Shown in pieces: positions 1 to 60,263 of a DNA stretch of 60,263 nucleotides. A program made the position numbers and the translations under genes. Each line of letters starts with the position of its first letter. Within the stretch, counting starts at the first letter, position 1. The notes below the pieces were generated by a model that was not told the origin of the DNA, did no database searches, and saw only the letters and a program-made list of their open reading frames with translations. Origin of the DNA: Candidatus Binataceae bacterium (GTDB taxonomy: Bacteria > Desulfobacterota > Binatia > Binatales > Binataceae); contig DASXMQ010000185.1 in NCBI GenBank assembly GCA_036495625.1, positions 1 to 60,263 of the forward strand, read 5' to 3'.

Positions 1-1217
1 GCGGCGCGATCGCAAATCTCCGCCACGAGATCGTCCGTCATCACCGTCGAGAGCGCGATAAGTCCGCGCGGCGCGAAGAACAGTCCCCGGTTCAGCGCGG
101 CCAGATGAAAATTCTCCATCATTCGCGCCGCCCGAGCGTGCACTAAGCCCGCCCCCTCGTCTTCGAAGGCGGCGTTCATCAGCGAGCCCGAGCGGCGGAC
201 GCCGAAGGGGAGACCCACCGCCTTCGCGGCGCGTTCCAACGCCGCCTGAATCCCGCCGGCCATCCGATCCATTGCGGCGATCCGCTCGGCGCTGAGCTCG
301 CGCAGCGAAACCACGCCGGCGGCGCAGGTCAGCGGGTTGCCGTTGAAGGTGCCCGAATGATGCATCGTCTCGGGCGCGGCGGGATCGAAATGCGCCATCA
401 GATCGGCGCGCCCGCCGAGCGCGCCCACCGGCAGGCCGCCGCCGATTATCTTGCCCATCATGGTGAGGTCGGGCGCGACTCCCGCCGCCGCCTGCGCGCC
501 GCCCACTCCGAGCCGCAGCGTTATCACTTCGTCGGCGACGAACAGTGCGCCTGCGCGCGCGGCGGCGCCGGCCACGCGGGGTAGAAAGTCGGGCGGCGGC
601 GCGATGATTCCGCTCGAACCAAGTACCGGCTCGAGGAAGACCGCCGCGATGTCGCCGCCGTGCCGCGCGAGAATCGTCTCGAACGAGGCGGCGTCGCCGT
701 ATTCGGCGAGCGCCGTGCGCCCACCCTCGCCGGCCCATTCGGAGGAGAGGTCGTCGTACGATCCGTGATAGCCCTGGCGCGCCATAAGCAGCCGCGAGCG
801 GCCGGTCACGTGGCGGGCAAGCTGCGCGGCGAGCATCCCGGCCTCGCTGCCCGAATTGCAAAATCGAACCCGCTCGACCGAAGCGACGCGCTCGCAGATG
901 AGCTCTGCGAGTTCGACCTGTGCCGTATTGCGCGCCGGCCAGGCCGTGCCGTTCGCGCTTGCCCGCGCGATCGCCTCGACGACCGGCGGATAGGCGTTGC
1001 CGTGAACGAGGCTCGTATAGTTGCCGAGCAGATCGATGTAGCGGTTGCCGTCAACGTCCCACAGAAACGGCCCCGCCCCGCGCGCGATCGCCAGCGGGTA
1101 CGGACGATGGAAGGTTACGCTGCGCGTGTCCCCGCCGGGCATCACGCGCGCCGCGCGTTCTCCGAGAGCAGGCGAGCCGGGTGTCCGCGTACGATAGAGC
1201 TGTTCGATCGAGTTCAT
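1..1217 (-). CDS. Class-III PLP aminotransferase, glutamate-1-semialdehyde 2,1-aminomutase-like (C-terminus cut by window edge)
   Basis: Minus frame is open from position 1 to ATG 1217 (GGGAGG 8 nt upstream). Hand translation: MNSIEQLYRTRTPGSPALGERAARVMPGGDTRS..FLWDVDGNRYIDLLGNYTSLVHGNAYPPVVEAI..RFCNSGSEA..FVADEVITLRLGVGGAQ..MGKIIGGGLPVGALGG..HSGTFNGNP. Absent from the ORF track because its stop lies outside the window. Confidence 0.75.
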   Translation of the reverse strand, partial: MNSIEQLYRTRTPGSPALGERAARVMPGGDTRSVTFHRPYPLAIARGAGPFLWDVDGNRYIDLLGNYTSLVHGNAYPPVVEAIARASANGTAWPARNTAQVELAELICERVASVERVRFCNSGSEAGMLAAQLARHVTGRSRLLMARQGYHGSYDDLSSEWAGEGGRTALAEYGDAASFETILARHGGDIAAVFLEPVLGSSGIIAPPPDFLPRVAGAAARAGALFVADEVITLRLGVGGAQAAAGVAPDLTMMGKIIGGGLPVGALGGRADLMAHFDPAAPETMHHSGTFNGNPLTCAAGVVSLRELSAERIAAMDRMAGGIQAALERAAKAVGLPFGVRRSGSLMNAAFEDEGAGLVHARAARMMENFHLAALNRGLFFAPRGLIALSTVMTDDLVAEICDRA

Positions 1218-1301
1218 GCCGAGACCTCCCGTAGCGAAGTCGCGCCCGTATCGAAGTCGATCATCCGGCAGCGCGGGTTTCGGCGGCGGCCCGGCCGGAC
1301 G

Positions 1302-2243
1302 CTAAGCCGCCTCGACCGGGTTTTCCAGCGCACCCAGGCCCTCGACCTCGACCCGCACGCGGTCGCCCGGCTTCATGAACACCGGCGGCTTGCGCGTGTA
1401 GCCGACCCCGGCCGGCGTACCGGTCGAGATCACGTCGCCCGGCTCGAGGGTGAAGACCTGCGAGAGGTACGAGACGACATGCTCGGTCTTGAAAATCAGG
1501 TTGCGCGTGTTCGAGTGCTGCATGCGCTGGCCGTTTAAGTAGAGCGAGATCTCTAGGTTGTGCGGATCGGAAATCTCGTCGCGCGTCACCAGGTACGGCC
1601 CCATCGGCGCGAAAGTGTCGAAGGTCTTGCCGATCATCCACTGCCCGGTCTTCATCTGGTAATCGCGGCAGCTCACGTCGTTCATGATCGTGTAGCCGGC
1701 CACGTACTCCATCGCGCGCGCGGGCGGAATATCGCGGCCGGCGCGCCCGATAATGAAGGCGAACTCGCCCTCGTAGTCGATCATCGAGGAGACTTTGGGA
1801 ATCCTGACCGCGTCGCCCGGCCCGATCACGCAGTTGGCGTACTTGGAGAAGAAGGTCGGAACATCGGGAATCTTGAAGCCGGCCTCTTCGGCGTGGTCGC
1901 GGTAATTGAGTCCCACCAGGATGAGCTTGGTCGGGCGCGGCACCGGCGCGCGCAACCGGACCGACTCGGCGCGGCGGGCAAGCCCGCGCTCGCGCGCGTC
2001 GTCGGCGCCAAGCCGCGCGACCAGCGCGAGCGCCTCCCGGGTGGCGTTCATCGCGCGCTCGCCGGCCTCGAGGAAGGCGACCATCTCGGGCGGCACGGCC
2101 TCGCGGGCAAGCTCGCCCGCGCGGCGCTCGCCGCGCTCCTCCATCAACGCGCGACAGGCCGCGTTGAGGTCAATTACGAAACCTTCGGCGACGGCGCCGA
2201 GGCGATGGAGTCGGGGCTCGTCCTCGAATGTGACCAGGCGCAT
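1302..2243 (-). CDS. Fumarylacetoacetate hydrolase (FAH) family protein
   Basis: ORF 1302..2360 trimmed to ATG 2243 (MRLVTFEDE, GGGAGAA SD). Motifs GLNYRDHAEE, DYEGEFAFIIGR, PGDVISTGTPAGVG. Confidence 0.85.
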   Translation of the reverse strand: MRLVTFEDEPRLHRLGAVAEGFVIDLNAACRALMEERGERRAGELAREAVPPEMVAFLEAGERAMNATREALALVARLGADDARERGLARRAESVRLRAPVPRPTKLILVGLNYRDHAEEAGFKIPDVPTFFSKYANCVIGPGDAVRIPKVSSMIDYEGEFAFIIGRAGRDIPPARAMEYVAGYTIMNDVSCRDYQMKTGQWMIGKTFDTFAPMGPYLVTRDEISDPHNLEISLYLNGQRMQHSNTRNLIFKTEHVVSYLSQVFTLEPGDVISTGTPAGVGYTRKPPVFMKPGDRVRVEVEGLGALENPVEAA

Positions 2244-2398
2244 CGATAGTGAGTTCTCCCTCGCAGAATAGCCGCGCTGCGAGCGCGTTTCGTGACGGCA
2301 GTATAGTGCAAACGGCAGCGTGGACCCCAAACGGACGGAGGCCATGGTCGTAGCTTGCATTTATTAGCGCCAGGATAAACCCTTGACGAAACCAGGCG

Positions 2399-2774
2399 AT
2401 GCGCAGAATTGGTGCAAAAAAACTCGTCATGGGAATAACGGCCGCGGCGGTCGCGATCGCGGCCGCGATGCCGGTCCTGCACTCCCGCTGCACCGAACTT
2501 CGCGGCGCGGAGATTTTGGCGGTCTCGATGGCGCGGCTGGCGGATGGCGAGGCGCATCTCTTCTGCTATCGCGACCAGGCCGGATCAGCGGCTGGGCTTT
2601 CTCCTCACGCAGGGCGATGACGGCAAGGTCCGCGCGGTCTTCGACGCCTGCCGCCAGTGCTATAAGTTCCGCCAGGGCTACCAAGTCTCGCACGGAATGC
2701 TGATTCGCCGGCTCTGCTCGCCAACACTCCGCCGGCGCATTGAGAGTATCTTGCCGGGCGCGCCATTGGCTTGA
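2399..2774 (+). pseudogene. Possible frameshifted Cys-rich DUF2318/COG4393-like protein (signal/TM N-terminus plus FDACxxC..GY core)
   Basis: Frame A (2399..2620) ends ..LADGEAHLFCYRDQAG. The +1 frame (2544..2774) continues QRLGFLLTQGDDGKVRAVFDACRQCYKFRQGYQVSHGMLI. The junction lies near 2575-2590. A third ORF (2771..2959) is back in frame A. The family assignment is from memory of the motif. Confidence 0.3.
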
Positions 2775-2955
2775 ACTCGTATAGCGTGCGCATGAGGCGC
2801 AGCGCTTGCCCTGACTGCAGATTCTCCGCCGGCGACAAGCTAATCGCGCCAAGCTTTCGCGCCCGCCCTCCTACCGGCGCAAACGGCTGGGCCGTGCTCG
2901 CTTCGGTCTCGCGTACACTGTATCAGTCAGACACTATCGGTGTACCGAATATGGA

Positions 2956-4365
2956 GTGAGCATGCCGGGTGCTTATCTATATGCGCTGGCCGCGCAAGCT
3001 TCGAGCCTGTACTTCTCGCATGGCCCGTGCCTGCCGTGCAGCGGATCGCTGTCCTGGCCGGACGCGGCCGGTGCGATATCGGCGCTTGCCGCGGCAACCG
3101 GTCTGGTCGTGCTGATGCCGTTGATGCCAAGAGCGTTTGCGTCTGCGATCGGCAGGAGACTCGCAGATAGGAACCGCGAGCTCGAACCGGAGGTCGCCGA
3201 GCGCAAGCGGGCCGAGATCATTTTCCGAGGCTTATTGGAATCGGCGCCGGACGCGATGGTGATCGTGGATGCGAAAGGAAACATCGCGTTGGTGAACGAA
3301 CAGACCGAGAGACTGTTCGGCTATCAGCGCGAGGAAATGGTCGGTAAGCCGATGGAGTTGCTGATGCCGGAGCGCTTTCGCGGACGCCACGTAAGCGAGC
3401 GCATGAACTACGTCAAGGAGCCCCGGGCGCGGGCGATGGGCAGCGGGCTCGAGCTGTTCGGCCGGCGCAAGGACGGCAGCGAATTTCCGGTCGAAATCAG
3501 CCTGTGTCCGCTGCGCACCGATGAAGGGATGCTGATCTCGAGCGCCATCCGCGACACTTCGGATCGCAAGCGCGTACAGATCGAACTGGCGCGGGCGCGC
3601 GACGAGGCCCTGGAGGGGTCGAGGCTCAAGTCGGTCTTCGTGGCCAACATGTCGCACGAATTGCGCACTCCGCTTAACGGCATTATCGGTTTCAGCCAGT
3701 TGCTATACGCCGGACACATTGCGCCGGGCTCGGCCGAATACAAACAGAGCCTTGGCGATATCCTCTCCAGCGCGCGCCACCTGCTAAGCGTCATCAACAA
3801 CGTGCTCGACCTCGCCAAGGTCGAATCGGGCAAGATGGAATTCGTGCCCGAGCCGATCGATCCTGCGCTGGTGGTCGAAGAAGTACGCAGCGTGCTCCGC
3901 GGCGTGGCCGCGCAAAAGAACATCCGGGTCGACGCGGAAGTCGCGCTGGATATCGGCGATGTCGTTCTCGATTCAGGAAAGCTGCGGCAGGTCCTGTACA
4001 ACTATCTTTCGAATGCGATCAAGTTCAGCGGCGATGGCGCGCACGTCGCGATCCGGATGCGCCCCGAGGGCGAGGCGTGGCTGCGCCTCGAGGTCGAGGA
4101 CAGTGGCGAAGGTATCCGCGCCGAAGATTTGCCGAGGCTATTCACCGAGTTCCATCAACTCGATTCCTCCTCCAGCAAACGGCATCAGGGCACCGGCCTC
4201 GGCCTCGCGCTGACGCGGCAGATCGTCGAGGCGCAGGGCGGCACGGTCGGGGTGTCGAGCGAGCACAGGAAGGGCAGTATCTTCTGGGCGGTGCTACCGC
4301 GCCGCTACCCGGCGCGCGACGGTAACGGGCCGCAGAGGGTCCCAAACGCAAGCCTTCGTCATTGA
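2956..4365 (+). CDS. PAS-domain sensor histidine kinase (orphan)
   Basis: PAS segment ESAPDAMVIVDAKGNIALVNEQTERLFGY..GRRKDGSEFPVEISL. H-box FVANMSHELRTPLNGIIG. ATPase boxes NYLSNAIKF, EDSGEGI, GTGLGLAL. Hydrophobic N-terminus. Start is GTG 2956 or ATG 2962. No adjacent response regulator. Confidence 0.85.
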   Translation: MSMPGAYLYALAAQASSLYFSHGPCLPCSGSLSWPDAAGAISALAAATGLVVLMPLMPRAFASAIGRRLADRNRELEPEVAERKRAEIIFRGLLESAPDAMVIVDAKGNIALVNEQTERLFGYQREEMVGKPMELLMPERFRGRHVSERMNYVKEPRARAMGSGLELFGRRKDGSEFPVEISLCPLRTDEGMLISSAIRDTSDRKRVQIELARARDEALEGSRLKSVFVANMSHELRTPLNGIIGFSQLLYAGHIAPGSAEYKQSLGDILSSARHLLSVINNVLDLAKVESGKMEFVPEPIDPALVVEEVRSVLRGVAAQKNIRVDAEVALDIGDVVLDSGKLRQVLYNYLSNAIKFSGDGAHVAIRMRPEGEAWLRLEVEDSGEGIRAEDLPRLFTEFHQLDSSSSKRHQGTGLGLALTRQIVEAQGGTVGVSSEHRKGSIFWAVLPRRYPARDGNGPQRVPNASLRH

Positions 4366-4448
4366 ATTTGTTGATCGAACCTTACTGATTGAAGGTTGTC
4401 GCTCTCCCTAGTTTACTGGTGCCGAGGCCTCGGCCGGGAGAAGCGCGG

Positions 4449-5102
4449 ATGTACATACCGAAGACGTTCGAGGTTACTGACGCCTCGACGCTCCATGAGT
4501 TCATCGATACTTACAGCTTTGGGACGCTGGTGACGATCGCCGGCGAGGAGCCAGCCGCAACGCGGCTGCCGATGATCCTCGACCGTGCAACCGGCAGCAA
4601 GGGCGTCCTGCTTGGCCACGTCGCGCGCGCCAATCCGCAATGGCGCTCGTTCGACGGCCGTCGGCGCTGTCTCGCGATGTTCGACGGGCCGCATGCCTAC
4701 GTTTCGCCGAGCTGGTATGCGACGTCGCCCGCGGTTCCGACTTGGAACTATGCGACGGTGCACGTTTACGGTATCGCCCGCGCGATCCATGACACGGAGC
4801 GGCTCTCCGCGCTGGTGGACAGGCTGGTCGGCATTTACGAAGCCGGGATGCCCGAGCCGTGGCCCGGCACGATGCCCGCGGATTTCAGGGCGTCGATGCT
4901 CAAGGCCATCGTTGGATTCGAAGTCGAGATCGAGCGAATCGAAGGCAAGTTCAAAATGGGGCAGAACCGGCCGCTCGAAGATCGAATCGGCACGGTAGAA
5001 CATCTCGAAAGGAGCGCCGGTCCCGCTGCGCACGCGCTCGCTCGCCTCACGCGCAAACACCTCGGGATCGAACCGGCCGGCGCGATGGAAAGGCTAAAGT
5101 AA
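4449..5102 (+). CDS. FMN-binding negative transcriptional regulator, PaiB family
   Basis: ORF 4389..5102 trimmed to ATG 4449 (MYIPKTFEV..). HVARANPQW and GKFKMGQNRPLEDR are typical of PaiB. Confidence 0.8.
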   Translation: MYIPKTFEVTDASTLHEFIDTYSFGTLVTIAGEEPAATRLPMILDRATGSKGVLLGHVARANPQWRSFDGRRRCLAMFDGPHAYVSPSWYATSPAVPTWNYATVHVYGIARAIHDTERLSALVDRLVGIYEAGMPEPWPGTMPADFRASMLKAIVGFEVEIERIEGKFKMGQNRPLEDRIGTVEHLERSAGPAAHALARLTRKHLGIEPAGAMERLK

Positions 5103-5152
5103 GCGCTCGCCCGGACCACGCGCTCCGGCCGTGCGCGATCTGGCCGAGCCGA

Positions 5153-6400
5153 TCAGACGACGCCTTCTGCGCGCAAGCGCTCAAGCTCGGCGTCGTCGCA
5201 GCCCATGACCTCGCGCAGGATGCTCGCGGTGTGCTCGCCCAAAAGTGGCGACGAGGCAATGGCAACCGGGCTTTCGGATAGCACCAGCGGACAACCGACG
5301 GTCTTGAACGTGCCGCGCGCCGGGTGTTCGACGTCGGCGACCATCCCGCGCCGGGCGAGCGCAGGATCCTCGATCAGATCCTTCATCGACAGAATCGGCC
5401 CGCACGGAACGTCAGCCTCCATCAGCGTCCGCATCACTTCGTGCTTGGTGTTGCGCATCGTCCATTGCTCGATCACGCCGAACACCTCCTCGAGATGCTT
5501 GATCCGCGCCTCGGGCGTCGCATACGCGGGATCGTCCGCGAGTTCGGGACGGCCGGCGATACGCGCGAGCTCCGGCCACACCTGGGGCTGGATAATCACG
5601 TAGCAATAGTCATTCGCACCGCACGGCGCGCAGCGCAGCGCGGCGCCGGGCTGGCCGCCGCCCGACGCGTTGCCGGACCGCGGCACCTCATCGCCGAAAC
5701 TGCGGTTGGGGTACTCGGTCAGCGGTCCGCGCCTGATCCGCTGCTGGTCGCGCAGCTTCACGCGGCACAGATTGAGCACGGTGTCCTGCATCGCGACTTC
5801 GACCCGCTGCCCGCGCCCGCTCCGCGTACGCTGGTAGAGCGCGGCCACGATCGCGGCCACCATGTGGATTCCGGTGCCGGAATCGCCGATTTGCGCGCCG
5901 GTGCTGGTCGGCGGTCCGTCCTCGAAGCCGGTGGTGCTCATCGCGCCACCCATCGCCTGCGCGATCGTCTCATAGGCCTTGCAGTCCTCGAACGGGCCGG
6001 GGCCAAAACCCTTTATCGAAGCGAAGATGAGACGCGGGTTGAGCCTTTGGAGGCGCTCCCAGGTGAAGCCTTCGCGGTCGAGCGCGCCGGGGCCGAAATT
6101 TTCAACCATCACGTCCGCGCGCTTAATCAGTTCGTCCAGGATGTGCTTGCCCTTCGCCGACTTGATATTCAGCGTGATACTACGTTTGTTGCAGTTGAGC
6201 ATCGTGAAATAGAGACTGTCGACGCCGGGAACATCGCGCAGTTGTCCGCGCGTAATATCGCCGCGGCCCGGCATTTCGACCTTGATCACGTCGGCGCCGA
6301 GCCACGCCAGGATCTGCGTGCAGCTCGGGCCCGACTGCACATGCGTCATGTCCAAAACCCGCACATCCGAAAGCGCCTTGTCCATCTGCTTCCTCATCAC
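5153..6400 (-). CDS. frc: Formyl-CoA transferase (CoA-transferase family III)
   Basis: Near-colinear match to recalled Oxalobacter Frc: [99 protein letters not shown] 6400 / ATG 6397 overlap the oxc stop. Confidence 0.9.
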
Positions 6401-8118
6401 TTGTACATCGTCTGGTTCATCGTTCCTGGCGCGTAAACCTCAGGATCGATCCACACATTGATAAGCGCGCATTTGCCGGATTCGCGCGCGCGTCTGAGCG
6501 CCGGCCCGATATCCTTCGCTTCGCGAACCTCTTCGCCGTAGCCGCCGAGCATCGCGGCGAACCGTTCGAAATGCACATCGCCGAGGTAGTTGGCGACCTC
6601 GCCGCGCGCCTTGCCGTACTTCGCCGTTTGCCCGTAGCGAATCTGGTTCATGTGCGAGTTGTTGCCGACCACGCCGACGAACGGCAGACCGTAACGCACG
6701 CAGGTCTCGAAGTCCCAGCCCGTGAGCCCGAACGCGCCGTCGCCGAAGAGGCACACGACTTCCTTTTCGGGCCGCGCGAGCTTCGCCGCCATCGCGAATG
6801 GCGTGCCCACGCCGAGCGTGCCGAGCGGGCCGGGGTCCATCCAGTGACCCGGCGCCTTGGGCTGAATCACGCCGCCGGAAAAGGTGACGACGTCGCCGCC
6901 GTCGCCGATGAAGATAGTATTCTCGGTCAGGAATTGGTTGATTTCGTGCGCGAGGCGCAACGGATGGATAGGGCTCGCGTCGGAGAGCAGCCGCGGGCGC
7001 ATCGCGTCGGAGATCTTGTCTTCCTGCGCGCGCAATTCGCTTAGCCACGCGTCGCGCCGCCGCGCACCGCTGTCAACGCGGCCGCTCGCGGCCTGGGTGA
7101 CGGCGGCAAGGATCGCGCCGGCGTCGCCGACGAGGCCCAGCGAGACGTCGCGGTTCTTGCCCACGGTGCGGTAGTCGAGATCGATCTGCACCACGGTAGC
7201 CTCCGCGCGGAGCCTCCGCCCGTAGCCCATCCGGAAGTCGAACGGCGTGCCGACAATCATGATGGCGTCGGCCTTCTCGAAGGCGTAGCCGCGGGTCTGA
7301 TGGAAATGATGCGGGTCGCCGGGCGCGAACGTGCCGCGTGCCGCGCCATTCATGTAAGCGGGGACGTTAAGCCGCCGGCAGAACTCGATCGCCGCCGCGC
7401 CCGCCCGGCAGCTCCACACCTGGGTGCCCAGCAGGACGCACGGCCGCTCGGATTTCACCAGGATGTCGGCGAGTCGCTCGACGTCACGCGGATCGCCGGC
7501 GCTTTTGGTGGACGCGCGGTAGCGGCCCGCTGCCGGAATCCGCGCGCGGGCGGCGTCGATGCGCGCGTCCAGCACGTCACGCGGGATTTCCAGGAACGAC
7601 GGTCCCGGCGCGCCGTTGTAGCACTCGCGAAACGCCATGCTCACCATATCGGCGATTCGCTCGGTGGAAGATACCGTCGCCGCGAACTTGGTGATCGGCT
7701 GCATCATGTCCACGTGCGGCAGGTCCTGCAGCGAGCCCATCCGATGCTGCGTGAGCGGACCCTGGCCGCCGATCAGGAGCATCGCGCTCTCCGCGCGAAA
7801 CGCGTTGGCGACGCCGGTCATCGCGTCGGTCGTCCCCGGTCCTGCCGTGACCACCGCGCATCCCGTCTTGCCGGTGACGCGCCAGTAGCCGTCGGCGGCG
7901 TGGGCCGCGACTTGTTCGTGGCGGACGTCGACGATCTTGATGCCCTCGTTCATGCAGCCGTCATAGATGTCGATGATATGGCCGCCGCACAGCGTGAAGA
8001 TGGCTTCGACGCCTTCGTTCTTGAGCGCCTTGGCCACCAGGTTGCCGCCGGAAATTTTCGGACTGGCGTCGGCCGCAGGCGCTGCGTCTTTGGTCAATTT
8101 CTCAACAGCTCCGGCCAT
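6397..8118 (-). CDS. oxc: Thiamine-diphosphate enzyme, probable oxalyl-CoA decarboxylase
   Basis: ORF 6397..8220 trimmed to ATG 8118 ([17 protein letters not shown]). [40 protein letters not shown], and ThDP motif [16 protein letters not shown]. Resembles recalled M. tuberculosis OxcA. Sits directly upstream of, and overlapping, frc. Confidence 0.7.
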
Positions 8119-8332
8119 AGTCACTCTCCTGCGGGCTTTTCGGCATACTTTTCGGTTGCACGATGGAATGGAGCGGGGTATCGGGCGCGCGCGAGGCAAG
8201 TTGCCCTGCGCAAATCGCATCGATTCATATACCGCCTCGCGCCAGGCGCGGCAAACCTAGTAGACCACGCATCGTCCGTGCGCATCCGGATCGCCCGGGC
8301 GTCTGACGGTGATGCGCGGATCGCCGGCGAGG

Positions 8333-9742
8333 TTAGCGGCGGCGAAAATGATCCGCGATCACCCGGGCCACGCAGCAGGTGACCCGCTTGCCCGTGGGGA
8401 TGTGCAGAAACTCGTTGGGGCCGTGCGCGTTCGTATGCGGTCCGAGCACGCCGGTGACCAGGAACTGCGCGTCGGGAAAGCGCTCGCCGAGCATGTTGGT
8501 GAAGGGAATCGTGCCGCCCTCGCCCATGTATGCGGCCGGCTTGCCGAAACAACTCTGCGACGCCTGTTCCAGCGACTGCTCGAGCCACGGCGCCAGCGCC
8601 GGCGCGTTCCATCCGCTCGCCGCCCAGTTGCTCTCGAAGCTCACGCGCGCGCCGTCGGGCGGCTCCTGCTCCATCAGGCTTTGCAGCTTGCGCGTCGCCG
8701 CCGCTCCGTCGCAGGTCGGCGGCAGCCGCAGCGAAAGCTTGAGCGTGGTGGTGGGCCGCATCACGTTGCCCGCCGCGGCCGGAGCCGGCAAACCGTCGGC
8801 GCCGATGATCGACAGCGCGGGCCGCCAGGTGCGGTTCAAAATCAATTCCGGCGGATCCATCGCGAGCGGGCGCGCTCCCGCGATGAACGGGAACCTGGTG
8901 TAGAGGCTCTCGCCGAGCGCGGCGCCGGCGGTGGCGGCCTGTTGCCGGCGCGCCGCGGGGATTTCCACATGGAAATCTGCGGGCAGGATGTTGCCCGTCG
9001 TTTCATCCTCAATCCGGCTGAGCAAGCGGCGCACGATACGGAAGCTGTCAGGGACGACCCCGCCGGCGTCGCCCGAATGAACGCCCTCGCTCAGTACCTC
9101 GACCTTGAGCGTTCCGCCCGCAAGCCCGCGCAGCGACGTGGTGCACCACAACTGTTCGTAGTTGGCGCAGCCCGAGTCGAGCGCGATGACGAGGCTCGGC
9201 TTGCCGATACGGCTGCTCAGATGATCGATGTAAGCTGGCAGGTCGTAGCTGCCGCTTTCCTCGCACGCCTCGATCATGATCGCGCAGCGCGCGTGCGGAA
9301 TCGATTGAGCCGCAAGCGCGCCGATCGCGGCCAGGCACGCGAACATCGAATAGCCGTCATCCGCGGCGCCGCGCCCGTACAGACGGTCGTCCTTCAGCAC
9401 CGGTGTCCACGGCCCCAGGCCCGGATTCCATCCGGTCATCTCCGGCTGCTTGTCCATGTGACCATAGAGCAGCACGCATTCGTCCGAGGCTCCCGGAATA
9501 TCGATGAACAAAAGCGGCGTGCGGCCCTCGAGCCGTATCACTTCCAACGCGAGGCCCTCGATCGGCTGGCGCCGCGCCCATTCGGAGAACCGCGCGACCA
9601 CCTGGTCCATGTGGCCGTGCGCGCGCCATTCCGGATCGAAAGCGGGCGACTTGTTCGGGATACGGACGTATTCGGTCAGCTCGGGCAGGATCGATTCGTC
9701 CCACAGCCCTTCGACGTAGCTCTGGATGGCCGCATTGTCCAT
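8333..9742 (-). CDS. M20 family metallopeptidase (dipeptidase-like)
   Basis: ORF 8333..10168 trimmed to ATG 9742 (MDNAAIQSYVEG). LLYGHMDKQP, DDRLYGRGAADDG, IEACEESGS, GVHSGDAGG. Confidence 0.85.
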   Translation of the reverse strand: MDNAAIQSYVEGLWDESILPELTEYVRIPNKSPAFDPEWRAHGHMDQVVARFSEWARRQPIEGLALEVIRLEGRTPLLFIDIPGASDECVLLYGHMDKQPEMTGWNPGLGPWTPVLKDDRLYGRGAADDGYSMFACLAAIGALAAQSIPHARCAIMIEACEESGSYDLPAYIDHLSSRIGKPSLVIALDSGCANYEQLWCTTSLRGLAGGTLKVEVLSEGVHSGDAGGVVPDSFRIVRRLLSRIEDETTGNILPADFHVEIPAARRQQAATAGAALGESLYTRFPFIAGARPLAMDPPELILNRTWRPALSIIGADGLPAPAAAGNVMRPTTTLKLSLRLPPTCDGAAATRKLQSLMEQEPPDGARVSFESNWAASGWNAPALAPWLEQSLEQASQSCFGKPAAYMGEGGTIPFTNMLGERFPDAQFLVTGVLGPHTNAHGPNEFLHIPTGKRVTCCVARVIADHFRRR

Positions 9743-9843
9743 AGAAGACCAGCCTACCCATCGGGAGTGTCGCGGGCAAAAGCTCTGCGGGCGCGGCGGC
9801 GGACAGGAGGAACTGTTCTGAACGGCGCGAGCGCCGGGGCGCG

Positions 9844-11130
9844 TCAGCGGAGCGCAGCCGGCGCGCGATCGATTCTTTCGATCATGACATTGCCGTCTTC
9901 GTTGAAAGTCGAGCCGCGTGAGCTCGATCGCAATGCCTCGAAGCGCGCCGCGAACTGCGCGTCGCCGAGCGTAAAGCGCAGCGGGCGATCGACGGTCGAG
10001 TAGCGGAAGCGCTGGCCTTGGTAGATGCTGGTGAGCATCGGCCCGAACGCTCCGCCCGCCGCCTGTTGCCCCTGACATTGGAGCTGCGCGATCGGATCGG
10101 CGTTGTCGCATTTGATTGGCGGCGGTACCAGCGTCACCTGCCGGATCGCCAGGTCGTCGCCCTCGCACTGGACGGCGGCGCTGTAGCTGACGTGCCCGAA
10201 GTCGAGCTGGCCGGTCAGCGTCATCGTGCTGTCGCCGCCCTCGGCGCGGAGGTTTCTCGCGGTCAGCCGTTGCGTCATCCCCTGGAGCTGCAGCGGTACC
10301 TCGAAGGACGGCGCGTACAGGCGGAGCAGCGCGTTGATGAATCCATACTGGGCGTCGGTGACGGCGTTAGCGCGTGCGGGAGCGTCGGCCATCTCAGCCG
10401 CGAGCACCGGATCGCCCTTCAGATACGGCTGAGGATTGTTCGTACGGCCGGCGGGAAAGAGGGCGGCGACGATCGAGGAGTCCGAAAATCCGATCGCGAT
10501 GTCGAACCGGTTTTGCTCGCCGGGCGGCGGCAGGATGTGCAGGTTCGACGTCGAAAAGCTCTTCAACTGTGGAAGCCCGCTCAGCGGGGGCGCTGCGCCT
10601 GCGTTATTGCCCGCGCGCGCGGTGTCGGCGGCCGCGAAACGCAGCATCCACGGCGTCCAGGTGACATGCGCCTTGATAACTTCAATCCACTGCGGAGCGC
10701 CGGCGGCGCGCGCGAGCCTTTGAGCGATCGCAGGGAGCGGAGCCTGGCAATCGGGGGCCGCGAGCACATTCGGCCTTCCCGTATTCGGGCCCGCCGTATT
10801 CGCTTCCGCCGCCGCGCCGGCCGGATATACGGCGCCGATCGCCCACGCTCCGCCGCTTCCGTCACCGCCGCAATAAACCAGGCCCTCGATCTCGATTCTT
10901 GAAGCTCGCGCACCCGTTCGGCCGGCGGGAAGCTCGCCCGCAGGAAGCTCAATCGTCATCGGCACCAGTTGCGTCACGACGCTCGGAATGAGCTCGGGCA
11001 TCAGCACGATGCGCGCGAGCGGCCTTTCGTCCGCGCGCGCAGTTCCTGAAGTCAGTAAAAGCGAGAGCGCCGCCGCGCCAAGGGCAAGCCGTCGTACAGG
11101 ACTCCTCCGCAAACCAGGCACCTCCTTCAC
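9844..11130 (-). CDS. Secreted hypothetical protein
   Basis: 428-aa ORF with a signal peptide (RRLALGAAALSLLLTSGTARA/DE), several Cys pairs and G/C-rich third positions. No family recognised. Confidence 0.6.
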   Translation of the reverse strand: MKEVPGLRRSPVRRLALGAAALSLLLTSGTARADERPLARIVLMPELIPSVVTQLVPMTIELPAGELPAGRTGARASRIEIEGLVYCGGDGSGGAWAIGAVYPAGAAAEANTAGPNTGRPNVLAAPDCQAPLPAIAQRLARAAGAPQWIEVIKAHVTWTPWMLRFAAADTARAGNNAGAAPPLSGLPQLKSFSTSNLHILPPPGEQNRFDIAIGFSDSSIVAALFPAGRTNNPQPYLKGDPVLAAEMADAPARANAVTDAQYGFINALLRLYAPSFEVPLQLQGMTQRLTARNLRAEGGDSTMTLTGQLDFGHVSYSAAVQCEGDDLAIRQVTLVPPPIKCDNADPIAQLQCQGQQAAGGAFGPMLTSIYQGQRFRYSTVDRPLRFTLGDAQFAARFEALRSSSRGSTFNEDGNVMIERIDRAPAALR

Positions 11131-11296
11131 TCATCCAAGCCTGTCACACTGCGATGATCCGAGACAGCAAATGCGGCCGCTCGACCGCGCGATTCGCGGC
11201 CGTACACACGCGCACGCAGTCGATGTGGGCAGTTCCATGGGGCGGCGTTTGACCGGCCGCAGAGGGCTCGTCACTGTGATGGAGGTTTCTCAGGAG

Positions 11297-12109
11297 ATGA
11301 CGACCACGCCCAAGGGTGGAGTTATGGTGGCGGTTGCGAATCCGGAAGGGGTCGCGCCGCTGATGGCGATCGCGCTCGCGGCCGCCGATCCCGACAGCGA
11401 GCCGCCGCCCCACGTGCTCGCGTTGGTAAGCGAATGCGGAGCCTTGAAAGGCGCAGGCGCGGCCGCGGCGCAAGCGCCGCCGCCACCGCCTGCATTAACT
11501 TCCGCGATCGGGTACGCGCGATCGCGCGGCGTGACGGTCGAAGCGCAGACGATGCACTCGGGCGCGCCCGCGCGCGACATCATCGCGGCGGCCCGTTCGG
11601 CCGAGGCGGCGTGGATTCTTGTGGGGTATCATCGCGCGGCGTCGGGCAGCGATACGCTGGGCGGGGTCGTGCGCGAGGTCTTCGCCGAGGCGAAGAAGGC
11701 GCCAATCAAGGTTGGCGCCTTCATCCAGGGCACCGACCGTCCGTTCGAGCGCGTTTTCGCGGCGATCGACACGGGACCGGACGGCCGCGCGGCGCTCGAC
11801 CTGGGCGCGCGCATCGCGCGCCACAATCGATCGCGGCTGCGCGCGCTGCTGATAGCCTATGACGAACTCGCGATCAGCGCCACGCAGCCGGACGCCGCGC
11901 TGGTCGAGATGATGCGCGACGCGCGGGCGCGCCTGGGGAGCCTTTTTCGCAGCGACGTGCTCACCCGGCGCAGCCGGCCGCAATTGTTCCGCCAGAGTCC
12001 GGGACGCCTGTTGATCGTGGGCAAGCGCTTCGCCGACGAGATCGGACTGCCGCTCGACGAGGTTCCGGACGGCGACCGCTGCGTAATCGTCGTGCAGGGC
12101 GCGCATTGA
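11297..12109 (+). CDS. Universal-stress-protein-like (tandem USP/adenine-nucleotide alpha-hydrolase-like) protein
   Basis: ORF 10988..12109 must start after 11130. Candidate ATGs are at 11279, 11297 and 11324. Two repeats of the pattern V..VAN/AAID..G....L..A..IA......L.L. Weak assignment. Confidence 0.45.
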   Translation: MTTTPKGGVMVAVANPEGVAPLMAIALAAADPDSEPPPHVLALVSECGALKGAGAAAAQAPPPPPALTSAIGYARSRGVTVEAQTMHSGAPARDIIAAARSAEAAWILVGYHRAASGSDTLGGVVREVFAEAKKAPIKVGAFIQGTDRPFERVFAAIDTGPDGRAALDLGARIARHNRSRLRALLIAYDELAISATQPDAALVEMMRDARARLGSLFRSDVLTRRSRPQLFRQSPGRLLIVGKRFADEIGLPLDEVPDGDRCVIVVQGAH

Positions 12110-12506
12110 GTTTTCGCCCGCGATGTCCTACTAGCCCGGATCGATCGCCACCGGTTTCCTCGCGGTAAGGCCGCTCAACAGATGCGGGCCGGTCAAATCC
12201 GGGCCTGCCCTGGAGGCGTCCGATGCCGGACCTGCTGATTCGCGGCGGTTGCCAGTTACGACGATATTGCGCGGGAAGCCGATCGTGGAGAACGGCAAGC
12301 TGCTGGCCGGCCTGGGCTACGGGCAACTGAATCCTGCGCAAGGTCGATCCGGTCATGCGGCGCCGTCCGGCCGCGTAATGACCGCGCCGGCATCCTGACG
12401 CCGCGCCAGCTCTGGCGCTCCGTCCACGGCGCCTCGCGCCGCGCGGTGCTCGGCGCCCTTGCGTGATGCGTTGACAAGACTGCGTTTCCGCCGGAAGATC
12501 ATCAAG

Positions 12507-12704
12507 ATGGCCAGAATTACAGTCGAGGATTGTCTGGAAAAGATTCCCAACCGCTTCGAACTCGTGCTGGGAGCCGCCAAGCGCGCCAAGCAGTTGCTCA
12601 AGGGAGCCCGTCCGCTGGTGGAGACTGACAACAAGGAAGTCGTCACCGCGCTGCGCGAGATTGCGGCGACCAAGGTTTCGATAGAGCGGCCCGAAGGGTC
12701 CTGA
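12507..12704 (+). CDS. rpoZ: DNA-directed RNA polymerase subunit omega
   Basis: [41 protein letters not shown] 12459..12704 trimmed to ATG 12507. Confidence 0.9.
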
Positions 12705-12871
12705 CCCAAGGGTACTGAACGGACGGGCTGACACGCGTTCGACGGACGCCCGACCGCCGTCCCGCAAGGTCGGCGGACAAGGCGCCGCAGGAACTGCAGG
12801 CGACGCAGCTCTCGACACGCGCGCGATGGCCGCGCGCGAAATTCCGATCCGTACCACCCGCGGAGTATCTG

Positions 12872-14089
12872 GTGGCGCGCAAATCAGGCCCCCGCAAAGC
12901 CAAGGTCGAGCTCGGCAAGCTCGATCCCGAAAAGACCGCTCCCGCTGGCGACGCGGCGACCGAGTCCAGCGCAGATCCGCTCCGGCGCGCTGCTCGCGCT
13001 ACGCGCCGGCGCCGAGGCGCGGACCTATCGCAGGAAGCGCCGCGGCGCGATGCCCCGCTGGAAGCCGAAATCGTTGATGACGAAGGCGCGCGCGCGGTGC
13101 CGACGGCCGACGAAATCGGCGAGTTCGGCGAGCTTCCCCACGGATTCTCGCGCGCGGACGCGAGCCGCGAGGCCGGCGCGAAGGCCGGCGAGGACACTGC
13201 GGGCGAAGCCGGGGAAGGCCCGGCTGGAGAAGGCGGCGCGCTGGTCGCGTACGATCCGCTCGGCCGTTACCTCGCCGAGATTCGGCGCTTTCCGCTCCTC
13301 AGCCGCGAAGAAGAAATCGAGATCGCCAAGCGCTACACGAAGCTCCACGACCCCGCCGACGCCTACCGGCTCGTCACCGCCAATTTGCGTCTGGTGGTCA
13401 AAATCGCAAGCGAATTCGCTCACGCCTCGCGCAACCTGCTCGACCTTATCCAGGAGGGCAACGTCGGGCTGATGGAGGCCGTGCGCAACTTTGACCCCTA
13501 TCGAGGTATCCGCTTCCCGTCGTACGCGGTGTGGTGGGTGCGCGCATACATCTACCGCTTCCTGATCAACAACTGGCGGCTGGTCAAGATCGGCACTACG
13601 CAGGCTCAGCGCAAACTCTTTTTCAACCTCCGCAAGGAGACCGAACGGCTCGAGGCCGAGGGTTTCACCCCGCAGCCGCTGCTGCTTGCCCAGCGCCTGG
13701 GCGTCAAGGAGAGCGAGGTGCGCGAGATGCAGGAGCGGATGGCGCACAGCGAAGTCTCGCTCAATCAGCCGGTGCACGAGGACGAAGCGGTCGAATTGCT
13801 CGACGTTATTCCCGACACCGGCGACACGCCTGAGGAGGCGGCCGCGCACGACGAATGGCGCAGCTTCGCGCACGAGAAGATCGACCAGTTCGCAAGCACG
13901 CTCAAGGACAAGGAGCTCGAAATTTTCCGGAGCCGGCTGCTTTCCGACGATCCGCCGACTCTGCAGGAGGTCGGCGCGCGGTTCGGGATCAGCCGCGAGC
14001 GCGTGCGTCAGATCGAGGCACGGCTCAAAAAACGGCTGAAACTGTTCCTCAAGGCGCAGTCGCCCGATATCGAGCAGGCGGGGTCCTGA
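12872..14089 (+). CDS. rpoH: RNA polymerase sigma-32 (RpoH family) with about 125-aa low-complexity N-terminal extension
   Basis: RpoH box QAQRKLFFNLRKE. Region 2 NLRLVVKIASEF..LIQEGNVGLMEAVRNFDP..FPSYAVWWVRAYI. Region 4 TLQEVGARFGISRERVRQIEARLKKRL. GTG 12872 with GGAG 6 nt upstream. Confidence 0.85.
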   Translation: MARKSGPRKAKVELGKLDPEKTAPAGDAATESSADPLRRAARATRRRRGADLSQEAPRRDAPLEAEIVDDEGARAVPTADEIGEFGELPHGFSRADASREAGAKAGEDTAGEAGEGPAGEGGALVAYDPLGRYLAEIRRFPLLSREEEIEIAKRYTKLHDPADAYRLVTANLRLVVKIASEFAHASRNLLDLIQEGNVGLMEAVRNFDPYRGIRFPSYAVWWVRAYIYRFLINNWRLVKIGTTQAQRKLFFNLRKETERLEAEGFTPQPLLLAQRLGVKESEVREMQERMAHSEVSLNQPVHEDEAVELLDVIPDTGDTPEEAAAHDEWRSFAHEKIDQFASTLKDKELEIFRSRLLSDDPPTLQEVGARFGISRERVRQIEARLKKRLKLFLKAQSPDIEQAGS

Positions 14090-14184
14090 AGCGGGCGCCG
14101 CGCACCCCCCGTTGCCGAGCTGCTGTCGGGACGCGATAATGGCGGCGGGAAGGGGGGTTGGGCGGCGCAGGCGGCCAAGGCCTT

Positions 14185-14916
14185 ATGCGAGAGCGAACGT
14201 GCGCCCTTGTGGTGGTGGGCAATGAAGTCCTGTCGGGCAAGACCCAGGACTCCAACGCGTACTTTGCCGCCCGCCAGTTGCGCGCCGTTGGCGTCGCCCT
14301 GCAGCGCATCGCGGTCATCCCGGACGACATCGCGCTCATCGCCGAGGACGTCGGCTACTGCACGCGCCGCTTCGACGTCGTTCTGACCTCGGGCGGCGTC
14401 GGCCCAACTCACGACGACGTCACGATGGATGGCGTGGCGGCGGCCTTCGGCCGCAAGCTCGTGATGCATCCGGAACTCGAACGCCTCATCCGCACGCACA
14501 TGGCCGACCGCCTCACGCCCGCCGCGCTCAAGATGGCGATAGTGCCTGAGGGTGCTGTGCTCAATTCGTTGGGGGACTTGCGCTTTCCGACCGTACAGGT
14601 CGAGAACGTTTATATCCTGCCCGGCATCCCGCAAATCTTCGAGGCCAAGCTGACTGCGCTTTTGGGCCGGTTTGCGACCGACCCGTATCACCTGCGCACC
14701 ATCTATACTTCGGCCGCCGAAGGCGCGATTGCCGAGCATCTCAACCAGTGTCTTGCGCGTTACCCCGATCTTCTGCTGGGCTCTTATCCAAGGATTGGAG
14801 ATCCGGACTACCGGGTAAAGCTGACGCTTGAATCCAAGGACCGCGATTATCTGGAGCGGGCCTTTGCTCATTTGATGAGCCTTTTGCCCGGTGAGGTGGT
14901 GGTGAGGACCGAATAG
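14185..14916 (+). CDS. Molybdopterin-binding (MoCF/CinA N-terminal-like) domain protein
   Basis: ORF 14158..14916 trimmed to ATG 14185. VVVGNEVLSGKTQDSNAYF and VLTSGGVGPTHDDVT are typical of the MoaB/MogA/CinA fold. Confidence 0.75.
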   Translation: MRERTCALVVVGNEVLSGKTQDSNAYFAARQLRAVGVALQRIAVIPDDIALIAEDVGYCTRRFDVVLTSGGVGPTHDDVTMDGVAAAFGRKLVMHPELERLIRTHMADRLTPAALKMAIVPEGAVLNSLGDLRFPTVQVENVYILPGIPQIFEAKLTALLGRFATDPYHLRTIYTSAAEGAIAEHLNQCLARYPDLLLGSYPRIGDPDYRVKLTLESKDRDYLERAFAHLMSLLPGEVVVRTE

Positions 14917-14956
14917 TTTTTTCGTTCAGTCGATGGGGGAGGAGGAGGAAACGGAG

Positions 14957-15625
14957 ATGAGAAGAGTTGAATGTTTGTTGGTGACTATCGCGGCGATAGC
15001 GATCGCGCTGCCCGCGATGGCGCAAAATTCGAACAGCACAGCACAAACCTCGGGCAGCAGTATCGGAGTCGTCAATCAGCAGGCAAGTCAGGCGCAGGTG
15101 CCGCAGCCGTCTGACGGCGACGTCAACTGGAAAGGCGTCGGTATCGGCGCCGGCACCGTGGCCGGCAACGTTCTCTACGTGCCTGCCAAGCTGGTGTTCG
15201 GAATTCTGGGCGGAATCACCGGCGGAGCGAGCTACCTGCTGACCGGCGGCAACACGCAGACCGCCAATACGATCTGGCGCAGCTCGCTCGGCGGCGACTA
15301 CGTGCTTACGCCCGACATGGTAGCGGGGGAGAAGCCGATCCACTTCAGCGGGCCGACCACCTCGGCGCCGCCTGCGACGGCGGCTTCGTTCGCGCCGCCG
15401 GCGACAAGCTCGTCGATGAATTCGACGGCTCAGCCGGTACCGGCGGACCGAACCGTGTCCGCGGCCAATACCGCCGGGGTCAGCAGCGCGCCTGTCGCAG
15501 CACCGTCGACGACAGGGGCCGCTGCGGCTCAGCCGGCTGACCGCGGCGCGGGCCCGGTCAGCTCGGGCAAGGCCATGAGCGGGGGCGTCGCTGCCCCGCC
15601 TTTGCCGGGCACCAGTATCGAATAG
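14957..15625 (+). CDS. Secreted hypothetical protein with Gly-zipper core and Ala/Pro/Ser-rich tail
   Basis: ORF 14933..15625 trimmed to ATG 14957 after GGAGGAGGAGGAAACGGAG. Signal peptide MRRVECLLVTIAAIAIALPAMA. Confidence 0.55.
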   Translation: MRRVECLLVTIAAIAIALPAMAQNSNSTAQTSGSSIGVVNQQASQAQVPQPSDGDVNWKGVGIGAGTVAGNVLYVPAKLVFGILGGITGGASYLLTGGNTQTANTIWRSSLGGDYVLTPDMVAGEKPIHFSGPTTSAPPATAASFAPPATSSSMNSTAQPVPADRTVSAANTAGVSSAPVAAPSTTGAAAAQPADRGAGPVSSGKAMSGGVAAPPLPGTSIE

Positions 15626-15657
15626 ATACGGCCCGAGCGAAATTGAGGCGCAGCGTT

Positions 15658-15681
15658 CCGGCGGCTCGACCGAGTCGCCGG
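15658..15681 (+). terminator. 10-bp hairpin between the secreted-protein gene and the ArsC-like gene (possible terminator)
   Basis: CCGGCGGCTC-GACC-GAGTCGCCGG (one G-U pair). No clean U-tract follows (AGUCCGCAAAAAUUUGCG). Confidence 0.35.
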
Positions 15682-15742
15682 AGTCCGCAAAAATTTGCGT
15701 GTATTAGACCAGATTGCGCGAAATGAGCGAGGAATAGACTAA

Positions 15743-16093
15743 ATGAAGCGGGCGCGCCTTCTCTGGAAGTCCACCTGAACCACCTGCCGAAACGCAAGAG
15801 GTTTCTTGCGTGACGAACTTCGGGTGGAGCTCGACGAGCGCGACTATGCGAAAGAGCCGCTCAGCCCCTCCGAGCTGAAGACGCTGTTTGCGGGCCGCGA
15901 TCCGCGCGATTTCCTCAATCCGAAGAGCCCGGTGTTCAAAGCGATGGGGCTGAAGGACAGGAAGTTGACGGCGGCAGAGACCCTGGCGCTGATGGCGAGG
16001 GAGCCGAACCTTATCAAGCGCCCGCTGGTGGTGGCGGGCGGCGAGATCGTGGCTGGTTTCGATCGCGAACGTCTGCGGGGGCTGCTGTCGTAG
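15743..16093 (+). CDS. ArsC/Spx/YffB-family thiol-oxidoreductase-like protein with in-frame TGA (probable selenocysteine, UxxC)
   Basis: ATG 15743 (GAGGA 9 nt upstream). Reads MKRARLLWKST-TGA(15776..15778)-TTCRNARGFLRDE..LIKRPLVVAGGEIVAGF. The tracked ORF (15806..16093) is the same frame. The TGA aligns with the first Cys of CxxC in YffB (NCDTCKKARRWL) and Spx (SCTSCRKARAWL). Confidence 0.7.
15793..15810 (+). promoter_or_regulatory. SECIS-like stem-loop (selenocysteine insertion signal candidate)
   Basis: CGCAAGA-GGUU-UCUUGCG: perfect 7 bp, plus an A-U extension. It starts 14 nt after the TGA. The apical loop starts with GGU, 21 nt after the UGA. Confidence 0.6.
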
Positions 16094-16129
16094 GAGTTGT
16101 AAGGGCTTCGTGGGTGGCGCGCTGGCGTT

Positions 16130-17203
16130 TTATGCGCGTTCGGCCCGTTCGGCCTTCTCTACGCGTTCGGGTTTTTCGCCTTTGTCGGCCCTGTCCGACT
16201 TGTCTGACTTGTCTGATCGATCTGATCTATCCTGACGCTCGGATTTATCTGGACGCTCGACGCGAGCTTCGCTGCGGCCGTTGCCGCCATCGCCCTTGTC
16301 GGCACGCGTGCCGGGCGACTGAATCTTGGCCGAAGTCAGGACCTCGACGAATTTCCGCACTGCCGGCGAAAGTTCGCGCCCGCGCTTGTAGATGATCGCG
16401 AGCGGCCGCGTGAACGTGCCTTCGGCAAACTCGAGCATCTTGAGCGAGCCGCGAGTGGTTTCGTGTTCGACCGTCGATAACGGCACGATCGCCACGCCCT
16501 GCCCGATTTCAACCGCGCGCTTGATGGTTTCGATGTTGTCGAACTCCATCGTGTATTGCGGCTTAACGCCATGCTCGCGCAGGATGCGGTCCGACGCTTT
16601 GCGGGTTGCGATGTCCCGCTCGTAGCCGACGAATTTCAGGCCGGCGAGCGCACTCACGCTGACCTTGTTGAGCTTGGCCAGCGGGTCATCGGGCGGCACT
16701 ACCAGCACCAGTTCGTCGTAGCGGAAGGCGATGGTAACGATCTGGCTGCGCTTGGCTGGATAGGCCACCACGCCGAGGTCGATCTTACCCTCGACCAGGT
16801 CCTCATAGATCTTATTGGAGCGCAGGTACTCCAGATGCACGTTCACTTGGGGATAGCTGCGCAGAAATTCGGTCAGGTAGGGCGGAAGTTCATGCAATCC
16901 GACGCTGTAAACAGTGCCTACGCGAATCGATCCTGCCACAACCGACCCGATCTCGCGCAGCCGGTTCTCCAGTTCCATGAACCGGCGCACGATTTCCTTG
17001 CTCGAGTTGTACAGAATCTGCCCGGCCGGAGTCGGTTTGACACCCGCGCGCGCCCGCTCTAACAATCGACACTCGTACTTTTCCTCCAGACTGCGGACCT
17101 GCTGGCTGACCGCCGACTGGGTAACGAAGTTTTGTGAAGCGGCATAAGAAACGCTTCCGCTCTCGATGATGTCGCAAAAGACTTTCAGTGTCTCGATGTG
17201 CAT
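16130..17203 (-). CDS. LysR-family transcriptional regulator (GcdR-like by position) with repetitive charged C-terminal tail
   Basis: wHTH MHIETLKVFCDIIESGSVSYAASQNFVTQSAVSQQVRSLEEKY plus a LysR substrate domain. Divergent from the glutaryl-CoA dehydrogenase gene. Tail ..ERQDRSDRSDKSDKSDRADKGEKPERVEKAERAERA. Confidence 0.85.
   Translation of the reverse strand: MHIETLKVFCDIIESGSVSYAASQNFVTQSAVSQQVRSLEEKYECRLLERARAGVKPTPAGQILYNSSKEIVRRFMELENRLREIGSVVAGSIRVGTVYSVGLHELPPYLTEFLRSYPQVNVHLEYLRSNKIYEDLVEGKIDLGVVAYPAKRSQIVTIAFRYDELVLVVPPDDPLAKLNKVSVSALAGLKFVGYERDIATRKASDRILREHGVKPQYTMEFDNIETIKRAVEIGQGVAIVPLSTVEHETTRGSLKMLEFAEGTFTRPLAIIYKRGRELSPAVRKFVEVLTSAKIQSPGTRADKGDGGNGRSEARVERPDKSERQDRSDRSDKSDKSDRADKGEKPERVEKAERAERA
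16136..16237. repeat. In-frame 9-bp tandem repeats encoding the LysR tail
   Basis: cgttcggcc x2 (16137..16154). Five 9-bp units gtccgactt/gtctgactt/gtctgatcg/atctgatct/atcctgacg (16193..16237). Confidence 0.8.
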
Positions 17204-17319
17204 ACGAATTGGGGAACTTGTATAAGGCTAATTGATACTCATGGCTGAGGCAATATGGCCGTCGGAGTGCCGCGATTTCTCTCGAGGCCCTGCCCCGACA
17301 TTTCCTCAGGAGTCATAAG

Positions 17320-18489
17320 ATGGCGGATTCATTAAAAGATTTGGATTTCTTTGACCTTGACGAGATGCTCGGTCCCGAGGAACGGATGGTCCGCGACACG
17401 GTGCGGCAATTCGTGCAGCGCGAAGTACTGCCGACTATCGAGCGCAACTTTGCCAGCGAATCTTTCCCCAGCGAACTCGTGCCCCAGATGGCCGAGCTCG
17501 GCTTCTTCGGCGCCAACCTGAAGGGCTACGGATGCGCCGGCATGAACAACATCGCCTATGGTCTCATCATGCAGGAACTGGAGGCCGGCGATTCGGGGCT
17601 GCGCTCGTTTGCATCGGTGCAGAGCGCGCTTGCGATGTATTCGATCTACGCCTGGGGCTCCGAGGCGCAAAAGCGCCGCTACCTGCCCGAGATGGCCAAG
17701 GGCAAGCTCATCGGATGCTTTGGGCTGACTGAACCCGACCACGGCTCCGACCCGGGCGGGATGGAGACGCGCGCGCGGCGCGACGGCGACGGATGGGTGC
17801 TCAACGGAACCAAGCGATGGATTACCAACGGCTCGATCGCCGACGTCGCGGTGGTCTATGCCAAGGTTCCCGAGGGCATCACCGGCTTCCTCGTCGAGCG
17901 GGGCAAGTCCGGCTTCACCACCAGGGACATCCACGGCAAGTTCTCGATGCGCGCGTCGGTGACCTCGGAACTGATCTTCGAGGACGTCCGGCTGGACGAC
18001 GGCGCGCGGCTGCCCGAGGCGCGCGGTCTGCGCGCGCCGCTCTCGTGTCTGACGCAGGCGCGCTACGGAATTTCATGGGGCGCGATCGGCGCTGCGCGCA
18101 CCTGTTACCATTGCGCGCTCGACTATACGAAGGCGCGCAAGCAGTTCGCGCGTCCGCTCGCCGGCTACCAGCTCGTGCAGAACAAGCTGGTCGCGATGCT
18201 GACCGAGATCACCAAGGCGCAGCTCGTCTGCCTGCGCCTGGGCCAGCTCAAGGACGCCAACAAGATGCGGCCCGAGCAGGTCTCGTTCGCCAAGCGCAAT
18301 AACGTCGCGATGGCGCTGGAGGTCGCACGGATGGCGCGCGACATGCTGGGCGCCAACGGAATCGTGACCGAATACCCGGTCATTCGCCACATGCTGAACC
18401 TCGAGACCGTCAACACCTACGAAGGCGCCTTCGACGTGCAGACGCTCGTGCTGGGCCGCGATATCACGGGCCTCAGCGCCTTCGACTAG
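17320..18489 (+). CDS. gcdH: Glutaryl-CoA dehydrogenase (acyl-CoA dehydrogenase family)
   Basis: CFGLTEPDHGSDPGGMETRA, KRWITNGSIADV, LSCLTQARYGISWGAIGAA, ARMARDMLGANGI..RHMLNLETVNTYEGAFDVQTLVLGRDITGLSAF. Matches recalled GcdH over its full length. Confidence 0.85.
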   Translation: MADSLKDLDFFDLDEMLGPEERMVRDTVRQFVQREVLPTIERNFASESFPSELVPQMAELGFFGANLKGYGCAGMNNIAYGLIMQELEAGDSGLRSFASVQSALAMYSIYAWGSEAQKRRYLPEMAKGKLIGCFGLTEPDHGSDPGGMETRARRDGDGWVLNGTKRWITNGSIADVAVVYAKVPEGITGFLVERGKSGFTTRDIHGKFSMRASVTSELIFEDVRLDDGARLPEARGLRAPLSCLTQARYGISWGAIGAARTCYHCALDYTKARKQFARPLAGYQLVQNKLVAMLTEITKAQLVCLRLGQLKDANKMRPEQVSFAKRNNVAMALEVARMARDMLGANGIVTEYPVIRHMLNLETVNTYEGAFDVQTLVLGRDITGLSAFD

Positions 18490-18586
18490 GCCAGGCGCGA
18501 AGACGGTCGCACGCGGGGCGCCATCGCCCAGGTATGGCGCGACGGCTATTTCTACCAGGGCTGACGCGCCGGAGGATGATTACGGC

Positions 18587-19189
18587 TCAGCCTTCATAGG
18601 TGAATGGAGAAAACTGCCCGGTTCTGCCGCTGAGGTCGAGCGTGAAGCCGTGATCGCGAAACTTGAGCTGCTTCGAACGCGAGACGATGCTCGGATGGCC
18701 GGGAGCGATCCCGAGCGGATGATTGCTGATCGTTACATCAGCCCCGCCGGCACCCTCGATCGCTTCGATCTCTGATTCGCCGACGCCCCGGACGATCATG
18801 TTGCGTTTTCGACCGTCTACGTTGTAGGCGATTTCTGCGCTCTTTACACCCAGCACCTTTCCGATCAGCGGATGGAGAGCCGCGGGCACCCCACCTGCCT
18901 GTCCGGAGAAGATTTTGAGGAGAGCGTCGCCCTGTTCGGACGAAGCGCGGGAATCCAGGTACAGGGCGGCGCTCCAGTTGCCCTGAGTCATCGGCCCGGG
19001 CGAATAGAAGAACGCGGCCACGTTTAGTCCATCCAGAGAAGCATCTCCGAATTTGCCGGATTCGATATGCCAGCCGACAAGAACAGTGCAATTTCCCTCG
19101 GTTGGAGGACTCAGAAAGATGCATGGGCACAGGGTCTCGCAGTTACACGTTTCGAAATAATCGCCCTTTGCCTGCCACTTCGGAGCCAT
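18587..19189 (-). CDS. DUF1326 domain protein
   Basis: ORF 18587..19261 trimmed to ATG 19189 (AGGAGAAG SD). N-terminal WQAKGDYFETCNCETLCPC signature. Confidence 0.75.
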   Translation of the reverse strand: MAPKWQAKGDYFETCNCETLCPCIFLSPPTEGNCTVLVGWHIESGKFGDASLDGLNVAAFFYSPGPMTQGNWSAALYLDSRASSEQGDALLKIFSGQAGGVPAALHPLIGKVLGVKSAEIAYNVDGRKRNMIVRGVGESEIEAIEGAGGADVTISNHPLGIAPGHPSIVSRSKQLKFRDHGFTLDLSGRTGQFSPFTYEG

Positions 19190-19341
19190 CGGCTTCTCCT
19201 GCAATTCGTTGCGCGAGCCTCTTTCTGACCCGTCATCCAGATTTCCTATAGGGCGCATCATTATGAGATTGCAAGGTCTGTCTCGTCGGCGCCAATCGCA
19301 TGCCCTGTGTGAAGGCGGCTTGCGTTCCAGAGGGCCGCGGC

Positions 19342-19366
19342 CGATAGTTACGCGCAGATAGTTACG
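19342..19366 (+). promoter_or_regulatory. Direct repeat GATAGTTACG-N4-GATAGTTACG immediately upstream of the SD of the VOC gene
   Basis: Copies at 19343..19352 and 19357..19366, followed by GGAGGAGG and ATG 19381. A related copy CGATAGTTAT lies at 24138..24147, upstream of the SD of the SDR gene at 24166. Confidence 0.3.
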
Positions 19367-19380
19367 GAGGAGGTGACGGT

Positions 19381-19917
19381 ATGCCTTCGTTCGTTCCGAT
19401 CAACGGACTGCATCACTTCGCCTATCGATGCCGCGACGCGGAGGAGACCCGGCATTTCTACGAGGACCTCCTCGGCCTGCCGCTGGTCCACGTTATTCGC
19501 CAGGACCGCGTGCCCAGCACCCAGGAATTCTGCCCGCACGCGCACATTTTCTTTCGCATGACCGACGGCTCGTGCGTCGCGTTTTTCGACCTCGGCGACA
19601 ACCAGAACGCGGCGCCGTCGCCCAACACGCCCGACTGGGTGAATCATCTCGCGCTGCGCGTCGGCTCGCTCGCCGAACTGGAGGCCGCACAGGCGCGGCT
19701 CACCGCCGCCGGAATCGACGTGCTCGGCCCGACCGACCATCACTTCATCAAGTCGATCTATTTCTTCGACCCCAACGGGATTCGCCTCGAGCTGACCACG
19801 CCGACGCTCCCGGAGGCCGATCCGACGCTCCAGAAGTACGAGCGCGACGCCCACGACGAACTCGCCGAGTGGACGCGCGAGAAGAGCCAGCGCCACTCCG
19901 CTCACGCCCGCTCGTAA
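19381..19917 (+). CDS. VOC family protein (glyoxalase/extradiol dioxygenase fold)
   Basis: LHHFAYRCRDAEETRHFYEDLLGLPLV..NHLALRV..SIYFFDPNGIRLEL. Confidence 0.8.
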   Translation: MPSFVPINGLHHFAYRCRDAEETRHFYEDLLGLPLVHVIRQDRVPSTQEFCPHAHIFFRMTDGSCVAFFDLGDNQNAAPSPNTPDWVNHLALRVGSLAELEAAQARLTAAGIDVLGPTDHHFIKSIYFFDPNGIRLELTTPTLPEADPTLQKYERDAHDELAEWTREKSQRHSAHARS

Positions 19918-20007
19918 AGCGGGGGACAAGAGTCGCCTAAAGCGACCGCGCGCGAAGCGATCCTCTATGGGCTTTCAGGCCGGGATGCGCTTTCGGATCG
20001 GTTTCTT

Positions 20008-20889
20008 TCAGATCCCGCTCGCGCGCTCGACCGCTGGCGCCCATCGCCGCAACCATTCGAGCGTTTTTCCGTCCGCGGCCTCTGCAAGCGCCTTCTGCGA
20101 GATTAGGATAAGACGGCTCGCGCCCGCTTCGTGGTAGCGTTTGATTTCATCCGCCGACGGACCATTCTCTCCCGGATCGACCAGCGGCGAGATCGCGATC
20201 GAGCCGGGGTCGCGTCCGCGCTCGGCCGCGAGCCGGCGCAACTCCGCGACGCTCGCCTTCAGCTCCTCGGCGCTCGCAACCAGCGGCATCCATCCGTCAT
20301 ACGTGCGCGCGACGCGCTCGAGCGCCTTGGGGCCGTGCGCTCCCAGCAGCACCGGGGGGCCCGCCTTCTGCACCGGCTTGGGCTCGGAGCGGAGCGGCGC
20401 AAACCTTACCAGCTCGCCCCGGTAGGAAGCTTCGCGCTTGGTCCACAAGACGCGCATCGCTTCGACTCCTTCGCGCGTCCGTTTCCATCGCAGGCCGAAG
20501 TTCGCGCCCATCGCTTCGGTCTCCTCGCGGAGCCATCCGGCGCCGACGCCCAGCAAGAACCGTCCGCCCGAGACGAGGTCGAGGCTCGCCGCCATCTTCG
20601 CCGTAATCAGTGTCTCGCGTTCCGGGACGAGGCAGACGCCGGTGCCGAGTTTGATCTTTTTGGTCACGGCCGCGGCGACGGCGAGCGCGATGAACGGATC
20701 GGCCCATCGCGCATAATGCTCTGGCAGTTTTCCGTCGGGCGTGAAGGGAAACTGCGTCTTCATGCCGATGGGAATCACCGGATGCTCCGCCATCCAGAGC
20801 GATTCGTAACCCGATTGCTCGGCGGCGCGCGCGATCTCGGCAAGGTCGCCGCACTCCGCCGTCGCCGCCATCAGAAAGCCGATGTCCAT
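20008..20889 (-). CDS. LLM-class (luciferase-like) oxidoreductase, F420-dependent type likely
   Basis: ORF 20008..21015 trimmed to ATG 20889 (MDIGFLMAA). ESLWMAEHP, LGTGVCLVPERE, DLVSGGRFLLGVGAGW, GPPVLLGAHGPKALERVARTYDGWMP. F420 versus FMN cannot be settled by eye. Confidence 0.75.
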   Translation of the reverse strand: MDIGFLMAATAECGDLAEIARAAEQSGYESLWMAEHPVIPIGMKTQFPFTPDGKLPEHYARWADPFIALAVAAAVTKKIKLGTGVCLVPERETLITAKMAASLDLVSGGRFLLGVGAGWLREETEAMGANFGLRWKRTREGVEAMRVLWTKREASYRGELVRFAPLRSEPKPVQKAGPPVLLGAHGPKALERVARTYDGWMPLVASAEELKASVAELRRLAAERGRDPGSIAISPLVDPGENGPSADEIKRYHEAGASRLILISQKALAEAADGKTLEWLRRWAPAVERASGI

Positions 20890-21044
20890 GTTCTGTTTCC
20901 TTTTCCCGGTGTGCGCCGAGCGAAATTCGTTCGATTCAGGTTCCCGATATAGCTCAGCGCGCGGAGCTTTGCACGGCGTAGGATCGGCGGGTTTGCCGCG
21001 GCGTGCTCCGGGCATGCTAAATAGCGGTAGGGAGGACAGGCGCG

Positions 21045-21860
21045 ATGGAACTCAAGGGCAAAAACGCGATCGTCACCGGAGCTGCGCGCGGGATCGGACG
21101 CGGGATCGCGCTCAAGCTCGCGGAGGCCGGCGCCAACGTCGCGCTGGTCGATCTCGGGAATCCGCGGGATCCGGCGTTGACCTACAACCTGTCCGCGCAT
21201 GGCGAACTCTTAGGCGCGGTTGACGAGGTAAAGTCCCGCAGCGTCAAGGCCGCGGCAATTCTCGCCGACGTGACGCGCTTTGCCGACTGCGAGCGGATGG
21301 CCGCCGAGACCGTGAAGGCGCTCGGCTCGATCGACGTCCTGGTCAACAACGCGGGCATCATCGCGGCGGGCCCAGTGGCCGAGTTTTCCGAGGAGGCGTG
21401 GGACCGCGTGATGGCGGTCAACGCCAAGGGGCCGTTTCTGTGCGCGAAGGCCGCGATCCCTCATCTGTTGCGCAGCAAGGAAGGCGCGATCGTCAATATC
21501 GCGTCGATCGCGGGCAAGACTTCGCGCGGCGGTCTTTCTGCGTACTGCGCGAGCAAGTTCGCGGTGATGGCGCTGACGCAGGCGCTGGCCGAGGAGCTCG
21601 GCCCGGCCAATATCCGCGTCAACGCCGTATGCCCGGGGCTGCTGCGCACCGCGATGTGGACCGACGTGCTCAACCAGTATCTGAGCAAGGCATGGGGCGG
21701 CAACGCCGAGTCGCTGTTCGACAACACGGTCGGCACGATGTGTTATCTCGGGCGCGAGCAGACGCCCGCCGATATCGGTGAGGCGGTGGTTTACCTGGCC
21801 CGCGCCGACAACGTCACCGGCACTTCGATAGTGGTGGCAGGCGGCGCGGAAATTCACTAG
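21045..21860 (+). CDS. SDR family oxidoreductase
   Basis: TGAARGIGRGIA (TGxxxGxG), NNAGI, catalytic SAYCASK, PGLLRT. Confidence 0.85.
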   Translation: MELKGKNAIVTGAARGIGRGIALKLAEAGANVALVDLGNPRDPALTYNLSAHGELLGAVDEVKSRSVKAAAILADVTRFADCERMAAETVKALGSIDVLVNNAGIIAAGPVAEFSEEAWDRVMAVNAKGPFLCAKAAIPHLLRSKEGAIVNIASIAGKTSRGGLSAYCASKFAVMALTQALAEELGPANIRVNAVCPGLLRTAMWTDVLNQYLSKAWGGNAESLFDNTVGTMCYLGREQTPADIGEAVVYLARADNVTGTSIVVAGGAEIH

Positions 21861-21939
21861 AAGTGAGTTACGAGCGTATCGTGGGCGGCGCAACGCGAAG
21901 GGTTCGCGCGCAAATCCGGCGCCGCCACGGGAGGTCCAG

Positions 21940-22332
21940 ATGCACAAGCCGGTTGACCTGTCCCATTCAGCCTTCAGAATCGCCGACGTCGATAAAAGCC
22001 GCGCCTTCTACGAGAAGGTGCTCGGCCTGAAGCCCATCCCGCGCCCCGATTTCAGCTTCAAGGGCATGTGGTACGGGATCGGCAGTGGCCAGATTCATCT
22101 GATCGTCAGCGAGAAACGCCAGGGTCCCGATCCGACCGGTCCCCATATCGCGATCGAGGTCGAGGATCTCGACGCGACCAAGGCCGAGCTCAAGAAGATG
22201 GGCGTGCCGTTCCTCGACGGCGACGCGATGCGCGCGCAGCTGAAAGCGGAAGACCAGCGCCGCCTCGGCCGCCAGATCTGGGTGCTCGACCCCGACGGCA
22301 ACACGGTCGAGCTGCGCAAGAGCGACGCCTGA
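21940..22332 (+). CDS. VOC family protein (glyoxalase-like)
   Basis: LSHSAFRIADVDKSRAFYEKVLGL..PHIAIEVEDLD..WVLDPDGNTVEL. Confidence 0.8.
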   Translation: MHKPVDLSHSAFRIADVDKSRAFYEKVLGLKPIPRPDFSFKGMWYGIGSGQIHLIVSEKRQGPDPTGPHIAIEVEDLDATKAELKKMGVPFLDGDAMRAQLKAEDQRRLGRQIWVLDPDGNTVELRKSDA

Positions 22333-22540
22333 GCGCACCCGCGCGCGGCTCCCGATTCGCGGCTACGCTACGGTTTTGCCGGTGGCGCATTCCGAGGCGC
22401 GCGCCGGTTGCGCCGGCAAAGGGGGATTCACCTGCCCGGGACGGCCAAGCTCTTCGGGCCGTTTAACGCTCTCCCTCAAGACTGCGAGGGAGGAAGCTAA
22501 AGAATTTTCGCGCCGGGCCGATCAGCCTTGAGGCGTCGTC

Positions 22541-23971
22541 TTACACCCCCGCGAGCTTGCGCGCGTAGGCCGCGACGCTCTTGAAATCGTACTCGCGGTA
22601 GGCCTGGAGCTTCTCCGCCTCGAAACCGCCCTCGGCGTGCACCGCCAGCACTTCCTGATAGCCGCCGAAGTCCGACGCCGTCAGATCGCCGATCAGATTG
22701 AGCAGCCGCAGGCGCTTTTCCGCGTCGAAGCCCTTGGCCCCGCCCATGTACTTCAGCACGTACGCGCGGGTCGCCTCGCTCGTCAGATCTTCGGCGGCGG
22801 GCGCGGTCACCAGCAATCCACCGGCGAGGTCCTGTACGATCTGCACCGCCTGATGGTAGTTGTGCGCGAAGTGGTACTTGGCGATGTTGGTGAGCAGCGT
22901 GTTGGGCACCGCGAGGCCGTCCTCGATCGTGCAGGCGTTGGCCGCGTGCTCGATCAGGCCGCGCACCGTCGCGTGATAAGCCGCCAGATGGGTCAGCTTG
23001 TCGCGCACGTGGGCCGCGCGCAGCACGCCGTTGGCTTCCGCGATCGCGTAGCCGGCCCCCGCCATCAATTCGAGCAGTGGCAGCTTGTACGATACCGCGG
23101 TGAAGCGATGGTACCGGACGAAAGTCAGCGCCAGCAGCCCCGCGAAATCGATCTCCCCGCAGAGGAACACACGATCTTTCGGCACGAAGACGTCATCGAA
23201 CACCGTCAGCGTCTCCATCATCTTGTGCCCGGCGCTCAGCGGATGCTCGAACTGGTTCTTGGGGCTCGAGCCGTGCGGGCTCGCGATGAGCTTCAACCCC
23301 GGCGTGTTGATGGGCAGCGCAAAGGCGACTGCGTACGGCTTGTCCTCGGCCTTCATCGCGCGCGTCGGCAGCACGATGACCTCGTTGGTGTTGGTCGAAA
23401 CCGAGGTGTGGACCTTGGCGCCGCGGACCACGATGCCGTCGGGGCGCTCCTCGACCACGCGCACGTAGTAGTCGGGATGCTCCTGCGCCGTGGGCCCGAG
23501 CGCGCGGTCGCCCTTGACGTCGGTCTGCGCCACCGCGACCGCAAGGTCGTTGTCGCGGCAGTAGCGATGATACTTCGCGATCCGGTCGCGGTATTCGGGC
23601 TTGCCCGCGGCCGCCATCCGCTCGCCCACGATATGCAGCGCGTACAGCGCGTCGGTGCCGATCTCCTTGATCAGCACGACCAGCGTCGCGCCTTCGCGGG
23701 TCGAGGCCGCAATCAGCTCGCTGCGCTTGAGCAGGTCGTCGGAATTGCGCGGCAGATGGAAGTAGCGGCTATATTCGCCGTCGCCGTCGCGCATCACGGC
23801 GAGCCCGCGGTACTTCGGATCCTCGGCCATCCGGTAGTCGATACAGGCGTGCTCGACCGCGATTCCGATCACCGGGTCCCTGGTCACGTCGGCGACCTTC
23901 GCGCCGCGCAGATAAACCGCGCGCCCGTCGCGCAGCGATTCCTTGTACTGCTCCGCCGTCCTAAGTCCCAT
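22541..23971 (-). CDS. 4-hydroxybutyryl-CoA dehydratase / 4-hydroxyphenylacetate 3-hydroxylase (AbfD/HpaB) family flavoenzyme
   Basis: ORF 22541..24196 trimmed to ATG 23971 (MGLRTAEQYKESLRDGR). TDVKGDRALGPTAQEHPDYYVRVVEERPDGIVVRGAKVHTS, VFDDVFVPKDRVFLCGEIDFAG. Colinear with recalled C. aminobutyricum AbfD. Confidence 0.8.
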   Translation of the reverse strand: MGLRTAEQYKESLRDGRAVYLRGAKVADVTRDPVIGIAVEHACIDYRMAEDPKYRGLAVMRDGDGEYSRYFHLPRNSDDLLKRSELIAASTREGATLVVLIKEIGTDALYALHIVGERMAAAGKPEYRDRIAKYHRYCRDNDLAVAVAQTDVKGDRALGPTAQEHPDYYVRVVEERPDGIVVRGAKVHTSVSTNTNEVIVLPTRAMKAEDKPYAVAFALPINTPGLKLIASPHGSSPKNQFEHPLSAGHKMMETLTVFDDVFVPKDRVFLCGEIDFAGLLALTFVRYHRFTAVSYKLPLLELMAGAGYAIAEANGVLRAAHVRDKLTHLAAYHATVRGLIEHAANACTIEDGLAVPNTLLTNIAKYHFAHNYHQAVQIVQDLAGGLLVTAPAAEDLTSEATRAYVLKYMGGAKGFDAEKRLRLLNLIGDLTASDFGGYQEVLAVHAEGGFEAEKLQAYREYDFKSVAAYARKLAGV

Positions 23972-24165
23972 CGCGATTCGTCCCCCTGCTGATTTCACTC
24001 CGCCGCACCCCGCCGAGCGCCGCGCGGCGCTCGACTTGGCCAACTCCGACAGGCCAATATAGGGACCCGCGGCGGCCGCGTCCAACGGACGCGAGGCGGT
24101 ATTGGGCGGGCGCAAAGCAGCCGGCGCGAACATCAATCGATAGTTATTGCCGGAGGGTTCGGGCG

Positions 24166-24969
24166 ATGGCGTTTCCCAAATCGTTCCCCAAAGCATTTCC
24201 CAAGATGTTCGATCTGAGCGGCAAGGTCTCGATCGTCACCGGCGGCAACCGCGGGATCGGGCGCGGACTCGCCTTGGGGCTGGCCGAAGCCGGGGCGGCG
24301 GTCGCGATCCTCGCGCGCGACGAGGAAAAGAGCCGCTCGACGCTCGGGGAACTGCAGGCGCTCGGCGTTCCCGCGATGGCGCTCCAGGTCGATCTCAAGC
24401 AGCGGCGCGAACTCAAGCCCGCCTTCGACGAAGTCGAGCGCAAACTCGGCCCGGTCGATATCATGGTCAACAACGCCGCCTACGCGACGCTCACCAGCGT
24501 GGTGGATACTTCGGAAGAGGACTGGGACGGCGTGCTCGCGGTCAATCTCAACGCGGCGTTCTTCTTTTGCAAGTACGCGGCCCAATCGATGATCAAGCGC
24601 GGCAAGGGCGGCAAGATCATCAACGTCACGAGCCTCGCCTCCGCGTTCGGCAGCGGTGTCTTTCCGTCGTACGCGGTCAGTAAGGGCGGACTCGCGCAGC
24701 TCACGCGCTCGCTCGCGATCGAGCTTGGCCCGCACAATATCCAGGTCAACGCGCTCGCGCCCGGATGGGTCTCGACCGACATGACCGAATGGCTCCGCAG
24801 CGGCCCGGAATACGACTGGCTGCTGAAGGAGATGGTCCAGCGGACGCCGCGCGGACGCTTCGCCGAGGCCGAAGAGCTCAAGGGCGCGGTGATTTTCCTC
24901 GCGTCATCGGCGTCGGACAACATGACCGGCGCGGATTTCCTAATCGACGGCGGGTTTTCTATCCGTTAG
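24166..24969 (+). CDS. SDR family oxidoreductase (paralogue A)
   Basis: TGGNRGIGRGLA, NNAA, PSYAVSKGG, PGWVSTDM. GGAGGG SD before ATG 24166. N-terminus MAFPKSFPKAFPKM is encoded by a 12-bp x3 tandem repeat (24172..24207). Confidence 0.85.
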   Translation: MAFPKSFPKAFPKMFDLSGKVSIVTGGNRGIGRGLALGLAEAGAAVAILARDEEKSRSTLGELQALGVPAMALQVDLKQRRELKPAFDEVERKLGPVDIMVNNAAYATLTSVVDTSEEDWDGVLAVNLNAAFFFCKYAAQSMIKRGKGGKIINVTSLASAFGSGVFPSYAVSKGGLAQLTRSLAIELGPHNIQVNALAPGWVSTDMTEWLRSGPEYDWLLKEMVQRTPRGRFAEAEELKGAVIFLASSASDNMTGADFLIDGGFSIR

Positions 24970-25124
24970 CGACGCTGCCTGACTCTGCTGCACACTTATT
25001 CATCGATCCCACGGCGCGGACTTTTTGATCGACGGCGCGTACTCGATAAGATAACGAGAGCAGGCGCGCTCTGTTTCCGCCAGCTTCCCGCGCGGTCACG
25101 GGGACTGCGTCAAAGCTGCGCTTC

Positions 25125-26363
25125 GTGCGTGTGCGAGGAGGGGAGTACCCTGGTAACTCCTTGGTTTCGGTGCGAACCAGCCGACAAATCGATCCAAAGC
25201 AGCCTCGACGCGCATCGACGGACAGGCTGCCGGGCCTGGACCTTCTGCGCGCGATCGCGATTCTCTGGGTGATGGATTTCCACGCGCAGGCCTTCCGGAT
25301 CGTGGCGAGCTCCGACGACGTGGCGAGATTCGGCTGGATGGGCGTCGATTTGTTTTTCGCGCTGAGCGGGTTTCTGATCGGTGGCCAGCTTTTGCGGCCG
25401 CTCAGCAAGGGGCAGGCGCTGCGGCCCGTGACGTTTTACGTGCGCAGGCTCTTCCGGACGCTGCCGCCGTATCTCGCCGTCGTGACTTTGTATTTCATGG
25501 TGCCCGTATTTCGCGAGTCTCCCAGGATAGCGCCGCTATGGCAGTTTCTAACCTTCACCGAGAACCTGTTCGTCGAATCCCACCATGCCCGGGCCTTCTC
25601 GCATGCGTGGTCGCTGTGCATCGAGGAGCAATTCTATCTCGTGGCGCCTTTGGCGGCATATCTACTGGCGCGCCGTCGGGCCGGCTGGAAGGTCGTCACC
25701 GTATGCGTTTCGATCGTGCTCGGCGGGGCGCTGTTGCGCGCCGCGATCTGGCTTCACGCGCTCGCGCCTATGGCCGATGTGATGCATGGATACGGCATGC
25801 TCTTTCAGCGTTGGGTCGAGCTCATACACTACCCCACCTGGACCCGGCTCGACGGGCTTTTGGCGGGCGTCGTCGTCGCCATGTTCAAAAGCTTCCGCCC
25901 GGGCGTATGGAACATTTTTATGCGCCGCGGGAATTTGCTTTTGGGCGGCGCTCTCCCCTGTCTCGCCATCGCGATCTGTCTCTTCCGCGATCAGAGTGCG
26001 TTCCTACCCTCCGTTATCGGCTACCCAATCCTCTCGCTCGGCATGGGATGCCTGGTTGCCGCAGGCGCGAGCCCCTCGAGCCTGATAGGCCGCGTAGCAC
26101 TTCCGGGAGCGGGCGCTGTCGCCGCGATGGCCTATAGTCTCTACCTGACCCACAAGGGGGTCTATCATCTCGTCGGCCTGGTGGCAGGCCAAAGCCTGGC
26201 GGGTCATTACATCCTGGCAATCGTGGTTTACGGCGGGGCTGCGCTGCTCGGCGGCGCAGTGCTTTACGCATCGGTCGAGCGCCCCGCACTGCTTCTACGC
26301 GATCGTTTTCTGCCGCGAGAGCCGGCGGCCGTGCCGCGACCCGCACTAAAGCAGCTTGCTTAG
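25125..26363 (+). CDS. Acyltransferase family 3 (OafA/YrhL-like) integral membrane protein
   Basis: LPGLDLLRAIAILWVM..GVDLFFALSGFLI..FYVRRLFRTLPPY..HAWSLCIEEQFYL. Multiple TM segments. Start codon uncertain (GTG 25125). Confidence 0.75.
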   Translation: MRVRGGEYPGNSLVSVRTSRQIDPKQPRRASTDRLPGLDLLRAIAILWVMDFHAQAFRIVASSDDVARFGWMGVDLFFALSGFLIGGQLLRPLSKGQALRPVTFYVRRLFRTLPPYLAVVTLYFMVPVFRESPRIAPLWQFLTFTENLFVESHHARAFSHAWSLCIEEQFYLVAPLAAYLLARRRAGWKVVTVCVSIVLGGALLRAAIWLHALAPMADVMHGYGMLFQRWVELIHYPTWTRLDGLLAGVVVAMFKSFRPGVWNIFMRRGNLLLGGALPCLAIAICLFRDQSAFLPSVIGYPILSLGMGCLVAAGASPSSLIGRVALPGAGAVAAMAYSLYLTHKGVYHLVGLVAGQSLAGHYILAIVVYGGAALLGGAVLYASVERPALLLRDRFLPREPAAVPRPALKQLA

Positions 26364-26392
26364 CTCGGAGCGCGGTCGCCAGAGGGGAGGAG

Positions 26393-27166
26393 ATGCGGTC
26401 TATGCCTGCGCCTGAGATGTTCAACCTTGACGGCCGCGTCGCCGTGGTTACGGGCGGCAACGGCGGTATCGGCCGCGGGATCGCGCTCGGGCTCGCGGGG
26501 GCCGGCGCCGCGGTGGCGGTGCTGGCGCGCAACGAGGAGAAGAACAAAGCCGTCCTCGGCGAACTGCGCGCACTCGGCTCTACGTCGATCGCGCTTGGGC
26601 TCGACGTGACAGATCGCGCCGCGCTAGCGCCCGCGATGGCCGAAGTCGAGCGCAAGCTCGGCCCGGTCGATATCCTGGTCAACAACGCGGGCATCGCGCT
26701 TGCGGGCGGCGTGCTCAAGCTTGACGCCGCGGCATGGGACCGCGTGATCGAAACCAATCTCAACTCGAGCTTTCTGCTCGCGCAGATCGCGGCGCGCTCG
26801 ATGGCGCCGCGTCGGCGAGGCAAGATTATCAATATCGCGAGCGAGTATTCTCACTTCGGCAATCCGATCCTGCCCTCGTATGCCGCCTCCAAGGGCGGGC
26901 TTGTCCAACTGACCAAATCGATGGCGGTCGAGCTGGCGGCGCACAATATTCAGGTCAACGCGCTGGTGCCTGGATGGATCGACAGCGATCTGACCGCGCC
27001 GATGAAAGGCCGTCCTTTTTACGACGAGGTCGTGAAGCGCACGCCGGCCGGCCGCTTCGGCACGCCCGAGGAATGCGCGGGCGCGGCGGTGTTTCTCGCC
27101 TCCCGGGCTTCCGATTTCGTGACGGGTGCGACCGTCGTCGTGGACGGCGGCTACGCGGTGCGCTGA
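26393..27166 (+). CDS. SDR family oxidoreductase (paralogue B)
   Basis: TGGNGGIGRGIA, EVERKLGPVDILVNNAG, PSYAASKGG, PGWIDSDL. Long identical runs shared with the SDR at 24166. Confidence 0.85.
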   Translation: MRSMPAPEMFNLDGRVAVVTGGNGGIGRGIALGLAGAGAAVAVLARNEEKNKAVLGELRALGSTSIALGLDVTDRAALAPAMAEVERKLGPVDILVNNAGIALAGGVLKLDAAAWDRVIETNLNSSFLLAQIAARSMAPRRRGKIINIASEYSHFGNPILPSYAASKGGLVQLTKSMAVELAAHNIQVNALVPGWIDSDLTAPMKGRPFYDEVVKRTPAGRFGTPEECAGAAVFLASRASDFVTGATVVVDGGYAVR

Positions 27167-27169
27167 GCG

Positions 27170-28279
27170 ATGGCGGGCGCGATCTATCGCGCGGAGGTGA
27201 TCGGTTCGATGCTGCGGCCGGCGTGGCTCAAGCAGGCGCGCATCGACTTCGCCGCCGACCGCATCTCGACCGCCCAGTTCAAGCGGATCGAAGATCGCGC
27301 CGTCAACGAGGCGATCGCGCTGCAGGAGCGATGCGGCCTCGACGTGGCGAGCGACGGCGAGATGCGCCGCTCGGGCTTCGTCGCGCCGCTAAGCGACTAC
27401 GTCGAGGGTTTCGAGGCGGTCGCGTTCGACACGCGGCGCTGGCGCGGTGGCGGGATCGCCGGTGGCGGCGAGGTCAATCTCGCGGTGCCGCTCACGGTCA
27501 CCGGCAAGCTTAGGCGGCGGCGCTCGCTCGCGGCCGAGGAATTCATCTACGCGCGCGCCCGCACGCAACTGCCGCTCAAGATGGCGCTACCGAGTCCGCT
27601 GATGATGGCGCTGCGGTGGTCGCCCGAACATTCGGCGGCGGCCTATCCCGAGCCCTTCGCGCTCTTCGCTGACGCCGTCGATGTCCTGCGCGCCGAGGTC
27701 GCCGAACTGGCGAGCCTCGGATGCGAATATATCCAGATCGACGCGCCCGAGCTGGCGGCGCTGGTCGATCCCTCGACACGCGAGCAGGTCTTCGAGGCCC
27801 ACGGAATTTCGACCGCGCGGATGCTTGGCGAGGGAGTCGAGATGGTGAACACGCTCGCCGACGCGGCGGGCGTCACCTTCGGGCTTCATCTGTGCCGCGG
27901 CAACAACGCTGGCCACTGGCTGAGCGCGGGCGGCTACGAAGCGATCTCGAAGGAGGTCTTCGCGCGCCTCGCGCGCTACGACATCTTTCTGCTCGAGTAC
28001 GACACCCCGCGCGCGGGCTCGTTCGAGCCGCTCGCCGACCTCCCGCGCGACAAGCGCGTGGTGCTGGGCCTGGTCTCGACCAAGAGCGACGAGCTGGAAC
28101 CTTCCGGCGCGCTGATCGCGCGGATCGACGAAGCCGCGCGGTTTTTTCCGCGTGAGCAGATGGCGCTCTCCACGCAATGCGGCTTCGCCTCGGTGATGGC
28201 GGGTAATCCGATCGCCGCGGCGACGCAGGAAAAGAAGCTGCGGCTGGTGGCCGAGACCGCGCGCCGCACCTGGGGCTGA
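27170..28279 (+). CDS. Cobalamin-independent methionine synthase II (MetE C-terminal-like) family protein
   Basis: IGSMLRPAWL, DGEMRR, YIQIDAPEL, GLHLCRGN, VLGLVSTK, STQCGFAS (Zn-ligand contexts). Starts 3 nt after the SDR stop. Confidence 0.8.
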   Translation: MAGAIYRAEVIGSMLRPAWLKQARIDFAADRISTAQFKRIEDRAVNEAIALQERCGLDVASDGEMRRSGFVAPLSDYVEGFEAVAFDTRRWRGGGIAGGGEVNLAVPLTVTGKLRRRRSLAAEEFIYARARTQLPLKMALPSPLMMALRWSPEHSAAAYPEPFALFADAVDVLRAEVAELASLGCEYIQIDAPELAALVDPSTREQVFEAHGISTARMLGEGVEMVNTLADAAGVTFGLHLCRGNNAGHWLSAGGYEAISKEVFARLARYDIFLLEYDTPRAGSFEPLADLPRDKRVVLGLVSTKSDELEPSGALIARIDEAARFFPREQMALSTQCGFASVMAGNPIAAATQEKKLRLVAETARRTWG

Positions 28280-28338
28280 GCTCCGGAAGCCCGTTACCGG
28301 CCTTTAACCGCAGGCGCGCAAGCGCGTATCATCTCCCG

Positions 28339-28383
28339 CATCATGTGCCGCATCATCACGTGCCCCTTCATGATGTGCCCCAT
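28339..28383. repeat. 15-bp tandem repeat x3 (CATCAYGTGCCSC-like) in the hldE leader
   Basis: catcatgtgccgcat / catcacgtgcccctt / catgatgtgccccat, with a fourth half-copy catcaggtg at 28391. Confidence 0.8.
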
Positions 28384-28419
28384 CCTGCCGCATCAGGTGG
28401 AAAGCTCCTGGGCGCAACC

Positions 28420-30039
28420 ATGAAACGCTCGAGCCGCATCAAGCAGGACGCCGCCGGTCGCGACGGCGCCCCGGCGCCGCGCGCCGCGGGCGGCAGGGGA
28501 CGCGGGCGGGTCGAGCTTCCGGCGCTCAAACCGCTTCGCGTGCTGGTCGCCGGCGAGGTGATCCTCGACCGCTACATCATGGGCGACGTCGCGCGCGTCT
28601 CGCCCGAGGCGCCGATCCCGGTGCTGCAGGTCACCCGGGTCGAGGAGCGGCTTGGCAACGCGGGGTTCGTGATGGCGAACCTGCGCGCGCTCGGCGCGCA
28701 GGTCAGCGCGCTTAGCGTGGTCGGCGCCGATCGCAACGGCGAGTTGCTGCGCGAGATGTTCAACGACCTCGGTATCGACACGCGCGCGATCCTGGTCGAT
28801 TCCGATCGCCCGACGATCGTCAAGGAACGGATGCTCGGGTCGGTGCAATCGGCCAACCGCGCCACCCAGCAGCTTTTGCGCGTTGACCAGGAAGCGCCGC
28901 ACGCGCTTGGCCCGGCCCGCGAGCGCGCGCTCAGCCGCCATCTGGAGCGCGAGCTCAAGCGCGCCGATGGCGTGCTGATATCAGACATCAACAAGGGCCT
29001 GCTTACGCCGGCGCTTTTGCGCCAGCTTATCGACGGCGCGCGCCGGCGCCGGATCCCGGTCATCGTCGATCCACGCCTGACTGAGGACTTCTCGATCTAC
29101 AGCGGCGCGACCGCGCTTACGCCGAATCGCTACGAGACCGAGTTGGCGACCGGGATGCGGCTTATCGATCGTGACGCGTGGATGCGCGCGGCGGACGAGC
29201 TTATCCGCCGGGCGAAGCTCGACGCCTGCCTGGTGACGCTCGACCGCGACGGGATGTACCTCGCCGAGCGGCGCGGCGGAACGCATGCGCATATCGCGAC
29301 CACGCCGCGCGCGGTTTACGACGTAACCGGCGCGGGCGACGTGGTGCTGGCGGTGTTCGGGCTGTTCGCGATCGCCGGGCTGAGCTTCGCCGCGGCGGCG
29401 CAGCTGGCGAACCTCGCCGCGGGAATCGAGGTCAGCCGGCTCGGCGCCGAGATCATCACGCGCGAGGACCTCGCGCGCGCGCTGAGTCCCGGACCGGAGG
29501 GCCCCGAGCGCAAGATCGTATCGATCGCGGAACTGCGCCCGGCGCTCGAGCGCCTGCGCGGCGCGGGCCGGCGCGTGGTTTTCACCAACGGATGCTTCGA
29601 CCTGTTGCATGCGGGGCATATCGAGATGCTCAGCTTCGCGCGCGCGCAGGGCGACGCGCTGGTCGTGGGGCTCAACAGCGACCGCAGCGTGCGCCTGATC
29701 AAGGGCAACAGCCGTCCGATCTACCCCGCTACCGAGCGGGCGTTGATCCTGGCCGCGCTCGAGGCGGTCGATCACGTGGTCGTGTTCGACGAAGCCCGCG
29801 CCGAGCGGATCACCCGCGCCGTGCGGCCCGACGTACTGGTGAAGGGCGAGGACTGGCGGGACAAAATCGTGGACGGCCAGACGTTCGTCGAATCCTACGG
29901 CGGACGCGTTGCGCTCGCGCCGCTGCTGCCCGGCTATGGTACGACGCTGACGGTCGAGCGCCTGCGCGCAAGCGCTCCGCCGCCGGCCGCCGGCGCGGAA
30001 CTAGCGCTTAAGGGAGCGAAGACCAAGCCGCGCGGCTAG
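28420..30039 (+). CDS. hldE: Bifunctional D-glycero-beta-D-manno-heptose-7-phosphate kinase / heptose-1-phosphate adenylyltransferase
   Basis: Kinase half: VAGEVILDRYIMGDVARVSPEAPIPVL..GNAGFVMANL..DVTGAGD. Cytidylyltransferase half: VVFTNGCFDLLHAGHIEML..LVVGLNSD. ORF 28345..30039 trimmed to ATG 28420. Confidence 0.85.
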   Translation: MKRSSRIKQDAAGRDGAPAPRAAGGRGRGRVELPALKPLRVLVAGEVILDRYIMGDVARVSPEAPIPVLQVTRVEERLGNAGFVMANLRALGAQVSALSVVGADRNGELLREMFNDLGIDTRAILVDSDRPTIVKERMLGSVQSANRATQQLLRVDQEAPHALGPARERALSRHLERELKRADGVLISDINKGLLTPALLRQLIDGARRRRIPVIVDPRLTEDFSIYSGATALTPNRYETELATGMRLIDRDAWMRAADELIRRAKLDACLVTLDRDGMYLAERRGGTHAHIATTPRAVYDVTGAGDVVLAVFGLFAIAGLSFAAAAQLANLAAGIEVSRLGAEIITREDLARALSPGPEGPERKIVSIAELRPALERLRGAGRRVVFTNGCFDLLHAGHIEMLSFARAQGDALVVGLNSDRSVRLIKGNSRPIYPATERALILAALEAVDHVVVFDEARAERITRAVRPDVLVKGEDWRDKIVDGQTFVESYGGRVALAPLLPGYGTTLTVERLRASAPPPAAGAELALKGAKTKPRG

Positions 30040-31578
30040 CGCGCCGGCTGCGCGTTCAAGCTCCGGTAGCTTCATCCACCAGGCGAGTCCCAGGTAAACC
30101 GCGCCGAACGCGGGAATCACCGCGAGCCCCATCAGGCGCGGCCCCGCGTGTCCCATCGCGAGTTTGGCGGCCCATCCGGCGGCGCTCGCGGCCAGCGCTA
30201 TCGCCCACAGGCGCGCGACCAGCGCGCGGCTGATTCCAGTGCGGCCGATCCGCGAATTGAGCTTCCATCGCAGCAGCGTGAACTCGACCCAGGCGGCGCC
30301 GCCCGCCGACACGGTCAGGCCGGCGACGCCCCATCGCTGGGCGATCCCCAACAGGTGCGGCAGCGGAATCGCGCACAGGTATCCGAAGACGAGCGTGAGC
30401 GCAAAACGGATCAGCGCGAAGCGAAGCGGCGTCCGCGTATCCTCGAGCGCGTAGAACGCCGAGTTGTAGAGCCGCCCCATCGTCGCCGCCAGCATCCCCA
30501 CCGCCGAGCCGGCCAGCACCGCCCATACGTAAACCGCGTCGCGATGGGTGAAGCTGCCCGACTGGAAGATGAGCGCCGAGACGACGTCACCGAGAAACAG
30601 AAACGCCGCCGCCGACGGCACGACCAGGAACGCGATCTGGCGCAGTCCTGCGTCGAGACGCGAGCGCAATAACTCCGATATCTCCTCGACCGTGCCGGCC
30701 GCGCGCGACATGCTCGGCAGTTCGGCCGCCGCCACCGACATCCCGAACAGGCTTATCGGCAGGAGATAAAGGATGCTCGCGTAGCTGAGCGCGGCGACCG
30801 CTCCGGTGGGCAGCAGGCTCGCGAGCAGGTTGTCGACGTAGCCGGAAATCTGGCTTGCGCCGCGCCCGGCCACGACCGGAGTCAGATTGCGAAAGACCGT
30901 GCCCAGGGCGATGCGGGTTCGCGCGAGGTCGATTCGCATCCGGCCGACCAAGCGAATCGTCTGCGGCGCCTGCACGACAATCTGCGCGATCGCGCCGAGC
31001 ACCGCGGCCCATGCGAGGTCCACCGCGAGAGAGTCCTGCGAGCGGCGCGGCCCATAGACGAGCAACGCGCCGATGATCACGAGGTTCCAGGCGACCGGCG
31101 CGGTGTAGGAGGCGAAGAAACGATGATGGCTGTTGAGCACGCCGAGGCACCAGGCGGACAACACCAGCAGTCCGGCGCCCGGGAAGAAGATTCGCACCAG
31201 CGTGATCGTCAGCTCGCGCTTGGATCCGGAGAAACCCGGCGCGATCGCCGCGATCAGCCAGGGCGTCGCCCACACGCCCAGCGCGACCAGGATTGAAACC
31301 CCGAGCGCGAGCAGCGCGCCGACGCTCCATGCGAGCGTCTCGGCCGTCTCCTCGTCGCCCTCGTGCAGGAGCTTGCTGTAAACCGGAATGAATGAGGCCG
31401 AAAGCACACCCTCGCCGAGGAGGTTCTGCAGGATGTTGGGGATGCGGATGCCGGCCTTGAAGGCGTCGGCCGCGTCGGAGTTGCCGAGGTAATGCGCGAA
31501 GATGCTTTCGCGGACGAGGCCGGCGATACGGCTCAGCAGGATGCCAGCCGCGACCAGGTGCGCCAGGTTGGGGCCCAG
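30001..31578 (-). CDS. murJ: Lipid II flippase MurJ (start codon unresolved; CTG 31578 proposed)
   Basis: The tracked ORF starts at GTG 31407 (..SASFIPVYS). The same frame stays open upstream and encodes the conserved MurJ N-terminus LGPNLAHLVAAGILLSRIAGLVRESIFAHYLGNSDAADAFKAGIRIPNILQNLLGEG. There is no ATG/GTG/TTG in that frame before the TAG at 31833. Confidence 0.75.
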   Translation of the reverse strand: MGPNLAHLVAAGILLSRIAGLVRESIFAHYLGNSDAADAFKAGIRIPNILQNLLGEGVLSASFIPVYSKLLHEGDEETAETLAWSVGALLALGVSILVALGVWATPWLIAAIAPGFSGSKRELTITLVRIFFPGAGLLVLSAWCLGVLNSHHRFFASYTAPVAWNLVIIGALLVYGPRRSQDSLAVDLAWAAVLGAIAQIVVQAPQTIRLVGRMRIDLARTRIALGTVFRNLTPVVAGRGASQISGYVDNLLASLLPTGAVAALSYASILYLLPISLFGMSVAAAELPSMSRAAGTVEEISELLRSRLDAGLRQIAFLVVPSAAAFLFLGDVVSALIFQSGSFTHRDAVYVWAVLAGSAVGMLAATMGRLYNSAFYALEDTRTPLRFALIRFALTLVFGYLCAIPLPHLLGIAQRWGVAGLTVSAGGAAWVEFTLLRWKLNSRIGRTGISRALVARLWAIALAASAAGWAAKLAMGHAGPRLMGLAVIPAFGAVYLGLAWWMKLPELERAAGALAARLGLRSLKR

Positions 31579-31849
31579 GCGTGCGGCGAGCGGCGGGGCG
31601 GCGGGCGGATCCGCGGGCGCGGCGTGCGGTGCCGCTTGGGGGTTGTGCGAGCCGGTTACGATGTTGCTCGGCGCTCCTATGGGATGCGTCGCGCTAGAGT
31701 ATAGCGGCGCGCCGCCGCCGCTTGTAGGCGGCGCCGCTGGGTCGAGCGCGAAAGCGCCTGACTCTTTGCGGCGCCTGGTCGTTTCCAGTTTTTCGCCCTG
31801 AGCCTTGCTTGTGCCGCTGATGGGCGCTGTCTAAGCTTCGTAAATTCCG

Positions 31850-32248
31850 TTGAAGGGAGAGGGAGCCACGTTCGCGCTCAGCAATACGCCGCCGTCCGAT
31901 CGTTTCGATATCGAAAACTGGATCAACTTCGACGCGATCCAGTTGCTCGTCCATCATGCGAGCGCGGTGGTCGCGGCGATCGTGATCTTTGCGGTGGTCG
32001 CGCGGCTTGCGATCTGGCTTCTGCCGCACGGCCTGGTACGCAAGATCGTCGTCGTCATCGACGACGCTGTTCTGATCGCGCTGCTTCTGTATTTCGCCTA
32101 CGAGATGCTCGTTTATCTGTGGAATCGGAAACCTCCGCTGGAACACGGCGCGGCCGCCGGCGCCGCGATCGGCGCGTTGGAGGGCCGTCTTCCGCCGCAT
32201 GCCGCGAAAGCGCTCCGTGCGATCGCCAGGCCGTTCGCTCATCTCTAA
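31850..32248 (+). CDS. Hypothetical small membrane protein (2 predicted TM helices)
   Basis: TTG start. G/C-rich third positions through the hydrophobic core (HHASAVVAAIVIFAVVARLAIWLL, IVVVIDDAVLIALLLYFAY). No family recognised. Confidence 0.45.
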   Translation: MKGEGATFALSNTPPSDRFDIENWINFDAIQLLVHHASAVVAAIVIFAVVARLAIWLLPHGLVRKIVVVIDDAVLIALLLYFAYEMLVYLWNRKPPLEHGAAAGAAIGALEGRLPPHAAKALRAIARPFAHL

Positions 32249-32321
32249 TCGCCGCCTCCACCCCTCTTGGTAACGCGCATCCCGCGGACATAAGCTGTTT
32301 GCAAGGCTGTAACGACGTTCG

Positions 32322-33506
32322 ATGATCTCCGCAAATTGCAATGAGCGCGGCGCGGCACCGTTTTCGCTCTACCTGCACATCCCGTACTGCCAATCCAAGT
32401 GCCCGTACTGCGATTTCAATTCTCACGCGGCCGCGAGCTGGCCCGAAGAGGACTACGTTCGCGCGCTCATCGCGGAGATCGAACGCCGCGCCGGTGAAGC
32501 GCCATGGGCCGGACGGCGGCTCAAGACGATCTTCTTCGGCGGCGGCACGCCCTCGCTCTTCCGGCCGGAATCGATCGCGGCGGTGATGGCGGCGGCGGAG
32601 CGCCGCTTCGGTCTCGAAGCTGGCGCCGAGGTCACGCTGGAAGCGAATCCGGGAACGGTGGAGGCGGCGAAGCTTGGCGGGATGCGCGCCGCGGGGATCA
32701 ATCGAATCAGCTTCGGCGCGCAATCGTTCAACGAAGATCGGCTCAAGTTTCTCGGCCGGATTCACGGCGCGGCGGAGACCCGGGAGGCGGTCCGGCTCGC
32801 CCGTCGAGCGGGCTTCGAACGGCTCAACCTCGATCTCATCTTTGCGGTCCCTGGACAGACTCTCGACGAGACGCTCAACGACATCGCCGAAGCCGCCGCG
32901 CTCGGTCCCGATCATATCTCGGCCTACAATCTCACCTTCGAGGAGGGGACCGCGTTTTTCACCGAGATGAAACGCGGGCGGATTCGGCCGCTCTCCTCCG
33001 ACCGGCAGGCCGAGTTCTATGCCGCGGTGCGCGAGGAACTGCCGCGGCGCGGCTATCCGATGTACGAAATCTCCAACTATGCGCCGCCCGGCCACGAGGC
33101 GCGGCACAATCTGAGTTACTGGCGGATGGAGAGTTACCTGGGCGTAGGCGCCGGAGCCCATAGCTTCGCGCGGGGCGGCGACGGCGGCGGGCGGCGATGG
33201 TGGAACGAGCGGATGCCCGTGCGCTACGTCGAGTGCGCGCTCAAAGCCGGTCTCGCGGAAGCGGGCGGCGAGACGGTCGATGCCGCAACCGCGCGCGGCG
33301 AGTTCGTGTTTCTGAATTTGCGCCTGCGCGAGGGATTTGCGCTTTCCGAGTTCGCGGCGCGCTTCGGCGAAAGCTTCGACCGCGTCTTCGGCGCGCGCGC
33401 GGCGCGGCTCTTCGAGGGCGGCCTGCTCCTTCGCGGCGAGGAGCGAATCCGGCTGAGCGAGCGCGGCCTCGAACTTGCCGATTCGGTCTTTGCCGAATTC
33501 ATCTAG
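32322..33506 (+). CDS. hemW: Radical SAM heme chaperone HemW (HemN-like, oxygen-independent coproporphyrinogen oxidase family)
   Basis: LYLHIPYCQSKCPYCDF (CxxxCxxC), FFGGGTPS, INRISFGAQSF, EARHNLSYW. Confidence 0.85.
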   Translation: MISANCNERGAAPFSLYLHIPYCQSKCPYCDFNSHAAASWPEEDYVRALIAEIERRAGEAPWAGRRLKTIFFGGGTPSLFRPESIAAVMAAAERRFGLEAGAEVTLEANPGTVEAAKLGGMRAAGINRISFGAQSFNEDRLKFLGRIHGAAETREAVRLARRAGFERLNLDLIFAVPGQTLDETLNDIAEAAALGPDHISAYNLTFEEGTAFFTEMKRGRIRPLSSDRQAEFYAAVREELPRRGYPMYEISNYAPPGHEARHNLSYWRMESYLGVGAGAHSFARGGDGGGRRWWNERMPVRYVECALKAGLAEAGGETVDAATARGEFVFLNLRLREGFALSEFAARFGESFDRVFGARAARLFEGGLLLRGEERIRLSERGLELADSVFAEFI

Positions 33507-33688
33507 AACGGCTGAGGTTGCAACTTCAAGAATTTGCTATTTCCGCGGCTTCGCGATCGTCAATTCGCGCGCTCGCGAACCGGCCATGGATTGATCGCAA
33601 AGAGCGCTCTTGCCCGGTAAGAGCCCGTGCGCTACCTCATTCTAACGCCAGCTTTGTCTGGCTTTAGCTGCAGTCCCCGAGGCCGCGC

Positions 33689-34732
33689 TTGGCGACGAAC
33701 AAGGAAATCGAGGATCAGTTCTCCAGCGCGGTGAAATCCGCGCTTGACGAGTCGGGGGTGGTCCCGCCGCGATTCGAAGATCTCGCGCGGCCGCCGCAGG
33801 TCGAGCGCCCAAGGCGCGTCCGCGCCTGGGCGATTGGTCTCCTGGTCGTCGCTTCCGCGGCGACGGCGGCGGTCGTCGTGGTTGCGGTGATGCAGGTGTG
33901 GCGCGTTCGCGAGACGCCCTTGAATGTCGAGATGGCTGTAAAGGCGCCGCCGGGCGGCTTTGCCGGGTTATCCAATCCATCAGCGCAGACGCCTAATCCG
34001 TCGGCGCAGGCGCCTGCCGCCGGGTCCGCGCACGCGCCGGCCACCGCGCGGCCGCACTCCGCCGCAATCGAATCGATGCCCTCAGCCTCGAGTCCCGCAG
34101 CGCCACCGGCGGCGGTAAGCGCTCCCACTGCCCCAACGCCCGGCTCGGTTGAGGAGATTCCATCAAGGGGATCCCTCGCGATGGCATCGGCTCCGGTTCG
34201 CCGTGCGCGAATCTCGCGCCGCGCTCGCGACCGCCATCCGGCCGCGGCGATCGCATCTGTCCGCGGCCTCAAACCCGCCCTGCCGGAGCAATCGGCGAAG
34301 ACGCATCCGGCGCCGGCCGCGCAGAAGCCCGCGGCTGCCGCCGTCCTGCTGCCGCCTCGGGCGATCGGCGCTGCCGCCGCTCACACCGTGCTGGTCTCGT
34401 CGCCCGACCATACGGTGTACTGGGCGCTCGAAGCCTGGGGGACGATCTTCCGCTGGACTGACGCGGAGAACTGGAAACAGCAGGGAACCGACGTGCAAGC
34501 GGACCTGTTGGCCGGCGAAGCGCCCTCGAACACGGTGTGCTGGGTGGTCGGACGGCACGGAACGATCCTGCTTACGACGGACGGCAAGCGCTGGCGGCAG
34601 ATCAAATCGCCGACCAACGCCGACATTACAGGCGTGTCGGCGCTGAGCGCCGACGTCGCGGACATCATCGTCAGCGACGGTTCGCGCCTGAGCACCATCG
34701 ATCGCGGCGGCTATTGGATGCCGACCATCTGA
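33689..34732 (+). CDS. Membrane-anchored hypothetical protein with Ala/Pro-rich linker and Ycf48/BNR-like C-terminal repeats
   Basis: TTG start. One TM (WAIGLLVVASAATAAVVVVAVM). C-terminal blades GTIFRWTDAENW / GTILLTTDGKRW. Confidence 0.55.
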   Translation: MATNKEIEDQFSSAVKSALDESGVVPPRFEDLARPPQVERPRRVRAWAIGLLVVASAATAAVVVVAVMQVWRVRETPLNVEMAVKAPPGGFAGLSNPSAQTPNPSAQAPAAGSAHAPATARPHSAAIESMPSASSPAAPPAAVSAPTAPTPGSVEEIPSRGSLAMASAPVRRARISRRARDRHPAAAIASVRGLKPALPEQSAKTHPAPAAQKPAAAAVLLPPRAIGAAAAHTVLVSSPDHTVYWALEAWGTIFRWTDAENWKQQGTDVQADLLAGEAPSNTVCWVVGRHGTILLTTDGKRWRQIKSPTNADITGVSALSADVADIIVSDGSRLSTIDRGGYWMPTI

Positions 34733-34775
34733 GCGCTGGCGCGCACGCGCGGGTTTCGCTTTCGGGTTTCGCCGA

Positions 34776-36416
34776 TCAGGCGAGCGTCGCGTCGACGATT
34801 TCGGCCACGCGCGCGGGCGTGGTCAGGCGGATGAAAGCGCCCAGGCGAGGCCCGCGCTCCTGGCCCAGGATCACGCGGTAGAGCAGCGGAAAAATCTTGC
34901 CCGGCTTGTCGTAATGCCGCCGCCCGAGCTCGTAGATCGCCTTTTCGATCTCCTCGGCGCCTGCCGCTCCGTTTTGCGCGAGCCAGGCGCTCAGCGCGCG
35001 CAGCTGCTCGCGCTCGCCGTCGCTCGGCGTGTAGTGAAACTTGGCCGGCTCGATAAAGTCGCGGTAGAAATTCAGCGCGCATTCCATCAAATCGCGCGTA
35101 AGCCGCGCGGTGTCCGGGTCATTCTCGATCCCCGGGTCGTAGTGCGTCAGGTAGCGCCAGATGAGCTCGCGCTCGCCGCTGCCGAGTGCCGCGACCAGGT
35201 TCATCACCAGGCCGAAGCTGAGCGTCGAGTTGAAGCGCCGCGCGCTCTGGCCCTGCAGCACGAACTCCAGCGGCGAGTTGCGCCGCGCGGTCTCGTCCGC
35301 CGCGCTCCACGCGCGCAGCGCGTCGAGATATTCGTCGGTGTACTGCGGAATCGACTCGAGGAACAGCTTGCGCGCGCGCCGCGGATTCAGAATCAGGAAA
35401 TACTTGAGCACCTCGATCGGCGCATAGCGCCGCCACTGCTCCACCCCGACCCCGCGGCCGACCGATTTCGAGACCTTGTGCCCCTCCTCGTCGAGGTACA
35501 TCTCGAACGGGAAACCGAGCGGAGGGCGGCCGCCGAGCACGCGCAGAATCTGCCCCGAAAGGCGCGCCGAATCGATCAGGTCCTTGCCATAAAGCTCGTA
35601 GTCCACGTTCAGCACGTACCATCGCAGCGCCCAATCGACTTTCCACTGCACTTTGGCTTTGCCGCCGAGCACGCTTTGCTCGCCGCGAAAGCCGCATCCA
35701 TGGGCGCCGCCGAAGCTGCGCTCGCAGGAAAACTCGACGGTCGCGCGCTCGGGATGGTACGCCGTGACCAGGGTCGAGTTTATCTGGCCGCACGCCGGAC
35801 AAAGTGGCATCACGGGCGACCATCCCGCGCGGTTCTCCTCGCGCAGCGTGGGCGCGACGATTTGAATTATCTCGGCGTGTTTCTCGAGGATCACCTTGAG
35901 CGCCTCGTCGAAGCGGCCGCTCGCGTACATCTCGCTCGAAAGCATCAGGTCGTAGCTGACCTCGACCGGCGCGAGAAATTCTCCCAGCAGCGCGATCATG
36001 TGGCCGGCGAAGCTCGGATGGCAATCGCCGAAAGGGTCAGGGATCTTCGATACCGGCTGGCCCAGGAAGGGCGCCGTCGCTTCGCGATTGGGAACGCTCT
36101 CGGGGACCTTGCGCAGACCGTCCATGTCGTCGATGAAAACGATGAGCCGGGTCGGACGGCGAAATGCCGCGCTCGCGGACGGATTCGCGGGCGGGTTCTC
36201 CGGATCGATCTCGCCGATAACTTTGAAGGCATGCTGGACATAGGCGGGACGCAAAATCTCGCCCATCGTGCCCAGATGCGGCAGTCCCGAGGGGCCAAAG
36301 CCGCTTTCGAAAATAACCTCGCGCCCGGGCGGGTAACTGGCGACCCGCTCGGCGAGCCGCCGGGCCTCTTCATATGGCCAAAGGTCAAGTCCGGTACGCT
36401 CAGCCGACGCCATCAA
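34776..36416 (-). CDS. lysK: Lysine--tRNA ligase, class I
   Basis: Class I signatures SGLPHLGTMGE (HIGH-like) and KVSKSVG (KMSKS-like). Zn-knuckle region CPACGQ..GCGF. Length 546 aa. TTG 36416 or ATG 36413. Confidence 0.9.
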   Translation of the reverse strand: MMASAERTGLDLWPYEEARRLAERVASYPPGREVIFESGFGPSGLPHLGTMGEILRPAYVQHAFKVIGEIDPENPPANPSASAAFRRPTRLIVFIDDMDGLRKVPESVPNREATAPFLGQPVSKIPDPFGDCHPSFAGHMIALLGEFLAPVEVSYDLMLSSEMYASGRFDEALKVILEKHAEIIQIVAPTLREENRAGWSPVMPLCPACGQINSTLVTAYHPERATVEFSCERSFGGAHGCGFRGEQSVLGGKAKVQWKVDWALRWYVLNVDYELYGKDLIDSARLSGQILRVLGGRPPLGFPFEMYLDEEGHKVSKSVGRGVGVEQWRRYAPIEVLKYFLILNPRRARKLFLESIPQYTDEYLDALRAWSAADETARRNSPLEFVLQGQSARRFNSTLSFGLVMNLVAALGSGERELIWRYLTHYDPGIENDPDTARLTRDLMECALNFYRDFIEPAKFHYTPSDGEREQLRALSAWLAQNGAAGAEEIEKAIYELGRRHYDKPGKIFPLLYRVILGQERGPRLGAFIRLTTPARVAEIVDATLA

Positions 36417-36472
36417 TCGTGAATCCTTGGATTACTAATTCTTTGTCCTGCACCGGTTATGCGCCGCCCCCG

Positions 36473-36751
36473 TCACGTTCTACCCTTGAGGACGCGCGCA
36501 AGCGCCTCGTGCAGCCATGGGTCGATTTGCAGATCGCGATTCTTTTCCGACGCCAGGCGCAATTTTACACCGCAATTAGCGCAGATAAACGCGTCTTGAC
36601 TGAATCCAGCACGATCCTCGACAGCGAGGTGCAGGAACCACTCACTTATCGATCGCCGGCAGATTTCGCAACTTTTCTCGCTCATCGTAGGGGACAGGGG
36701 CCAGTCGATGGTTATATCATGGTTATGCCATTGATAGGGGTTGGGGGGCAT
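36473..36751 (-). CDS. Small zinc-ribbon protein (CEIC..CANC), hypothetical
   Basis: 92-aa ORF with GGAGGG 11 nt upstream of ATG 36751. Two CxxC pairs. A/T-richer codon choice than its neighbours. Sits directly upstream of lysK on the same strand. Confidence 0.45.
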   Translation of the reverse strand: MPPNPYQWHNHDITIDWPLSPTMSEKSCEICRRSISEWFLHLAVEDRAGFSQDAFICANCGVKLRLASEKNRDLQIDPWLHEALARVLKGRT

Positions 36752-36950
36752 GTTAGAGAATTCCCTCCAGGCCAGTGGTTGCCCCTACAAAACCTTCGGC
36801 TGCATTTTACCTCAAAGCTCGAAATTGGCGGCATCCGGAACGCACCGGACAGGGGGATATTTATTCGGCCAAGTGTGGCCCGCGGCGTGAACGGAGTGAT
36901 GCCGCGGCCCGAACCACGCCGGCCCTTGGCGACGGCATTTATTTCGTTTC

Positions 36951-37964
36951 ATGGACACCAATTTGACGAAGCATAAGATTAAGGAATTGCGCGCCCTGGT
37001 GACGGAAGGCGACCGGGTGGCGATCCTGCTGCAGGACGATCCGGATCCGGACGCGATGTCGAGCGCGATTGCGCTACGCACGCTTTTGGGCCGCAACAAG
37101 CTCACCACGCCGATCTTCAGCTTCACTCCGGTCACGCGGCCGGAGAACAAGACCATGATGCATCTGCTCGAGATCGAGATCGCGCCGGCCGACACCGAGG
37201 AACTGGCGGCCTTCGACCGGGTCGCGATGGTCGACGTGCAGCCGCCCTACTTCAACGGGCGGCTGCGCCGGGCTGACATCGTGATCGACCATCATCCGGG
37301 TTACGCGCCGAATAATGCCGCCTTTCAGGACGTGCGTCCCGGCTATGGCGCCACCGCGACCATCATGACCGAGTACCTGGTCGCCGCCGACGAACGCATC
37401 AGCGAGCGCCTGGCCACCGCGCTGCTCTACGGCATCCGCAGCGACACGCTGATGCTCAAGCGGCGCGTTACCGACAACGACATCTACGCCTTCACCCAGC
37501 TTTACCCGCACGCCAACTACAACCTGCTGCGCCAGATCGACCGGCCCGAGCTGCCGACGCGCTTCGCGCGCGTGCTGGCGCGCGTGATGCGCCGGTTCAA
37601 GGTCGACGACGGCATTGCAGTGCTGCATCTGGGCCGCGTCGAACGCGACGATCTGATCGTGCAGATGGCGGACTTCTGCCTGCAGTTCGAGGGCGTGGAG
37701 TGGGTGGTGGTGTCGGGCAAACTCGAGAACAACCTGGTGATCGCGGTGCGCAACCACGGGATCGGCCGGAGCAACGCGGGCGAGGTCGTGCGCAAATTGT
37801 TCGGCGAGATGGGCAGCGCCGGCGGACATCGCAACATGTCCAAGGCCGTGATCGCGCTCAAGGACTGGCGCGCCAGCGAAGGCACCGTGCGCGACGCCGA
37901 TATCGAAACTCGCCTGCGCGAGATGTTCAAGGCGCAAATCAGCGGCGACAACGACGACGACTGA
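36951..37964 (+). CDS. DHH/DHHA1 family phosphoesterase (NrnA-like)
   Basis: DPDPDAMSSAIAL, VMVDV, IVIDHHPG (DHH), GSAGGHRNMSKA (DHHA1 GGH). Confidence 0.8.
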   Translation: MDTNLTKHKIKELRALVTEGDRVAILLQDDPDPDAMSSAIALRTLLGRNKLTTPIFSFTPVTRPENKTMMHLLEIEIAPADTEELAAFDRVAMVDVQPPYFNGRLRRADIVIDHHPGYAPNNAAFQDVRPGYGATATIMTEYLVAADERISERLATALLYGIRSDTLMLKRRVTDNDIYAFTQLYPHANYNLLRQIDRPELPTRFARVLARVMRRFKVDDGIAVLHLGRVERDDLIVQMADFCLQFEGVEWVVVSGKLENNLVIAVRNHGIGRSNAGEVVRKLFGEMGSAGGHRNMSKAVIALKDWRASEGTVRDADIETRLREMFKAQISGDNDDD

Positions 37965-38066
37965 CCGGGCCTGGTCCCGCGTTCGCATCCGCCCGCTTCC
38001 GCGGTTGCTGATAACCCCGCAGGCGCGCGGTTTACCGCATGGGCGCCAGCGTCTATCGTGAAGAGG

Positions 38067-38339
38067 ATGAGCGTGCTCGAGGAGACAGTGGAGGTGACCA
38101 ATCGGCTCGGGCTTCATCTGCGCGCCGCCACCAAGCTCGCCGAAACCGCGCGCCGCTTCCAGGCGAAAGTTACGATCATCGGCACAGACGGGCAGGCCGA
38201 CGCGCGCAGCGTGATCAACCTGATGATGCTCGGCGCGGCGCAGGGCGCGCGCCTAAAGGTGCGCGCCGACGGCCCTGCTGCGCGCGCCGCGCTCGAAGCG
38301 GTGGAGCGCCTCTTCCAGGACCGGTTTGGCGAAGACTGA
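38067..38339 (+). CDS. HPr-family phosphocarrier protein (NPr-like)
   Basis: MSVLEETVEVTNRLGLHLRAATKLAE (active His) and ADARSVINLMMLG (regulatory Ser context). Resembles recalled NPr [23 protein letters not shown]. ORF 38058..38339 trimmed to ATG 38067. Confidence 0.85.
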   Translation: MSVLEETVEVTNRLGLHLRAATKLAETARRFQAKVTIIGTDGQADARSVINLMMLGAAQGARLKVRADGPAARAALEAVERLFQDRFGED

Positions 38340-38379
38340 TTTGGCGAAGACTGAGAAAGACTGATTTGGCGAAGACTGA
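38325..38379. repeat. 15-bp tandem repeat TTTGGCGAAGACTGA containing the HPr stop codon
   Basis: Copies at 38325..38339 (the last four codons FGED plus TGA), 38340..38354 and 38365..38379, with a partial copy gaaagactga at 38355..38364. Confidence 0.9.
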
Positions 38380-38678
38380 TCGGACTTGCCCTCCGCAACC
38401 GTGCAAAATTATGCTCTTTGGAGCGGCCCGGCAGCATCGGCTGACCGTGGGGCGCTCGGCCGCTATCCGGCCGTACCTTGATCGCGCGTCAGCCGTTGGC
38501 TATATCAAGTCATTCGTTTCTTCATCCCGCGGATGGAACACCTTCACCTATCGAACGTTGTGCGGCGGGCGCTCGCCGCGCATCCAATCCAGACATTGCC
38601 TTGCCGCCGGGCCGGACGAGCCTGCTGAACACTGAAGCCGGGCGTTGCCACGGCCGCCTCTCAAGGAGATCTCGCTAA

Positions 38679-39866
38679 ATGCCGCTCAAGGACTTTCTCT
38701 TCACCTCGGAATCGGTCGCCGAAGGCCATCCCGACAAGATGTGCGATAAGATTTCAGACGCGGTGCTCGACGCGCTCATCGCCGAGGACCCCAACTCCCG
38801 CGTGGCGCTGGAATCGCTGGTTAAAACCGGGCTCATCGTGCTGGCCGGCGAGATCACCAGCCACGCGCATCCGGACTTCGTCCGCATCGCGCGCGATACT
38901 GCGCTCGAAATCGGCTACAACCACATCGACACCGGCTTCGACGGCAACAATTGCGCCGTGCTGACCGCGATCGAGCCGCAATCGCTGGACATCTCGCAGG
39001 GCGTCACCGAGGGCGAGGGGCTGCATAAGGAGCAGGGCGCCGGCGATCAGGGGCTGATGTTCGGGTTTGCGTGCGATGAAACCCGGGAGCTGATGCCGCT
39101 GCCGATCGCGCTCGCCCATCGCCTGATGGAAAACCTCGCCACCCTGCGCCATCAGGGCAAGGCGGATTTCCTGCTCCCCGACGGCAAAAGCCAGGTCACG
39201 GTGCGCTACGCGGGCGGACGCCCGGTTGAGGTCACCACCGTGGTGGTCTCGACGCAGCATCGGCGCGATGTCGGCCATGCGACCGTGCGTGAAGCGGTTA
39301 TCGACGAACTGATCAAGCCGACCATCCCCAAGCAGTTCCTGACCAAGGACACCGTCATCCACGTCAACCCCACCGGCACCTTCGTGGTCGGCGGCCCGCA
39401 TGGCGATTGCGGCCTCACCGGCCGCAAGATCATCGTGGACACCTACGGCGGCTACGGGCGCCACGGCGGCGGCGCGTTCTCGGGCAAGGATCCGAGCAAG
39501 GTCGATCGCTCGGCCTGCTATATGGCGCGTTACGTGGCCAAGAACGTGGTGGCGGCGGGGTTGGCGAGCCGCTGCGAAATCCAGGTGGCGTATGCGATCG
39601 GCGTGGCCGAGCCGGTTTCGATCCTGATCGACACTTTCGACACCGGCACGGTGCCGGACCAGAAACTGGCCTCGGCGCTGCGCGAACTCTTCGATTTCCG
39701 CCCCGCCGGGATCATCAAGACGCTCGGGCTGAAGCGGCCGATTTACAAAGCCACCGCCGCCTACGGCCACTTCGGCCGCACGCCGCACAACGGGCTCTTT
39801 CCCTGGGAGCAGACCGACATGGTCGACGCGCTGCGCAACGCGTTCGGGCGCGACGGCGCCCGCTGA
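38679..39866 (+). CDS. metK: S-adenosylmethionine synthetase
   Basis: [82 protein letters not shown]. Confidence 0.95.
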
Positions 39867-39977
39867 CCGGCAGACGGTTCGCCGACCAGCCGCGGATCGC
39901 GATCCGCAAATAACACCCTGGGACGCGCGGGCGCACTCGCGCATGCGCTCCCTTCAAAATCCGGAGAGAGGATTCAG

Positions 39978-41291
39978 ATGGAGGCGAAAACCAGCAAGCG
40001 CAAACTCATGTCCGCCGCGGCGCGCGCCGGACGCGCCCTGCCCCACGACGTCCACGACCTCGACCTTGCCGAGGCCGGACGGCGCAGGATCGAATGGGCC
40101 GACGAACAGATGCCGGTGCTGCGGATCATCCGCGAGCGCTTCGCCAAGGACAAGCCGCTTGCCGGCCAGCGCCTCAGCGCCTGCCTGCACATCACCACCG
40201 AGACCGCCAATCTGTTGCGCACGCTCAAGGCCGGCGGCGCCGAGGTGCTGTGCTGCGCCTCCAACCCGCTTTCGACCCAGGACGACGTCGCCGCCGCGCT
40301 GGTCAAGGAATACGGCATCCCGGCCTACGCCGTGCACGCCGAGGATCGCGACACCTACTACAGCCACCTGCGCGCCGTGCTCGAGGCCCATCCGACGATC
40401 ACGATGGACGACGGCGCCGACCTGGTGAGCCTTCTGCACACCGATTTTAACGATCACGCCGCCGAAGTGCGGGCCTCGATGGAAGAGACCACAACCGGCG
40501 TCATCCGTCTGCGCGCGATGGAGCAGGACCGCGCGCTGCGCATCCCGGTGGTCGCGGTCAACGACGCGCAGACCAAGTATCTGTTCGACAACCGCTACGG
40601 CACCGGCCAATCGACGCTCGACGCGATCATCCGCGCAACCGGCGTGCTGGTCGCCGGTTCGGTGGTCGTGGTGGCGGGCTACGGATGGTGCGGGCGCGGC
40701 GTGGCGTCGCGCGCTCGAGGCCTTGGCGCCAACGTGATCGTGACCGAGGTCAACCCGATCCGCGCGCTGGAAGCGGCGCTCGACGGCTTCCAGCTGATGC
40801 GGATGGCGGAAGCGGCGCGCGTTGGCGACATCTTCATCACGGTAACCGGCGACCGGCAGATCCTCGCCCAGAGCCACATGATCGTGATGAAGGACGGCGC
40901 GATCATCTGCAACTCGGGCCACTTCGACGTCGAGATCGACCTGCCAGGGCTGCGCAAGCTCGCGCGCCGTGTCGATCGCCACCCCGAGCGCGAAGTCGAG
41001 ACGTTCCATCTGCGCAACGGGCGCAAGCTCTATCTGCTCGGCCAGGGGCGCCTGGTTAACCTCGCCTGCGCCGGCGGCCATCCCGCCCAGGTGATGGACA
41101 TGAGCTTCGCCACGCAGGCGATGGCCGCGGCATGGGCATCGGACGCGCAGCTCGAGGTCAAGGTGCATAACGTGCCGCTCGCGATCGAGGACGAAGTCGC
41201 GAGCATGAAGCTCGCCGCGATGGGAATCAAAATCGACCGGCTGTCGGCCGAGCAGAAGAAATACCTGGCGAGTTGGCAGAGCGGCACCTGA
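39978..41291 (+). CDS. ahcY: Adenosylhomocysteinase
   Basis: LHITTETANL, ASNPLSTQDDVAAAL, EETTTGV, NDAQTKYLFDNRYGTGQS, VAGYGWCGRGVA, NSGHFDVEID, GHPAQVMDMSF. Confidence 0.95.
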   Translation: MEAKTSKRKLMSAAARAGRALPHDVHDLDLAEAGRRRIEWADEQMPVLRIIRERFAKDKPLAGQRLSACLHITTETANLLRTLKAGGAEVLCCASNPLSTQDDVAAALVKEYGIPAYAVHAEDRDTYYSHLRAVLEAHPTITMDDGADLVSLLHTDFNDHAAEVRASMEETTTGVIRLRAMEQDRALRIPVVAVNDAQTKYLFDNRYGTGQSTLDAIIRATGVLVAGSVVVVAGYGWCGRGVASRARGLGANVIVTEVNPIRALEAALDGFQLMRMAEAARVGDIFITVTGDRQILAQSHMIVMKDGAIICNSGHFDVEIDLPGLRKLARRVDRHPEREVETFHLRNGRKLYLLGQGRLVNLACAGGHPAQVMDMSFATQAMAAAWASDAQLEVKVHNVPLAIEDEVASMKLAAMGIKIDRLSAEQKKYLASWQSGT

Positions 41292-41355
41292 GAAAAGAGC
41301 TTCAAGCGTGCGCACGTTCGTCGGCGCGATGCGCGCGCCGCGGCGAATCCGGGCT

Positions 41356-41805
41356 TTATTTCGGACGATGCTGTACCATCAGGCTGCCGACCGACACCTG
41401 TACCGCTTCGCCATTCTGATTAAAAGTCGTCGTTCGTATCTTGATCAATCCAAGATCGGGACGCGACTTCGAGGACCGCACCTCGAGCACCTGGCTTTCG
41501 ATGCGTAGCTCGTCGCCGGGGCGCACGGGCCGCGGCCAACGGAACTCATCGAAGCCGAGTCCGACGATTCCGCCTGCGGGCCTGAGCTCGCTTTCCACCA
41601 GAAGACGCATGGTGACGGCAGCGGTATACCAGCCGCTCGCCACCAACCCATGAAATATCGTGTGCTCCGCGGCCGCCGCGTCGAGATGGAACGGCTGCGG
41701 ATCGAATTCCGCGGCGAAGCTTTTGATCCGCGCCTCATCGATGCGCAAGCGGCCGGACCCAAAGGTCTGTCCCACCGCAAAGTCCTCGAGATAATGCTCG
41801 ATCAT
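41356..41805 (-). CDS. MaoC-family (R)-specific enoyl-CoA hydratase/dehydratase
   Basis: FAAEFDPQPFHLD..TIFHGLVASGW..FRWPRPVRPGDEL, hot-dog fold pattern. Confidence 0.85.
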   Translation of the reverse strand: MIEHYLEDFAVGQTFGSGRLRIDEARIKSFAAEFDPQPFHLDAAAAEHTIFHGLVASGWYTAAVTMRLLVESELRPAGGIVGLGFDEFRWPRPVRPGDELRIESQVLEVRSSKSRPDLGLIKIRTTTFNQNGEAVQVSVGSLMVQHRPK

Positions 41806-41810
41806 TGCGG

Positions 41811-42749
41811 CTATCCGGCCCGCGAGAACGTTTCGAGATGTCCCGCGACAAAGTCATGGACGCTGGTCGCAGGCCTGCCAGCGATTGCTTCCACGTCGCG
41901 TGTCATCCGGTCATATCGATTAGCGGCATGAAGACGCGCCATCGTTGCGATATGCCTCAAGACATGGTCGGGAAGATTCAGGTTTTGAAGGTCGTGATCT
42001 CGCCATTGTTCAAAAGGCACATCGACATAGGTGACCGTCCGGCCCAGCGCAGCCGAGCATTCCGCCGCCATCTCATTCATGGTCAGCGATCTTGGTCCGG
42101 TGAGCTCGTAGATTTTTCCTATGTGTGCCGCGGGTTTTGCCAGAATAGCCGCGATGACCTCGGCCACGTCGCGAGCCGCTATCGGAGAGGTGCGTCCGTC
42201 GCCGAACGGGAGACGTATCGTGCCGTTTTCCGCGATGGACCGGGCAGCGAGGACCATGAATAAGGGGTTTTCAAGGAAAATCGTGGGTCGCACGTGCACC
42301 ACCGGAAGTCCGGACCAGTTCAACACCAATTCGGCCAGCAAGTGCTGCCGATGCTGCGGGGAGTCGGTCATTTTGCTCAAGCTCATCTGCGAGACGGTCA
42401 TCTGCGAGATGTTGACGAATACCTCCAGGTCGGCGCGCTCGCGGGCAACGGCTGCCGCGACGACGCTCGCCTCCAGATAACCCGCGGAAACGCTCATGCC
42501 GAAGTACAAGCGTCGGCAACCCGCCAGGGCATGGGAGATATCCGAAGCGTTCATCATATCGCCCACCACTACTTCGGCGCCGGTTGCGCGCAACGCATCG
42601 GCGCGCGCATCCTCGCGTCGGACCAAAGCGCGGACCGCGCGGCCGCGCTTGCGAAGCAATTCGACGATTGTGCGGCCTACCGCGCCGACCTGGCCGGCAG
42701 CCCCGGTGACCAGAATAGGTCGCTCGTCTTTGGAATCGACTTGAGGCAT
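41811..42749 (-). CDS. NmrA-family NAD(P)-binding protein
   Basis: ILVTGAAGQVG Rossmann motif. NmrA-like length and pattern (VVGDMMN..LYF..HVRPTIFLEN). Confidence 0.8.
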   Translation of the reverse strand: MPQVDSKDERPILVTGAAGQVGAVGRTIVELLRKRGRAVRALVRREDARADALRATGAEVVVGDMMNASDISHALAGCRRLYFGMSVSAGYLEASVVAAAVARERADLEVFVNISQMTVSQMSLSKMTDSPQHRQHLLAELVLNWSGLPVVHVRPTIFLENPLFMVLAARSIAENGTIRLPFGDGRTSPIAARDVAEVIAAILAKPAAHIGKIYELTGPRSLTMNEMAAECSAALGRTVTYVDVPFEQWRDHDLQNLNLPDHVLRHIATMARLHAANRYDRMTRDVEAIAGRPATSVHDFVAGHLETFSRAG

Positions 42750-42982
42750 GTTCCACCTTGGCGAGGTTCAGCCAGAGCAAGTCCGGTTTCCAGCTCGGCT
42801 GAAGGCTCAAGAAATGCCGACGGCCATTTCTTAAGTAATCAGCATAAAACCGAAATGTGAAGAAGACCGGCTTTCTGCCTTTGGTTTCCGGCGATAGAGC
42901 CCTTATGGCGCTGGCAGCGAGAACCGCCTTTTTCTTTGCGGTACACAGACATTCGCGCTTCCTCGCTCGATCGCCGCCTCAA

Positions 42983-43007
42983 CCCTCCCCCAAAACACGG
43001 GGGAGGG
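42983..43007. repeat. Perfect 9-bp G/C inverted repeat (hairpin) in a divergent intergenic region
   Basis: CCCTCCCCC-aaaacac-GGGGGAGGG. Lies between the divergently oriented NmrA-like gene and the glycolipid-binding-domain gene. Confidence 0.6.
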
Positions 43008-43121
43008 AGTCAACCAACTCGGAGCCGCCGCGAAGCGGGCACTACAGGTGGCCTCACGCCGGTGGTTAGAATGAGTTAGAGGTCAGCGAAATTTTTCGTT
43101 GGTTCCGAGGGTTCGATCGAT

Positions 43122-43679
43122 ATGGACAGACTCATTGTCGCTCGATGGCAGGACTGGTCTGGCAAGGGAGTCGAGCATGCTGTCGTCAAATGCGGGAAGG
43201 AATCGAATATCGCGGATGGTGTCGTAATCGGTACCGCCGAGGGCCAGAACTTTGCCGTGCGATATCAAATTCAATGCGACCGCTCGTGGACCCTTGAACG
43301 CGCCAGCATTGAGATTGTCGGCGAGCAACGGAAGGTGGAATTGGTAAGTGACGGTCGCGGGAAATGGACGGACGGGTCCGGGAACCCGCTTCCTGAGCTC
43401 AACGGTGCAATCGACATTGATCTTTCGGCGAGCCCATTTACCAACACTCTTCCGATACGCCGCCTGCAACTGAACAAGGATGGTTCTGCAGAAATCCGCG
43501 CAGCTTATGTACACTTCCCCGATCTCGCAATCGTCGGCGATCCTCAGCGATACACTTGCCTCGAACCGCTCAAGCGCTATCGATACGAATCGCTCGACAG
43601 CGACTTCGTCCGCGAGATCGAAGTGGACAAGGACGGTCTGGTTGTCACCTATCCGGGCTTATTCAGACGGCTCGTCTGA
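43122..43679 (+). CDS. Putative glycolipid-binding domain protein (PF06475-like)
   Basis: WQDWSGKGVEH..VRYQIQCD..DIDLSASPFTNTLPIRRL..AAYVHFPDL..QRYTC..YRYES..VTYPGLFRR. Preferred over the overlapping minus ORF 43083..43514. Confidence 0.7.
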   Translation: MDRLIVARWQDWSGKGVEHAVVKCGKESNIADGVVIGTAEGQNFAVRYQIQCDRSWTLERASIEIVGEQRKVELVSDGRGKWTDGSGNPLPELNGAIDIDLSASPFTNTLPIRRLQLNKDGSAEIRAAYVHFPDLAIVGDPQRYTCLEPLKRYRYESLDSDFVREIEVDKDGLVVTYPGLFRRLV

Positions 43680-43720
43680 GTTTCAGGTCGATCGGGGCAG
43701 CCCGCTTGAAGGATGCGGAG

Positions 43721-44416
43721 TCAGCTGCTCGGCAGCCAGCGGCGGCGGCGCGCCAGTTCGCCGCCGGCGAAGCACACCATGATCGACGCGAGCGCGATGA
43801 AAAAGCGCGGCGAGGTCGGATGCCATAGCGCGTCGCCGAGGAACGCGAACAGGATGGTTCCCGGGATCATCCCGATCATGCTCGCCCAGAAGTAGTCGCG
43901 GAAGGTGATGGGCGAGGCGCCGGCGAGCAGGTTAAGCGCGTTGTACGGGACGAGCGGCACGAGCCGCAAGTAGAAAATGATCTGAAAGCCGTGGCGTCCG
44001 ATCTGCGCGAGCAGCTTTTCGAACCGCACCCCCACCAGGTGCTCGACGAACGAACGTCCGAGAAAGCGGCCCGCGGCAAATGCGATCAGCGCACCCGCGT
44101 CCGCTCCCAGCAACGAGTAAACCGCACCCCGCAGCGCTCCGAACGCAAGACCGCCCGCAATCGTCATCACCGCGCCCGGGACGAGGAACGACGGGCCTAC
44201 CGCGTATAGCAGGATGTACGCGATCGGGCCCCAGATGCCCCAGCGGAGAACTTCGACCTTTATCAGCCGGGGATTCTCGAACCATTCGGTGTGCGTCCAC
44301 AGAAGCCACGCCGATCCTCCAACGAGCAAGAGGACGAGCGCGATCTTGAAGATTCCGAGCGGAGAGAGAATGCGGGGCGGATCTTCGGGGGCTTGTATGG
44401 GACTGATGGCGGCCAT
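43721..44416 (-). CDS. TVP38/TMEM64 (DedA-related, SNARE-associated) family membrane protein
   Basis: GPIAYILLYAVGPSFLVPGAVMTIAGGLAFG..LRLVPLVPYNALNLLAGAS..GMIPGT. Confidence 0.8.
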   Translation of the reverse strand: MAAISPIQAPEDPPRILSPLGIFKIALVLLLVGGSAWLLWTHTEWFENPRLIKVEVLRWGIWGPIAYILLYAVGPSFLVPGAVMTIAGGLAFGALRGAVYSLLGADAGALIAFAAGRFLGRSFVEHLVGVRFEKLLAQIGRHGFQIIFYLRLVPLVPYNALNLLAGASPITFRDYFWASMIGMIPGTILFAFLGDALWHPTSPRFFIALASIMVCFAGGELARRRRWLPSS

Positions 44417-44626
44417 CTTTGGCCCGCGCGCGCGGGCGATTAATGATACGGGTCGCTATGCCGCATAGACAATAACCGTCGTCGTCGGCGCCGTTACTTT
44501 TTTTGTTTTTTCCATATCCTTAGGCTGGAGCGGACTTAAATAGGCGGAGCCACTCCATTCCGCAACAGGTAACGGGCCGTTAAGGGGTCAGCGCGCGCGA
44601 TCGGATTGCTTCCAAGCCGTCGATCG

Positions 44627-44650
44627 TCGTTATTAGGGCATCGTTATTAG
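44627..44650 (+). promoter_or_regulatory. Direct repeat TCGTTATTAG-N4-TCGTTATTAG upstream of the membrane-protein gene
   Basis: Copies at 44627..44636 and 44641..44650, 17 nt before ATG 44667. Confidence 0.3.
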
Positions 44651-44666
44651 AGGCCCGGGCAGGCGC

Positions 44667-45203
44667 ATGAAGGTAGCGACTAAGCTGGCATTGATAGGCG
44701 TGGGTTACGGTCTCTCCGTCGTCGTCGGCATCGCCGCTGTCGCCGTCAACGAGCTGCGCATCGCCGAGGACATCAAGCAGACCTCCGGCGGTATGGTTGC
44801 GTTCGGCGACATGATCGTGTTCGTGCTGGCCGCAGGGGTCTTCAGCCTGGCGCCGACCTGGTTTCTGCTGAAGCTGTGCGTCGAGAAGATCCCGCGCACC
44901 CTGCTCGCCGCCGAACTCCTGATCGCTGCGACTGGACCGGCGAGCTGGCTTACGCTCAGGTGGATGGCGGCGGGCGCCAGCCCCCAGAGCCTGCCTCAGG
45001 CCTTCGCGGGAGTGCTCGGCGTGTTCATCGCTTTCGGCGCGATCCCACGCATCGTCTTAGGCCCGGTCCTGGTGATGATTGAGGTAGCGACCTTCTTCAT
45101 GGCCCGCGAGCGGCTCGCGCGCACGCTCCTAGCTGCGGCGATGCTGATGGACCTGATCCCGATGGGTATGTTCGCGCTGCATATGGTGACCGCGATCCAC
45201 TAG
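44667..45203 (+). CDS. Hypothetical integral membrane protein
   Basis: 178 aa with about 5 hydrophobic segments. No family recognised. Confidence 0.5.
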   Translation: MKVATKLALIGVGYGLSVVVGIAAVAVNELRIAEDIKQTSGGMVAFGDMIVFVLAAGVFSLAPTWFLLKLCVEKIPRTLLAAELLIAATGPASWLTLRWMAAGASPQSLPQAFAGVLGVFIAFGAIPRIVLGPVLVMIEVATFFMARERLARTLLAAAMLMDLIPMGMFALHMVTAIH

Positions 45204-45250
45204 ACGCTTGCGACCGCTCCTCCAATCGTGGTCGGGCAGCCGCACACCAT

Positions 45251-46285
45251 TCAGCGCGCGATGTCGTTGTGGCGCACCTGGACGGTCACGCCCTTTTTGC
45301 CGAGGCGGCGCGCGAGCTCGAGCGCGAGCGTGGGCGAACGATGCCGCCCGCCGGTGCATCCAAGCCCGATGGTCAGGTAGCTCTTGCCCTCGCGCCGGTA
45401 GAGCGGCACCAGGAAGCCGAGCAGGTGCGCGGTTTCCGTGATGAAGCGCCGCGCCTCCGAATGCCTCATCACGTAGGCGCGCACCCGCTTATCCGTTCCG
45501 TCAAGCGGCCTTAAGCCGGGCACGAAAAACGGATTCGGCAGGAAGCGTACGTCGAGCACGAGATCCATCCCGACCGGAATCCCGTACTTGTAGCCGAACG
45601 AGACCAGCGCGATCGTCATCGCCGAGCCGCTCGCCGCGCCCAGCACCGAACCGGTGATGACCTCGCGCAATTCGTGCACGCTCAGCGCGGTGGTGTCGAT
45701 CACGCGGTCGGCGCGCTCGTGCATCTCGGCCAGGGCGAGGCGCTCGCTGCGGATACTTTCGGCGACCGAGGCGCCGCTTTCAGCCATCGGATGCGGTCGG
45801 CGGGTCTCCGAGTAGCGCCGCACCAGGACCTCGTCGGCGGCGTCGAGGAAGATCACTTCGGGACGATAGCCGGCGCGCTCGAGATCGCTGAAAAAGCGCG
45901 GCCACTGCGGAAAGAATAGCCGCTCGCGCGAATCGATCCCGAGCGCCACGCCCGCGAGCTCCGGGTCGCGTCGGGTCGCAAGCCGCAGCGCCGATTCGGC
46001 AAGCGCCACCGGCATGTTGTCCACGCAATAGAAACCCAGATCCTCGAGCACGCGCATCGCGGACGCTCGCCCCGATCCCGAAACGCCGGTGACGATGATG
46101 AGACGCGGGGCGCGGCGGGCCTTCCCGGAGGCTGGGGGCCTGGCCGACTTGCCAGTACCTGATTTGGCCGGGGCTTTGCGCGAGGACTTGCGCGGGCCTG
46201 GAGATTTTTCCGACTTGTCCGATACGGCCGTCGCGCGCGCCTTGTGCGGGCGCGCCCGCCGTCGTGGGGCCATCGCAGGGTCCAA
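45251..46285 (-). CDS. rapZ: RNase adapter protein RapZ (YhbJ) with about 59-aa basic N-terminal extension
   Basis: LIIVTGVSGSGRASAMRVLEDLGFYCVDNMP..FLDA..RRYSETRRPHP..VSFGYKYG..DVRFLPNPF..IGCTGGRHRS. Position after ptsN as in the canonical rpoN operon. Confidence 0.85.
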   Translation of the reverse strand: MDPAMAPRRRARPHKARATAVSDKSEKSPGPRKSSRKAPAKSGTGKSARPPASGKARRAPRLIIVTGVSGSGRASAMRVLEDLGFYCVDNMPVALAESALRLATRRDPELAGVALGIDSRERLFFPQWPRFFSDLERAGYRPEVIFLDAADEVLVRRYSETRRPHPMAESGASVAESIRSERLALAEMHERADRVIDTTALSVHELREVITGSVLGAASGSAMTIALVSFGYKYGIPVGMDLVLDVRFLPNPFFVPGLRPLDGTDKRVRAYVMRHSEARRFITETAHLLGFLVPLYRREGKSYLTIGLGCTGGRHRSPTLALELARRLGKKGVTVQVRHNDIAR

Positions 46286-46306
46286 GGCGCTCCGGCGCGT
46301 GCTGCC

Positions 46307-46768
46307 TCAGTGCCGGGCGTCTTCCTCCTTGATGAGGCGGAAGATTTCGGCTGCGTCGGGCGCGGCGGTCAGCCGTTCGCGAAACGCCGGGTCCTTCATC
46401 AGGCGCGAGACGCGCGCGAGGGCCTTCAGATGGAGGCTCGCCGAATCCTCGGGCGCGAGCAGCAGGAAGAACAGATGCGTGGAGCCGCCGTCGAGCGAGT
46501 CGAAGTCCACGCCGTGTTGATGGCGGCCGAAGACGCCGATGATGCTGTTGACGCCGGCAAGCTTGCCATGGGGGATCGCGATACCATCGCCGATCGCGGT
46601 CGAGCCGAGCCGCTCGCGCTCGGCCAGCACCGCCGACAGCGCCGCGGGATCGATCTCGCGATGCTTGTTCGCAAGGTAGTCCGACAGCTCGTGCAGGACC
46701 TCGGGTTTGGTGCTGCCCTTGAGCTCGGGCAACACCATATCAGGACTCAGAATATCGGTAATTTTCAT
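46307..46768 (-). CDS. ptsN: PTS IIA-like nitrogen regulatory protein PtsN
   Basis: RERLGSTAIGDGIAIPHGKL (active His), HLFFLLLAP. Position between hpf and rapZ. Confidence 0.85.
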   Translation of the reverse strand: MKITDILSPDMVLPELKGSTKPEVLHELSDYLANKHREIDPAALSAVLAERERLGSTAIGDGIAIPHGKLAGVNSIIGVFGRHQHGVDFDSLDGGSTHLFFLLLAPEDSASLHLKALARVSRLMKDPAFRERLTAAPDAAEIFRLIKEEDARH

Positions 46769-46886
46769 TGCTTGCTCAGCGTACCCCGATTATTGCATCG
46801 AAAAGCGGGCGAGGGCGAGTGCAGCGCGGGACGCAAAAGCGCCGCTTGGCGCGCGATTTCTTTTTACGCAAGCCCCCTGGTCCCGC

Positions 46887-47333
46887 CTACGAGCGCGAAT
46901 CGCTTTCCGCCTCCTCGACCGCGCTCAAAACCTCGCCCGCCGACGGGGAACGCCATTTCCGGGCTTCGATTTTCTCCAGATGTTTTTTGAGTTGACGCGC
47001 GACCTTGTCCGCGAGCAGGTCGATGACCGAGTAGAGATCCTTGGTCTCTTCCTGTGCGGCGACCACCGCCAAGCGGCCCGATTTTACCGTTACCTCGCCG
47101 CATTGGCGGTACTTATCAACCGAGAGGATCAAGTGCACCGTGCAGGGACGCTTGAGCGTCTGGGCCACGTGGCCGAGCTTGCGCTCCGCGTAGAGTCGAA
47201 TCGGCTCGGTCGGCTCGACGTGGCGAAAGGTCACGGAGACTTCGGCTGCGGGCCTGGCCTTGAGCTTCGCGCGGCGGCGCTGCTTCTGTTCGGCTCTTCC
47301 GTTGCGCTTTCGCGTGGGCTCTTTCGTCGCCAT
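46887..47333 (-). CDS. hpf: Ribosome hibernation promoting factor (HPF/RaiA family) with basic N-terminal extension
   Basis: VSVTFRHVEPTEPIRLYAERKLGHV..VHLILSVDKYRQCGEVTV..DLYSVIDLLADKVARQLKKH. ATG 47333 preferred; GTG 47396 possible. Confidence 0.8.
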   Translation of the reverse strand: MATKEPTRKRNGRAEQKQRRRAKLKARPAAEVSVTFRHVEPTEPIRLYAERKLGHVAQTLKRPCTVHLILSVDKYRQCGEVTVKSGRLAVVAAQEETKDLYSVIDLLADKVARQLKKHLEKIEARKWRSPSAGEVLSAVEEAESDSRS

Positions 47334-47418
47334 TTGAACTACCTCTCTCTGCCTCTTCGGCGCGCGCCTTTCGCCGGCGGCCGCTCGCTCGCGCACTCTG
47401 TGCCGACGAAGGAGATGT

Positions 47419-48987
47419 TCAACCCACCTTCTTGCGCCGCGCCGAGGGCAGGATGCCTAGCGCCTGGCGGTACTTGGCCACCGTGCGCCGCGCGATATTG
47501 ATCTGGTCGCGGCGCAGAAATTCGGCGATCGCCTGGTCCGACAACGGGTCGTGCGTCTGCTCGAGCGCGACCATCGCGCGGATCTTCTCCTTGACGGTCT
47601 CCGCGCTCACGTCCTCGCCGCTGGTGCCTTTGACGCCCGAGGTGAAGAAGAACTTCATCTCGAAGATGCCCTGCTGGGTGTGCGCGTACTTGTTGGCGGT
47701 GGCGCGGCTGATGGTCGATTCGTGCATCCCGATGTCCTCGGCCACGTCCTTGAGCACCAGCGGGCGGAGGTGCGTGATGCCGTGGTCGAAGAACGCGCGC
47801 TGGAACTTCACGATCGAGGTGGCGACCTTGAAGATCGTCTGCTGGCGCTGGTAAATCGATTTCACCAGCCATCGCGCCGACCGCAGCCGCTCTTGCAGAT
47901 ATTCCTTGGTGTCGGCGGCGACCGCGCTGTCGCTCAATACGCGCTGGTAATATCCGGCAAGCCGCAGCCGCGGCACCGCGCCCTCGTTGAGCAGCACCAC
48001 GTAGTCATTGCCCATCTTGTGGATGAAAACGTCCGGCACGATATAGGCCGGCTCCTGGCCGCCGTAGTCGCGTCCCGGCTTGGGCTCGAGCAGCGAGATT
48101 ACCTTGGCCGCCTGCCCGACCGTCTCGACGGAAACGCCGAGCGAGCGCGCGATCTCGGCATAGCGATGCTTCTCGAGCAGATCGAGATGGTTGAGCACGA
48201 TCCGTGCGGCCAGCGACTCTTCCATCCCGATATTGGCCAGCTGCTGGTAGAGGCACTCGCGCAGGTCGCGCGCCGCCACGCCGGGGGGATCGAAGCGCTG
48301 CACGCGCTTGAGCACGCGCTCAACCATGGCCGCGTCGGTCTCGAGCTGAACCGCAAGGTCCTCGATCGGCGTTTCCAGATAGCCGTCGTCGTTGAGGTTG
48401 TAGATGATGGTCGCGCCGACGATCTGCTCGTTCTGATCCAGCGCGGACATCCGCAACTGCCACATCAGATGATCTTCGATCGAAGTGCGCCGGGTGAGCG
48501 TGTTCTCCAGCGTCTGGCGGTGTTCGTCGTCCGGTTCGGACTCCTGGTTGTCCTGCCAGTTGTTGGAATAGTTCTCGAGATATTCGCGCCAGTCGAGCTT
48601 GTCGAGACGGCCATCCTCCTTGATCTCGGTCGCGGCGTCGCCCGCTTCGCTCGTCATCCCCTCAACCGCCGGCGGTTCGTCGCCGTTGCCGTTCCACTCA
48701 GGCTCGGCCGGCGCCGCCCCGAGCTCGGGCTCGGGCGGCAACAAGTCGGGCTCGGAGCCGGGCGTCGTATCCGGCGTCGCCGCCATCCCGTCGTCGGCCG
48801 CGGTCGCGGTGGGGCTGCGCTCCTCGACCATCTCGAGCAGCGGATTTGATTCAAGTTCGTTCTGGACGACGACTTCCAGCTCGGGCAGAGACAGCTGCAG
48901 GATCTTGATCGCCTGCTGGAGCTGCGGCGTCATCACCAGCTGCTGCCGCAGCCTGAGGTCTTGTCCTAGTTTGAGTTCAGGCGCCAT
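47419..48987 (-). CDS. rpoN: RNA polymerase sigma-54 factor
   Basis: Region I LRLRQQLVMTPQLQQAIKILQLSLPEL. HTH DVAEDIGMHESTISRAT. RpoN box ARRTVAKYR. Confidence 0.95.
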   Translation of the reverse strand: MAPELKLGQDLRLRQQLVMTPQLQQAIKILQLSLPELEVVVQNELESNPLLEMVEERSPTATAADDGMAATPDTTPGSEPDLLPPEPELGAAPAEPEWNGNGDEPPAVEGMTSEAGDAATEIKEDGRLDKLDWREYLENYSNNWQDNQESEPDDEHRQTLENTLTRRTSIEDHLMWQLRMSALDQNEQIVGATIIYNLNDDGYLETPIEDLAVQLETDAAMVERVLKRVQRFDPPGVAARDLRECLYQQLANIGMEESLAARIVLNHLDLLEKHRYAEIARSLGVSVETVGQAAKVISLLEPKPGRDYGGQEPAYIVPDVFIHKMGNDYVVLLNEGAVPRLRLAGYYQRVLSDSAVAADTKEYLQERLRSARWLVKSIYQRQQTIFKVATSIVKFQRAFFDHGITHLRPLVLKDVAEDIGMHESTISRATANKYAHTQQGIFEMKFFFTSGVKGTSGEDVSAETVKEKIRAMVALEQTHDPLSDQAIAEFLRRDQINIARRTVAKYRQALGILPSARRKKVG

Positions 48988-49002
48988 ATCGATCGCCGCT
49001 GA

Positions 49003-50133
49003 CTAAGGCGACTTCGCGACGGTCGTCTTATTATCACGGGTTTTCTGGTCCTTAGGGAAGAACACCGCGCGCGCTCCCTCGACCTCGCTCTTGCCGGTGT
49101 CAAGATGCACCGTGATTTTGCTCCCGGTAACCTGATCCTCGCCATCGTGGACCACCGGGCTGCCGGTAAGTGTCACCGTATGCTTGGCCTGGTCGAGCAC
49201 CGCGTGATCCCCGGTCGCCCATCGCGTGCCCTGGCTCATGCGCACGTTGTTGTTGGCGACCATCTCTTTGACCTCGTGAAAATCCTTGCCGTAGAAAACG
49301 GTCAAGGTGTCGCTGGTCAGAGTTGCGTCGGCTTGCGTGGCGTGGACGTGGCCGCGAAAAGTCACGATGTTGCCCTTGTAGTCGAGATCGAGCGCATCCG
49401 ACTTGATATCGATCGGGCCCTTGTTGCCCGAGAATTGAAGCGACGAAAAGGGGCCATTCTGGCTGTCGCCCTGTGAGGTTGCTTTCGCGTCCTTGGAGTC
49501 CGCTTTGGTGTCCTTGGATGCGGTCTGCAACGGAGCCGATTGTTGCGCGCCTTTGGAATTCGCGTGGCGTGGCGTCTGGCCCTTACCGGCGGCTTTCGCC
49601 TTCGCCCTGGCTTTCATCTCTGCGCCGGGCGTCGCGAGAGCCGCCGGCGCGCTGACGCTCTCGGCCGTTCCCGGCATCGCAGGAGCCGGTGTCGGTGCGG
49701 CGGTCTCTCCCGACGACACTACGCCCGCGGGCGCGGACGCCGCCGCCGCTCCGCCGGCGACGCCGGCGCCGGCTGGCGCCGCGACGTCGCCGTCAGCGTT
49801 GATTCCGCCCGCCGCGGGCGGCGCCGATGCCGGCGCCGCGCTTGGCGCGCCATCCGCAGACGCCGAGCCGCCGCCCGTGGCGGCGGCCTGTGTCTTGCGG
49901 ATGCTCGCGCCCGGAAGCACTGCACCCGGGCTTGCGGTGGCGGCCGCAGCCGCCGCCGCGGCGTCCGGGGCGGGCGAGGCGCTTTGCGCGAGCGCGCCCA
50001 AAGGCGCGCCCGCGCAAAGCGCCAGCACGAGGGCCGTTCCAACTATCAACGCGCGAGGCGCCGCGGCGGCGCGGCCGAGCCGCCGCCGCGCCGCGCGAGA
50101 CGCGCCGTTACGACTTGCCTGATTTGAGATCAC
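49003..50133 (-). CDS. lptA: LptA/OstA-family periplasmic LPS transport protein with long Ala/Pro/Gly/Ser linker
   Basis: Signal peptide (RALIVGTALVLALCAGAPLGALA). C-terminal OstA fold IDIKSDALDLDYKGNIVTFRGHVHATQADATLTSDTLTVFY..NNNVRM..TGDHAVLDQAKHTVTLTGSPVV. Position between lptC and rpoN. Confidence 0.7.
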   Translation of the reverse strand: MISNQASRNGASRAARRRLGRAAAAPRALIVGTALVLALCAGAPLGALAQSASPAPDAAAAAAAATASPGAVLPGASIRKTQAAATGGGSASADGAPSAAPASAPPAAGGINADGDVAAPAGAGVAGGAAAASAPAGVVSSGETAAPTPAPAMPGTAESVSAPAALATPGAEMKARAKAKAAGKGQTPRHANSKGAQQSAPLQTASKDTKADSKDAKATSQGDSQNGPFSSLQFSGNKGPIDIKSDALDLDYKGNIVTFRGHVHATQADATLTSDTLTVFYGKDFHEVKEMVANNNVRMSQGTRWATGDHAVLDQAKHTVTLTGSPVVHDGEDQVTGSKITVHLDTGKSEVEGARAVFFPKDQKTRDNKTTVAKSP

Positions 50134-50710
50134 TGGCTTTCTTCGGGGTCACCACGGTATTGGTCTGGCTTAACAGGGTGAAGCTGCGTTCGTTGGGATG
50201 GCCGGTCATGCCGGTCCCGGTGACCGTCATCCCCTGCCCTTGAACCTGCACCTCGCCGGGCGCATTCACGATATCCTTGTCGGGCGCGAAGGTCGCTTCG
50301 CCGGTGGTCAGCACGAAGTCGCCGTACATGATGCGCAGCCCGCCGCTCAAATGCGCCTGGGTGATATGATTGCCGTTCACCGAAATTTCCGCGCGCGGCG
50401 CCGAGACCTCGACATCCTTGCCATCCTTGGACATCATCGACAGCTCCGCGTCGCTCAGGACGAGGGTGGTCTTGTCGTGCGAGTAGCTCGCGTCGCGAGC
50501 GCTCAGACGCCATTGACTAAGGCCGCCGTTCATTTGCGTCCACTTGAGATTGCGCGCGTGGAGCAACGCGCTCGGCACGATACCCGCCATTTGCTGAATC
50601 GTCGCCGCCGGGGTGCGATGGCGCACGACATAAGTAGCGACCGCGAGCACCACGGCGAGCGCCGCGGCGCCGAACAGTCCCATCGCCTTGGCCACCCGTT
50701 TTGGACTCAT
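50108..50710 (-). CDS. lptC: LPS export system periplasmic protein LptC
   Basis: N-terminal TM anchor (AMGLFGAAALAVVLAVATYVV), then a beta-jellyroll-like pattern (WRLSARDASYSHDKTTLVLSDAEL..). Position upstream of lptA. Confidence 0.7.
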   Translation of the reverse strand: MSPKRVAKAMGLFGAAALAVVLAVATYVVRHRTPAATIQQMAGIVPSALLHARNLKWTQMNGGLSQWRLSARDASYSHDKTTLVLSDAELSMMSKDGKDVEVSAPRAEISVNGNHITQAHLSGGLRIMYGDFVLTTGEATFAPDKDIVNAPGEVQVQGQGMTVTGTGMTGHPNERSFTLLSQTNTVVTPKKASDLKSGKS

Positions 50711-50757
50711 CGCGACGCTCCAACGATGAGGCTATCAGCGGCGGTTTAGAGTGTAAA

Positions 50758-51084
50758 TCAACTCTTGCCGGGACGCCCGTTTCGGTCGATACGCGAGCGC
50801 AGGCGTGCCGCCGCGTAGGTCAGCGCCGCGGCCCAGATGAGGCTGTTGGGCACCGAGAGCAGAACAAAATATTGGTCGGTTTGCGCGCCCGCCAGATGAA
50901 CCAGCGGCAGCCCGAGCAGGTCGAAGAGCAGATGCCAGCCAATGTTGCGTGAGGCGCTGGCCCACGCGATCGCCTGCGCGATCCAATGCGTGACGAAAAA
51001 ACTCAGGAACACGAGCCCGGTCGCGAGATTATCCGCCAGCGCCCGCCATGCGGTGCGGGGGCTTTCTTCGGCCTGCCGCGCCAT
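50758..51084 (-). CDS. Hypothetical small membrane protein
   Basis: C-terminal 108 codons of ORF 50758..51360, from ATG 51084, 17 nt after the kdsA stop. Three hydrophobic segments (LATGLVFLSFFVTHWIAQAIAW..). Confidence 0.45.
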   Translation of the reverse strand: MARQAEESPRTAWRALADNLATGLVFLSFFVTHWIAQAIAWASASRNIGWHLLFDLLGLPLVHLAGAQTDQYFVLLSVPNSLIWAAALTYAAARLRSRIDRNGRPGKS

Positions 51085-51100
51085 GCTCCGCCGCAAATCG

Positions 51101-53613
<2,513 letters not shown>

Positions 53614-54357
53614 TCAGCCGCCGAGCCGCCGTGCATGAGCGCGCGCCCGCGCGAGGTCCTCGGCAGTATCTACCTCAAGCGACGGCGCCACGGAAGCCAC
53701 TATCCTGATTCGAAAGCCGCGCTCGAGCGCGCGCAGTTGCTCGAGCTTCTCGAGCGCTTCGAGCACGCCCTGCTCAAGTTCGGCAAAACGCAGCAGGAAC
53801 TCGCGGCGATAGGCATAAACGCCGATATGGCGGCGCGCCGCGGAGGGCGGCGCGGCGCCGTCGCGCGGCCATGGAATCGGCGCGCGCGAAAAATACAGCG
53901 CGTCGCCGCCTCCGTCGCACACCACTTTCACCACATTCGGATCGCGCCACTCCTCGGCGTTCGCGATCGGCGTCGCCAGCGTCGCCATCGCGATATCCTT
54001 GTCGGCGCGCATCGGCGCGGCGAGGGCGTCGAGGTCGGCCGGATCGATAAACGGCAGGTCGCCCTGCACATTGATATAAATCGCGGCCGGCACCTTGGCC
54101 GCGACCTCGGCGATTCGATCGGTGCCGCTCTGATGCGCCGGCGAGGTCATCATCACCTCGCCGCCCGCATCGGCAACCGCGCGCGCGATGCGCTCGTCGT
54201 CGGTCGCGACGATCACGCGATCGAGCGCGCGCGCCCCGGCCGCCTGACGCCACACCCGCACGACCATCGGCAGCCCCTCGATTTCGGCGAGCGCCTTGCC
54301 CGGCAGCCGGGTCGAGGAAAAGCGCGCCGGGATGACGCCGACTATTCCATCGGCCAT
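53614..54357 (-). CDS. kdsB: 3-deoxy-manno-octulosonate cytidylyltransferase
   Basis: VIPARFSSTRLPGKAL, VIVATDDERI, SGTDRIAE, NVQGDLPF, YFSRAPIPW, HIGVYAYR. Confidence 0.9.
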   Translation of the reverse strand: MADGIVGVIPARFSSTRLPGKALAEIEGLPMVVRVWRQAAGARALDRVIVATDDERIARAVADAGGEVMMTSPAHQSGTDRIAEVAAKVPAAIYINVQGDLPFIDPADLDALAAPMRADKDIAMATLATPIANAEEWRDPNVVKVVCDGGGDALYFSRAPIPWPRDGAAPPSAARRHIGVYAYRREFLLRFAELEQGVLEALEKLEQLRALERGFRIRIVASVAPSLEVDTAEDLARARAHARRLGG

Positions 54358-54492
54358 CGAGGGAACTCCGCAGACGATGTACAGGAAACGGAAGACTCCG
54401 AACGCAACCGCACAATAATTAGTAGCTGGCGGCGGCCCACGATGTCAATTTCGCGCCTGGAAATTGCTCCACAAAGCAGTATTGGCGCCGGG

Positions 54493-54532
54493 AAAAACGA
54501 TCGCGCGCGCGGCGCGCAGCAAGACGCGCGCG
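54493..54532 (-). terminator. Rho-independent terminator candidate after the small basic ORF
   Basis: Minus strand: CGCGCGCG-(15 nt loop)-CGCGCGCG, then AUCG UUUUU. It starts 10 nt after the ORF stop. A TTGACA hexamer (minus, 54448..54443) follows, upstream of kdsB. Confidence 0.4.
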
Positions 54533-54541
54533 CCTGATGGG

Positions 54542-54670
54542 TCAGGCGGTCTTGCGTCGGCGCGCCTTGCGCATCTGGAGTTTGCGCCTGCGTACCTGGA
54601 TCACGTCGGTGCGGCGCTTGCGCGCGAGTTTGCGATTGCGCCGGTTGCGCTGGCGGGAAGTCTGATTCAT
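54542..54670 (-). CDS. Untracked 42-aa hyper-basic protein (bS22-like composition)
   Basis: ATG 54670, 4 nt after the DD-carboxypeptidase stop, preceded by AAGGTGA. Translation MNQTSRQRNRRNRKLARKRRTDVIQVRRRKLQMRKARRRKTA (20 of 42 residues are R/K). TGA 54544..54542. Below the ORF-track size cut-off. Confidence 0.45.
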   Translation of the reverse strand: MNQTSRQRNRRNRKLARKRRTDVIQVRRRKLQMRKARRRKTA

Positions 54671-54674
54671 CGAT

Positions 54675-56192
54675 TCACCTTATGGGAGCCAGGTTCTGGG
54701 TTGCCGGCACCGCAGCCGCGTTGATCGAGGCGACTGGCGCATTCACCGGCGCGGCCGCAGCCGCAGGCGACAGCGCCGCGGCGGCCTGGGGTGCGGATGC
54801 GCCGGGCAAGGAAGCCGCGACGGGCTGACCCACTGGTGGCGCAGCCTGGCCGGCGGGAGCGGTGACGCGAATCGTCGCGCCGCGCTCGTTGGCGGCTTCA
54901 GGCACGGGCGCGCTCGGCGCCTCGGCCACCGCCGGGAGTTGCTGGCCGGCCGGGAACGGTTGCTGGCCCACCGGATACGGCGAGACCGCGTTGAAGGTCG
55001 CGACCACCTCGCTGCCGTCGCGCACGATAACCTCGCCGACAGCCTGCTCGGCCACCAGCGGTCCGTAGAGCGACGTCGGGACGGCCAGATCCATCTTGAG
55101 ATTCGCCGCATCCTTCTTCGGCACCACCGCCGAGACCGTGAGCTGCGCCACCGGCTGCATCACCTCATTCGCCCCCACCCGCACCTGCATCGGCAGCAGC
55201 TGGCCCTGCTTGACGACCTCGACCTTCTCGAAGTTGTCGAAGCCGTATTCGAGCAGCTTGGCGGCCTGCACGAAACGCTGCCCGTTGGACGGCGCGCCCA
55301 GCACCACCGCGATCAGCCGCATATTGCCGCGCTGCGCCGTCGCGGTCAGGTTGAACCCGGCCTTCAGCGTGAAGCCGGTCTTGATTCCGTCGGCGCCCTC
55401 GAAATGGCCAATCAGACGGTTGGTGTTGTGCAGCATCGCCGCGCCGTCGTCGAACGACGCGGTCTCCATCGAGGACCATTGGAGCAGGTCGGTCGAATGG
55501 ATGAGCGCGCGGCCAAGCTTGGCAAGGTCGTAGGCGTTGGTTACATCGGCGTCGTGCAGCGGCGTGGGCGGCAGACCCTCGACCGTGCCGTAAACCGTGT
55601 GGGTCATCCCGAGACTTTGCGCGCGCGCGTTCATCATCGCGACGCAGCGCTCGGTCGATCCGCAAATTTCCTCGGCCACCGCGACCGCGGCGTCGTTGGC
55701 CGAGCGGATAAGCGCGGCCTTCATCAGCTCGCCGAGCGGAACTACCTCGCCAGCGCGCAGGCCCAGGCGCGAGCCGCCGGTGAAGGCGGCATTGGCGCTG
55801 ATGACCGCGGGCGAGCTCAAATGAAAGCGGCCGGCCTTGATCTGGTCCTCGGCCACGAGCAGCAGCATCATCTTGGCCATCGAGGCCGGCGGCCAGTCTA
55901 TGCCGGCGTTATAGTCGTAAAGGATCCTGCCGGTGTCGGCGTCTTCGAGCAGCAGGGCATGGTAGGCAACCGTCCCGGTGCGGATCTCGCGATGGCGGTG
56001 CGGGATGTGGCGCCGATGGGGCTTGTAGCTTGCCTGGGCGGGCGCGGCAACGGCTACCGCGGCGGCCAGGAGCGCGACCGCTGCCGCGAGCGTCAATTGT
56101 AGCCGCGGGAGACCTTTTTGCCGTGATAGCCCCAGCTTTTTCACCACCGATCTTCTCGTCCGGCTCCTGAGTAGCCTGCCTGATGTACTCAT
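54675..56192 (-). CDS. D-alanyl-D-alanine carboxypeptidase (PBP5/6, peptidase S11) with Ala/Pro-rich C-terminal tail
   Basis: SxxK PASMAKMM, SxN IRSANDAA, KTG GIKTGFT. Signal/anchor LTLAAAVALLAAAVAVAAPAQA. Confidence 0.85.
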   Translation of the reverse strand: MSTSGRLLRSRTRRSVVKKLGLSRQKGLPRLQLTLAAAVALLAAAVAVAAPAQASYKPHRRHIPHRHREIRTGTVAYHALLLEDADTGRILYDYNAGIDWPPASMAKMMLLLVAEDQIKAGRFHLSSPAVISANAAFTGGSRLGLRAGEVVPLGELMKAALIRSANDAAVAVAEEICGSTERCVAMMNARAQSLGMTHTVYGTVEGLPPTPLHDADVTNAYDLAKLGRALIHSTDLLQWSSMETASFDDGAAMLHNTNRLIGHFEGADGIKTGFTLKAGFNLTATAQRGNMRLIAVVLGAPSNGQRFVQAAKLLEYGFDNFEKVEVVKQGQLLPMQVRVGANEVMQPVAQLTVSAVVPKKDAANLKMDLAVPTSLYGPLVAEQAVGEVIVRDGSEVVATFNAVSPYPVGQQPFPAGQQLPAVAEAPSAPVPEAANERGATIRVTAPAGQAAPPVGQPVAASLPGASAPQAAAALSPAAAAAPVNAPVASINAAAVPATQNLAPIR

Positions 56193-56265
56193 CCCCCCAC
56201 CTTGTTCACCAACCCATCCGCCGCCACTCCCGGTCAGGCGGCCCTGTCAGCAAAATCGCGACGGC

Positions 56266-56973
56266 TCAGCGGCCGTGCGCGAAGTCAGCTACGCGGTCCG
56301 AGGCGCCTTTTGCGCCCACGAGTTCCGCGCGTTTGAGTATCGCCAGGTTCTCGCGCGCGGGCGTGTAGGCCGGGTCGGCGCTCAGCAAGTCCGACCATTC
56401 TTCGCGCGCAAGCGGAAGACGTCCCTCTTCGGCGTAGATAAGACCGAGCGTGTTGCTCGCGTCAACCTCCTGCGGGTTGAGCCTCAGCGAAAACAGCATC
56501 TCGCGTTCCGCCTCGGTGAGCATTCCGCGCCGCTCGTAAGTCAGTCCAAGGTTGAAGTGGGTTTCAGGCTGATAGGGTCCGAGCAGAGCCGCAAGGCGCA
56601 GCACCTGGGTCGCGCCCTTGAGTTGACCCTCTTCGAGGTAGGCCAGCCCCAGGTTGAGAAACACCTGCCAGTCATCGAGTCCCAGGTCCACCGCGCGCCG
56701 GTATTCGCGCAGTTCGGGCCCATGCTGTCCGGTGACGCCGTAGGCGAAGCCGAGATGGTAGTGGGCAAGTGCGTTGTCGGGATGTTCGCGGATGACGACG
56801 AGGTGGCGGCGAATAGCCGCCGGGTAGTCTTCCATCCCGAGGTAATAATCGGCCTGCGGATCGCAAACCTGATTATCAGTCCCTGTGCTCGAAGCGCAGG
56901 CAACATTCGGCCCTGACAATGCTGAGCAAATCAGCAACGCGAAGAGAAGCCGAAACGCGCGGTGAACACTCAA
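56266..56973 (-). CDS. Tetratricopeptide-repeat protein, secreted
   Basis: Signal peptide FRLLFALLICSALS. Repeated TPR pattern (ALAHYHLGFAYGV.., VFLNLGLAYLEEG.., THFNLGLTYERRG.., NTLGLIYAEEG..). Confidence 0.75.
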   Translation of the reverse strand: MSVHRAFRLLFALLICSALSGPNVACASSTGTDNQVCDPQADYYLGMEDYPAAIRRHLVVIREHPDNALAHYHLGFAYGVTGQHGPELREYRRAVDLGLDDWQVFLNLGLAYLEEGQLKGATQVLRLAALLGPYQPETHFNLGLTYERRGMLTEAEREMLFSLRLNPQEVDASNTLGLIYAEEGRLPLAREEWSDLLSADPAYTPARENLAILKRAELVGAKGASDRVADFAHGR

Positions 56974-57036
56974 TGTCGTGGCCCATTACCAATCAAGCCA
57001 AATGGGCACTGAAGACCTTAGCAGGAAAACGAAATC

Positions 57037-57073
57037 AATAAAAAGCGCGCGACGCCAACCGGCGTCGCGCGCT
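57037..57073 (-). terminator. Rho-independent terminator of the His-rich protein gene
   Basis: Minus strand: AGCGCGCGACGCC-GGUU-GGCGUCGCGCGCU (perfect 13 bp) followed by UUUUAUUGAUUU, about 94 nt after the stop at 57167. Confidence 0.65.
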
Positions 57074-57166
57074 GGAGGAAAATCCCGTCCTGAGCGCTAC
57101 GGCCTTGCGGCCGCAGCCATTGGGTCACTCAAAACGGCATCGCAGACCGTTTATGCGAATCGGCTG

Positions 57167-57469
57167 CTAGTTGCTGGGGGCTGGCGGCGGCGTGCCCGAA
57201 TCGCTCCCGCCGCCACTCGTGCCGCCGCTCATACCGCCGCTCGAATCGCCACTCATCGTCGAGGAGGACTTCTTGTGGTGATGGCGCATCCCGTGATGCT
57301 TCTTCGTCGAGGGCGAGGCCTCGGCCCCCGGAGCGGCATTCTCAGCCGGAGCCGACGGTGCTGCCGCCGCCGGGGCAGCCGGGGCAGCAGGAGCCTGCGC
57401 CATCGCGACCGGAGCAGCCAGGGCCCCGGCGAAGAGCGCCGCACTCAAGATTGACAGAGTCCGCTTCAT
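57167..57469 (-). CDS. Secreted His-rich low-complexity mini-protein
   Basis: ORF 57167..57544 trimmed to ATG 57469 (AAGGAGAA SD). MKRTLSILSAALFAGALAAPVAMA/QAPAAP..STKKHHGMRHHHKKSSSTMSGDSSGGMSGGTSGGGSDSG.. Confidence 0.6.
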   Translation of the reverse strand: MKRTLSILSAALFAGALAAPVAMAQAPAAPAAPAAAAPSAPAENAAPGAEASPSTKKHHGMRHHHKKSSSTMSGDSSGGMSGGTSGGGSDSGTPPPAPSN

Positions 57470-57527
57470 ACAAGTTTCTCCTTTTCCTTTGACGGCTCTG
57501 CTCTGCAGGCCGCATGTCCAATACCCT

Positions 57528-57543
57528 TGCCATTGCCGTGCCA
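57528..57543 (-). promoter_or_regulatory. Sigma-54 (-24/-12) promoter candidate
   Basis: Minus strand TGGCACG-GCAA-TGGCA versus consensus TGGCACG-N4-TTGCW. GG and GC have the correct spacing. 58 nt upstream of ATG 57469. Confidence 0.5.
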
Positions 57544-57669
57544 TTTAAAAACCCAAGCCAAACAATCCAAACGCGCCGGGCATCCGCATGCAACTGACGC
57601 AGTTGGTCTAGCCGTCATACGTTTTGCGGCGCTGACCTTGATTTGCTTCCTCGGGGCGGAATCGCGCGG

Positions 57670-58416
57670 TTAGTTCCCTCGGCGCGCCGGCGCCTCGCCC
57701 TTGATGCGCGCGCTGCGCAGCCGTCCGTGGAGCAGAAACAGCTCCCGGAAGGCGCGCGCGATCACCTTGAGACTCGCTCCCGACTGCTCTCCCGTCAGCC
57801 GCGGCAAGTGACGCACCTCTACTTCGCAAATTTTCGCTCCGCGGCCCGCCAGCTGCGCCATCAGCTCAGCCGATATCATCGCGCCCTTGGCCTGCAGATC
57901 GATTCCCTCGAGCAGATCGCGCCGGAAGAGTTTCAGCCCGCAATCGATATCGCTGACCCGGATGCCCAGCAGAAACCGCATCAGCACGGTCCACGCCTTG
58001 CCGTTGACCCGCCGCATCAACGGGTCGGCGCGGCACGTCCGGTTACCGACAACTACATCATACTCCGGCGCCTTTGCCACGAGGCGGGCGATGTCGGACG
58101 CGTCGAACTGGCCGTCGCCGTCGCACAGCACGACCCAGGGCTCGCGGCAGGCGCCGATGCCGGAGATTACGGCGCCGCCGTAACCGCGATTGACCGGATG
58201 ATGGACCACCTTGATATGCGGATTGGCGGCCGCGAGGCGATCGGCGATTTCCCCGGTGCGGTCGCGGCTCCCGTCGTCGACGATTATGACTTCGTGACGC
58301 CCGGCGACGCGCGGGAGTTCAGCTTCGAGCGCCGCCGCCACGCGTTCGACATTGCCTTCCTCGTTGTGACAGGGCAGGAAGACGCTGATACCGGGCAGAT
58401 GAGCCCGTTCAGTCAC
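57670..58416 (-). CDS. Family 2 glycosyltransferase (polyprenyl-phosphate glycosyltransferase-like)
   Basis: ISVFLPCHNEEGN, VIIVDDGSRDRT, NRGYGGA, LCDGDGQFD. GTG 58416 proposed, overlapping the upstream flavin reductase stop by 8 nt. The tracked ORF extends to 58602. Confidence 0.8.
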   Translation of the reverse strand: MTERAHLPGISVFLPCHNEEGNVERVAAALEAELPRVAGRHEVIIVDDGSRDRTGEIADRLAAANPHIKVVHHPVNRGYGGAVISGIGACREPWVVLCDGDGQFDASDIARLVAKAPEYDVVVGNRTCRADPLMRRVNGKAWTVLMRFLLGIRVSDIDCGLKLFRRDLLEGIDLQAKGAMISAELMAQLAGRGAKICEVEVRHLPRLTGEQSGASLKVIARAFRELFLLHGRLRSARIKGEAPARRGN

Positions 58417-58885
58417 CGAGGGCGCGGTAGCCGCCACGGAAGAATAGCAGGGGCTTGCGATCGATGGTCGCGGCCTCCTGGATCTCACCCAGGTAGATAG
58501 TGTGGTCGCCGCCGGGATAGGTTGCGGCAAGCTTGCATTCGATGTAACCGAGCGTGCCGTCGATAATCGCGGCCCCGTTGGCGCCTGCCCGATAGGCGAC
58601 ACCCTCGAACTTGGGGCCGCCGCTGACCGCGAAGCGGCGCGACAGCGCTTCCTGGTCGTCGGCCAGTATGTTCACCGTGAAGACCTTGCTCTCCTCGAAG
58701 TAGGGATAGCTCTCGGCCTTCTTGTCCACCGAGATCAGCAGCAGCGGCGGGTCCAGCGAGACCGAGGTGAAGGCATTAGCCGTCAGCCCATAAGGCTTGC
58801 CGTCGCTGGAGATGGTGGTGATCACGGTGACGCCGGTGGCGAAATGTCCCATCACCCGGCGCAACTCATTTTTTTCGATAGCCAT
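58409..58885 (-). CDS. Flavin reductase family protein (FMN-binding split barrel)
   Basis: LRRVMGHFATGVTVITT..GLTANAFTSVSLDPPLLLISV..GDHTIYLGEI..FFRGGY. Confidence 0.85.
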   Translation of the reverse strand: MAIEKNELRRVMGHFATGVTVITTISSDGKPYGLTANAFTSVSLDPPLLLISVDKKAESYPYFEESKVFTVNILADDQEALSRRFAVSGGPKFEGVAYRAGANGAAIIDGTLGYIECKLAATYPGGDHTIYLGEIQEAATIDRKPLLFFRGGYRALGD

Positions 58886-58945
58886 CAGGGGTGCTCCGCG
58901 TTGGCGAATGGTAGCAGAGGGGTTTGGCGACGGTCAATTTGAAGT

Positions 58946-58977
58946 CCGGCGCCCGCGAAGGGCGCGCGCGGCGCCGG
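58946..58977 (-). terminator. GC-rich hairpin after the second flavin reductase gene (weak terminator candidate)
   Basis: CCGGCGCC..GGCGCCGG outer 8 bp with further inner pairing. The U-tract is poor (ACUUCAAAUUG). Confidence 0.3.
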
Positions 58978-59040
58978 GAGACCGTGCCGCTGGGGCTGCG
59001 ACAACACCCTACGCGAAGCTCCGCCAGTTACGGTCGATGG

Positions 59041-59553
59041 TTACCATCCGGAACGGTCGCGCGGCAGGACCTCGCGGCCGCCCAAATATACGTAGTCGAG
59101 ATCGAGCGAGGTCAGCGGGCGCTGATTGTTCGCCACGCGAACGCCCACCGGCTCCGCGACGAATATCGTATGGTCGCCGGCGACGACGCTATTCACCACT
59201 CGCGCCTCGATCGAGACCATCGCCTGCTTGAGCCAGGGCACGCCGAGGATGGGCGAAAGCTCGTATTCGATATCCGTCAGGTTGTCGGGGCGGCGCGCCC
59301 GCGATGAGTAGAAGTAGTCCTCCAGCGCCTTGCCGCGCGCGCCCACGATGTTGAAGCCGAAGACCCCCGTGCGCGCCAGTGCGGCGCGCGAGAAATGATC
59401 GTTGTCGACGGCCGCCGTAAAGAGCGCCGGCTCGCCCGAGACCTGGCTTGTCCACGACGACGACATCCCGTGATGATGGCCGCCGTCGACCACGGTCAGC
59501 ACGTAAATACCGGTGGTGAGGGACGAGAGGGCGCGCGCGAGATCCTTATCCAT
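59041..59553 (-). CDS. Flavin reductase family protein
   Basis: ORF 59041..59634 trimmed to ATG 59553 (MDKDLARALSSLTTGIYVLT). GMSSSWTSQVSGEPALFTAAV, GDHTIFVAEPV. Confidence 0.75.
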   Translation of the reverse strand: MDKDLARALSSLTTGIYVLTVVDGGHHHGMSSSWTSQVSGEPALFTAAVDNDHFSRAALARTGVFGFNIVGARGKALEDYFYSSRARRPDNLTDIEYELSPILGVPWLKQAMVSIEARVVNSVVAGDHTIFVAEPVGVRVANNQRPLTSLDLDYVYLGGREVLPRDRSGW

Positions 59554-59648
59554 CGAAGCACCAGCTCCAGCTAAAAGGTTGCGAATCCTATTGTCAGCGG
59601 CTTGCAACTGAGTTTTGAGAATCGCCCGTTGCAAAGGCTAGTCGAGAA

Positions 59649-59677
59649 TTGACCCGGCGGCCAAGCTCTTCCACAAT
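59649..59677 (+). promoter_or_regulatory. Sigma-70-like promoter candidate TTGACC-N17-CACAAT
   Basis: -35 at 59649..59654 and -10 at 59672..59677, about 40 nt upstream of ATG 59718. Confidence 0.3.
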
Positions 59678-59717
59678 GACTCTTGCGGTGGCGGGGAACG
59701 ATGCGGGTCACGATTCG

Positions 59718-60263
59718 ATGAAACGGGTTCAGCGCTCCGCTCCTGTGGGAGCGATTTTAGCTATAGCGAGCGCGATCGGATGGGTCGCGGGCGCGTCTGC
59801 GCTTGATTATCCCGCACGCGCCGCAGCGGGCGCGACGCCATCCGCGGTGGCGACGCCCGCGGCGCCGTCCGTAGCGTCCGCTGCGGCCGCCGCGGCACCG
59901 GCCGCCGCCGGCCAAGGCGTCGTATCGTCTCTTCCGAGGCCCGGGCAATGGGTGGTGCTGCCGCCGGTTGTACCGGCGGCGGCAGCGCCGAGTCTTGGCG
60001 TAGCCCCTTACTCCACACCGACGCCTGCGGCGGCAATCGCAGCCGCCATAGCGACCCCCGTCACGCCTGCGGCCGCAGTTGCTGCCGCGACCCCGTTCGC
60101 CGCGGCGACTGCCACGGCAACTCCGGCTGCGGCCGCAATTGCGGCGACGCCGCTTGCGACGCCGGCCGCTCTGGCTGCCGTACCCGCTCCGTCCGCGGCT
60201 TCCGCAACGCCGCCAGCAGCGACGGGCGCCGCCGCCGTTTCGGCGGCGGCGCCAGTCGCTGCT
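59718..60263 (+). CDS. Secreted Ala/Pro/Thr-rich protein (3' end outside window)
   Basis: Hand translation MKRVQRSAPVGAILAIASAIGWVAGASALDYP.., then Ala/Pro-rich repeats (ATPVTPAAAVAAATPFAAATATATPAAAAIAATPLATPAA). The frame is open to the window end. Confidence 0.5.
   Translation, partial: MKRVQRSAPVGAILAIASAIGWVAGASALDYPARAAAGATPSAVATPAAPSVASAAAAAAPAAAGQGVVSSLPRPGQWVVLPPVVPAAAAPSLGVAPYSTPTPAAAIAAAIATPVTPAAAVAAATPFAAATATATPAAAAIAATPLATPAALAAVPAPSAASATPPAATGAAAVSAAAPVAA

Follow-up and report, generated by a model that had tools for sequence, protein, structure and literature searches.

A probable selenocysteine-containing ArsC/Spx-family protein in the Binataceae, with a hairpin linked to its UGA codon

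Locus, reading frame, and predicted fold

The window analyzed here is a stretch of 60,263 nt from a Candidatus Binataceae bacterium. At the locus of interest (Table 1), the frame opened by ATG 15743 begins MKRARLLWKST, meets a TGA codon, continues as TTCRNARGFLRDE..., and closes with a TAG. The codons directly after the TGA are ACC ACC TGC, which would give a U-T-T-C motif (U12/C15) with UGA translated as selenocysteine (Sec). A hairpin starts 14 nt after the TGA, with its loop 21 nt after it. The original prediction, made from the sequence of the window, had placed the ATG, a GAGGA upstream of it, the TGA, and the hairpin core (15793..15810) at these positions and with these two spacings, all of which hold on re-reading.

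Table 1. Features of the predicted selenoprotein gene and its surroundings. Positions are those of the window.
Feature	Position	Strand	Details	Basis
Shine-Dalgarno-like GAGGA	15729..15733	+	9 nt 5' of ATG 15743	Read directly
Full CDS of predicted 116-residue ArsC/Spx-family selenoprotein	15743..16093	+	ATG 15743, Sec codon 12, TAG 16091-16093	Translation, Pfam
UGA, predicted selenocysteine, residue 12, first position of UxxC	15776..15778	+		TGA versus TGC/TGT across loci, Spx alignment
Possible lower stem	15780..15827	+	15780-15786 with 15821-15827, around the apical hairpin	RNAfold
TGC, Cys15, predicted resolving cysteine of UxxC	15785..15787	+		Invariant in all aligned full-length homologues
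SECIS-like apical hairpin	15792..15811	+	8 bp; core stem CGCAAGA/UCUUGCG, 15793-15799 with 15804-15810; eighth pair A15792-U15811; loop GGUU 15800-15803	Fold, register, covariation, decay after Cys switch
AAGAGG inside the hairpin, mimicking a ribosome-binding site, plus TTG	15796..15808	+	AAGAGG 15796..15801; TTG 15806-15808, 4 nt on; source of mis-annotation	

An in-frame TAA (15740-15742) directly abuts the ATG, so no start farther upstream is possible, and a conservation boundary places the translation start at ATG 15743 itself. Among the window and 15 related Binataceae loci with TGA (16 sequences in all), every one of the 30 positions 5' of the ATG is variable. The 33 nt from ATG to TGA have no indels in the same 16 sequences, and always begin with ATG or GTG; their variable sites are distributed 8/6/2 over codon positions 3/1/2. 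This pattern shows coding constraint on the 11 codons 5' of the TGA, which is informative because the segment would be untranslated were the protein begun at TTG 15806. The N-terminus, MKxARFLWKST, and the position of the start are conserved in relatives. Purine-rich stretches are found at a similar place upstream in these, in a region that cannot be aligned with the GAGGA of the window. A promoter/terminator scan found no promoter-like site around the gene, and a single terminator-like match, on the minus strand at 15746-15759, which is within the number expected from shuffled sequences.

With U replaced by C, the 116-residue translation matches the Pfam ArsC family (PF03960) over residues 9-112 and scores 58.1 bits, where the cutoff is 24. 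Of the NCBIfam models, TIGR01617 (Spx/MgsR-like "arsC_related") scores highest, with 64.9 bits, under its cutoff of 75.05; TIGR00014 (true ArsC) gives 41.1 bits (cutoff 106.05) and NF041106 ("ArsC family (seleno)protein") 19.1 bits (cutoff 85), and the protein is under every cutoff of the Spx-specific NCBIfam models. Scores of nine relatives, with TGA or with Cys, lie at 19-40 bits for NF041106 and 40-80 bits for TIGR01617, whose cutoff only one of them (L044) passes; a true NF041106 member scores 112.5 bits with NF041106. The solved structures closest in sequence are both of Spx (3l78, 2.9e-11; 1z3e, 5.6e-10), with weaker matches to YffB (8e-7) and R773 ArsC (PDB 1i9d, about 7e-3).

AlphaFold was applied not to the window protein itself but to its nearest naturally occurring Cys orthologue (P0001, of the same length and with 83% identity), and gave a model with a pLDDT of 92.7. 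In this model residues 3-8 form strand beta1 and residues 13-25 helix alpha1, with residue 12 at the alpha1 N-cap, so that residue 12 would be where thioredoxin-fold proteins canonically have their redox-active residue. Foldseek comparison of the model to the PDB gave TM scores of 0.84 for Spx, 0.82 for YffB, and 0.68 for ArsC. Taking sequence matches and model together, the predicted product is a thioredoxin-fold protein of the ArsC/Spx superfamily.

The TGA codon and the hairpin in related loci

Elsewhere in the window UGA is an ordinary stop codon: about half of the high-GC3 ORFs end in TGA, and it is therefore not reassigned genome-wide. A scan of species-representative genomes yielded 80 related loci, in which the codon aligned with the window TGA was read; it is TGA in 35 and TGC or TGT in 36. 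The TGA loci comprise 17 from Binataceae (those designated L001-L011, L014, L015, L019, L020, and L024 among them) and 18 from other lineages, including Terriglobia, "Acidiferrales," "Acidoferrales," Acidobacteriaceae, Polarisedimenticolia, a Chloroflexota MAG, and others. As had been predicted, the TGA stands at the first Cys of a CxxC motif: residue 12 aligns by HMMER with Cys10 of the Spx CxxC, and these 36 loci have a Cys codon at the same place.

Within the Binataceae, the same neighborhood surrounds the gene whether its codon is TGA or TGC/TGT: a sigma factor, a CinA-like gene, a hypothetical secreted protein, the selenoprotein-locus gene, a LysR gene on the opposite strand to it, and an acyl-CoA dehydrogenase. 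The Sec and Cys loci of this family are therefore orthologues. In a neighbor-joining tree built from the region 3' of the motif only, Sec forms and Cys forms of the Binataceae fall into separate clades, and the Acidobacteriota have switched between Sec and Cys at least three more times.

A change from TGC or TGT to TGA takes only one base, and the locus might conceivably be a pseudogene or a sequencing artefact, a CxxC gene with a nonsense mutation. This is extremely improbable. Independent assemblies of 35 species-level genomes, spread over several phyla, have the TGA, as does an exactly matching contig from an unrelated run; the frame is intact on both sides of it, with variation biased to third positions; and it is accompanied by a dedicated, covarying hairpin. 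The argument first made from the window, that no random nonsense mutation would be expected here, is further borne out by the Cys codon in syntenic orthologues.

The hairpin exceeds what chance would give. The 60 nt of RNA beginning with the UGA have a predicted folding energy of -22.8 kcal/mol (RNAfold; z = -3.2), and none of 200 shuffled sequences was as stable. Perfect hairpins with a 7-bp stem and a 4-nt loop occur 28 times in the window (120 kb, counting both strands), two of them with a GGU or AGU loop, and the chance of finding such a hairpin in the SECIS range of a given TGA is about 0.5%, or about 0.04% if the loop motif is included. No Rfam family matched in the window at gathering thresholds. 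A possible lower stem around the apical hairpin is intact only in the closest relatives of the window; some Cys forms have part of it, and other Sec forms lack it. Being clade-specific and not Sec-specific, it was not counted as part of the SECIS element, and the argument does not need it.

Relatives were compared in a fixed register counted from the U of the UGA, with positions 18-24 paired to 29-35 and the loop at 25-28. All seven pairs are present in 29 of 34 TGA forms and in none of 36 Cys forms. Loops in the 34 TGA forms are GGUC (16), GGUU (12), and AGUU (4), so that 32 have GGUY or AGUU at 21 nt. Overall, 86% of alignment cells are paired, as against 27-57% when the register is slid. 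Four of the eight pairs change on both sides: pair 18-35, for example, is CG in 13 sequences, AU in 11, UA in two, and GC and GU in one each, and pairs 23-30 and 24-29 also switch. The observed covariation score was not reached in any of 500 shuffles.

Some of this pairing has another source: the conserved peptide A-R-x-F/L-L-R itself dictates part of the complementarity of the stem, and the Binataceae Cys forms have five or six of the seven pairs. What discriminates is thus not pairing alone but the choice among synonymous codons, the loop, and the covariation. In the stem, the Arg codon is AGA in 29/34 TGA forms versus 2/36 Cys forms, the Leu codon TTG in 30/34 versus 5/36, and the Ala codon GCA in 29/34 versus 5/36; in the loop, the Gly codon is GGU in 28/34 versus 0/36. 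These stem codons (AGA, TTG, GCA) are rare synonymous ones; the genome is 65% G+C.

Two kinds of Cys (TGT) form make a natural experiment. One, L084, encodes a protein 81% identical to that of the window and retains CGCAAGA-GGCU-UCUUGCG; in two others, L082 and L083, the region reads GCC CGA AGT TTC CTG, and the helix is gone through synonymous changes. Compared in sequence, these loci present a hairpin that decays in relatives switched to Cys. Among the TGA forms, one from Chloroflexota has, in the same place, an 8-bp hairpin of another sequence whose loop is GGC, and another (L046) is without the canonical hairpin. Across the aligned loci, then, hairpin and UGA occur together. The original prediction had proposed examining orthologues for Cys or TGA at this codon and for conservation and covariation of the hairpin; on both counts the comparison came out in its favor, with the TGA shared by loci of several phyla and, in the TGA forms, a conserved, covarying hairpin that is lost in the Cys forms. 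The collection, in which a single syntenic locus has both Sec clades and Cys clades, is a comparative data set on how SECIS elements inside coding sequences are kept or lost. One relative (L084) shows the locus shortly after a change from Sec to Cys, its hairpin still whole; in others the hairpin has decayed.

Annotation and decoding of the UGA codon

The ORF list for the window has only a 95-aa ORF, from TTG 15806, at this locus, and the same is true of the databases. A protein search returned 879 homologues of the window protein; of the best 120 clusters, 69 are exactly 95 aa long, truncated just as in the window and with 82-94% identity, and the remaining ones are 115-127 aa long with a CxxC. 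The 95-aa entries are named "arsenate reductase-like glutaredoxin family protein," and public databases hold the TGA-bearing selenoprotein clade only as such fragments. Mis-annotation by standard gene callers, anticipated from the window, is thus widespread, and the reading given here corrects a systematic error: 95-residue calls in place of a probable 116-residue selenoprotein, in at least 69 of the best 120 clusters.

The short calls might instead be correct, with the TGA a true stop after an 11-residue leader, re-initiation at TTG 15806 to give the 95-aa protein, and the hairpin a translational regulator. The AAGAGG stands 4 nt before that TTG, and gene callers choose the TTG model everywhere. 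We nevertheless consider this very unlikely. Judging from the Cys-orthologue model, the 95-aa product would be without residues 1-21, and with them would lose strand beta1, the redox motif, and the greater part of helix alpha1; the ArsC fold would not form. The 11 codons upstream of the TGA and the nine between TGA and TTG match the N-terminus of the full-length Cys forms residue for residue, and the Cys orthologues make the full 116 aa from the same start. Both the TTG and the AAGAGG, moreover, are sequestered within the stem.

The reading that best accommodates these observations, to which we assign a probability of about 0.88, is that the gene at 15743-16093 encodes an ArsC/Spx-family selenoprotein, with UGA decoded as Sec by way of the hairpin, and that the product is a thiol-disulfide-type oxidoreductase or redox sensor. 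Translation begins at ATG 15743 and would not terminate at UGA 15776, the hairpin with its GGUU loop serving as a bacterial SECIS element. By analogy with the established bacterial mechanism, the hairpin would recruit SelB-GTP-Sec-tRNA(Sec), and Sec would be inserted. As fold and motif suggest, the U12/C15 selenol/thiol pair at the N-terminus of alpha1 could then cycle through a selenenylsulfide, and the protein may serve either in thiol-disulfide-type oxidoreduction or in redox sensing of the Spx/YffB type. A Sec-containing ArsC/Spx-family protein is what had been proposed from the window, and the TGA found across phyla and the covarying hairpin tied to it both support that proposal.

Motifs of SelA, SelB, and SelD were absent from the 60-kb window and from the 6-kb flanks of related loci (about 490 kb), and ARAGORN found no tRNA-Sec in the window or in 48 loci; the window is without any tRNA. 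Since 60 kb is too small a sample of a genome, this absence does not count against Sec decoding. Nor did the window contain further selenoprotein genes in a screen for UGA plus hairpin, which apart from 15776 gave only off-frame matches; the same screen of the fetched flanks gave nothing credible. One of these off-frame matches, at 49795 on the minus strand, lies within an LptA-like gene and was rejected. So were four pairs of same-frame ORFs joined by a TGA, which are adjacent housekeeping genes (DHH and HPr, MetK and AhcY, PtsN and RapZ, and KdsB and PyrG).

The UGA could also be recoded as something other than Sec, whether by a near-cognate tRNA (Cys or Trp) stimulated by the hairpin or by a tRNA that resembles tRNA-Sec and carries Cys, yielding CxxC or WxxC. 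A Cys at residue 12 is clearly functional in the orthologues, and no Sec machinery was seen within the window and flanks, as this would allow. It is quite unlikely all the same: the hairpin position and GGUY loop are as in SelB-dependent SECIS elements, from comparison with the real fdhF element; the same architecture is present in Acidobacteriota relatives, a group with documented Sec decoding; a published TIGR01617-type selenoprotein shares the UTTC..ARG signature; and a mechanism yielding Cys would be no better than a TGC codon, yet whole clades keep the TGA.

Decoding as Sec would imply that many Binataceae, abundant soil bacteria known only from MAGs, use this amino acid. For Acidobacteria and Chloroflexi, both groups with related TGA forms, Sec decoding has been documented; in the literature no paper was found that links Binatota with selenocysteine or selenium, and the gene may be the first marker of a Sec-decoding trait in this phylum.

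Comparison with known systems

ArsC-like selenoproteins were reported in 2006 from Desulfotalea and Desulfuromonas (PMC1794560). The GOS study distinguished "arsenate reductase 1," with UxxS, from "arsenate reductase 2" (cd03032 ArsC_Spx), with UxxC (PMC2398784), and reviews of 2022 and 2026 (PMC13188914) list both ArsC types, mapped to TIGR00014 and NF041106. In deep-Sep Data S1 (PMC12013277), the "Arsenate reductase" of Cloacibacillus porcorum is listed as a known selenoprotein with the motif UTTCQRARGWL. ArsC-type UxxC selenoproteins are thus an established class, and the locus described here represents neither a new mechanism nor a new selenoprotein class.

At the RNA level, the nearest comparison is with the E. 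coli fdhF SECIS, a stem-loop directly 3' of an in-frame UGA (codon 140). A likeness to fdhF in geometry and loop content was part of the original prediction, and it stands: both loops are of 4 nt, GGUC in fdhF and GGUU in the window, and the loop begins 18 nt after the UGA in fdhF and 21 nt after it in the window, one codon farther. The stem sequences are unrelated, however, and the upper stem in the window is without a predicted bulged U.

The glutaredoxin-coupled arsenate reductases (TIGR00014; R773 ArsC, 1i9d) have the same fold, and the predicted Sec of the window protein is at the position of their catalytic Cys12, but the selenoprotein form of ArsC has UxxS where the window protein has UxxC. 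No ars (arsenic-resistance) genes are found among the neighbors of the locus (sigma factor, CinA-like, LysR, and acyl-CoA dehydrogenase genes).

Spx, as in Bacillus subtilis and streptococci (1z3e, 3l78), is a regulator with a CxxC redox switch that binds the alpha-CTD of RNA polymerase. Its redox motif is at the same position as that of the window protein, and a K/R-R-P motif near the C-terminus is common to the two. Identity is only about 20-30%, however; Spx has 131 residues to the 116 of the window protein, which is without its C-terminal extension; and Gly52 of Spx, a residue important for alpha-CTD binding, aligns by HMMER with a Pro. With Spx the closest relative by sequence and by fold, and a sigma-factor gene in the conserved neighborhood, the protein could be imagined as a Sec-containing, Spx-like redox sensor that binds RNA polymerase, with a selenenylsulfide switch instead of a disulfide. 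We consider this unlikely: the scores are below the Spx-family cutoffs, and the C-terminal tail is missing. RNA polymerase binding of the Spx type is not known outside the Firmicutes.

Among selenoproteins, those of NF041106 ("arsenate reductase-like protein, UxxC") likewise belong to the ArsC superfamily, carry Sec first in UxxC, and are about 110-116 aa long, but with only 21% identity and a score far under the cutoff, the window protein belongs to a different subfamily. The Cloacibacillus porcorum selenoprotein resembles it more: it is from the same superfamily, has the same U-T-T-C and the same best NCBIfam model, and is 117 aa long (versus 116), with 35% identity by BLASTP (E 2e-18). It differs in having R-A-R-G after the motif in place of N-A-R-G, and in passing TIGR01617, with 111.9 bits, where the window protein does not. 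The hosts differ as well, Cloacibacillus porcorum being an anaerobic isolate of the Synergistota, and the window clade consisting of MAGs of soil Binataceae and Acidobacteriota. The NCBI curated models for ArsC-type selenoproteins, NF041106 and TIGR00014, miss this clade, and its scores with NF041106 and TIGR01617 mark it as divergent and uncaptured by curated selenoprotein models. By sequence comparison, the Binataceae/Acidobacteriota clade is related to the UxxC selenoproteins of the TIGR01617 type but divergent from them.

Sequence context and hairpin of the UGA codon

The two bases directly 3' of the UGA are A and C (TGAAC) in more than 90% of the TGA forms (columns 4-5 of alignment A1, in which related loci are aligned from the TGA/Cys codon onward; window 15779-15780), a pattern that may reflect a preferred context for Sec decoding. 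The codon 3' of the UGA site is altered in the two recently converted Cys forms; in L082 and L083, Cys loci near the window's Sec clade, it has gone from Thr to Ser in both, by different Ser codons (AGC and TCC). The hairpin has disappeared from these two loci via synonymous changes, and is almost intact, with a GGCU loop, in a third nearby Cys form, L084.

Among the TGA forms, that of a Chloroflexota MAG (L067:3031-3090) bears a hairpin of its own kind, 8 bp long with GGC in the loop. The in-frame TGA of a Polarisedimenticolia MAG (L046:1038-1097) is accompanied by a weak 4-bp stem only, without the canonical hairpin, and this locus may have a different SECIS or be a decaying gene.

In each of the MAGs CAVYTJ01 (L002 and L006) and CAVZFW01 (L019 and L020), the complete locus occurs twice in nearly identical form, on separate contigs; the cause may be a mixture of strains within the bin or a true duplication.

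Gene calls and look-alikes

Within the hairpin, 4 nt upstream of TTG 15806, is the sequence AAGAGG; it and the TTG together span window 15796-15808. The resemblance of AAGAGG to a ribosome-binding site is probably why gene callers everywhere begin the 95-aa fragment at this TTG; of the 120 best-matching clusters in the databases, 69 are this fragment by our own count.

Four selenoprotein look-alikes from a stop-to-stop scan were rejected: each is a pair of ordinary neighbouring genes in the same frame, with a TGA alone between them.

Features of the window and of nearby Cys loci
Feature	Source	Position	Strand	Remarks
LysR-type regulator	window	16130-17203	-	convergent with selenoprotein gene
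DHH + HPr	window	36900-38339		TGA-joined pair
MetK + AhcY	window	38679-41291		TGA-joined pair
PtsN + RapZ	window	45251-46789	-	TGA-joined pair
rpoN-ptsN-rapZ cluster (probable)	window	45251-49002	-	LptA/OstA-like gene upstream
LptA/OstA-like protein	window	49003-50133	-	unusually long (~200 residues) Ala/Pro-rich N-terminal region
KdsB + PyrG	window	51934-54444	-	TGA-joined pair
L084	Logan SRR28211854	889-1239		Cys (TGT), very near window's Sec clade
L082	JGI	3001-3351		Cys (TGT), very near window's Sec clade
L083	JGI	1474-1824		Cys (TGT), very near window's Sec clade

The neighbouring LysR-type regulator

The LysR-type regulator has a terminal tail of low complexity (..RSDRSDKSDKSDRADKGEKPERVEKAERAERA); the DNA that codes for this tail is made of short tandem repeats (CTGTC/CGACTTGTCTGA...; window 16130-16235).
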